Positions 1 to 64,000 of a stretch of 64,000 nt of DNA are shown here, piece by piece. The position numbers and the translations under genes were made by a program. The notes beneath the pieces are model-generated. The model saw nothing but the letters and a program-made list of their open reading frames with translations. It ran no database searches and was not told where the DNA came from. Source of the stretch: Piromyces finnis finn (lineage: Eukaryota; Fungi; Neocallimastigomycota); contig MCFH01000027.1 of the NCBI GenBank assembly GCA_002104945.1, positions 124,001 through 188,000 on the forward strand, in the 5' to 3' direction. The number at the start of each line of letters is the position of its first letter. Positions within the stretch are counted from its first letter, which is position 1.

Positions 1-1000
1 GATAACAAAAATAAAAAGAAATTATCTTTTTATCTTTGTATTATTATTTTTTTTGTCAAACAATATTAAACAATATAATATTATTATATAATTTTTGTAG
101 CCTTTGTTATATTTTATTTTTTTTTTTTTATTTTATAGTTAAAAAAAAAAAAAAAAAAAATATGACAATAAAAAATTTATAATAGTAGAAAAGCAAAAAA
201 AAAAAAAAAAAAAAAAAAAAAGAAAATTATATATAGATTTCAATTTATTTTACTTTTTTATATTAATTTATTTAAAAATATAGATTAATTACAGCAACAA
301 CAACAAAAAAAAAAATAAAATAAAATAAATAAATAAAATAAAGTAAAAATAAAAAAGAGAAATAAAAAATTAAGATTTAAATAGATTTTAAACAGCGTTA
401 AAGCCTTTATATAAATGGGGAAATAATAATATAATATAATATAATATAATATAATATAAAATATAGAAATATAAAATTTTTATTAATTTATACTATTATA
501 CTAGAATATGTACATATTATAAGAAAGTATGGTATTATTAATTTATAGGAACCGATTTCATAATGTAAAAATTTTATACTTATCAACGATAGTAACTCTT
601 ATAAAATGTAGCTCTTTAGTAGCTCACTATCAAAAAACTATATTACATAATTAAAAAAGAATAACTTCTAATAGATAAAAGAGTCTAATACCCTCTTAAA
701 AGTTTTTTTAATAAAAGTAGATTTAATTACTCTATACCACAAGAGCTAGAATAAAAAAAAAAAAATAGCTCTAATGTTTCGTTATTTTATTATTTTATTT
801 TTAATAATATATATTAGTATAATAATTAATATTTTATATATTTTTATAAGATGTTAGAAAAACTATATATTCTTTTAAAATATATATAATAACATTAATA
901 TTTTTGAATACTAAATATAATAATAATTTAATAGTCTAATAATAAAAAGTGAAATAAAAATTGAATAGAATATATAATAAAAATTTATTACATCATTGTA

Positions 1001-4000
1001 TTAATAATCATCATAATCATAATCATCATAATCATTATAATCAAGATCAGGATCATCGGAATAGTAAATATCAGATATGTTATCGTTTCCTATAAAATAA
1101 TGATTTTCATCATTATTTCTTCTTCTTGTAATATTCTCTTCGTTGTAATTACTAGTATCGCTATCGCTACTTTCTTCTTCACTGCTTTGTTGATCTTCAT
1201 TACTCAAATTATTATCTATTTCGTCATCGTCTTCAAATAGATCATCTAGTGTACCATTTCTAAAATAAAGATCTTTTTTATAACTAGTAAAAGGCCTATG
1301 TGAAAACATTATATTATACTTCTCAATAACACTTTTCTTCTTTTTTTGATCATATTCGTATTTAAGTATTTGTTTGATTATTCTTTTATTTCCATTTTCA
1401 AAAAGAAATTCGTATATGTCATCATTAAGTACTTTTCCTTTTTCCTTTTCTATATACTCAGATAAAGTTGTAGTGGATATAGGGACATTATTCGCATAGC
1501 AAGAAAGAAGATTCATAATACAGTAATTATCATAATAAAAATGATTATATATAATTCTTAAATACTTTTCTTTATATTTACAATTAATATCGTAAATGCA
1601 ATATTTTATTAAGCTTTTTGCGTTATTGTAATTGTTTTTTATTAGAAATTTTAACTTTTCATCATTAAGAAAATCCTTTTCAAATATATATGATGGTTCT
1701 AATTTATCATTAGGTTCATAATTTACATTTATTCCAGAATTGGATAGCATATACTTTGCAAAAGTTAGATTATTTTTTTTAATAGCTGATAAAAATGGTG
1801 TTGTATAGGTAATACAATCCATATAATCTTCATCGTTATATCTAAATTTATTATATTTAGATATTATTGACATTATTTCAGTATTATAATTCAACGTTCT
1901 ATTATTGTATTGACTAACAATATATTTTAAAACTTCTTCTGATGCTTCATTTTCAATAGCATATATTAATATATCAAAATTATACGAATAATTTTTTTCA
2001 GGATCAATAGTATTATCATTAATAAATTTTTTATATTTTATAATATCATTTTTAATATTATCAAAATCTCGATCTATTTTGTTTTCTATATCCATAATAT
2101 CTTTAATGTATTGATTAACCTCTTCAATGATTTTATTATATTTAATATTATTTAAAAAGCTATATTTAATAGAAGAATTATTATTATTACTTAAAAAATA
2201 ATAAATAACATCATTTTTAAACGAATCATATCTTCTGCTTCTTAAGGAGGAATGTGATCTTCCACAATGCCTATATTCTTTATAGATATTGTATACCTTA
2301 TTATTTTTTTCATTGGAATCATTATCATATAATATACATAAAAGTTTAATACTATCGTTTGTTATAGCTTTTTTATAAAACGAACATTGGATTGTACTTT
2401 TATTATCTTTTAATGAAAATTTTAATAAGATTTCCATTTCATCTTCATTAAAATCTTTCTTATCTAACATTGATATATCATATTCTTTATTTTTAATAGT
2501 ATAGCCATTATTTAATAAATACATTAAACCGTAGCAACTAAATTCATTTTTTTTAAAATAATTAGTAGAATATAAATAATCTATAATATCAAAATACTTC
2601 ATTTCGTTAAACATGTCTAAATATTGAAATGAATAATTAATGTCATATCCATTTCTTAATAATAAATCCGCTATATTGAATTTATTACTTTCTATTGCAC
2701 ATACAAAAGGTGTTTTTATTTTAGTATTATTTTCAGTATAATAATTTAATGTTTCATAGTGTTTCATGTTTATTATACATTCTACTATCCTATCCTCAAA
2801 ATTATTTTCAATAGCATACATTAGTATATCGAAATCGTATGTATTTAATTTATTTAATTTTATATTTTTATCTTTTACGTATTTTTCAAGATTTTTTTCA
2901 TCATTATCTTTTAATAATTGAATTATATCAAATCTTTTTTTCACCAATTCATCCATTTCAGTAATGTTTTTTTGAATTTCTAATTTTAAATTTTTATAGG
3001 TGTTTTTACTAATAAAGTTTTTTTTTCTTAGTTTATTGTTATTGCTTTTATGGAAATAAAATTCATTATTATCATAATTTATTACAGAAATTTCTTTAAT
3101 AAATTCTTCATACTTTTCACCTTTTTTATAATTAGTATTAATTTCGATTTTTTCATTTTTACTATAATAATCTTCACTATCATAATTGTTTGTAGTTATC
3201 TTATTATCGATGCAATATATAATTTTTATGATTTCATAAATAATCACATTTTTATCATTATTATCATTATCATATAATATAATTAATGAATCAATATTAT
3301 TATTTTTAATTGATTCTTCGTAATACTCTGTTTTAATTAGTTTATCCTTCCAATTAAAATATTTTAAATATATTTCTAAAAAATCTTTTTTTTTGTTTTT
3401 TATCCATTCAACTATTAAGTTGTATTCATCGTCATCTTTACTATTTTTTCTTGGTTTACTGTTGTCATTTGTTAATGATAAACCTTCCTTACTTTCAAAG
3501 GCATCTTTATTACTTGATGCAGCAGCATTAGATATAAAATTTTTGTTATTTAATATATATATTAAATTTTCACAATTCAAAAATTTTTTATCATATAAAA
3601 ATTTAATTATATTTTTTTCGTAATTTATATCAGCGCCATATTTTAGTAATAAATTTGAAATGTCAAACCTATTATTTGCTATTGCAGTATAAAGTGGTAC
3701 ATTCCAAAAGAATTGATAATTAAAAGTTTTGTCTTGTTCTTCTTTTGTTGATATATTAAAATGTCTATATCTTATTTCATTATAAAAATTTCTCAAAATT
3801 ATAGACATACTATAATTAAGGTTGCTGTATAAACTAATAATATATTCAATAATCTTCAATGATGAATTACTTTGTATAGAAAATATTAGTAAATCAAATG
3901 AATCATTATTATGATCATAGGATAATTCATTTATTGAAATATAATTATTTTTAATATATTTTTTTAATTCTTCGACATTTTTGTTTTTTATTATTTTAAT

Positions 4001-5914
4001 AACTTGTTCTTTAATATCTTCTAAACTTCTTTTGGAAATAACGTATAACTTTTTAAAAGCTTCGATGATTTTATTTGTTATGTACTTATATTTTGATTCA
4101 TCAATAAATGAATTCTTGTTAGAATTATTAATGATCTTGTTATTATAATAAAACTTTTCATTTTGAAAATTTAAACCTTTATTCCTAATTATTTTTATAA
4201 ACTTTTTATATCTCTCTTCTTCAAAGCTCATAAAAAATAGAAAGAGTCTACATAAAATAATATTTTCATCTTTTTCAATACCACTGTAATAATTGTATAA
4301 AATTATAATGGCATTGTAATTATTATAATAAATAGACAATTTATAATATTGTTCTAATATACACTCATTGTTTTTTTGAATGTTATTTTTTATATTTTCT
4401 TTTTTCATATTTTGTATATAATTAAAATAAATTTCTAAAAATTCATTATTAGAACATTTTATCCAATGATATATTTTCTTGTCATTTGCAAGCCATTTTG
4501 AAACATTGTATCCATGGTTCAATATATAGTTTAAATTTTCGCAATTTAATAAATTTTCTCTATATAATGAATAAATTATATCTTCTTTATAGTTTATATT
4601 TGAACCATTATTTATTAATACGTCAGCAATTTCAAAATTATTTTTTGAAAGAGCTGTATATAATGGGGTCTTACGATAAGTTGTTTTGTACTTCGAATAT
4701 AAGTTATTATATGATCGATTTGTTAAAAGATCTCCACTTTCTTTATAATGGTTTTTAATATTTTGATAAATTGAACTATCTTTATTATTTTTATAATTTA
4801 TAATTATCTTTTCAAATGTTTGCTTTATCTCTGTATAGTCATTATTAGTAGTTTTGATTTTATTTCCATAATTAAGATTTTTATATGAAAACTCATTTAT
4901 AATATATTCAATAACATCCTTGGATACAAAATTCTCAATTGAATAAATCAAAATATCAAAGTTTTTACCTTTTAAAAGTCTCATCAATGAATCATTATTT
5001 TTAATGTAATTTTTAAAACTTTGTTTATCCATCACTTTTCCATCTTTTATTAAAGTATCTTTAATTTCTTCGATTTTTTCTTTATAGGTTTCAATATTGG
5101 TTTTAATTTCTAATATTTTATATTTAAACATGTATTCATTTAAAAAGGAATATTTATCTTTATCCTCGTTACCATATTTATCATTATAATAGAAATCCAT
5201 TTCATTAAATGATTTAGAACTATTAAGGTATTTTAAAAAATTATCAAGTTGTTCTTCATTCCTGTCACCTTCAAATTCATTTAAAATATAACATAGAATT
5301 TCATTTATACTTCTTTCATCATTATTAAAAAGAATTATCCATCCATCAAAATTTTTCTGATCAATAGCTAATTTATAATATTCATTTTTAATATCTATGC
5401 TTTTATTTTCTTTTTTAAGATATCTTAAGAATATTTCTAAAAATTTATTATTGAAAGATTTAATCCATTTTTTAATAATGTTACTATTGTTTAAGATATC
5501 ATTATTTTTATTGTCATGTCCCTTAAATATATTCATAATAATATACTTTAAATTAACATAGTTAAGATTATTATTATTATACAAATCTTCTATAATGTGG
5601 TTTGGGAAAGAGACACCTTTTTCTATTAAAATATCTGCTAAATCAAAATGACTTTTCGTAACAGCATAAGTAAGAAATTCACTTGAAGGCGAATCTAATA
5701 AGTGTAATAGAAATTTTATTTTGGTCATTGGTTTATTTTCCTTGATACATGATTTCAAGCTTTTTATTAAAGAATTTTTTAAATCTCTTGTTTCAATGTA
5801 ATATTGTATGACATTGATATCAATATTATTGCTATGAATATAATTCTCCAAGCCATCAATATCATTATCTATTAACCTTAACCTAATATTATTAATAATT
5901 TCAATATCTTCCAT
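1001..5914 (-). CDS. Large intronless ankyrin-like repeat protein (1637 aa) with an acidic C-terminal tail
   Basis: Single ORF. Recurring modules FDILIYSIEN / FDLLIFSIQSN / FDILMYAIENN / FDILIYAIENE are each followed by TP(L/F)xxA(I/L)xxN...G.xINY, an ankyrin-like consensus. Function cannot be assigned. Confidence 0.75.
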   Translation of the reverse strand: MEDIEIINNIRLRLIDNDIDGLENYIHSNNIDINVIQYYIETRDLKNSLIKSLKSCIKENKPMTKIKFLLHLLDSPSSEFLTYAVTKSHFDLADILIEKGVSFPNHIIEDLYNNNNLNYVNLKYIIMNIFKGHDNKNNDILNNSNIIKKWIKSFNNKFLEIFLRYLKKENKSIDIKNEYYKLAIDQKNFDGWIILFNNDERSINEILCYILNEFEGDRNEEQLDNFLKYLNSSKSFNEMDFYYNDKYGNEDKDKYSFLNEYMFKYKILEIKTNIETYKEKIEEIKDTLIKDGKVMDKQSFKNYIKNNDSLMRLLKGKNFDILIYSIENFVSKDVIEYIINEFSYKNLNYGNKIKTTNNDYTEIKQTFEKIIINYKNNKDSSIYQNIKNHYKESGDLLTNRSYNNLYSKYKTTYRKTPLYTALSKNNFEIADVLINNGSNINYKEDIIYSLYRENLLNCENLNYILNHGYNVSKWLANDKKIYHWIKCSNNEFLEIYFNYIQNMKKENIKNNIQKNNECILEQYYKLSIYYNNYNAIIILYNYYSGIEKDENIILCRLFLFFMSFEEERYKKFIKIIRNKGLNFQNEKFYYNNKIINNSNKNSFIDESKYKYITNKIIEAFKKLYVISKRSLEDIKEQVIKIIKNKNVEELKKYIKNNYISINELSYDHNNDSFDLLIFSIQSNSSLKIIEYIISLYSNLNYSMSIILRNFYNEIRYRHFNISTKEEQDKTFNYQFFWNVPLYTAIANNRFDISNLLLKYGADINYEKNIIKFLYDKKFLNCENLIYILNNKNFISNAAASSNKDAFESKEGLSLTNDNSKPRKNSKDDDEYNLIVEWIKNKKKDFLEIYLKYFNWKDKLIKTEYYEESIKNNNIDSLIILYDNDNNDKNVIIYEIIKIIYCIDNKITTNNYDSEDYYSKNEKIEINTNYKKGEKYEEFIKEISVINYDNNEFYFHKSNNNKLRKKNFISKNTYKNLKLEIQKNITEMDELVKKRFDIIQLLKDNDEKNLEKYVKDKNIKLNKLNTYDFDILMYAIENNFEDRIVECIINMKHYETLNYYTENNTKIKTPFVCAIESNKFNIADLLLRNGYDINYSFQYLDMFNEMKYFDIIDYLYSTNYFKKNEFSCYGLMYLLNNGYTIKNKEYDISMLDKKDFNEDEMEILLKFSLKDNKSTIQCSFYKKAITNDSIKLLCILYDNDSNEKNNKVYNIYKEYRHCGRSHSSLRSRRYDSFKNDVIYYFLSNNNNSSIKYSFLNNIKYNKIIEEVNQYIKDIMDIENKIDRDFDNIKNDIIKYKKFINDNTIDPEKNYSYNFDILIYAIENEASEEVLKYIVSQYNNRTLNYNTEIMSIISKYNKFRYNDEDYMDCITYTTPFLSAIKKNNLTFAKYMLSNSGINVNYEPNDKLEPSYIFEKDFLNDEKLKFLIKNNYNNAKSLIKYCIYDINCKYKEKYLRIIYNHFYYDNYCIMNLLSCYANNVPISTTTLSEYIEKEKGKVLNDDIYEFLFENGNKRIIKQILKYEYDQKKKKSVIEKYNIMFSHRPFTSYKKDLYFRNGTLDDLFEDDDEIDNNLSNEDQQSSEEESSDSDTSNYNEENITRRRNNDENHYFIGNDNISDIYYSDDPDLDYNDYDDYDYDDY

Positions 5915-6832
5915 TTATCATTCAAAAAGAATAAGTATATTACTAGACAGTCTTGATATATCTTAATGCTTTTTTTTAAGTATTATATTTATTATTTATT
6001 AATTAAAAAAATAAATGTTTTTTTTTTTTTTTTTAATTGTTATTTAAATCCAATTTTTGTTTTCATTACATTTTTGGATAAATTATGTCCATTTTATATT
6101 TTAATTTATAAATATCAACGTATTAAATTAAAGGTTACAATTTTTAGTGAAAAAAAAAAATAGTAATGACCACTTTTTTTATATGTATATAGAAAATTAT
6201 AAAAAAATATTATTATGTAATATTTCACTTATTATTTGGTAATTTAAATAACAAAACAGCAACAACAACAGCATTATTATACATTGTATTTAGCTAATTT
6301 TCTTTTTATTTATTTATTATTTTAGATTATTTTATAACTTTAAAAAACTACATTTATATTTTCATTTCTGTGTAACATACTATTAATACTACATTTTAGT
6401 ATAAAATTAAAAATATGTTTTTAAACTCTATATAATTATTATATATACATTAACATCTGATATAACTCACGGTTTAATACAATTTTTTTTTAAAGGGTTT
6501 TTTGTGATTAAAATACTTTATTTATTATTAATCTTATAATACAAAACGTATTTTTAATAATTCATATTTTTATAGTAAATAAATTTATGGATTTTATGTA
6601 ATTATCATAAATTTACCAATTTATATTTTATATCACATCTTTTATACAATGCATTATTCATTTTTCATTTCTTTTTATTATTAATAATAGAATTTGAGGA
6701 ATCATAAATAATAAAATAGTAATTTTCATTAAATTAAATAATGTTACCATTGATTTTTCAGGTAAAGAAAAATGACCTCTGACTAAATATATCTAGAACC
6801 ATGGTTTAATTAAGATGAATGCAATAATATTA

Positions 6833-6873
<41 letters not shown>

Positions 6874-7029
6874 GGCATCAAATATTTTAAACTTTATTAT
6901 TAATTTAATTAAAATTATAATACATGTAATAAAAAATTAAAAATAAATAAAAATAAAAAAAATATGTTTAAATAAACACAAATGAATAAAAATTGGGTAT
7001 AATGTATTCTAGTAATTTTAATTAAAGTA

Positions 7030-9640
7030 AGAAAGCCACTATTATACTAAAGTATAATAATTGTATTTGACTTCCAATGGGACACCGAGCCAAAGATCAA
7101 AATTTTATCATGGGACAAAATTATGATCTCCATTGGTTGCGCTGGCCCTCCTGGCCTGTCTTACTGTTTCTTCAGCATTGACGCTCTTGGATGTTGCTTC
7201 AAACCTTTTGAACATTGACCATTGCTGGCCAATAGCAAAAGGCATGATTTTGGTTAGAAGTTCCGCGGTTACCGTCAAGAATGGTGTTCCTTCGTTAGTA
7301 CCAGATTGAATCTGACGCTTACAAAGTTCTTTCTATTCCCTTGAATTGTAATTAATATTGTTAAAACTTCTTCCCCCAAGAAGGAATTTAAATATTTTAC
7401 TGCACACACTAGAATAATCATACACATTAATATTCACCGGATTATTAGAACTATTACTATCATCAACTAAATTACTATCTAAATTAGAATTATTATCATC
7501 ACTATTGCTATCATTACTAATATTATTATTTCTATTATTGTTATTATTACTATTGTTATTATTAATATTATTACTATTACTATTACTGTTATTGCTATCT
7601 CTGCTGATATTAACATTTTCATTATTATTGATAGGACTATTGGAATTACGTTGACTGAAAAAATTTAATAGATGGACTATAGAATCATAATATTTAATAC
7701 GGATATCTCTAAATGTTGGACAATCTAATAACCAATGTTTAATACTTTGATCTCCACACTTGCAACATGGACAGTAGTTAGGACAAACTGGATCAACAAA
7801 TTTAGCAGCTTTGGCAACTCTAGCATCCAACTTGTATCCGCTTCTTGCTTTCAATAGCCAGTAGAAGCCATAGGCAAACTCTGGGTACTCATAACATAAT
7901 TTAATAAAATCTTTAGTTTCAATAAACTTATTATCATCATAATATTGCGCTTTGATTGAATTCCCTTTGAGATCTTTCCAATAAAAGTTTTTAACTGCTT
8001 TAACATCTCCATGTTTCTTTAGTTTTTTATCAAGTGTCCTACTTGATTTGCACCACGTGTATTTTCTAAATTTAGGAATGTAATTGACAAGGTGTGAGAT
8101 AATACAATTTGAGTTTTTCCATTTGTTAAAACATCTAACCTGAGCTAAAGCACATTTGGCTGACAATGGAGGAATATTCAAATCTTTTGAGATAGAGTAT
8201 AAAGATATAAACGATACAGCTTTATGAACTCCGGCAACCCATCGTATTCCTTTGTTAACATGCTTCTGAGCAATCCTAGACCTAGCTTTGTTGGATCCAA
8301 GTAATGGTGCAAAGTATGAAACTCTGCTAATCACTTGTGAGTTAAGTACTAGTTTTTTGAAAGGAATAGGAATATTAGGATTTCTTAAGAATTTACTGAC
8401 TGAGAAAAGTCCTTTCAAAACCTTGTTATTAAGAACATTAATTACTGGTTTAAGGGACAAATTCTTATCAAATGGAACACCAAGATAAGTGTAGCAGTCA
8501 GTAGTTGGAATGGGTTGTCCTGCTAAGTAAAATGTTGGATCTCTCTTGTTCTGATTTTCTATTGATTCAGGACGAATCACCATCGTTGAACATTTCTGGA
8601 TACCAAATTCCATTTCATTATACAAGGCCCATTCATTAACTCTTCTAAGCATCTTTTTTAAGCATCCTCTTGTTGGAGCACAAATAACTATATCATCTGC
8701 AAAAAGTCCACCACAGCATCGAGTGTCACCTAAACTGACTCCGAGATCTTCACACTCTTTAAATATATCATTAATAAAGAGATTAAAAAGAATAGGCGAA
8801 AGTGGGCAACCTTGACGGACTCCTTTCTTCACATCAAAAGATTTCGAGAATTGTCCATCTAATTTGACATTAGCCTTAGATGTTAAATATAAATTTTTGA
8901 TAAATTGTAAACTCTTACCTCGGATTCCTAAACAATCTAATTTATGGAGAATATTACCGATTGGGACTGAATCGTATGCTTTCCTGAGATCTAAAAAGGC
9001 CAAATATGTCTCTTTATTATCTAATTGACGTCTACGGCATATTTCTTGGATTGAAATGAAAAGACTGATACTTTCTTCCTTTTTTCGAAAACCAAATTGT
9101 TCAGGTCTAATGAAATTATTCTTTAGACCATATTCTGAGATTCTAGTGGTGACAATTTTGGAGATCAACTTAATACCATTATTGATAAGTGATATACCTC
9201 GATAGTTATCACAATCTGTCAAATCTCCCTTCTTAGGAATAGAAACAATACTGGATTCATTCCATGAGTTGGGGAAATCTCCATCCCAAATACGGTTAAA
9301 TAATTTAAGAATAAAATTTAAACCATGAGCATCATTATCTGAAGTAGTATTACCAGAAGAATTATTATCTGTAGCATTATTAGAATCATTACTTGATGGA
9401 ATTAATGCTTTGTAAAATTCAATTGGAATACCATCCGGACCTGATGCTTTATAATTTGGAGTAGAGAGGATAGCTGACTTGACTTCATCAATACTAATAT
9501 CTTGGTTGATATCCCACTCATCAAGCATAGGAAGTGAAAAACGTTTATTCATTGGTTCTTCATACCAATGCTCCAAATCAAGACTTACACCACTCCACTT
9601 GGATCTGATGCAAGTTATCTTTCATTAACACAATGGATAT
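7030..9640 (-). mobile_element. 5'-truncated non-LTR retrotransposon (LINE)
   Basis: RT motifs KASGPDGIP, PKKGD, YRGISL, QFGFR, FLDLRKAYDSV, GVRQGCPLSPILFNLFIND, LFADD, YLG, plus a C-terminal CPCC..H....C zinc knuckle. No endonuclease upstream; coding character stops near 9640. Both boundaries are approximate and no TSD was identified. Confidence 0.88.
7108..9621 (-). pseudogene. LINE ORF2 fragment (RT plus Cys-rich domain) with one internal TAG
   Basis: The frame is open from 9621. After TAG at 7333-7335 the same frame continues 74 codons (KELCKRQIQSGTNEGTPFLTVTAELLTKIMPFAIGQQWSMF...NFVP*, stop at 7108-7110). Confidence 0.75.
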
Positions 9641-10339
9641 TATTTTTTTTCATTTAATATGGTTAAATAACTTTTCATTTCTATATAAATATAATAAAAA
9701 AAAAAAAAAAAAAAAAAAAAACACAAATTAAGTTATTAAAAAAAAAAAAGAAAAAAGAAAATTTTCATATAATAAATATAAAATCTTAAAAAATAAAACT
9801 TTGAAATATAAATGAATAGATTATTGTATTAAAAACTTCATCTCAATTTTTTTTTTTTTTTTTAATTTATTATATATTATAAATATTATGATTACTATGG
9901 TTATGATATATTCAATTATTATTGTTGTTTGTTATTATCGTTTATTTTATCCTTTTTAATTTTTTGTATTTATTTGCATATTTTTTTTTTTAAATATAAT
10001 TAAAAAAAGGTTTTTCAAAATTGATGTTTTATTAAGTATATTACTATTTTTAAATATGTTTTTATGTTTTCATATTTTTTTATGAAAAAAATAAAAAATA
10101 AAAAAAAAAAGAGGAAGGAAATTAATAGTAAATTTGCTATTAATAATAAATTGAATATTTTTTTATTTAAAACAATATATTCTATTATTATAAAATTTTA
10201 TATATTGTTTTTTTTTAAGATAACATTATATTTTAATAAAAATAAATGATTTCAGATAAATATATTTAATATTTTAGTTTTTTTTTTTTTTTTTTTATTT
10301 GAAAAGTTTTAATTTAAAAGATAAACAGGAGTAACGAAT

Positions 10340-11581
10340 TTATTTAAGGGCACGAGCAGCTATTTTCTTATTTTCAGGTGATACTCTTCTTGGGAAATTA
10401 ATATGTATATCCACTAAAAGATCACCTTTTTGACCTGGTTGTTTACTTATTGGCATTCCTTCACCCTTAATTCTGATTACTTGACCTGGAACAACAACAT
10501 CAGATCCTTGTGCACCAGTAATAATAACTTGGCGATTATCCATATGAGTAATATATTTACTAAATCCACCAATAGCTTCCCATAATTCGATTTGTAAGTT
10601 AATACGTAAATCTGAACCTTCACGTTTAAACATTGGAGATGGTTCTGGCTTGTCTTCTATTACAAATACAATATCTTGGTATTCACCATTTGGTAATTCA
10701 TTACCTTCATTAGAATAAGTAATCTTTGTACCAGCTTTCCAACCTGGTGTAATATTTATACTGATAACTTTTTGAGTTTGAATACCGCCTCTAGTTCTAT
10801 TGATTTTTAATTTTTTAGTAGCACCATTATATAATTCTGATAATGTACATGGTAATTTTCTTTGAACAACCTTTTCTGGTTGATTCATTCCATTCATGTT
10901 CATGTTCATGTTCATGTTCATTCCATTCATGCCATTCATACCGTTCATACCGTTCATTCCATTCATACTTCCCATACCCATGCCATTACCACCAAACATA
11001 TTTGCGAAACTAGAAAAGCCACCCATGTTTGGCATACTACTACCAGAATTTCTATTTTGATTATCATCCATATCCATAAAACTGAAATCGGTATTTGAAT
11101 TTCCAAAACCTGAAAATCCCTTGAAAAATTGAGAAAAAATGTCATTAGCATCACTTGGTTGGAAATTTGAGAATCCAGAAAAACCTCCTGGTGTAGAAGT
11201 GAAAGTAAATGTACCACCTCCTGGGAAACCTTGAGCACCAGCATCTCCTGGAGTACCCTTTAAACCTTCTTCACCGAATTGATCGTATACAGCTCTTTTA
11301 TTTTTATCTGATAAAACCTAACATTATAAAAAAAAAAAAATAAATAAAGTAAAATTAATATATATATAAACAAGCATTAATTAAGAATTATATATAAGTT
11401 TTTATTCTATATTTACTTCATATGCTTCGGCTAATTCTTTAAATTTTTTTGTAGCTAATTCTTTATTATTTGGATTTCTATCTGGATGCCATTTTAAAGC
11501 TTGTTTTCTATAAGCCTTTTTTAATGCATCATCATCAGCATTTCTTGGAACACCTAAAATTTCATAGTAATCCTTTCCCAT
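10340..11581 (-). CDS. SIS1: Type II Hsp40/DnaJ co-chaperone, Sis1/DNAJB-like (about 380 aa, 2 exons)
   Basis: Exon 1 11581-11417 ([11 protein letters not shown]...KWHPDRN...EAYE), GT..AG intron 11416-11318, exon 2 11317-10340 ([17 protein letters not shown]-rich and G/M-rich linker, [19 protein letters not shown]). No Cys-rich domain. Confidence 0.92.
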
Positions 11582-13529
11582 TATGATTGTATGTTATATA
11601 TATTTAAAAATTTAAGATTATAGCTTTTATTTACTGGTTTCCTATATATAAAAACTATATTTAAAAAAAAGTAAATAGTATATATGTTAATATATTGCTT
11701 ATTTGTTTTTTTTTTTTTTTTTTTTAATTTTTAAAGAGAAAAAATATGGCTCAATTAAAAAGTCAATTATTTTGTTATATAATATTAACTTTATACTAAA
11801 TATTAACTTTACTAATAAAAGGATTTCTTTTTAATGATTATTATTACTAAATGTTTTCTAACACATGATTTTATTTTAGTTTAGTTTAGTTTATATAAAA
11901 TATACTATTATATTTTTATAGGTTGTTATTTTAATATAAAAACATTAATATTTTAAAGGTATTTACTTTATTTTTTTAATTTAAAGATAGAGCTTTTATA
12001 ATTAAGAATTTAACTTTATAAAATTGTTTGTTTTTTTTTTGTTTTGTTTTCTTGAAGTAAAAAAAAAAAAATAATAAATGAATAAATAAATTGGTATATT
12101 TATTATATATTTTTAAGATAGATAGGTATAATGTTTTATATACAAAAGTTTATGTATATAATGGTGGTATCAAAAGTGTATTGTTTTTACTTTTTTTTTA
12201 AAAAAAAAAAAAAAGAGAATTTATGATTAAAAATACTAAAGTAAATAAATGGAATAGAAATTATAAAAATATAAAATAAAATAAAATAAAAAATACTTTT
12301 TACCAATAAGCTCTTTATATATACCAAAAGCTAAGAAATTTAAGAATAAAAAATAAAAATAAAAAGTAAATTTTCTTTTTTTTCTTTTTCTTCCCTTTAA
12401 TTAAATTTTAATATATATTATAATAATAGACTTTCTACATTATGTATCATGGATGTTCTATCCTTTTTTTTTATTTATTTTAAATAAAATATTTAAATAT
12501 TTTCCTATTAATTATTGTAGTAAATAAAACATTTTTAATATAAGCCACATTTAAATTTATTAATTTTTAAAATTACATTTTTAGACCATTTAAAAAAATG
12601 GGATTTTAAAAATTCAGACAAGTATTAGTGAACCTTCTACCATATTGTAGAACTTGTAGAACTTGTAGAAAATATTATAAATAAATCATTCATATATAAT
12701 TTATATTAAATAAATATAAATTATGAATAATAAAAATAATAAGCAATTAAAATTATTATTAGTTATTATTTATAGTAAATTTTAAAAATAAATAATATAA
12801 ATTAATTAAAGAAAAAAAAATATATATATTAAAATAATATATACTATATAAATAATAATTTTTTAATAATGAAATTCATTTTTATATTTTAAAACTTTAA
12901 AAAAAAGTGGAAAAAATGGTTCTATTCCTTTCTATTCTGCTTGGTACATAAATGTAGTAATTTTAAATATATAAATATGAAAATGTATTAAATTTTTAGA
13001 AAAAGGCAAAGAGTTGATTTTTTGTATTCTAATTTTACACCTGCTTTTATTATATTTTTTTTATTTTTTTTTTACTTTATAAAAAGATATATTAATAATA
13101 AAAGATAATTAAAATGTAATAAAAACAACAAGTTTTTAATAAAAATAAAATGTTTATATTATATTATTTATTATTTAGCAAGAGCTTTTTTAAAAGTTTT
13201 ATGGACAATTGCATTAATAAAAATTTATATAAAAATTTAATATAATAAAATAGTTTAATTAAAAAAATATAAAATATAAATTAATTTTTTTATTATAATA
13301 AATTATAAAAAATTTACTTTAAAAAATATTAATTTTAAAATAAGACTATTCTTTTAAGAAATAGAATTTCAATTCCAATAATAAAAGGTTAGTAGCAAAT
13401 AGTAATAGCTAATCTAAATAATAAAAATAAAAATAAAAATAATAGAAAAAGTATATAAAATGGATATATCATTATTAAATTAATTAATATTACTTTTGTT
13501 TTTGTTATTTAAAAAAAAAAAAGAATAAT

Positions 13530-14909
13530 ATGGCAAAAACTGCAAGTGAATTATTCAATGAAGCTAATTCAGCTTTTATTGATGAAGAATATGAACAAGC
13601 TTTAGAACTCTACACAAAAGCTATTGAAAGTGACTGCTCAAATGCCGAATATTTCTTAAAAAGATGCATTACTTATCAAAAGGTCAATAAATTAAAAGAA
13701 TCTATCAATGATGCAGATATGGCTATTAAAATATCACAAGGAAATCAAAAGATTGCTTCAAAAGCATATTTAAGAAAAGGTATTTCTGAATTTGAAAGTG
13801 AATTATATATTGAAGCTAAAAGTGATTTTGAAGTTGCAAATACTTTAATTCCAAATGATACTATATTAAAGGTATTATAACAATGTTTATTATAATGAAA
13901 TACAGATTATATTATATAATAAAAAAAAACATTCATAAGCAGAAATTCATCATTTAAAAAATTATATGTAAATATCTAATATAATATTGATATAAATACA
14001 TATAAAATATATTTTTGTTAAAATTTTTTAAGAAATGGCAAAAAAAAATTACTGAAAAGGAAACTGAAAATCCATCCTTATTTAAAAAAGCAGAAACAAC
14101 TAATACTTCACAATCACAAGATAATACTATAAATAACAATGGTACAGAACAACAATCTACAACAACAGAACAACAACAAAAAGTTCAACTCCCACCACAA
14201 AAAGTTCGTCATGAATGGTTCCAAAATGAAAACTTTGTTACTATTTCAGTATTCATTAAAAATGTTAAATCAGAAAATGTTACTGTTGATTTAGAAAATA
14301 GAGCCCTTTCTCTTACCATAAAATTGCCAACTGGTTCAGACTTTTTATTTGATTTAGATCCTTTAGCACACGAAATTATTCCAGAAGAAAGTAAATACAG
14401 TGTATTAAGTACAAAAATCGAAATTAAATTAAAGAAAAAAGTTATGGGAATTAAGTGGTCTATTTTAGAAGGTGAAGATGATAATATAGCTGCTCCAGTT
14501 ACAACATTAAATGATGCCAACAAACCAACTTATCCATCTTCTTCTAAAAAGGTAAAATCATATATATAATAAGTAAAAAGTCATTGAAAAAGATAGTTTT
14601 CATAAAATTAATAACATTTTATTTAAAAAAAAAAAAAAAAAAAAAAAAAATTAAATTAAATAGAAGTACGACTGGGATTCTTTAGAAAAATCAATTGAAG
14701 AAGATGAAAAACCAGAAGGTGATGCAGCATTAAATAATTTATTCCAACAAATTTATCGTGATGCTAGTGATGAAACTAAAAGAGCAATGATGAAAAGTTA
14801 TATTGAAAGTAATGGTACTTGTTTAAGTACAAATTGGGATGAAGTTAAAAAGAGTAAAGTTGAATGTAAACCACCAGAAGGTATGATTGCTAAAGCTTAC
14901 AACAGTTAA
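13530..14909 (+). CDS. SGT1: SGT1 Hsp90 co-chaperone (TPR-CS-SGS, about 368 aa, 3 exons)
   Basis: Exons 13530-13871, 14033-14551 and 14664-14909 joined by phase-0 GT..AG introns. TPR N-terminus, CS domain (RHEWFQN...KIEIKLKK), SGS domain ([13 protein letters not shown]...[35 protein letters not shown]). Confidence 0.95.
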
Positions 14910-15174
14910 ATTTTGATTCATCCAAAAACTTTGTAAATATATTAAAAAAAAAATTATATCAATTTAATATTTGATATCATAAAGTAATATTGCATTTAAT
15001 GACTATTATATATACAAACATTAATTTAATATTTAATTAAATAAAAATTCATAAAAATTAAAAAAAAAATAATAATAATAATCTAATAATAATAATTATT
15101 ATTATATTATTTTCTATTGATATCATTTTATTTATAGTGATTTTAGTATGTGGTTAGTAATAATAAATGGTTAA

Positions 15175-21885
<6,711 letters not shown>

Positions 21886-22709
21886 ATTCAATTCTTTTAC
21901 TTATAAATTATAATTGAATATATTTATACAAAGATTAATGTATTATTTAAATCTAATAAAAAAAAAAAAAGAAAGAAAAAAAAAAAGAAAAGAAAAATTT
22001 TATTTATAAATAATTAATATCCTTATATAAAAAAAAAAAAGAAAGAAAGAAAGAAAGAAAGAAACAAATTTCAATCCTTCATTCCTTTAATTTGTTTTGA
22101 AATTTATAATATGTTTTAATATTGAATTATAAATTCATATAGCGTTCTTTTTTTCTTTTTTTTTTTTTTTTTTTTTTGAATAAAAAAATTAATTAGATTT
22201 TTTTTTTGAAAATATTTGAAATCCACCAACATAATTAAAATCATAATCTACGTAATATGATATAATGTATACATATTGTATTAATAATAAATTTAATTTA
22301 AATATTATTATATTTTAAAAAAAAAAGTATACACCAAACAGTAACAGTAAAAGAAACAATAAGGATTCTTTCCTTTAAAAAAAAAAAAAAAAAAGAGGAA
22401 CATGTTTCTTTTCTTTTTCTACATTATTATTATATTTCAATAAATCCTATCATACAATTATTTATCATATAGTTTTTATATATTTTTTATAGTTTTTCTA
22501 AAAAAAAAAATTATTTATATCCATTTAAAGGTAAAAAATTATACTTACACTAAATGATGATTGGTTCGATTTTGATTTAAACTTTTTTATAATAAAATCA
22601 ACAACCAAAGCTTCAACAATTTTACTTTTTGTAGAAAAATAATTAGAATATCAAAATAATTTTTTAATTTCAATAGTATTTTTGATTTTAGATTATTAAA
22701 AAGTTCAAG

Positions 22710-25248
22710 ATGTTCTGGGGTAAGAAATAGTTAAATACTAATATATAATTTGTACAACTAAGGAAGAAATACAAAAATAAATTAAATAAAAAAAAATGCA
22801 ATATCAATTATTATGTTAAATTATACAAATATCATGAAATAGTATAAAAAAAAAGTTGATAAAATTTTTAATACATGATTCTCAAGATTAATTCCAAAAA
22901 TAAAATTAATAATTAATTATTCAAAAATAAATAAAATATATATATATTAAATAATAATAAAATAGAATAATTATGTTATAATTTTAATATTAAATTATCT
23001 TTATTTTTTTTTTAAAATGTATCCTAAAATTAGGTTTAAAAATTATGCCAGGTAAGACTTATACCCAAAAAGTCGAATACCCATTCAAGGTTACTATGGT
23101 AAGTAAAAAAAAAAAAAAAGTGTAAATTTGTAAAACTTTAAAAATAAATTAATTATATTTTTATAATTAAAATAAAATCTATTTTTTTAATTAAATTAAA
23201 AAATAAAAAAATAGGCTTGTCTTGGTCAAGAACCAATTCTTGGTAGACACTGTCTCTACGTTCGTGTTGAAAACCAAGATTATATGCTTTGTTCTCTTAA
23301 CTTTGGTCAAGTAAGTATTAAATTGGATTAAAATTAAAAAAACAAATGAACTAGAAATTTTGATTAAATATTAATGATTAATAATATATTTGTAATGTTG
23401 TAATATTATTTTGTAATTCAATTGTATGAAATAGAATGAACAACAATCATTAAATCTTGTTTTCTCTCCAGGAGAAGAAATTGTTTTCCACAGTGTTGGT
23501 AACGGGTAAGTTTAAAAGAAGTTTTTCAAATAAATAATATTAATATAATGAAAAATAACTAATATTAATTATTATAATATTATTTTATCAATAATAATAA
23601 AATAGTCCAATTTACTTAAGTGGTATGTACGATGTTGATGATTACGACGACGATGATGATATGGGTAATTATTAATATTTAATATATTCAACAAAATAAA
23701 TTAATACATAGTATGCATCCTAAATAAAATTATTATTATTAATTTATAAATTTTAGACGAAGATGAAGAAATGTACGAAAACGAAGTATGTATCACAAAA
23801 ACATTAAGAATTTTTATATATAATTCTGGATAAGCTTGTTAAAGCAGCATCAAAATTTTAGTTGATAAAAGTAACTTATAAGAAAATTTTATTAATAATT
23901 TTTATAGGAAGAAGAAGATGATGATGAAGAAGAAGATGAAGAAATTGATGAAGAAGGTATATATAATAGTTTCTGAACCTATCCATTATATAATAATATT
24001 CATAATTGTTAAAAAGAAACTCAGCATTAATAAATTAACATGATTATATATTATTAAATAGAACTCAAGAAATTAAAGGCTGATGCTAAGGTAAATTTTA
24101 CAACAACACTCTTGGATTAGAAAAATATTTATATATAAATAAAATTAAACTTTAAGGAAAAGAATAAATTAATATAATTATAATGAATATAAAATATGTT
24201 TTGTCTTTCAAAAACTGCTAAAAATCTTATTAAAAATAATAAAGTTTTATTATTAAAATTATATAATATAATAAATTTATTGTTAAATGATAGCAACCAC
24301 AAGAATAAAAATATGATATTATATAAATAATTATTTTTCATTTCACTCTCAAAAAAAAAAATATTAACTAAATATTAATATTCAGAAATTATTATTTATC
24401 AACAATCAGAAAAAAAAAATAGTATTCAATTAAATAGAAAATTAAAATAAAAAATTATTTTATATCTTAAAAGATCATTTTTTATCCCCAAAATTATCAT
24501 CGATAAACAAAAATTAAAATATAATAAATTCTAAATGCTATTTTAATATTATTATAATTTATTTTTATAGAAAACTGTTGCTCAACCAAAGAAGCAAACT
24601 GAAAAGAAGGCTGCTGCCCCAGCTAAGGAAGAAAAGAAGCCAGTTGAAAAGAAGGCTGCTGCTCCAGCTAAGGAAGAAAAGAAGCCAGTTGAAAAGAAGG
24701 CTGCTGCTCCAGCTAAGGAAGAAAAGAAGCCAGCTGAAAAGAAAGTCGCCGCTCCAGCTAAGGAAGAAAAGAAACCAGAACCAGCTGTTGAAAAGGCTCC
24801 AAAGAAGAAGACTCTTCAAAACGGTTTAGTTATTGAAGATATTACTGTTGGTACTGGTGCCAGAGCTAAGGCTGGTAAGAGAGTTGGTGTTCGTTACATT
24901 GGTAAATTAGCTAAGAATGGTAAGGTCTTTGATAAGAACACTAAGGGTGCTGTTTTCAAATTCAACCTTGGTAAGGGTGAAGTTATCAAGGGATGGGATC
25001 TTGGTGTTAACGGTATGAATGTTGGTGGTGTTCGTCGTTTAACTATTCCAGCCAATTTAGCCTATGGTTCTCGTGGTGCTCCACCAGATATTCCACCAAA
25101 CTCTACTCTTGTAAGTAATTTTTTTTATTTTTTGTCAATAACATCGATTTATACATATATTTTATTTGACGTTAACAACTAATTTTTATTTTATTATTTC
25201 AATGTTTATTAGATCTTTGAAGTTAAAATGATGACTGTTGGAAAGTAA
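22710..25248 (+). CDS. FPR3: Nucleoplasmin-like plus FKBP peptidyl-prolyl isomerase (Fpr3/Fpr4/FKBP53-like, about 327 aa, 10 exons)
   Basis: In-phase exons 22710-22719, 23034-23098, 23215-23310, 23435-23505, 23606-23664, 23757-23785, 23908-23956, 24062-24090, 24571-25110 and 25213-25248. They give [15 protein letters not shown]...PIYLSG, an acidic tract, [13 protein letters not shown] repeats, then the FKBP domain ([46 protein letters not shown]). Confidence 0.92.
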
Positions 25249-25653
25249 ACTTAAAAAAAAAAAATTATATAAAGCTCCAATGCCTATTTATTTATATAAT
25301 AAAGAGATTTATGTGCATTAATTAAATATAAGCCTATATTTTCATCAATAATATATATATATAGTTTTATATTTAATTATAAATATAATATTTTTAAAGT
25401 TTTTTTTTTTTTTTTAATTTATTTTTATATATTTTATCTACACGTTTTGTATTTATGTATATACAACCAATATAAAAAAATAAACATATATACAATCAAT
25501 ATAAAAAAAAATCCATCACCTTTATTATTTTAGGGTTTATATAACATTTTTTTTTTTTTTTTTTACTATATTAAAAGAGGTTAAAAAAAAAAAAAAAAAA
25601 AAAAAGCAAGGATCCTTATTGTTAACTTTTATAATTTAATTTTATATATATCC

Positions 25654-25684
<31 letters not shown>

Positions 25685-26099
25685 TAGTAATCTATTTAAT
25701 ATTTATTGTCATAGAATAGGATCCAATTGTTTAGGGATTTAAACGTATTATTATCCATGGTAATATGTTACCTGATATAGTTTTTATAATTTGAAAAAAA
25801 AAAAAAAAAAAATCTATTTCTTTTAAGATAAAAATACGAATTAGTTCTGCCAAGCATTACAAATAATACTATTTCTACTTTTTTTTTTTTTCCTTCTTCC
25901 TTAAATTCAACTGTACTACATTTCATCTTTTATGAAAAACTATATTACAATAATAAACTTTTAGGTTAATTGAATATATACATATTTTTTTTTTATCCTT
26001 CAATTATCCTTTTATATATATATATATATGTGTGTGTGTGTATATATAACTTTTAAAGATAATTACTTTTTTAATGTGTTCTATGAAATAGCCCCATTG

Positions 26100-26131
<32 letters not shown>

Positions 26132-26186
26132 TATTCATATTCAAAAAAAAAATAAAAAATAAAATAAAAAATGGATGGGGTTAAAA

Positions 26187-26912
26187 ATGAAAAAAAAAAA
26201 AAAAAAATTTTATTGCTTTAATAGGCATTACTGTTCTTTCCACCGCAAAATCTTTTACTGTTTGCTGGAATAGGAATCTAGGTTACTCATACTATTTTTT
26301 CCTTCATCTCATATTATACATGTTAGAGTATTTAAAACGGTTCTTGTGGTGTGATATTCAAAGGAATTACAAAGTCATAAACTGATGCATTAATTCTTAT
26401 TACACCACTGAAATCAATGTGGCTATTGCTCAATTAGAAGATTCTTCTCTTTATCAAAGAAAAAAAAAAAAAAAAAAGTCTGAGAAAATGAAGGACTATT
26501 CTTTCTCGTAATCCAGACATTGAATAGAACACATGTCCAGATGAAAAAAAAAAAAAAAAAAAAAAAAAGATATATTCAAGCTATGTACAAAACATTCAAG
26601 TATACTGATATTAAATCTGTTTACTTCATTGATAATACTTTTTGTAATGGTCACACAAGACTGACCATACTCCTATAGATGAATGGTGCAATCAAAACTT
26701 TGTGTTGGTATTATTCTAAAACACAAGCCAATCCTTGTTCCGGTATGGACTAATTGATGCCTTCTACTGGGTTAAATCACTCGATGAATTTGAATGATAC
26801 TTCTGCTAAAATACTAAAAAGTTATGATGCTTACTATGAATATATTACTGAAACAATGGTTCTAAAAGCACTTTAAACAAGGTTTTGAAAACGCCAACTC
26901 CACCACTCTTGA
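26187..26912 (+). pseudogene. Decayed, internally deleted secreted dockerin-GH6 cellulase
   Basis: Remnants in shifting frames: signal-like FIALIGITVLSTA, dockerin-like CWNRNLGY..NGSCGV, YYTTEINVAIAQLEDSSL, SEKMKDYS, YIQAMYK..VYFID..NGH, DEWCNQ, ANPCSGM, IDAFYWVKSLDE, WF*KHFKQGFENAN. These match the C-terminal GH6 pattern (WCN..DAFYWVKP.GESDG..WF...F..G.ENANP) that I recall from anaerobic-fungal CelA-type enzymes. Poly-A runs and stops interrupt it. Confidence 0.8.
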
Positions 26913-29900
26913 TTATTTAATTTTGAAGTATTATTTAATTTAAAATATTACTTTATAATTTTTTATTAATATACCAAAATTATTTTTATTGAAATAAAAA
27001 TAAAAACAAAAGCCATAAAAAAATTATAGAAAAAAAATAACACTAAGAAGTAATAAAAAAAAAAAAAAAAAAAAAAAAAACTTTGAAATATAATAATTAA
27101 AATATAAAAGAAAAAGATTGAATAATTATGGATATTATGGATATAAAAGTATATTTTAAAAGTATAAGGAAAAATAAATATCCAAAATGAAAATAAAGAT
27201 TTAAAAAAAAAATATATATTTTGTATAACTTAAAAGGGTTAAGTTTACTATGGAAAATACTAAAATATTTCATTTTTTTACATTTCATATATAATTATTA
27301 GTTATTTCGTCATTCTATTTCTAATGTTATTTTTTTAAATTAATTTCTTTTAAAAAAAATCCAGGTATATATGTATATACTCTATTATACTTTTATGCAT
27401 TGTTTTTTAATTTTCTTTAATCCAATGTGTAATAAAGATTAAAAAAAAAAAAAAAAAGAAATTTTTTACAATAAACTTTACTTTAAAATAAAAAGGTACA
27501 ATGAATAAATAGGTAACGATTATTATTGAACAATAATAATATAAATAATTATTAGTAATATCAAAAAATATATATATATAAAGTATTTCTTTACGGAAAA
27601 TAATAAAAATATATATACTTGATCAAAAAGGAATACGATTTAATAAAAACAAATAAATAAAAAGTAATAATGATCCTATTTAATATTTTATTTAATAAAA
27701 TATAACCCTTTGTAAACTGATTACCAAAGTTTAATCAACAGTATTTATATATTTATAATATATTATAATTGATTAAATGAAATTAAAAAAAAAAAAAAAA
27801 AAAAAACAAATAATCCTTAATCCTAGGAAATTATACTCTATTATTTTCTATATTTCTATTTATATAATTTTGGTTAGGTTTACAAAAATTTGAAAAAACC
27901 CTGTACCATTAATCTATTAATATTATTGATAAATATATGTTATCATATAAATATCACATGCTATATTTATCTTTTTGTTTTATCCTATGAAAAAAAAATT
28001 GAGATAAATTTTAATTTTATTGATAGAAAAAAGAATTAATATATATATATATATAAAACTTTTTTATTTTTTAAAAATAAATAAATATTTTCATATTTTA
28101 TAAAAATTAAATTAGTCCATTTTTCATGCAATGTAAAACAACGTCTTACTTGAATATTTTACTATATATCATTTTTTAGGAAAAGCTGTTATGTTATTTA
28201 AGAATACAAAAAATCAATAAGCCTAAAGCATTTATCTGAGACACAATTTTTAATAATTCCCTTTTTTGTTGATATTAATTTTTCTGTTTTTATCAATCTT
28301 TATCATTATTTCTAAGGGTTAGGTATAACCTTTTCAATAATTAAGATAGGAAATCTGGAAAAATTTTTTATATTGTGTATCTATAATATATTATTTTAAT
28401 ATATTAAATTATGGTTCAATAAAAGAATTTAAATATGGTTACACAAATGACATATATAACAAATTTAATTTATATAATATATTGTAATATGCATTAAGCT
28501 TTTTTAATTTATATTATTATATTAATAAAAAATTAATTTAATAGTGGAAAAATTAATAATTAAATAATTAAAAGAAATGAATAAATAATAAATTATCATT
28601 TGATTTATCAACAGTAAAGAAAATGATTGATAATTTGTATTAGAATGAAGAAAATGGAAACTCTTTCTTATATAGCTTTAATATTGCAACTCTTTACTTT
28701 TTTTTTAAAATAGAAATCAATTATATTTAAATAAAATAATGATAGTAGCTCTATCTATACTATTGATAGTATATAAATAAAGAAAAATTAAAATTTTTCA
28801 TAAAAAATAACAGAAAGAGTTTAAAAAAAAATTAAACTCAAAACAAAAATTATTCCCTCCTATAATTTTACTGTATTTTCATTATTCGAACAAGTAATAA
28901 GGAATAGTCAAATTTTGATACTTTTTTTTTGAATATTCTTTTTCATTTATGCTTTTTATTTTTTTTCAAAGTACTTTTTTTTTTTTTAAAGCATCTTATC
29001 CATTATGAATGAAGGAATACAAAAAAAAATTAATATTTAAAAATATTCTCAAATAAATCATTAATATATTATCAATCATATCCTAATATATATTATCAAT
29101 TAAAATACCAAATTTCAATTTGTGGATTAAAATTATAAAATTGAATAAAGTGTTTTACTTTTTTATTGGAGGATAAAGAGTATAAGTGGAAAAATGAGCG
29201 GGGAAACTGTTACTAAATCTATTATTAAATTTGGTTAGAATGATTAATAAAAATATTTAAATAACCTATTATAATAATAAGGTGCTTTATAGTTGTTGTT
29301 ATCTAACTATGTTTATAAATAGTATGAATATTAAGGTAGAAACAATGATTTGTTAATAAATTCTTATGATCTTTAATAAATTATAATTCATGAATGAAAA
29401 TACTTTCTATTTATGTCATTTTTAATTGACCATTATATCTACAGTTGCTATTATTGGCTGATGCTATAGGTCATTTGTAGTAGTGGGTGGTGGTGTTACC
29501 ACCATAATCTTTTTTAATATTTAGATCTGTCATTTAGTATTAATTAGGTTTAATTATTATCAGTGTAACCATTCTTTTTATAATTATTCTTATTATCAAG
29601 AATTCTAAATAATATCAATTTTACTTTTTATCAAAAAAAAAAAAATTTTTTTTATTCCTATTGAATTGATAAATTTATTAATTTTTTTTTTAATTTATTC
29701 AATTCAATCTTATTTTTTAAAAAAAAAACTTCTCTTTCATCCACCAATAAAATGTTATCAATTTTTTTTTTAAATTTAAATCTTACACAATGGTAGTGGT
29801 AATACAAAAATAATACTCTACCCTAATACCTACCTAATAGGATTTAATATTATGATTGCAATTGAACCACTGCATGTTTTAATATTAATAATAAAAAAAA

Positions 29901-32281
29901 AAAAAGGTTTTAAATATAAAATTATAAGAATCTCCACAACTTTTTTTGATTAGTCATAATTCTTATTTTTATTGGTGAAGTGTTAGCATTAATAATGATG
30001 TTTGTATATTAAAAAATTGATCATCTAAACTTTTTTAAATTTAAAATCGGTAAAAAAAAATCATGTAATCTTTTTACTACTTCAACAACCCAATTTACTT
30101 TTATCAAATATATTTATAGCTACTAAAATATTTTATTAGTGTTTTAAATACTCTATAAAAAAACCACTTTTTTTTTCTTTTAGAATAGTAAAACAGAAAA
30201 AATGGATTTCAATAAAATAAAAATAAAATAAAAATTAAATCAACAATGTATACATAATATATAATGTATACAATTTAAATTTTTTAATTTAAAACTAAAA
30301 ATTTTATTTGTTACATCCAAAAAAAAACTATCTTTTTTTTTTAAAAAAATTTTTGATAGAATATAATTAAATTTATCAAAAAAAGAATTTTTTATCAAAA
30401 AAAAAAAAATTTAAGATAAATAAAAGAATAAATTTTTTTAGTTACTCTTTTTATAATTATAATAATTCATTCAAGTCATACTAATTATTTTTAAATATTC
30501 GTTTATTTTTTTACTTTTTTTTTTCGTTTTCTCTATTCTTTTATATTTCTAACAAAGGTTTCACTTATCTTTGGCTAGGAATTAAATCATTTTGAAAGTT
30601 TTTTTTTAAATTTTTATTTTCAATTTTAATGAATTAAATTTATTTAATATATTAAAGCATATTGTAATATATTTTATATAAATTAAATTTTTTAATATTT
30701 GAGATTAGTTGATATCAATCTAATATTTTTCGGTGATAAAAATTTTAATTTAATTTCTACAATTATAGTTACACAAATATAATATTATATATGCATAATA
30801 TATAATAATACAACATTCAATTCATTATAATATTATAATAGACTATTGATAAGTGAAACAGAATATATTTTACATTTATTAAATAGATTTCCAATAAATT
30901 TTATTTCTTATTATCAAAACATTTTTTATATATAAATAAACAAAATTTTACTCTTTCTGCTATTTTTTATTTTTTTGCTTTTTTTCAATTTTCATTAATA
31001 TATTATTAAATATAATTGATTGAATAGTTTATTTATTTAAAGAATAGAATGAACCATATATAAATTTCTATTCTTTATATAAATTTAAATAGAATTAAAA
31101 AAAATTTACCTGGAAATCTATTCATTCCATTTATTAATAGTAGTATTATAAATATAAGGTAAATATATTATAATTATATATAAAAATTATTATTATGAAA
31201 TGTTAGATTATATTAAAAAAATAGAATAAGCATAGCCATTTTATTAATAAAAAAAGTTATTATTGTTAGTTGTATTAATGAAAAAAATACTAAGTATTGT
31301 TTTGGTGATAGTGGTGGATATTGTGATAGGAAAAAAAAAATTATGGTCAAAATTAAAGTAAAAATTGAGTATATAAAAATAAAAATAGACCAAGAAAAAA
31401 ATAAAAAAAAATAAATAAATATAAAAAATATAAAAAATAATAAAATTGTTATTTTATTATTATAAACACTTTTTTATTTTTCAACAAAAAATATTTACTT
31501 TTTAATCTTTTGGATTGTGAAGAATATAAATAGAATTGAAGAATTTAAAATATCATAAAAAGAAATAACTAGTAAATAATTTTGTTTGAAAAAAAATTAG
31601 TGATTTAAATCTATAGAAATATATAAAAAATTAATAAAATAATAATAAATAATAATAATAATAAATAATTATAAATAAATAATTATAATAATAAATTGAT
31701 AATAATAACAAATAATAAATAAATAATAATTTTTATATAATAAGTTAATTATAGATCAATAAACTAATCTATATATTAAAATATTAACTTTTTAAATTTA
31801 TTATTATTTTTTTAATTAGTAAATAAAAATTATAAAGAAACCAAAATAAAATAACAGTAATAAAATATTAAGCAAAAGAAAACAAAGAAAAAATAAATAA
31901 AATAAAATAAAAATAAAAAAAAAACAATAATAATATATAAATAATAAAAAAAGTATAAAATCGAAACAACAAAAGATTATTATACTAGATATTATTAAAC
32001 AACATATATTTACATAATTTAAAATATATAATATCAATATAAAACAGCATCATATATTAATATCAAAAGAGAATTTTAATATTATATATATAAGAATTCT
32101 ATTTCGTTATCATTATATTTAATAATAATTAATACTATTTTCCATTAAAAAAAAAAAAAACTTTAGAATTATCTATATATTTTTTATATTATAATTAATA
32201 TTGTATATAAATAATTTAAATCTTTGATTATAAAATATTATAAAGAAATTCATAGATACATTTTTCAACATAAATATTAAA

Positions 32282-34384
32282 ATGAAAGGTAAAAACAATA
32301 AGAACGAAAATTTATCTACTTCTTTAAAGAGTAATAGCTCAAGTAGCAGTTCAAGTAGTTCAAGTAGCAGCTCAAATGATAGTAAGAAAAATTTAAATGC
32401 TTACTTCAACAACTCTCCAAATAGTTATAGAAAATCAAATATTTCTCCAAATCATTCTAGTCTTGATAGAAATGGTAGAGTTATGCATTTCCTCAATAAT
32501 CAAAAAGTTAATGGTAATAGTTCAATAAGTAGCAAGCATTCTTCTTCTTCTGAATCCAAATCATCTGTAACTGTTACTGAAAAGAATAAAGTCGAAGAAT
32601 TTGATGTATTAGATGAACAATTAGAAAAAAATTCTGAATGTGCTCCTTCTGAAATCAGCGATTCCGATATTGAAACTGCTACTGAAACAGAAAATGAAGA
32701 CAATGTCTCTGTTCACGGAAAAGGTCAAAATATTCATTTTGATGATTATCTTAAACCAAATAGAATTAATATCAAGAAACCATATGCTCATGAGGGTTAC
32801 ATGAGTTTACCAGTACATGATGATTTAAGTAGAAGTGGTACTTCCTTTTATGATACTCATAGTAAGAGTATTGATGATTGGGCTGTTTCCTATAAAAAAA
32901 CTTTCAAGTCAAAGATGGATAATATGACTATGAATTACAGTGAATTTCCTCCAAGTTTAAAGGCTTACAGAAAAAAAGTAAAGAATAGAAAACATCATCC
33001 TGAACTTTATGCTGAAGAAGAAGGCGTTCCAGCCAATAGTGGATATGAATCCATTGTTAACTATGATGAAGAAACTACAACTGAAACTAAGCCAAGTAGT
33101 AACCACGGAATGGAATCAGGAAGTAGTACTGAAATTATTCAAGCTTCTGAAGGTTCTGAAACTTCTCCATTAATACCAAAGCCAGAAGATTTAGAAAAGA
33201 AATCAACTTTCACTCAATCTTGTTTCAATTCAGTTAATGTTTTAATGGGTATCGGTTTAATTTCATTCCCATTCGCCTTTTACCTTACCGGTTGGTTTGT
33301 TGGTATTTTAATGTTGATCTTCTTTGCTTTATTAACTATGCATACTGCTAAAATTTTGGGTAAATGTATGAAGATTAATAACTTAACTAATTATTCTGAA
33401 ATTGGATATGCTGCTTTTGGTAAAAAGGGTTATGTCTTTATCTCATTATTCTTTAGTTTTGAATTATTCGCTTGTTCTGTTTCCTTAATCATTTTAATTG
33501 CTGATTCTTTAGTCGCTCTTTTCCCAAGTCTTAATGGTACTATGATTAAGGTTCTTTCCTTCTTCTTCATTACTCCATTGACTTACCCAAAACACTTGGG
33601 AGCTTTAGCTTGGGGATCACTTATTGGTATCTTTGCTATTGCTAATTTAGCTACAATTCTTTTCTATGATGGTTTCAGTAAGGAGGATTATCCAGGTTCT
33701 TTAATTTCTCCAGCCGAAACTTTCTTATTACCAGTTAACATTATGCGTGTTCCACTTTCTGTTGGTATTATTATGGCAGGTTTTAGTGGTCATTCTGTTT
33801 TCCCAACCATTTATCATGATATGAGAGAACCAAAGAAATACAACAATGTTGTCAATATTAGTTACTCACTTACATTACTTCTCTATTTCTTAGTTGCTGC
33901 TGCTGGTTATGCTATGTTTGGTGAAAAGACTCTCCCAGAAATTACACAAAATATTGCTGAAATTCCTGTATACAGTAGATTTGTTAATCGCTTAACTATT
34001 TGGTTGATGGTTATTAACCCAATTACAAAGTACGGTGTAAACTTAATTCCATTAAATGCTAATATTGAACAAATTTATCTTCCACTTTTCGATTTCTGTT
34101 CAGAAGGAGTAAGAGAAATTATCAGATTATCAGGAAGAACTATTATTTCTTTCTTAGTTGTCTTTGTTTCTATCGTTTTCCCAGAATTCCAAAAAGTTCT
34201 CTGTTTACTTGGTTCCTTATTCTCAATGATTATTTGTGTAATCTTCCCATGCATGTGTTATAGCGTCTTATATAAGGGTAGATTAAGTACCTCTGAAAGA
34301 TATATCAACAAGCTCATTATTGTAGTTTCATCAATGATTGCTATTATTGGTACCGTTTGGGCCTTTATTCCAAATATTATTTAA
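32282..34384 (+). CDS. AVT1: Amino-acid transporter, Aa_trans/AAAP family, Avt1-like (700 aa)
   Basis: Long hydrophilic N-terminus, then STFTQSCFNSVNVLMGIGLISFPFAF, GFSGHSVFPTIYHDMREPKKY, GYAMFG, NPITKY and multiple hydrophobic segments. Intronless. Confidence 0.88.
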   Translation: MKGKNNKNENLSTSLKSNSSSSSSSSSSSSSNDSKKNLNAYFNNSPNSYRKSNISPNHSSLDRNGRVMHFLNNQKVNGNSSISSKHSSSSESKSSVTVTEKNKVEEFDVLDEQLEKNSECAPSEISDSDIETATETENEDNVSVHGKGQNIHFDDYLKPNRINIKKPYAHEGYMSLPVHDDLSRSGTSFYDTHSKSIDDWAVSYKKTFKSKMDNMTMNYSEFPPSLKAYRKKVKNRKHHPELYAEEEGVPANSGYESIVNYDEETTTETKPSSNHGMESGSSTEIIQASEGSETSPLIPKPEDLEKKSTFTQSCFNSVNVLMGIGLISFPFAFYLTGWFVGILMLIFFALLTMHTAKILGKCMKINNLTNYSEIGYAAFGKKGYVFISLFFSFELFACSVSLIILIADSLVALFPSLNGTMIKVLSFFFITPLTYPKHLGALAWGSLIGIFAIANLATILFYDGFSKEDYPGSLISPAETFLLPVNIMRVPLSVGIIMAGFSGHSVFPTIYHDMREPKKYNNVVNISYSLTLLLYFLVAAAGYAMFGEKTLPEITQNIAEIPVYSRFVNRLTIWLMVINPITKYGVNLIPLNANIEQIYLPLFDFCSEGVREIIRLSGRTIISFLVVFVSIVFPEFQKVLCLLGSLFSMIICVIFPCMCYSVLYKGRLSTSERYINKLIIVVSSMIAIIGTVWAFIPNII

Positions 34385-34743
34385 ATTATTCATGAGAATT
34401 TGAATATTAAATAATTAATGTTTAAAGATTTATATATCTTTTTTTTTTTTAATGTTATCTTTTTTTTTATTTTTTTCAATATATTTAATTTATTTATATA
34501 TAATATTACAAAGTTGAAACAACACTATTGTTTGTTATAGTGTATAAACTAGTTTAAAGAAAGGGAAGAAAAAAGAATAAGAAATCTAGGTAGATTTTTT
34601 TAAAAAAGAAAAATATTAGAATTTCCACCTATTATTGTTTAATAATATTTATTAATATCCTATCTTGTCTTAATAAAAAAAAACGGAAATAATAAAGCTA
34701 ATTAATAATAGATTTATTAAATATTGACGTTTTTATTATTAAG

Positions 34744-34784
<41 letters not shown>

Positions 34785-35092
34785 GTAAAGCGTAAAGCGT
34801 AGATAAAACGTAAACCAAATAATATAAAATAATAAATATATAAATAATAATAATATTTAATAACTAATATAATTAATAATATATATTTTTTTTAAAAAAA
34901 AAAAGTTATATCCTTAGTTTTAAATAATTTGTGTTATTATTCCTTGAGAATAGTGGGTAAAAGTTGAAAAAGTTGTCGAAATAGTATTTGAAAAAAAAAA
35001 AAAAAAAATATTTTAAATTTTAATCAGCCATTTAAATAAGTTGGTAAAAAAAATTTTTTAATCATTCATATTGAAAATGAATGAAAAATATT

Positions 35093-35164
35093 AGGGGCGT
35101 TCCGGATTTGAACCGAAGACCTATTGATCTGCAGTCAATTGCTCTACCGCTGAGCTAACACCCC
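35093..35164 (-). tRNA. tRNA-Cys(GCA)
   Basis: GGGGTGTTAGCTCAGCGGTAGAGCAATTGACTGCAGATCAATAGGTCTTCGGTTCAAATCCGGAACGCCCCT: 7-bp acceptor stem, ATTGA/TCAAT anticodon stem with GCA, GTTCAAATC T-loop, U discriminator, downstream T-run. Confidence 0.96.
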
Positions 35165-36055
35165 TTTCTCTTACTTTTTTTGTGTAATAATTCCATTATA
35201 AATTATTATATAATAGAATTATTAACTACAATTTATTGATAAATTGAGAATAAAAAGAAAATAAATATTAATACTTATCTTTAAGTTCGAGTTTATTATA
35301 AGAGTAAAAATAATTTTACACTTTAATAAGTTAATATGTTTTATTATAACTAAGTTAAGTAAAATAAAATTAAAAAACGCTTTTATTATTATAATTTGTT
35401 TCTTATAATAATAACTCTTGATTTCTTAGAAGGGAATCAAGAGTCTTTATTTATATTATTTAATAAATTTAAAGTTTAAATTAAAATTTTATCTAATCTT
35501 AACAAAATAATTTTTTTTTGTTTAGGAAAAGATTAGAAGAAAAACCTAAACAAAGTTCGATCAACATTCTATACATATTGATCATCGTATATTTTAAGTA
35601 AAACCAATTATTTTAGAAATTGGAAAAAACCTTAAAATATCGATTCCTAAACAATGAATAATTATTTTAAAGTAATTAATTAAATAAATAATTAAATATA
35701 TTTGATAAAAATATAAAGTTAAATAAAAGTAATTAATTAAATTAATTAATTAAATGAATAAATATAATTAATAAAAATATAAAGTTAAATAAAAGTAATT
35801 AATTAAATTAATTAGTTAAATGCATAAATATAATTAATAAAAATATTAAATAAAATATTAATGAATAATATAATTAAATGGTTAAATGTAATTTAAGATA
35901 TTAAAATTAAGTGAAAATAAATAATTAAAATAAATTTAAATGAGAATAATTATTTAAATAGACTAATATTATTAACATTAATTAATGATTAATAATTAAT
36001 GATTTTAACTAAGAAATATTAATTATGTATCAAATAATTATTATTTCTTACATTT

Positions 36056-36815
36056 TGATACAAGATGCATAGAAAAATATAATATTTTAAATATTTTATG
36101 AATAATATCTAATCCTTTTATAAATTGTATATCAATTACTAATGATAATAATAATTAAACTATATTAGTATAGATTATTATGACGCAAATGTTACACATA
36201 CATTAGAATAATTAGTTACACAAGAAAGGAAAAGATATAAAAGAGTGTGTTAAAGCAGAAGATATCAAGAGAGAGAACTTTTCATTTATAAATAATATTT
36301 GATATTTTAGTTTTAAGTATTAGTTTTATTTTATTTTATTTTTATATTAATAGTTTTAGTTTAAGTTAGTTTTAGGTTAATAATTACGTATTTAGTATTT
36401 ATTATATTTCCTTCAATTTAAATATTAGTTATAAAAGAAAAGAATATTTATTGTTTATTTTTACTATTTCAGAAAAGTTATATTTTATCATTAATAATAC
36501 TTTCATCAACATATTTTTATATTTACACATTATATTTAACTATTTATATTTATTCAATAATAACTTTCGATCCTATTAGTATTGAATGTTATTAATGTTA
36601 TAATCATAATAATAATAATAATTAAATAAAGAATCTTTAAACCAAAATCTATTTAATTATATTATTATAAAATTTATTATTTTTATTATTTATTTTTATT
36701 ATTATAAAATAGAAATAAATACAATATTAACTAATATATTATTCATATATCATTCCCTATTGCTAACGTTCATAATTATATTTTATTTATGGTGTTTTTG
36801 AAATATATTGCATCA
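36056..36815 (+). repeat. Element A 5' LTR
   Basis: Direct repeat of 57138-57897. Confidence 0.93.
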
Positions 36816-36822
36816 TAAAATT

Positions 36823-36839
36823 TGGTGGAGAATCCGGGC
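36823..36839 (+). promoter_or_regulatory. Primer-binding site of A, complementary to a tRNA-Ala 3' end
   Basis: TGGTGGAGAATCCGGGC has reverse complement GCCCGGATTCTCCACCA, the ..UCCACCA end typical of tRNA-Ala. It lies 7 nt after the LTR. Confidence 0.8.
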
Positions 36840-37070
36840 GTAGCAATATTGAATAATATAAAACATTAATAGTATTATTTCTATTCTAATTATATTTATT
36901 TTTTTTTTTATTATTTTTAATTAAAATAAGTTCTTTTATATAAATAAAACTTTCTACTATAAAACTATTAAATATACACAAATATTATATATATATATAT
37001 AAAATTATTATAACAATAATATATAAGAAGTTATTATATAAATTTATTTTAAAATAAATAAATAATTAAA

Positions 37071-38528
37071 ATGGTTGACGCCACTAAAGTAAAAAGAGAC
37101 CTTCCATACCTCTGCGATTATGGAAAGGATATTGATTCCTGGATGGAGGATTTTATAAGTGTCATGGAGATCCATGATATACAAGAGCCCTCTAGAATAT
37201 TTGTGTGGTTAAAAGTTGCCGTTGAAGCAGATATCAAGAATGTTTTGAAATCTTTATGTACCTCTCATAATAACGTTAAAAGGTATCCTACTTATAAAGA
37301 GGTACAATCTGCTATTGAAGATTATCTGGAAATAAAGCCAGGGGATAAATGTTCAGTATTAAAAACATTAAAAATTAAACAAAACGAAACTATAAAAAGC
37401 TTCAACTATAAATACTTAACTCTTTACCACCGCTTGGAAAGAGATTTTATGAAAATTATTTCTGTGGATGACTATTTAAACTCTATTAAGAAAAGAGTTT
37501 ATCCACACTCCCAAGTTATATTAGCCGAATGTGAAACATTATCTGAAGCTTTTAAAGTTGCTGAAAAGGCTGAGAAAGCCGAAAGAAGAACCATAGAAAG
37601 TACTGAAACTAACAATATTTCTATGGTATACCAAAATACAAAAAATACTCGAAATGTTTTGTTAGACCATCCGTTATATAGAGGATTAGTAGATGATGAT
37701 AATGTTAATATTAACCATAGCAATTTTAATAACTCTTATTCAAATTATGTACAAGAAAAGCCTATCGGAAGATCCTATCCAGGTATCCCAAGAAATTATG
37801 AAAATGTGTATTTTAATAATAGTAACTTCCGGAGTATCAGATGTTACTATTGCAAGCAAATGGGACATAAAGCTAGTGAATGCCCAAATAAAAGAGAAAG
37901 AAATAATTTCAATAATTTCAATAATTTTAATCAATTTAATAATCAAAGAAATTCTTATAACAGATATGGAAATTTATATAATAATAATGATAACAATAAT
38001 TACAACAATAATAGTTATTTAAATGGATTTAATACTAATACTAATAACAACAACCAAAAGGATAATAGAAACATTAATGAAAATAATTATATGGATTATC
38101 ATCATAAAAATAACTATAATAATATGAATAACAATTATTATATGTACACCAATAATGATTATAAGAAAGGTAATTTTAATCCAAATGGAAATTACAATTA
38201 TAATGAAAGTAATAATATTAATAGCTACAATAATTATAATAATACTATTGGATATAATGGATATAATAATAATGGTTTTAATAGTTATAATAAAAACAAC
38301 ACAATGAATAATAATACATTTAATAACGTCAGTAATGTTAATAAGAATAATATGAGGAACAACATTAATGATAGTGATAACAGGAACAATATTAATAATA
38401 ATTACCCTAATCAATTAAATAATCAATATTATAATAATTATTATAATAAGACCTTACCAGAAAATAATTACAATAAAGCAACCAAAATAAATTTAAACAA
38501 TCCATCTGAATCAAATAATTTAAACTAG
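37071..38528 (+). CDS. Element A Gag
   Basis: ATG-initiated ORF with CCHC knuckle CYYCKQMGHKASEC and an Asn-rich tail ending in TTTAAAC-TAG. Confidence 0.88.
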   Translation: MVDATKVKRDLPYLCDYGKDIDSWMEDFISVMEIHDIQEPSRIFVWLKVAVEADIKNVLKSLCTSHNNVKRYPTYKEVQSAIEDYLEIKPGDKCSVLKTLKIKQNETIKSFNYKYLTLYHRLERDFMKIISVDDYLNSIKKRVYPHSQVILAECETLSEAFKVAEKAEKAERRTIESTETNNISMVYQNTKNTRNVLLDHPLYRGLVDDDNVNINHSNFNNSYSNYVQEKPIGRSYPGIPRNYENVYFNNSNFRSIRCYYCKQMGHKASECPNKRERNNFNNFNNFNQFNNQRNSYNRYGNLYNNNDNNNYNNNSYLNGFNTNTNNNNQKDNRNINENNYMDYHHKNNYNNMNNNYYMYTNNDYKKGNFNPNGNYNYNESNNINSYNNYNNTIGYNGYNNNGFNSYNKNNTMNNNTFNNVSNVNKNNMRNNINDSDNRNNINNNYPNQLNNQYYNNYYNKTLPENNYNKATKINLNNPSESNNLN

Positions 38529-41500
38529 TTTATGGGAGAAGGACAACTCCCAGTAATCAAACCAAGTTTGGCAATTCTTTTGATTCAAATGATGAAATAA
38601 ATGAAAATATTATGTATGTTCATAATAATAATAATGAACTAAACGGGGATAATTATTTCTATGATAGTCATAATGTTAATTTTAACAACAATCCTAATAC
38701 TAATTTTATTTATAATGATACTAATAATAATAATAATAATAATTCTTATGATATTAATAATAATAATAATTATATATATGACAATAATACTTATGTTTAT
38801 GATATTAAACACAATGATAATAATTATGATATTAGTGATAATAAGGATAACTATATATATAATGAAAATAACTATGATGTTTATGCTACTAACTATAATA
38901 ATCATGATGATAATAATAATAATAAAGACTTTAACATAAATTGTGAAAATATTTATAATAATATCAACGAATATAAATGTAACAATATTAATAATATTAA
39001 TAAAGACAATGATAAGTACATGGAAAACAACAATAATGCTTATGAGAAAGATTATGGAATATTAAATAATTCTTGTGGGTGTGATAGAAGTTGTACATCT
39101 AATAATAATAATATGATAAGAAATTGTAAGACATTAAATATAAAAGAACAATATTATAATAGACAACAAGAAAATAAGAATGAGTACTGCCATATAGGTG
39201 AAGATAATGAAGTGGTAGCTGTTACTCAGAAGAATGAAAAATTAAATAAGTCTAAAAGGTTAACACCATTTAAAGATACCGAAAGAAAATTAAAAGAAAA
39301 CCCTATTCCTTTTAGCACACCTGCTTTAAAATTAGCTAAACGGAAAATGAACAATAATAAAACTAATAAAAGCGTAGCTATGGATGAAGATACCACATTA
39401 GAGGAAACTATTGAAACCAATACTATGAATGAAAATAAAAGTCCAGATAATAATCCAAAGAAGGAAAAACAGGTATCATTTTCTGAAGATGTGAAATCAA
39501 TTAAAGAATCAGAAATAATAGTTTTAGATGATAATATTACCAAAGGAAATAACAAAAGTGATAAAGTCTTAGAAACTACTAATGATACTAGTAAAACAAA
39601 TAAATTAAATTACTTAGATTTGTCTGTTATAAATAAACCCAATATTTCAAATGCAAAATAATTAAGTAAACAAGAAAAATTAAATGAAATAAAGAATAAT
39701 TTAAATGATAGTATAAAAGAAATCCAATCTCTGAGTAAAACTAGTAATCCAAAATTAGAAAAACATATTAAAATGATGGAATTAATTGATGATTTCAAAA
39801 TCAATGATTTAATAAAAGAAGTTGCCTCAACTGATGTAGTAACAAAGTTAGGTTATCTTTTAGATTTATTTCCGAAATTTAGATCCGAATTTATTAAAGC
39901 TTTGAAATTAAAAGAAATTGATAAGAAATCTCTAATAAATGTTATGACTGTTATTGGAAGTCATAAAGTCATTAAGGTTAATGGATTTATAGAAAATCGA
40001 CCATCGGAAATATTCTTAGATTCTTGTGCTAGTGTAAACCTAATTACTACTGCTGCACTAAAGAAATTCAATATCAAGAAATTACCAGTTGGTAGAGTAT
40101 CTGAAAAAATATTTCAAGTGTACTCAAATAGTTCTATTGATTCAAATATCTATGAACTTAAGATTACAATTGGAAATCACACATTTACAGATCACTTTAG
40201 AGAGGTAGAAAAAGATGATATCTTTGATGTACTTGTTGGAATTGCTACATTAAAAAGAAATAATTTTATTTTAAATTTAGTTGACGATTCTTTATTACAT
40301 GTTAATAATAATAATGAATGTATTAAATTAACACATTTACTCTATGATGTAAATTTTAATAATTCAAATAATATTAATAAAGATGATGATAAAAACTATA
40401 TAGAGTACGAGTTGAGTAAATTTAATAGTGTGTGTTCTAATAATAATGCTCCTGATAAAATTTCCAATTTAAGAGTTTCTGATTTTATAAATAACTGTGA
40501 AAGTAATATATCTTATGTTCCTAATAATATTACTACTAAAAATAGTTATAAATCTGATGATAATGCTTTATTTAAAAATTCCTGTTCTAGTCCACTTCCT
40601 GTTTTTATATCAATTGTCAAAGAAGATATCTCTTCTAATATTTCTAATAATAATGGTAGTGATAAGAAGCAGCTTATTATAAATGATATAATAAATGAAA
40701 TACCTATTGATAGTAGAAATAATATAAAGCAACTATTTTCTGAGTATAGAGATGTAGTGGCAATAAAGACAGATGATTTAGGTCATTCTAAATTAATGCC
40801 ATATAGAATAAATTTAGTTCCTGGAACCCAACCTATTAAACAACATGCATATAGATTATCTAAAGTGCAAGCTGATGCATTAAAAAATGAATTAATTAAG
40901 CTTATTGATAATAAATTGATTGTTCCTTCTAGTTCGTCATGGTCATCCCCAGTAGTCTTAGTACCTAAGAAGAATAATCAAATAAGAATGTGTGTTGACT
41001 ATAGAAAGGTAAATAATTGTACTATAAAAGATGCATATGCACTTCCCTTGATTGATGATATTTTATACTATGTGGGTAATGCTACTATTTTATCTACTAT
41101 TGATTTGTTTTCGGGTTATCATCAAATATCTATGCATCCTGATGATAGAGACATAACTTGCTTCACTACCATATATGGAAATTTTAATTTCCAAGTTATG
41201 CCTTTTGGACTTTGTAATGCACCGGCCACTTTTCAACGTGAAATGAATCGTATATTTTTTGATTTAATTGGTGTATGTGTATTTGTTTATATAGATGACC
41301 TTGTTATTTATTCTAATTCATTGGAGCAACATTATGAAGACATCAAAAAGGTTTTTAAAATTTTACATAATAACGGTTTAAAAATTAATGTAGAGAAATG
41401 TCATTTTTTTAAAGAAGAAGTGGAACTACTTGGTCACACTCTTTCTACTAAAGGTATTAAACCTATTGATTCTAAAGTTCAAGTTATTATTAATTGGCTA

Positions 41501-41848
41501 CCGCCTAAAAATATTAAACAATTACGTTCGTTTTTAGGTGCTATTGGTTATTATAGAAAGTTCATTTCTAACTTTGCTCAAGTAGCCAAACCTTTATATG
41601 ATCTAACAAAAAAGAATGTTACATTTGAATGGAATGATATTTCTAATAATGCTTTTGATACTCTAAAAAATAAATTAGCTATCGCACCTATTCTTACTCC
41701 TCCAGATTTCAATAAACAATTTATAATACGTACTGATGCATCTAAATCAGGAATAGGTGGTGTACTTATTCAATTAGATAATGACGGCTTTGAAAAACCT
41801 CTCTATTTTGAAAGTAGAACATTATCTAATTCAGAATTAAATTATAGT
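38525..41848 (+). pseudogene. Element A Pol, 5' part (protease, RT, start of RNase H)
   Basis: In the -1 frame relative to gag. One in-frame TAA at 39659-39661 with the same frame continuing. Motifs FLDSCAS, WSSPVVLVPKK, VDYRKVN, MPFGL.NAPATFQ, YIDD, RTDAS. Cut by B after ...ELNYS. Confidence 0.88.
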
Positions 41849-42572
41849 TGTAAAGATATAATATATATCTTTAAATTATTTAATAATTAATTAATAATTA
41901 TTAAATAATAATTTTGATATTTTTAATGAAAAATTATTTATAAAATTTATTATATAAATTTTAAGGAATAATTAAATAAATATTAATTTTAAAATATCAA
42001 AATTGGAAATGAAATTTGGATAAATATTTAAATTAATGGATAATTAAATTTAAATATTTTAAATATTCAAATTAAATCTTAAAAAGTTCTTATTTAATTA
42101 AAAATAGTTTAATAACTTTAGCGTAGTTTTAAATTAGTATTTTTTAATAGTAAATATATAATAAATAGTATTATTAATATTTAATTAATATATAGGTAAT
42201 ACATGGACTGTATTCAATTTGTAGTTTACTCAAATTGAATCAAAAGTGTATTTAATTAGTTTTAGTTTAGTTTTATTATTTTATTATTTAATTAAATTAG
42301 TATTAAATTAGTTTTGTTTATTTTATATTGAATATATGTATAATTAAATAGAATAGTATATTAAAATATAATTTGTAAAAAATATAAATACATGTAAAAT
42401 TTCATAGTTAAACGATGTAATTGTTATTGACTATAGTTTAGTTAATAACTAAATAAGAATAAATAAAAGAGGATATAAATAAATTTTGTTTTGTTTTTAA
42501 TTTTTTATTTTTAGTGTTTTTGTTTTATTGTAAAAAATTTTATAATCTGTTTTAAATTTTAAAATTTTTACA
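41849..42572 (+). repeat. Element B 5' LTR
   Basis: Direct repeat of 54427-55150. Confidence 0.95.
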
Positions 42573-42583
42573 ATAACAATTAC
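42573..42583 (+). promoter_or_regulatory. Self-priming PBS of B
   Basis: ATAACAATTAC is the exact reverse complement of GTAATTGTTAT at 42417-42427 inside the LTR. Confidence 0.8.
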
Positions 42584-42649
42584 CTTTTGCATAATAAAAC
42601 ACGTTATAAAATTTTTCTAATAAAACATATTTTAAATTTTTTTTTCATA

Positions 42650-42805
42650 TCTACCGCGTTTCTAGGAAAATCTACCGTGTGTATAGGGAATCTACCGCGT
42701 TTCTAGGAAAATCTACTGTGTGTATAGGGAATCTACCGCGTTTCTAGGAAAATCTACTGTGTGTATAGGGAATCTACCGCGTTTTTAGGAAAATCTACCG
42801 CGTTT
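42650..42805 (+). repeat. Tandem 20/21-bp subunits (about 41-bp period) in the B leader
   Basis: TCTACCGCGTTTCTAGGAAAA alternates with TCTAC(C/T)GTGTGTATAGGGAA. Confidence 0.9.
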
Positions 42806-42906
42806 CGGAATTTCATCGTACCTTCTGAGGGCTAGTTAACTTGGTGCTTGTTACTCAAAGGTCTTCCATATATATTGAATATATTTAATTTTGTTATAAT
42901 ATTTTT

Positions 42907-42955
42907 AAGAGCTCGTCTAACACCGTTTGACAGGATAGAGTTACGACGACATCTT
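42907..42955 (+). other. Single copy of the conserved leader hairpin in B
   Basis: AAGAGCTCGTCTAACACCGTTTGACAGGATAGAGTTACGACGACATCTT, homologous to the repeat unit arrayed in D. Confidence 0.75.
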
Positions 42956-45135
42956 AACTAAAATATTATAAAAAATTAAATATTTATAACATAATCATAT
43001 TGGAAGAAATAAACCATCTCTTAGATAAATTACACTTAAACGAAAACATGGAACGCCAAGGAGCGTCCTTGAGGATAGTTAATGATCCTCCGGTTTTCAC
43101 AGGCCGCAGACAAGAACTAGACGGGTTCTTGACTAGGGTTGAGCTAGCTATTGAAGCTAACCCTGATAGATTCGTTAATGATGAAGCGAGAGTCCGCTTC
43201 TTGATATCCTACTTTGTTAATAGACCTTTAGAATGGGCCGCCCGTTTAAGACAAAATAACGACGCCGTTCTAAGGAACTATGATCAATTTATTACTGCCC
43301 TTCGTACCAATTTCGGGGATCCGAATAATGATACGATTGTTGCAAATGGAAGACTTTGCAACATTAAACAAAGAAAATTTGGTAAGGTGTTCGAATACAT
43401 TAACGAATTTCAACGCGTTAGCCAAAATTCGAATTTCAATGAAGCAGCAAAAATATACATGTTCGCAAAAGGATTACATCCAAAAATGCGTGAACATTTA
43501 GCTGTAGTGAATCCAAATCCCTCTCAATTAGAGCGTCTTTATTCTGATGTCCTTAGTATTGAAAATCTTACTAAGAGAAATGATATCAGTGAATATTACA
43601 TGACGCATCAAGACCGAAGAAATTATAACCAAAATGATCCTATGGATGTGGACTTATATAGGATCAGTTTAGGTCAAAGAAAGGTTAATTACTTCCCTCC
43701 TCATAGAAGTAATTATGATGAAAATAAAATAAATCGCACTGAGGCTAAGAAGAAGGGAGTTTGCTTTACTTGTGGAAAGTCTGGACACTTTCAATTCAAT
43801 TGTCCAAACAAAAAGAAACCAAAAAATGTAAAAATTATCAAGAGATGCTATTCAGAAGACGAAGCTAGCCCTTCAATCAAGAAAATTAAAAAGGATAATC
43901 TTAATTCCAAGGGAACTTCAAACATATTCGAAATTCATAAAGGTGAAAAGAAAAATATCATTGATTTTTATATCAAAACCAATGATATTGATGAAGTCAA
44001 GGCTAAGGTACTTATTGATTCTGGTTCCGATCTTAATTTCATCCACCCCGAGTTCGCCCGAGTCAATAATATTAAACTTTCAAATATTGCTGAATCTTTC
44101 AAGGTTTCTGGTTTAGGGCAAGGTACATCTACCGTGAAAAAGGAATCCGAAAAGTGCATCCTTCGTTTGAGAAATCATTACGAAATCATTCAATTATATG
44201 CACTTAGAATTCCTGAAGTTGATATAATTCTTGGAGTACCTTGGATCGAGAAACATTGTCCGGTTTATTATCACGATTCCTCCAAAATTGCCTTTAGCTC
44301 CGGATACTGTGCTCGACACTGTAATGTAGGTAAAAGGAAAAATAAGGGCACAATCAATAAGAATAGGGAATCTATGACATCATCAAGAAAAGGGAAAGAA
44401 GCTGTCTTGGATAGTGAAAACGAACAATCCTATTGTAGTGACCTTGGTTCCCCCGAATATGACGAATCCTCTTATTGTGACTCCAGTGATGACGAGGAAA
44501 CTGTTAATATTAGAGGTCGAAGAACCTCTGTTAAAACCATTAGTAAATTAGATAGTTTGGATAAAATTAAATGTAGTAACAGTTTAAATAATAATAATGA
44601 TAATAATTGTATTTTTAAATGTATATGTAATGACATTAATTGTATTGATGAAAATTTAAATAAAGATAATAATTCGGTCACTGGACCAAAACAGTACTCA
44701 TTTTCAAAAAACGTGTGTAATAATAATAATTCTCGTGTATTAAATTCAGTTAGTAACTGTAATGATTTATTTTGTAATATTATTAATAAATGTAAAAGTG
44801 AAAGTGATAATTTGAATAAAGATAAAAAATCTATTGAAATTCCAAAACAATATTTATTATTTAAAGAGGTTTTTAATGAAAAGAATTGTAATATTTTACC
44901 TCCACATCGTGAATACGATTGTGAAATCCGATTAAAGGATAATGCTAACTTGTTTTATGGTCCTCTTTATCCTTTAACTGAGGCAGAGAGAGATGAATTA
45001 AAAAATTATATCAATGAAAATTTAGAAAAAGGTTTCATTAGGAAATCTTCATCTCCTGCCGGTGCACCAGTTTTATTTGTCAAAAAGAAAGATGGATCAT
45101 TAAGACTTTGCGTTGATTATAGGAAACTTAATGAC

Positions 45136-45566
45136 TGTAATGAATACTAGAAATAACTAAATTGTCTTAGTGGTTAGTAGCTAAGACTTTGAGTCTGAAT
45201 GACACTAGTTCGAGACCTCATAGATACTATTTTAAAAAAATTATTTTATTTTATTTTATTTTTAAATTTTATTTTATATGAAGATTATTGATTGGTTAAG
45301 AATTTTAAGTTGAAAAAATTTTATAAATTAATTTAAAAAATTTTTAGTATAAATACGAGTGAATTTTCCCAAATATTTTAAAGAATCGAGATTTTATTAA
45401 TAAATAATTATATTATTAAACACTAACTTATTAAGTTAAATTCTATGTGTTTTTAATGATATTTTTATAAATTAATAATTTACAGAATATTTTAAAGTGT
45501 TAATATTACTAAGTTATTTAGTAAATATTATAATTTGTTTTATTGTTAAAGACACATTTCTTTACA
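45136..45566. mobile_element. Solo LTR C (431 bp) inserted in the RT of B
   Basis: TGTAAT...TTTACA termini, TSD ATGAC at 45131-45135 and 45567-45571. B's frame resumes (RKLND|MTIRNSYP). Confidence 0.9.
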
Positions 45567-47749
45567 ATGACATGACAATTAGAAATTCATATCCTCTTCC
45601 GTTAATTGGTGACTTATTGGATAGAGTGAAAGGTGCAAAATACTTTACTAAGTTGGACTTAAAGTCTGCTTATAATTTAGTTAGAATCAAAGAGGGTGAT
45701 GAATACAAAACTGCCTTTAGAACAAGATATGGGCATTTTGAATATCTCGTCATGCCTTTTGGTTTAAAGAATGCACCAGCTACGTTTCAACATTTCATAA
45801 ATGATGTCCTTAGTGATTACTTAGATGATTTTGCTATATCATATATTGATGATATTCTAATATATTCAAATAGCCTAGAAGAACATCATGAACATGTTAA
45901 AAAAGTATTGAAAAAATTATTAGAAAATAATTTATATGTTAAGTTAGAGAAGTGTGAGTTTGATGTTTCAGAAACCACTTTCCTTGGTTATGTATTATCC
46001 AAAGATGGTCTGAAAATGAATAGAGATAAAGTTAAAGCTATCCTCGACTGGCCTGTTCCTACAAACGTTAAAGAAGTTCAATCCTTTATTGGATTATGTA
46101 ATTATTATAGAATTTTTATTAAAGACTTTGCGAAAATTGCTAGTCCTCTACACAAACTTACTAGGAAAAATGTTCCTTTTAATTGGGTTTCTGAGTGTCA
46201 AAATGCATTTGTTACACTTAAAAAGGCTTTTACTTCAGCTCCTATCTTAATGAACCCTGATAGCAACAAACCTTTTATTGTTGAGACTGACGCTAGTAAC
46301 TTTGCTGTCGGTGCAATTCTTTCACAAGAATTTGAAGGGCAATTGCACCCTATTGCTTTTATTTCATCTAGCTTAACCAAGTCTCAAAGAAACTATCAAA
46401 TTTATGATAAAGAGTTGCTCGCTATCAAAGTGGCTCTTGAAGAATGGAGGCATTATCTGGAAGGTGCAAAGCATCAGTTCATCATTTATACTGATCATAA
46501 GAATTTAACCTTTCCAAGAAAGCCTGAGATGCTCTCACAACGACAGATAAGATGGTATGAATTTTTATCAAGATTTGATTTTAAGTTAATTTATAGAGCT
46601 GGAAAAAAGTCTGGTAAACCTGATTTGTTATCCAGACGTAGTGATCATATCTGTAATATTTATAATAATGATAGGATTAATGAAAATATTGAATGTAGTA
46701 ATTTTAGTTGTAATTTTATTTCATGTAATGTAATTAATTCTTTTAATAAAGATGATTCTTTAATTAATTCTATTCTATGTTCCTTAAAAAATGATGATTT
46801 ATATAATAAAGTTTGTGTATTTCTGTAAAGATATAATATATATCTTTAGATTATTTAATAATTAATTATTAATTATTAAATAATAAATTAATATTTAGTA
46901 AAACTGATTATAAAATTTTTGAGTAAATTTTATGGAATAATTTAATAATAAATTATTTTATAATAATTCCGTTAAATTTAAATTAAGATAAATATTTAAG
47001 TTTAAGGAATAAAAGAATTTTAATTAAATTTAAATATTTCAAATATTTTAAATAATTAAAATATTTTTCAAATACTTTTTATTTAATTTTAGAATAGATT
47101 ATACTTTTTTATTTAAATTTAGAATAGTTTAATAATTTTAACTTAGTTTTAAAAATAGATTTATTTATATTTCAATAGGAAATATATTAAGAATAGTATT
47201 GATAATATTAAATTAATTTATAGAAAATACATGGGCTTTATTCAATTTTGAGTTTACTCAAATTGAATTAAAAGTATAATGAATTAGTTTAGTTTAGTTC
47301 TGTTATTTTATTATTTAATTAAATTAGTTTTGTTTATTTTATATTAAATATATGTTTATTTAAATAGAATAATATATTAGAATATAATTATGAAAAAATA
47401 TAAATACATGTAATTTTTATTTGTTAAATCGATGTAATTGTTATTTTCAATTTTTTAATTATTAACTATTATATAGCTAATAATATTTTTAAGAGTTTAA
47501 ATAAAATGTTTTCTTAAAATAAAAATTTAATGTTTTATTTTTTTATTTTTGTGTTAATAAAAATTGTTTTGTTTTAAGTATGAAATCTGTTTTAAATTTT
47601 ATACTTTTACAATAACAATTACCTTTTCTTATTAAAAAACACGTTTTATATTTAATAATAAAACAATTTTTATTTTCTGAAGTTACAACATTGGGAATTG
47701 CTACCGTAGAAAATTTGGAACTTTTCGGAAATTTTTTTTTTGTCTACTT

Positions 47750-48040
47750 GAGTAGCCTACCTTGTGGAACTATTTATGGTGTAACTTCTGTCAGTGTAAC
47801 ATTAATTTTGTGTTACCCTACTTTGTGAAATTCTAAATAAATTTTGTGAAACACTACTTTGTGGAACTATAATTGTGGAATTTTTACCTACTTGTGGAAC
47901 ACTACCTTGTGAAATCCTTCCTTCGTGGAATTCTTTTGAACGAATCTCGTGGAACTTTGCTTGTGGAACTTCTACTCTGTGAAACTTTCCTTTTTATATT
48001 GGAATTGGAATAAGTGTAACTCTACTGTATGGAACAATGA
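47750..48040 (+). repeat. Imperfect short tandem repeats (CTAC)CTTGTG(G/A)AA in the D leader
   Basis: More than ten variants of TTGTGGAAC / TTGTGAAA seen directly. Confidence 0.8.
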
Positions 48041-48154
48041 AATCTTTATATATAAAATCTATCTGTAATACTAATAGAAATATATTTATGAAATACTCTT
48101 GTTTTTAAATTGATGAAACTCTTTTAAAATTAAATTTAATTATAATATACTATA

Positions 48155-49657
48155 AAAAGAACTCGCTCGACACCGTTTGATAGGATAGAGTCTGAGCGAC
48201 ATCTTTTATACATAGTATATTATAAATTAAATTGGATATATACAATTAAAAGAGTAAATTAAATCAAAAAATTAATTGCAAAGTAAGAAAATTAAAACTT
48301 ATTTAAAAAGAAAGAAAATTAAGAAAAAGTTAATAAAATTTTAAAATTATTTAAATATATTGAGAAATAAGTGAATTAGTATGTTGATTTCACTTATTTG
48401 AATGAATTATTAATTGTTATTTTGAAATGAACTTATTATATACTTAAAAGACCTCGCTCGACACCGTTTGATAGGATAGAGTCTGAGCGACATCTTTTAA
48501 ACATGGTATATAATAATTATAGAATTATTTAAAATATATTGTATGAAAATTAAAATTTTGATATTTATTAATTAAAATGAAATTGAGAAATAAGTGAATT
48601 AAAATGTAAATATCACTTATTGGAAAAAGTTATTTTATTGAAATATATTTATTATATATTATAAAAGACCTCGCTCGACACCTTTTGATAGGATAGAGTC
48701 TGAGCGACATCTTTTAGACGTAGTATATAATAATTTTAGATTTATTTAAAATACATTGAGAAATATGAAAATTAAAATTTTGATATTTATTAATTAAAAG
48801 TAGTTGAGGAATAAGTTATCTTATTGAAATAAATTTATTATATACTATAAAAGACCTCGCTCGACACCTTTTGATAGGATAGAGTCTGAGCGACATCTTT
48901 AGATATTGTATATAATAAATTAAATTGAATATATAATTAAAACAAATTAAAATTTGATTATATAATAAGTAAATTTGAAATGAATTTATTATATACTTAA
49001 AAGACCTCGCTCGACACCTTTTGATAGGATAGAGTCTGAGCGACATCTTTTAGATATAGTATATAATAAATTAAAATTAAGAAATGAATTAAAATTTTAC
49101 AATAAAAGTAAAAGTAATAAATGTGTAAAGTTAGTTAAATAAATAAATTATTCTTTATTATAATAAGATTTCGATGACACCTTTTTAGAGGACAGAGTCA
49201 GATCGACATCTTTTTGGGAAATAGTATATAATAAATTAAATTGAAAATACTATAAATTAATTTAACTTGAAAATTTGAAATATATAATTTTATTTAATGA
49301 AGTTAGAAAATGATTTGATATTTAAAATCACTTTTAAAATAATTTAACTTCATACTAAATAAAGAACTCGACGACACCTTTTCTTTAAAGGATAGAGTCA
49401 GGTCGACTTCTTTAATATGAAGATACAATATAAATTCGATTAACTAACTAAATAAATAAAATATATTCAAGGATTATATATTATTAATTAAATTAGATAA
49501 ATACAATTAAGAAGTTTATTAAATAATATATTAAAATATTATGAAGTAATACGAAAACGAGCTTAAAAAAAAATAATTTAATTTCATTGTAATAACATGT
49601 TTTATACTTTATAAAGAATTCGCTGACACCAGTTGATAGGATGGAGTTGACTTCTTT
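48155..49657 (+). repeat. Array of 8 conserved ~50-nt hairpin motifs separated by AT-rich spacers
   Basis: Copies at 48155-48207, 48446-48498, 48663-48715, 48849-48900, 48999-49051, 49165-49212, 49361-49413 and 49613-49657 (degenerate). Main consensus AAAAGACCTCGCTCGACACCTTTTGATAGGATAGAGTCTGAGCGACATCTTTT. Confidence 0.95.
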
Positions 49658-50219
49658 TATATAAATGTGTATTTTATATAACTGAATATTTGACTAAATA
49701 GAAAATTCTTAATAATTAGAATATAAATTTAAAGCATTTTTAATTTGATTTGAATTTATCAACAAAAGTCAATACAAATTTAGTTATTTAAAAAGTTATA
49801 CATTTATTAAAAAAAAAAAAAAAAAAAAAATTAATTTTATATTTCGTAAATTAAGATAATTTGAATGTAATAGTTTATTAAATAATTCATTAAACAAATG
49901 ATTAAGATTAATAATTAAAATAATTTGAATTCAATATGAGGAGGTTTTACAAATTTAGTTGTTAAATCAATTATGTTTTTTATAATTAATAAATTAAAAT
50001 AAATTAATTAAATAAAGAATTTCTTATAATTGTAGAATAAATTCACAAATTTAATTTGATTTGAATTTATTATAAAGAAGTTATTGTATATCTAGTTAAT
50101 AAGTTTATATTTTTATTAAGAAGTAAGTTTTATATTTAAAAGATTCAAATAACTTGAATAAATTAATATAGTAGCTTTGATTGAATAATTATAAAGTTAA
50201 ATAAATATATAATAAGAAA

Positions 50220-52080
50220 TGAGTGTAATATTTTTTTATTCTTAATAATATGATGGTAGTGAAATCAGAGCTAGAAAATTAATCTATTCTGGATCTGTTC
50301 TTAATTTCATTTAGTATTGTAGAATTAGAAATAGCTATAATAGAAATTAATGAGGAATAGTTTTAGTAATAGTAACAATTTGATAATATAATAGTTAGTA
50401 TTAATAATAATTAAAAAAAAAATAGAATTAATAAATACAACAAATGAAAAAAAAAATATAATAAAATGTAATAAATAGAATAAATTAATAAATAGAATAA
50501 GTTAATAAATATGATAAATGTAATAAATATAATGAATAAAACAAATATAAATTAATGTAATATGTATAATAATTATAAGAGTTTTTAATAAATGAATAGT
50601 TTTTATGTACTTAATAAAACGAACTTTATAAAGGAAAAAAAAAAAAAAAAAAAAAGATTTTAATCTTTATACAATTCTTTTTAATGGAAGTATAATGAGA
50701 TTGATAACTAAAATTACTATATATTGATTGTAGGAAATTAAATGATATAATTATTGAAATTCATATATTCCTTTAATCAATAAATAAGATAAATGGAGTA
50801 AAATATGTTTTTAAACTAAATTTAAATATATCAATAGCTTAGTAATAATTAAATAAGGTGATGAATTTAAAATTGCTTTAATCTTTATATGGCATTTTTA
50901 ATTTATTATCATACCTTTTATTCAAAAATGTATCAGCTCTATTTTAATATTTTAAGTGATGCTTTTGATGAAGTATTTTAATTACTTTATAATTAATAAT
51001 ATTTAGTACAACATTATGTATATGTTTATATCAATTCTGTGATGTTTTATTGATGATATTTAAATTTATGAATTCATTGTTAAATTTTTAAAAAAAGAAA
51101 TAATTTTATAATACCATATATTGATAAATTATAAAATAAAAGAGAATTATAAATATGCTAAAAGTATTTTAAAAATGTCTAAAAATGATAAATTTGTTAA
51201 TTAAATTATAGTATTTACTTGATGACTTGATACCACTTTTGTTTATTTAATAATAAGATTAAAAAAAAATAGTGGTATAGTTAATATAATTATTGAATGA
51301 TGTTTTTCCATTATTATTAATGAATGTTAATTTTTTTACAAATATTTTATTACTAAGAATTTTGTTATATTTATTTGCTTAATAATAACCTTTAAAAAAA
51401 AAAAAAAGTTCCACTTGGTTTAAAGTTTGTACAATAATAAAAAACATTTAATACTCTTTAAATGCTATTTTCTTTATAATTTTAGAATTGTCTGTTTGAT
51501 ATATTTTATATAAATTTTATCACAGACTTTTCATTTAAATGAGAGGGTGAACGAGATATTGTTCCAATATCTCCGTTGGTTAATAAAATCGAATTGATTG
51601 TTATATTGGAATCTACTTATAATATTTTATTGTAATCAATCAATCAATTTCAATTTTATACAAACTATGGATTTAATTTAAAATTTAATATTGAAATTTC
51701 TTCAGCTAATAAACCAAAGAAAGTTGAACAGATTACTATAAGTATTAATAAAAAGTATTAAAATTGTAAAATAGAATTTTAATCATGCATAAGAAGATTA
51801 TAAAAGTCATGATGATCAAGAAGAATTGAATTTGAAACTTAAGTAAATGTTTTGTTTTGAATACTTAAATAAAAATGTTAATAGAAAACAATTTATAAAT
51901 AACCATAATCTGAATATAAAAACAAATGGATTCTTGATGATTAAGTTTTAGATAAATTATTAGAATTATGTATAAGTAACAAGAATGATAATAAGAGTAT
52001 AAATAAATTAAATACTTATATATTTTTTTAACAATGTTATGATTTAGAAAAAGTAGTAACCATTTGTTATTTAAATTTCT
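50220..52080 (+). pseudogene. Heavily eroded pol remnants inside D
   Basis: RARKLIYSGSVLNFI (~50270-50312; B has [15 protein letters not shown]), DCRKLND / GDEFKIA RT remnants (~50730-50900), and GAGAGGGTGAACGAGATATTG..CAATATCTCCGTTG (~51541-51580), which matches B integrase ERVNGILEQYLR. Confidence 0.7.
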
Positions 52081-54426
52081 TCAAGAAAATAATCTCGCAG
52101 GAGCTCGACTTAAAGGGCGAGATTGTAAAGATATAATATATATCTTTAGATTATTTAATAATTAATTATTAATTATTAAATAATAAATTAATATTTAGTA
52201 AAACTGATTATAAAATTTTTGAGTAAATTTTATGGAATAATTTAATAATAAATTATTTTATAATAATTCCGTTAAATTTAAATTAAGATAAATATTTAAG
52301 TTTAAGGAATAAAAGAATTTTAATTAAATTTAAATATTTCAAATATTTTAAATAATTAAAATATTTTTCAAATACTTTTTATTTAATTTTAGAATAGATT
52401 ATACTTTTTTATTTAAATTTAGAATAGTTTAATAATTTTAACTTAGTTTTAAAAATAGATTTATTTATATTTCAATAGGAAATATATTAAGAATAGTATT
52501 GATAATATTAAATTAATTTATAGAAAATACATGGGCTTTATTCAATTTTGAGTTTACTCAAATTGAATTAAAAGTATAATGAATTAGTTTAGTTTAGTTC
52601 TGTTATTTTATTATTTAATTAAATTAGTTTTGTTTATTTTATATTAAATATATGTTTATTTAAATAGAATAATATATTAGAATATAATTATGAAAAAATA
52701 TAAATACATGTAATTTTTATTTGTTAAATCGATGTAATTGTTATTTTCAATTTTTTAATTATTAACTATTATATAGCTAATAATATTTTTAAGAGTTTAA
52801 ATAAAATGTTTTCTTAAAATAAAAATTTAATGTTTTATTTTTTTATTTTTGTGTTAATAAAAATTGTTTTGTTTTAAGTATGAAATCTGTTTTAAATTTT
52901 ATACTTTTACAATTTCTTAATGATAAAAATTCTTCGTCCCCTCCGATTAGGAATATTAATAAAGTTAAAATTGATAAAGAAGGATTTTTACTTTATGATA
53001 ATTTAATTTATGTTCCTTCTTCACTAAGAACTAGGGTCTTGGAATTACATCATGATTCTATTTCTGCTGGTCACTTTGGTGTTAATAAAACTATTGAATT
53101 AATTAGTAGAAATTTTTGGTGGCCAAAGTTTAGTTATGATGTTAAAAAGTTTATAAAGTCTTGTGAAACTTGTTGTAAAGCTAAAGTTCCAAGACATAAA
53201 CCATATGGTTTGCTTTCTCCTCTTTCCACACCTAATAGAGCTTGGTCGGAATTGTCAATGGATTTTATTGTCGAGCTTCCTAAATCCAAAGACATGACTA
53301 CCATTATGGTTATAGTAGATAGGTTAACAAAAATGGCTCATTTTATTCCTTTAAGATGTTTGCCTACTGCTTCTATAGCAGCTGATGTTTTTGTTAACAA
53401 TATCTTTAAATTACATGGTTTTCCTGATTCCATCATTTCTGATCGAGGTACTCAATTTACCTCAGACTTTTGGAATCGTTTATGTAATTTGTTAAATATT
53501 AAACTTGCTTTTTCTACTGCAAACCATCCTGAAACTGATGGTCAAACGGAGAGGGTAAACGGGATATTGGAACAATATCTCCGTTGTTTTATTAACGAAA
53601 AACAGAATAATTGGGTTGACTTGTTACCTTTTGCTGAATTTGCTTATAACAATACTTTACAGCAATCAATCAACCAATCTCCGTTTTTCGCTAATTATGG
53701 GTTCAATCCAAAATTTAACCCTGAAATCCCTTCAGCGAATAGACCAAATAGAGCTGAACAAAGAATTTTGGATATTACTGAAAACATTAAATTTTTAAAA
53801 GTAAATCTTGATCAAGCAAAAGAAACCTACAAAAAGTATGCTGATCAAAAGAGAATGGAATCCCCAGATTTCGAAGTTGGTAAAAAAGTTTGGTTATTAA
53901 AAGGTATTAATCCTTCAAATAAAAATATCAAAAGAAAACTTGCTGATCAAATGCTTGGACCTTTTGAAATAATCAAGAAGGTAAGCCCTTTAGCATTTGA
54001 ATTAAAACTACCAAACAATTTACGTTGCCACCCTGTTTTTCATGTTTCGTTATTAGAACCTTATAACGAAAATGAATTTGTAAATAGATCAGTAATGAAT
54101 AAAAGAAAAAATGTTAAGTTAACTACTGATACTATTGATAGGATTCCTGATAAGATTATTCAAGAAAGAAATTATCATGGAAAGAAATCTTTCTTGATGA
54201 CATGGAAAAATCTTGACGAAAATACTTGGATCCCGGAAGATCAAATTACAGATGTACAATTGATCCAAGAATTTTATAGAAAAAATAAAAAGTCTAGAAA
54301 AGAAAGTCAAGATCAAGTCTATACAAGGAATAACAATGGTATGATCAAACATAGATATCAACCATTTGTAATTGATATTCCTTCAAAGAAATGATCTCGC
54401 AGGAGCTCGACTTTAAAGGGCGAGAT

Positions 54427-55150
54427 TGTAAAGATATAATATATATCTTTAAATTATTTAATAATTAATTAATAATTATTAAATAATAATTTTGATATTT
54501 TTAATGAAAAATTATTTATAAAATTTATTATATAAATTTTAAGGAATAATTAAATAAATATTAATTTTAAAATATCAAAATTGGAAATGAAATTTGGATA
54601 AATATTTAAATTAATGGATAATTAAATTTAAATATTTTAAATATTCAAATTAAATCTTAAAAAGTTCTTATTTAATTAAAAATAGTTTAATAACTTTAGC
54701 GTAGTTTTAAATTAGTATTTTTTAATAGTAAATATATAATAAATAGTATTATTAATATTTAATTAATATATAGGTAATACATGGACTGTATTCAATTTGT
54801 AGTTTACTCAAATTGAATCAAAAGTGTATTTAATTAGTTTTAGTTTAGTTTTATTATTTTATTATTTAATTAAATTAGTATTAAATTAGTTTTGTTTATT
54901 TTATATTGAATATATGTATAATTAAATAGAATAGTATATTAAAATATAATTTGTAAAAAATATAAATACATGTAAAATTTCATAGTTAAACGATGTAATT
55001 GTTATTGACTATAGTTTAGTTAATAACTAAATAAGAATAAATAAAAGAGGATATAAATAAATTTTGTTTTGTTTTTAATTTTTTATTTTTAGTGTTTTTG
55101 TTTTATTGTAAAAAATTTTATAATCTGTTTTAAATTTTAAAATTTTTACA
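54427..55150 (+). repeat. Element B 3' LTR
   Basis: Direct repeat of 41849-42572. Confidence 0.95.
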
Positions 55151-55155
55151 ATAGT

Positions 55156-55419
55156 ATTACTGAACTTGAAGGATTAGCTGCTTTTTACTGTGTGTGTAAA
55201 TTCAAACCATTTATAACTGGCAACAATCTTGAAACATTGTTGTATACTGATCATAAACCTTTGGTCTATATTTTTAATAGTAAAGAACCCTCATCAAGTC
55301 GTCATGTTAAATGGATAATAGAGTTCAGCATTTTGAAGGTTAAAGTCTTATATGAAGAGGGGAGGAAGAATGTTATAGCTGATGCTTTATCAAGACTTCA
55401 AAGTAAATCAGGAAATGAA

Positions 55420-55480
<61 letters not shown>

Positions 55481-57084
55481 TAAATGAAAAATATGATAGC
55501 AGAAAAATCAATAATATAAAGGATATAATGGAAGAAAATATAATTAAAAATAAGAAAGAAGAATGTTCATTATTTATAAATGATAATACAGCAAATAATA
55601 ATAATATAAATAATGATTTATTTAATAATACTAATATTCCAGATAATAAACTTGGAAAAAATTATGTTAATAATTATAATATTAATTATGATAAAAATAA
55701 CAAACTGAATGATATGATATTAATTGGAAATTATAATGAAAATTGTAAAACAGATTTTGATTATATAAATAATGGAAATGATAATAATATAGAAAGTGAT
55801 AATAATAGTGATATTTGTAAAGACAATAATAATGTTATGATAAATATTAATGAGAATAACAACAAAAGAAATATGAATGATAATTATCTATATTCAAATA
55901 CGAATAATAATAGAAATATGCTAAACAATTTTATTGAAGATTTTATAACTAAAAGATTTGTATACATTGATGGAGTTCAATATTATAAACAAAATGATTT
56001 ATTAAGAAAAGTTATTACAAATAGTGATGAAAAATGGAAACTAATTAATGAAGCTCACTCTATTGGTCATGAAGGAACATACAAGACATATCACAGACTA
56101 AGAAGAGATTATTTTTGGAAAGGTATGACAAAGGATATTAAATTATTTATTAAATGTTGTCATAAATGTCAAACACGTAAACCGCAACCAACTAATATGT
56201 ATCCGGAAGATTTAGCAACTCCTCCAGGTTTACCATTTAGTAGAGTTGGTTTAGATTTAATAGGTCCGTTATATACCACTGCTAGAGGAAATAAATATAT
56301 AATCGTATTGGTAGATTATTTAACCAAATGGGTAGAAGCAGAACCTTTAATGAAAACGGAATCTGAGGATGTAATAAGATTCCTTACTAATGTATTTTCA
56401 AGACATGGTATACCAGAAGTATTAATTACAGATAATGGACCACAATTCATATCTGATAAAACAAAAGCTTTTCTAGATTTACATGATGTATATGTTCATT
56501 ATATTAGTACCTATCATCCAGCCTCAAATGGAGAAGTTGAAAATAGAAATAGAGAAATATCAAAATACTTACGATTATTAGGAAAGAAAAATAAAGATTA
56601 GGATGAAACACTACCTAGTGCATTATGGGCCCTTAGAACTGCAAAAAACGAAGTTACAAAATTTAGTAGTTTTGAACTCCTATACGGAAGAAGAGACCTC
56701 CAACCATTTGAACTTAGTATCAATGTTGATAAAAGGTTAAAAGAAGAAAATGAAGAAGAATATTATATTAGGAAATTTATAAATCATAACCAATGGATTA
56801 AAGAAGCAATAAATAATATTGAAACAGCTAATGAGCTATGGAAAGATAGAAGAAGACAAATCAAAAGACTACGTAGTGAATTTAAGCCTGGTGATTTAGT
56901 TCTAATTAGAAATTTTAATAGAAAAAAATTAGATCCTTATTATCTTGGACCTCTAAAAATTGTAAAACAACAACTTAATACTGTAACAGTATGCGATCCA
57001 ATTACAAATGATATTGCAGAAAGAAATATTCATTTAAAGAATGTAATTCCCTATATTAGTAGTTTTATTGAAATGAAACATTAA
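55156..57084 (+). pseudogene. Element A Pol, 3' part (end of RNase H, integrase)
   Basis: ITELEGLAA, YTDHKPL, NVIADALSR, HHCC, GLDLIGP, TDNGPQF, HPASNGEVE. TAG at 56599-56601 in KD*DETLPSALWALRT, with the frame continuing to TAA at 57082-57084. No chromodomain. Confidence 0.88.
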
Positions 57085-57137
57085 TGAAAAATACGACGAC
57101 TTCAAGGGACGAAGTCTTATTTAAAGTGGGGGCCTCC

Positions 57138-57897
57138 TGATACAAGATGCATAGAAAAATATAATATTTTAAATATTTTATGAATAATATCTAATCCTTT
57201 TATAAATTGTATATCAATTACTAATGATAATAATAATTAAACTATATTAGTATAGATTATTATGACGCAAATGTTACACATACATTAGAATAATTAGTTA
57301 CACAAGAAAGGAAAAGATATAAAAGAGTGTGTTAAAGCAGAAGATATCAAGAGAGAGAACTTTTCATTTATAAATAATATTTGATATTTTAGTTTTAAGT
57401 ATTAGTTTTATTTTATTTTATTTTTATATTAATAGTTTTAGTTTAAGTTAGTTTTAGGTTAATAATTACGTATTTAGTATTTATTATATTTCCTTCAATT
57501 TAAATATTAGTTATAAAAGAAAAGAATATTTATTGTTTATTTTTACTATTTCAGAAAAGTTATATTTTATCATTAATAATACTTTCATCAACATATTTTT
57601 ATATTTACACATTATATTTAACTATTTATATTTATTCAATAATAACTTTCGATCCTATTAGTATTGAATGTTATTAATGTTATAATCATAATAATAATAA
57701 TAATTAAATAAAGAATCTTTAAACCAAAATCTATTTAATTATATTATTATAAAATTTATTATTTTTATTATTTATTTTTATTATTATAAAATAGAAATAA
57801 ATACAATATTAACTAATATATTATTCATATATCATTCCCTATTGCTAACGTTCATAATTATATTTTATTTATGGTGTTTTTGAAATATATTGCATCA
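57138..57897 (+). repeat. Element A 3' LTR
   Basis: Direct repeat of 36056-36815. Confidence 0.93.
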
Positions 57898-58984
57898 TTT
57901 TTGTTAAGGAATGAACATAAATAGTTGAATTAGCTAGAATTTTAGGAATTAATTGTCACGAATACTAGTGAAATTACAATTTCAAGATCACTTGGAATTG
58001 TGAAATCACTTATGAAAATTCAAAATCAACAAATATTTTATTTTCAAATAAATTATAAAATTTTATTAAGAAATATTTAAAAATTTAGAAAAGGTTAAAA
58101 TATGACCTTAACCCTTAATAATTTTTATAATAAATAACTTTAACCCTTATCGTTAAAATGGAATAAGAAAAAACACGCGTATCTCCTCAACGAATGACGA
58201 TTTTTGAATAAAAATATTTTGGTTATAATTACGTTCGTTAGAAAGCCACGCTCGAGACAAACAACATATCTTAAAATCAGGTCAATATCTCTGCTGGTTC
58301 ACGAGATATTCCAATTTAAAGATATTTTGTTAGCAATGATTAATTGTTTATTCAGAGAATGATCACCCCTGATATATCAAACATAAATCATTCACTCAAA
58401 GTATAAAAAATTATTGTTTAATTAAATTAAAATTATTTTCCGGAACTAATTAACTTTATTTTATAATAATTATTTCAATAACATAATTTATAATCTTTGA
58501 ACTAGAAGATTATAATTATTAATATTATATTCAATGAATTATATTATAATTAAGAAATAATTAATATTATAAATATATAAACAATAGTTATTTTTAATAA
58601 TTAGTAGTAAGTCTTAAGTTTAGCCTTAGTATTATAAAATATATTATGAATATAATCATGTACTAAAAAGTTATTTTAGTATTAAATGTAAAATTACAAA
58701 TAGTATAAATAGTTTAGAATAGTTTTATGAATTAAATCTTTGTAAAGATTATTATCTTATTAATACTTAATAAGTATTACTATTAAATAATCTTATTATT
58801 ATATATATTCTTTAAATAAAATAAAAAGGAATTATTTTAACTATAATACATAATTTAATTATTCATTTATAAATCAATTAAGATTATTTTAATAAAACAT
58901 TTTTTTTCTAACCTAGTTATCTTTTAACCTTTTATTTAATTTAATATTTTAATATTAAATTATAAGTTTAGTAAAACTTTTACA

Positions 58985-58995
58985 ATAATCTTTAC
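58985..58995 (+). promoter_or_regulatory. Self-priming PBS of E
   Basis: ATAATCTTTAC is the exact reverse complement of GTAAAGATTAT at 58742-58752. Confidence 0.75.
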
Positions 58996-59057
58996 CGCGT
59001 TTTTTACCATAACTACCTTAGGAAAAAACTTAATTTAAAAATTTAAAAAAAAAAAAA

Positions 59058-59969
59058 ATGACTCAACCAACACCTAAACCAGTTCAACAATTCCTAAAGC
59101 CTCAAGATTTAGAAGAATTTAAGAAAAATCTTTGTGGTGAATTAGACAAGTATATCACTCAACAATTGGATAAAAATACCACCTCCTTGTTAGAACGTAT
59201 GGATGCTATGTTAAAGGAACTTAAGAGTCGTGCTAATTATACTGAAACCGAGGAATCTTCTACTGATTATGATGAAGATCATGATGTTATAATGCGTAAT
59301 AGAACCTATCCTATCAAACAAGTACCAGATCCAGGATTCTTTACTGGTGATACTACTCAGACTGAGTTATTCTGCGAACTCTGCCAAGCTACCTTTAAAA
59401 CTCCACCTAACAATCAACTATCTGAAGAAGTAAAAATTAACTTTGTTGTTGTTAGATTACGTGATTCTGCCAGAACTTGGTATCATATTAAATATAAAGA
59501 TGGTATTACTCCTATGACTATGAACGAACTATTAAGTGAATTAAACGAAGCTTTTTCAAATGTTACCAGTACCAAATTAGCCATGATTCAATTAATAGAA
59601 TTAAGACAAGCTTATGGGAAAGTGAACGACTATATTAACAAATTTAGAGATTTAAGTCGTTGTTTAGAGATAGATGACATTAGTCTTTCACTAATATTTT
59701 TAAATGGTTTACATCCAAAATATAAGAATGAAATTAAGAAAGCTGATATTTTACCTAACACTTTAAGTGAAATGGTTACAAAGTGTATAATTTTTGAAAA
59801 TTCTCTTGCTACTAATAATAAATTAAATATCAATAATAATAATAATAAAAATCAACATTACAATAAGAGAAACAATAGGAAATTCAATAAGAATAAAACC
59901 CATTATCAAAATTCAAACAATAATAATAATTATGTCAATAAAGTTCAAAAAATGAACTCAAAAAACTAA
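59058..59969 (+). CDS. Element E Gag
   Basis: Retrotransposon-gag-like PDPGFFTG...RLRDSARTW...YINKF...FLNGL. Ends TCA AAA AAC TAA. Confidence 0.85.
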   Translation: MTQPTPKPVQQFLKPQDLEEFKKNLCGELDKYITQQLDKNTTSLLERMDAMLKELKSRANYTETEESSTDYDEDHDVIMRNRTYPIKQVPDPGFFTGDTTQTELFCELCQATFKTPPNNQLSEEVKINFVVVRLRDSARTWYHIKYKDGITPMTMNELLSELNEAFSNVTSTKLAMIQLIELRQAYGKVNDYINKFRDLSRCLEIDDISLSLIFLNGLHPKYKNEIKKADILPNTLSEMVTKCIIFENSLATNNKLNINNNNNKNQHYNKRNNRKFNKNKTHYQNSNNNNNYVNKVQKMNSKN

Positions 59970-62900
59970 GAAATGAACTCTCAAGAGAGTCTAAGAGAGT
60001 TCATAATACAAAAATAATACATTACAACTTTCCTACATATGACTCTAAAATAAATAAAAAATTGCCTACAACATTTTTCAACTTAAAATTTTTTATCCCA
60101 ATTAAATTAAACAAACTTTATGATTTAAAAAATTCAATTAATAAAAATCAATACAATTTAATTTTAGATAGTGGCTCATATTGCAACTTTATTTCAATCA
60201 ACTTGGTCAATAAATTAAAACTAAAACCACACAAATTATTACACTCAATTGAAATAAATGGAATTAGTGGTTCAATATTTATTGATACATACACCTTCTT
60301 ATATTTTAAGACTACTATCTATAATAATCATTCAAAATTTTTAATTACTTTTAAAGAAAAATTTCTAATTATTAAAAATCTTCCAACAGATTTGTTATTA
60401 GGCAATAAATTTTTACACAAATATCAACTACATTTTAATTATAATAAAAATTTTGTATATTCAAGTTTAAATTTTAACAATTTTAAAAAATTAAATTCTA
60501 ATAAAATTATATATAAAATTAATAAAAACCGATTGAATAAATCCAAAAATTTAAAAATTAAAAACATTAAACATAATAAATTAACTTTCAATACATCTTT
60601 TAATAATTTGAAAAATTGCTCTAAACCAAAATATCAAAATTTCAGCTATAATTACTTTATTCACTCATTTTTAGCTAATAGTGAAAAAGATTATAATACT
60701 GATGATGAAGATGATAATGAAGAAGACTTCAAATTAGAAGAAGTACCAGAACCATATCGTGATTTAGCGGAAGTTTTCAGCAAGGTTAAGGCTGATAAAC
60801 TACCACCACATAGGCTAACGGATTGTAAAATCGTTTTACAAAAAGATGCTTCTTTACATTATGGTCCTATATATCCTCTATCTGAAGATGAATCTCTAGT
60901 TCTTAAAGAATACATAGATGAAAATCTCAAGAAAGGATTCATTAGACCATCTGAATCTCCAGCTGGTTATCCTGTTTTATTTCAGAAAAAGAAGGATGGA
61001 TCGTTACGTCTTTGTATTGATTACAAAAAATTAAATGCAGTTACAATTCGCAATTCTTACCCACTTCCTCTAATTACTGATATTATCGAAAGAGTGAAAG
61101 GTGCTAAATTTTTTTCAAAATTAGATCTTCGTTCTGCTTACAATTTAGTGCGTATTCGTGAAGGAGACGAATATAAGACAGCTTTTAGAACTAAATATGG
61201 TCACTATGAATATTTAGTAATGCCTTTTGGTTTAAGAAATGCCCCTGCTACATTTCAATCATTTATTAATTCAGTATTACGCCCTTATTTAGAAAAATTT
61301 GTTATTTTATATTTAGATGATATTCTGATTTACTCGGAAACATTAGATGAACATATACAACATGTTCGTACTGTTCTCCAAACATTGCTCAAAAATAATT
61401 TATTTGCTAAATTAAAGAAATGTGAATTTCACAAGCCAGAAGTTGAATTTTTAGGACACGTTATATCAGGCAATGGTATATCTACTGATCCAAAGAAAAT
61501 TAAATCTGTCCAAGAATGGCCTACACCTAATTGTGTAAAAGATGTTCAACGCTTTGTTGGATTATGCAACTATTATAGAAGATTTATAAAAGATTTTGCT
61601 ACTATTGCTAAACCGCTTCACAATTTAACAAAGAAAAATACTAGTTTTAATTGGAATGATAAATGTAATAACTCATTTTTAGAATTAAAAAAGAGACTAA
61701 TCTCTTCACCTATTTTATTACATCCAGATCCAACCAAACCATTTATTGTCGAATGCGATGCTAGTAATTTTGCCATTGGTTGTATACTTTCTCAAAAGGA
61801 TGAAGATAACAAATTACATCCTGTAGCATATTATTCAAGATGTTTAAACAATGCTGAATTAAATTATTCAATTACTGAAAAGGAACTTTTAGCTATAAAA
61901 TGTGCATTTTCTACCTGGAGACATTTATTACTAGGTGCTAAATACCAAGTAACCGTTTTTACTGACCATAAAAACCTTCTATACACCTTAGGTGGTAAAG
62001 TCGGAAACCAACGTCAACATCGTTGGCATTTATTTTTCCAAGAATATAATTTTCAATTAATATACCGCCAAGGAAGAAAAAATGGTAAACCTGATAGTTT
62101 GTCAAGAAGACCTGATTACGAGAAAAATAATGTTGAACCTAAACCAGAACATATATTAGATTATAAAAACGTTCCCGATACTCCATGTTTTGTTGGTATT
62201 GTTGGTTCTCTCATTGATCAAATAATAGAAAATTATAAGGATGATGAAAATGCGAATAATATTTATCTTTACTTTAGTCCTAATAATGCTAATCAAGGTT
62301 ACTTTTACAGACCTTTCAGAAAAATGGAAAAATTTAAAATAAAAAATAATTTAATTTTATATAATAATTTAATTTATGTACCAGAAAAACTTCATGTAGA
62401 TATTTTAACCAGGTACCATGATAACGCTACTGCTGGACATTTAGGTATTCGAAGAACTGAAGAACTAATTAACCGTAATTTTTGGTGGCCCAAAATGCAT
62501 CAAGATATCGTAAATTTTGTCAATTCTTGCGAACAATGTTCCAGAAATAAAGTTAATAGACATAAAAGATATGATCTTTTAAGACCTTTAGAAATTCCTG
62601 ATCGCCCTTGGAAATCTATTGAAATCGATTTTCTTTGTGGTCTCCCTGAATCAAAAAAGTTTTCCGTTATAATGGTTGTTGTAGATCGCTTTTCAAAAAT
62701 GATTCACCTTATTCCGTTCAAAGAAATACCTACAGCTGAAGAAACTGCCAAAGCTTTCCTAAAAAATATTTTTAAACTCCATGGACTACCTACAGATATT
62801 TATACGGACAGAGGAACACAATTTACTAGTGCTTTATGGATAGAAATTATGGAAAAATTGCGTGTTAAGCCAAAAATAGCTACCACAGATCACCATGAGA

Positions 62901-63667
62901 CCGTTGGTCAAGTAGAACGTTGTAACTCTTTCATTGAACAATATTTACGTTGCTATTCAAGAACATTTTTCCACGATGACTGGATTGAATGGTTACATCT
63001 AGCTGAATTTGTTTATAATAATACAGTTCACGAATCTACAAAACAAACTCCATTTTTCATTAATTATGGATTCCACCCACCTATGGATGATGTCTTTTTG
63101 TTTCAAGGTTCTGATTCAAACTTTAAATACATTAAAGATGTTAGTAAAAATTTCCTTTTAGTTAAAGATGTTTTGCTTAGATCTCAAGATTTATACAAAA
63201 GAGCTGCCGATAAGAAAAGAATTATTGCTCCTGAATTGAATGAAGGACAAAAAGTTTGGATTCATGCACCTCCTGCTTTTGCTACTACTGAAAATGCCAA
63301 ACTAGCGCCTCGTAAGTATGGTCCTTACAAGGTTTTAGAAGTTTTAAACAATGGTAATTATAAAATAGATATTTCAAATTCACCTTTTCCAAAACACCAC
63401 CCTGTATTTCACATATCGGAACTTGAACCTTATGTATCTACGCCAGATAAATTTAAAAATAGATTTAAATATAAAGAAACTAATGCAGAAATTATAGAAA
63501 TTGGTGACTTTAGGACAAATTATAAAGAAAAACGCTACGAATATAAAATTCGTTATAAACACCGCCTAAGTTGGCACTGGGTTCCTGCTACAGTAATAGA
63601 AAGTGACCCAAGATATCAAGAATTATTAATTCAATTCAATAAAAGTATTAGAAAACACAAAATCTAA
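59960..63667 (+). CDS. Element E Pol (PR-RT-RH-IN-chromodomain-like), probably made by -1 frameshift
   Basis: The -1 frame is open from 59942 to 63667 without stops. LDSGS, YLDD, VECDAS, HHCC, DDE, YGPY, and a chromodomain-like C-terminus (EIIEIGDFR..YEYKIRYK..WHWVP). Confidence 0.9.
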   Translation, partial: KKLRNELSRESKRVHNTKIIHYNFPTYDSKINKKLPTTFFNLKFFIPIKLNKLYDLKNSINKNQYNLILDSGSYCNFISINLVNKLKLKPHKLLHSIEINGISGSIFIDTYTFLYFKTTIYNNHSKFLITFKEKFLIIKNLPTDLLLGNKFLHKYQLHFNYNKNFVYSSLNFNNFKKLNSNKIIYKINKNRLNKSKNLKIKNIKHNKLTFNTSFNNLKNCSKPKYQNFSYNYFIHSFLANSEKDYNTDDEDDNEEDFKLEEVPEPYRDLAEVFSKVKADKLPPHRLTDCKIVLQKDASLHYGPIYPLSEDESLVLKEYIDENLKKGFIRPSESPAGYPVLFQKKKDGSLRLCIDYKKLNAVTIRNSYPLPLITDIIERVKGAKFFSKLDLRSAYNLVRIREGDEYKTAFRTKYGHYEYLVMPFGLRNAPATFQSFINSVLRPYLEKFVILYLDDILIYSETLDEHIQHVRTVLQTLLKNNLFAKLKKCEFHKPEVEFLGHVISGNGISTDPKKIKSVQEWPTPNCVKDVQRFVGLCNYYRRFIKDFATIAKPLHNLTKKNTSFNWNDKCNNSFLELKKRLISSPILLHPDPTKPFIVECDASNFAIGCILSQKDEDNKLHPVAYYSRCLNNAELNYSITEKELLAIKCAFSTWRHLLLGAKYQVTVFTDHKNLLYTLGGKVGNQRQHRWHLFFQEYNFQLIYRQGRKNGKPDSLSRRPDYEKNNVEPKPEHILDYKNVPDTPCFVGIVGSLIDQIIENYKDDENANNIYLYFSPNNANQGYFYRPFRKMEKFKIKNNLILYNNLIYVPEKLHVDILTRYHDNATAGHLGIRRTEELINRNFWWPKMHQDIVNFVNSCEQCSRNKVNRHKRYDLLRPLEIPDRPWKSIEIDFLCGLPESKKFSVIMVVVDRFSKMIHLIPFKEIPTAEETAKAFLKNIFKLHGLPTDIYTDRGTQFTSALWIEIMEKLRVKPKIATTDHHETVGQVERCNSFIEQYLRCYSRTFFHDDWIEWLHLAEFVYNNTVHESTKQTPFFINYGFHPPMDDVFLFQGSDSNFKYIKDVSKNFLLVKDVLLRSQDLYKRAADKKRIIAPELNEGQKVWIHAPPAFATTENAKLAPRKYGPYKVLEVLNNGNYKIDISNSPFPKHHPVFHISELEPYVSTPDKFKNRFKYKETNAEIIEIGDFRTNYKEKRYEYKIRYKHRLSWHWVPATVIESDPRYQELLIQFNKSIRKHKI

Positions 63668-64000
63668 TTCTTTAAATTGCATTTCAACAATTTTATTTTT
63701 TAAAAATTTATTAATATCTTTCACTAACATTATGTTTTATTATAATTTGTATTACTCATCTAATACATTTCAACACAAATTTCAAAAATTTTTTCTATGA
63801 ATGTTAAATTTCAATTCAATAATTTTTGATCCAACAATTTTATCAATTTATTTAATTTAAAACACAAAATTTTTATAATGAAAATTAAATATTTAAAGAG
63901 AATAATTTTCAATTTATTTTAGCAGTACAATTACAAATATTTATATGTTGTTAATGCTTATTTTATTCTCTATTCAATAGTATCAATTTCAATATTGTCA

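Follow-up and report, generated by a model that had tools for sequence, protein, structure and literature searches.

A sense-strand RNA hairpin, multiplied in a gene-less LTR retrotransposon, as a candidate packaging mark

A short hairpin in the leaders of a group of Ty3/gypsy retrotransposons is, on our reading, a new RNA element and a candidate packaging mark for retrotransposon RNA. The motif is structured at the RNA level, on the sense strand, and does not act as a site in DNA. Autonomous elements carry it once or twice, and a gene-less element, D, carries five to eight copies of it in tandem.

We compared the 64-kb window, the whole stretch of DNA that was analysed, with itself and found three nested pairs of direct repeats, each pair 100% identical, belonging to the elements that we call A, B and D. 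Pfam domains of B occur on both sides of D (Gag(CCHC)-PR, RT-RNaseH and IN-chromodomain), and the RT-RNaseH and integrase halves of one further Ty3/gypsy element flank B. Given the nested repeats and these domain halves on either side, D lies within B, and B within A.

36056-36816 and 57138-57898: repeat pair of element A, 100% identical
41848-42575 and 54426-55153: repeat pair of element B, 100% identical
46824-47613 and 52124-52913: repeat pair of element D, 100% identical
41849-55150, + strand: element B, an autonomous chromovirus (Ty3/gypsy) split by D; trimmed to TG...CA, TSD ATAGT
43048-45150, + strand: B gag (capsid and CCHC zinc knuckle) and protease; Pfam Ty3_capsid, Retrotrans_gag, zf-CCHC and RVP_2
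46824-52911, + strand: element D, a non-autonomous LTR retrotransposon (LARD-like); trimmed to TG...CA, 5-bp TSD ATTTC
46824-47611, + strand: 5' LTR of D (TG...CA), from the repeat pair
52124-52911, + strand: 3' LTR of D, from the repeat pair

B has the Gag-PR-RT-RNaseH-IN order and the C-terminal chromodomain of a chromovirus. D has the LTR pair, the TSD, the long interior and the lack of any coding capacity that mark LARD-type elements: the largest ORF in its 4.5-kb interior is at most 76 aa, and the sole coding vestige is an integrase remnant near 51541-51746, accompanied by PPT-side homology. The earlier note was thus right to call D non-coding. All three insertions are very young, with D the last to arrive, so the cis signals of D work today. 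The LTR of element A is followed, after 7 nt, by what looks like a tRNA-type primer binding site (TGGTGGAGAATCCGGGC, 36817-36850); B and D have no such site. Two simple repeats also lie in this region, an A22 tract in the D interior directly after the hairpin array (49809-49830) and an (AAT)20 microsatellite directly after the B 3' LTR (55420-55480).

B had been taken as the autonomous relative of D. In a blastn comparison with default scoring, however, the D LTR together with ~57 nt at the start of its leader was 85% identical over 858 nt to a different family, C (loci L030, L181, L183, L194 and L199), and 73% identical to B, so that family C is the nearest autonomous relative. C has at least five copies, of which two contain ORFs of 1590-1599 aa, and its Gag is 51-53% identical to that of B. 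The suggestion that D takes the particles of B in particular therefore needs revising, as D is closer to C and the stems of its sixth and seventh hairpins are C-like; because B, C and D have a common core loop, either family might be the helper of D. D is both young and successful, with identical LTRs and ~28 arrays against at least five copies of family C, a comparison built on counts that are lower bounds.

To locate the hairpin we used the core pattern ACACC-N(4-16)-GGAYRGAGT. It matched the window nine times, always on the + strand, with eight matches in 48170-49647 and one at 42920-42941, and it had no match in 100 shuffles of the window. The motifs have a GC content of 36-48% and the spacers one of 9-14%, which bears out the initial description of eight GC islands 150-290 bp apart. 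From the first copy to the eighth, start-to-start distances in D are 291, 217, 186, 150, 163, 197 and 252 nt. The element lies 280-540 nt beyond the LTR, a distance that speaks against a part in self-priming at the LTR edge, and the single hairpin of B lies 93 nt upstream of the gag ATG (43048). Bit scores below are from covariance models.

48156-48205, + strand: hairpin D1; 80-84 bits; extended hairpin at ~48129-48237, -33 kcal/mol, z -6.4
48447-48496, + strand: hairpin D2; 78-86 bits; extended fold z -5.3
48664-48713, + strand: hairpin D3; 78-87 bits; extended fold z -4.6
48850-48899, + strand: hairpin D4; 75-82 bits
49000-49049, + strand: hairpin D5; 76-87 bits; extended fold z -6.8
49165-49212, + strand: hairpin D6, stem TCGAT/ATCGA, core ACAGA; 56-63 bits; without the long basal stem
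49361-49412, + strand: hairpin D7, stem TCGAC/GTCGA, 5-bp apical helix; 60-63 bits
49613-49657, + strand: hairpin D8, degenerate, 3' arm deleted; 44-60 bits; fold no better than shuffles
42907-42955, + strand: single hairpin of B; 74-77 bits; extended hairpin at ~42881-42983, -29.2 kcal/mol, z -6.8

Every stem variant reported at the outset is present: TCGCTC/GAGCGA in D1-D5, the D6 and D7 stems listed above, and TCGTC/GACGA with TAAC/GTTA in B. The claim that all eight copies fold fails for D8, whose 3' arm is deleted in the window's D and present in other D copies. We also noticed an exact GGATAGAGT on the sense strand in the RT coding region of B (45619-45627); the model finds no hairpin there, and the match is probably due to chance.

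Across the genome (56 Mb) the core pattern had 231 matches, compared with 2 for a reversed-pattern control; these comprise ~28 D-type arrays of 5-8 copies and single copies upstream of gag. Searching the genome for gag returned the B family, 89-100% identical, and numerous sister families that were 48-61% identical. We built one covariance model (R1) from the window copies and another (R2) from the first matches, and applied them to the fetched leaders. The motif was found in 47 of the 53 loci searched, which were B-clade leaders, where it lies on the gag strand, and a few D-type arrays; five of the six loci lacking it (L195, L201, L202, L204 and L211) have a truncated or disrupted gag, and the sixth (L205) has a gag match with an internal stop codon. 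Between the motif and gag are 18-270 nt. The sister families keep the architecture, but their P2 reads UUGUUC/GAAUAA instead of UCGCUC/GAGCGA, their P4 reads CUG(N)/(N)CAG instead of CC/GG, and in the 3' loop AUAGA is replaced by AUCGA, AACGC or AGAGA. A search pattern written for the variant forms had 144 genomic matches and none in the control.

Four metagenome lineages, with Gag 41-54% identical, also have the motif.

L226: Gag 54%; P3 GCC/GGU
L222-L224: Gag 47%; P4 CAG/UUG
L232/L233: Gag 41%; P3 GGC/GCC, P4 CAG/CUG
L221: Gag 53%; copy within gag

These diverged versions upstream of gag, in sister families (Gag 41-55%) and in metagenomes, are new here. Two gag relatives with 140-580 nt of leader had no motif (L230, with a leader of 578 nt, and L231, with ~230 nt), and the covariance model found none in element A in the window; the motif is therefore not a general requirement. 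L227-L229 (Gag 33-34% identical) are too short upstream and were left out of this comparison. The 14-base core pattern also occurs in at least 119 metagenome stretches, but among the matches listed the covariance model, run on 80 loci, gave a best score of 19 bits (E 0.84) and nothing convincing, and we rejected these matches as chance. Two unrelated metagenome contigs (L037 and L072) hold the core pattern three times at an exact 67-nt spacing; the model does not match them, and they represent some other repeat. D itself was found in four public runs, as contigs that break at the repeats.

The motif consists of four helices, P1 to P4, that stack as a single unbranched rod. At the junction of P3 and P4 is a fixed asymmetric 1x5 internal loop, in which a single A on the 5' strand faces A-N-N-G-(A/C) on the 3' strand and which is bordered by nearly invariant C-G pairs; a one-base bulge separates P2 from P3. 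The fixed positions are the 5' C-A-C, the 3' G-A-N-N-G-N-G, both C-G pairs next to the loop and the basal U-A of P2, while the stems, bulge and apical loop are otherwise variable with pairing kept. Standard pairs fill 95.6% of the pair cells across 27 distinct sequences, as opposed to 34-42% when partners are slid by 1-3 columns. In 12 of the 17 base pairs both sides have changed, a number equalled in 2 of 500 shuffles, in alignments that were fitted by the covariance model and are therefore biased towards the structure. Single-sequence free-energy folding regained the P1-P2-P3-loop-P4 layout in most families.

The strand on which the structure acts can be read from its wobble pairs. On the + strand we counted 34 G·U cells and 3 A·C cells; the latter, which the opposite strand would show as G·U, are all in decayed copies, and at two positions G·U is fixed throughout whole families. 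The covariance model gives the + strand 44-80 bits and the - strand no more than 22. This asymmetry and the strand-dependent scores identify the motif as a sense-strand RNA structure. Its fixed internal loop and free stems form the pattern expected of a hairpin that would be read by a protein through the internal loop.

The ~50-nt unit first described stands as a motif, but in B, family C and D1-D5 it is merely the tip of a ~100-nt hairpin. There, 12-22 further AU-rich pairs extend it (-28 to -33 kcal/mol, z -4.6 to -6.8), placing the motif on 35-40 bp of near-perfect helix, and differences in the extended stem among array units are compensated as well. Families II-IV lack the long basal stem and retain the core. 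A permissive Rfam 15 search (E up to 10) yielded nothing relevant, the best overlap being an unrelated bacterial sRNA that scored 24.8 bits (E 2.6) where its family threshold is 51.4, which agrees with the initial impression that the motif resembles no described family. On the sense strand of B and D we found no long-range partner complementary to the conserved 3' core. Nor is the loop a kink-turn, which has tandem sheared G·A / A·G pairs after a 3-nt bulge: the non-bulged strand reads G-A-C-A-(P4) and allows just one G·A, because the C at position 2n pairs in P3.

Copy number differs between families. B, C, II and IIb have one hairpin, so the statement that the autonomous relative has a single copy is correct for B, but families III and IV have two, one in the leader and a second ~340-360 nt downstream. 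This second copy (for example L180:635-700, - strand) covers gag codons ~33-54, where the coding sequence is homologous to that of B and aligns with B Gag free of indels, and a metagenome relative keeps the in-gag copy through synonymous and pair-preserving changes. Because the coding constraint acts on the same bases, the structural evidence is weaker for this copy. Both the in-gag second copy and the strand test are new here. At the corresponding spot, B gag has only a faint resemblance to it (GAAGC...GAGAGUCCGCUUC, 43147-43200).

D copies have 5-8 hairpins each, separated in the window's D by spacers of 100-241 nt. The D1-D5 motifs are 96-100% identical, differing at 10 of 496 aligned sites (2%), whereas in the ±70 nt on either side 402 of 1243 sites (32%) differ and indels are frequent. 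Two old D-like arrays, L212 and L213, have decayed in core and stems alike, and so give a picture of neutrality for such arrays. With covariation across families whose Gags are 41-55% identical and with the 34:3 ratio of G·U to A·C, the contrast between motifs and flanks upholds the earlier proposal of a cis-acting RNA element under selection.

We hypothesize that the hairpin is a handle by which a CCHC-bearing Gag, or another particle protein, would pick genomic RNA for packaging. Autonomous elements would present one handle in the leader, or two, in the leader and at the start of gag. The gene-less D would rely on the proteins of its relatives, and its multiplication of the hairpin to 5-8 tandem copies would give it a higher avidity for borrowed Gag. 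We give roughly even chances to a packaging-type recognition hairpin multiplied in the parasitic D. Structure, strand, conservation, amplification and the recent mobility of D are observations, from which we infer the binding partner and the packaging role. Retroviral packaging signals lie in the 5' leader and extend into gag, the retroviral Psi is bound by the zinc knuckles of Gag NC, and non-autonomous elements that borrow particles, such as VL30 and ETn, also carry Psi elements. The hairpin has two features of Psi, being part of sense genomic RNA in the 5' leader and at the start of gag (G·U asymmetry; 18-270 nt upstream) and being kept by a trans-mobilised non-autonomous element (D, with no genes, 100% identical LTRs, a TSD and 5-8 copies). 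The CCHC knuckle that Pfam identifies in B Gag is consistent with packaging.

Among the functions that had been proposed, Gag binding or packaging seems the best fit. A translation element is unlikely, because D encodes nothing and has nevertheless retained and multiplied the motif, and a dimerisation signal of the kissing-loop type is unlikely too, since the apical loops differ in length and sequence and are not palindromic. The small self-cleaving ribozyme, also on the original list, would suit the compact conserved core, and there is a precedent for ribozymes in non-autonomous LTR elements, the retrozymes of plants; like D, these are gene-less LTR elements bearing a structured RNA motif, in their case a hammerhead. 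Our motif has no hammerhead core, lies in the leader and not in the LTR, and is shared by autonomous relatives. It lacks the CUGANGA/GAAA core, a second loop domain and a pseudoknot partner, and no Rfam 15 ribozyme family matched at E up to 10; as a single unbranched rod with one internal loop it fits none of the hammerhead, hairpin, twister, pistol or hatchet classes. Eight cuts would moreover fragment an RNA that is evidently copied whole, as judged by the identical D LTRs and the intact arrays in ~28 copies, and we regard a ribozyme as extremely unlikely. Only slightly less remote is an array of protein-binding sites in DNA, like the Su(Hw) array in the 5' UTR of Drosophila gypsy, itself a Ty3/gypsy element. 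The layout is comparable, with short GC-rich repeats and AT-rich spacers between the 5' LTR and gag, but the Su(Hw) array works as double-stranded DNA, and a double-stranded site would have neither inverted repeats that covary around a fixed asymmetric core nor a strand-specific 34:3 excess of G·U over A·C; on these grounds we rejected a gypsy-insulator-type array. The ~100-nt rods could also be small-RNA precursors (Dicer substrates) or silencing decoys, as the near-perfect 35-40-bp helix in B, family C and D1-D5 would allow. However, families II-IV and D6 keep the core without the long basal stem, and conservation is focused on the internal loop instead of the duplex arm, which makes this explanation very improbable.

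Two further alternatives accept the hairpin as functional. In one, the single hairpin has a function, but the extra copies in D arose neutrally, when template switching or unequal crossover took place in an AT-rich leader. Copy number does vary from 5 to 8 among D copies, copies 6-8 are diverged, copy 8 is broken in the window's D, and the 8-copy state may be ancestral instead of favoured. Yet near-identical D1-D5 motifs sit between spacers that differ at a third of their sites, the GC islands endure in surroundings of 9-14% GC, and old arrays do decay, and we consider the neutral account improbable. In the other, the reader of this RNA hairpin is a host factor, or the hairpin acts in a different post-transcriptional step on which D also depends, such as nuclear export (as for the MPMV CTE and the MusD transport element), RNA stability, targeting to the sites of assembly or an escape from silencing. 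A host protein could equally read the conserved core: the most conserved bases (5' CAC and 3' G-A-N-N-G-N-G) are common to families with Gag identities of 41-55%, which fits one common reader, and export elements act in a dose-dependent manner. Against this, loop positions 2, 3 and 5 are family-specific (AUAGA, AUCGA, AACGC, AGAGA), which suggests family tuning, and the motif is absent from the unrelated element A in the same cell, although neither point is decisive. We see a host reader, or a role in export or stability, as the main rival, though distinctly a minority explanation.

A packaging mark of this kind would have both likenesses to and differences from known RNA elements. Like Psi (SL1-SL3 in HIV-1, UCUG in MLV), the hairpin is structured sense RNA that runs from the 5' leader into gag and exposes unpaired purines; unlike Psi, to which it has no homology in sequence or structure, it is one self-contained rod with a 1x5 loop that recurs as a module, and its binding and packaging roles are putative. 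The MPMV CTE and the MusD and IAP RNA transport elements are also long hairpins, with conserved asymmetric loops that are read by proteins and with dose-dependent action, but they are located close to the 3' end, function in exporting unspliced RNA and have no sequence similarity to ours. The Xist A-repeats, with about eight GC-rich hairpin cores, U-rich linkers and a role as a multi-protein platform, offer an analogy of architecture only, being unrelated in origin and sequence. In ssRNA viruses, repeated structural motifs are reported to serve as packaging signals (PMC8206606). There, several short hairpins with a small common feature act together, as we propose for D, but those repeats belong to autonomous genomes, whereas here the repeat number separates the parasite (5-8) from its helpers (1-2).

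For LTR retrotransposons, packaging determinants are still undefined, even in yeast, and the Gag binding sites of Ty1 and Ty3 are 'not precisely defined' (PMC4974528). The natural variants with one, two and 5-8 copies, together with the loop variants, form a mutational series for studying recognition, dose and helper-parasite specificity. RNA catalogues would gain a new family with this hairpin, which also flags a highly active set of elements in an AT-rich genome. If the packaging-signal and hyperparasite reading is true, a gene-less element wins particles by offering more handles than its helper. We advance only tentatively, as a stronger claim with somewhat less than even prospects, that this is the first discrete, sequence-defined Gag-recognition signal of a Ty3/gypsy element, multimerised as a hyperparasite strategy, with loop variants setting the helper-parasite pairs.

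Other repeats occur near the hairpin. Families II-IV have, probably within their LTR and some 800 nt before the leader hairpin, a 45-nt near-perfect hairpin (AAAGATATCAAAC...GTTTGATATCTTT), seen at the following positions and others like them.

L191:1120-1164: 45-nt hairpin
L190:962-1006: 45-nt hairpin
L182:844-888: 45-nt hairpin

We rejected it as a copy of the motif, as it is a plain palindrome that the model scores at 20-25 bits on both strands. In the leaders of B and D, the stretch from the LTR to the hairpin also contains another repeat, distinct from the motif. That of B (42649-42806) has 3.7 copies of a 41-nt unit (ATCTACCGCG...GGGA) with 97% matches, and that of D (about 47690-48010) has ~ten loose copies of CTACYTTGTGGAAC. 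The theme common to both, CTACC...GGAA, suggests another cis element.
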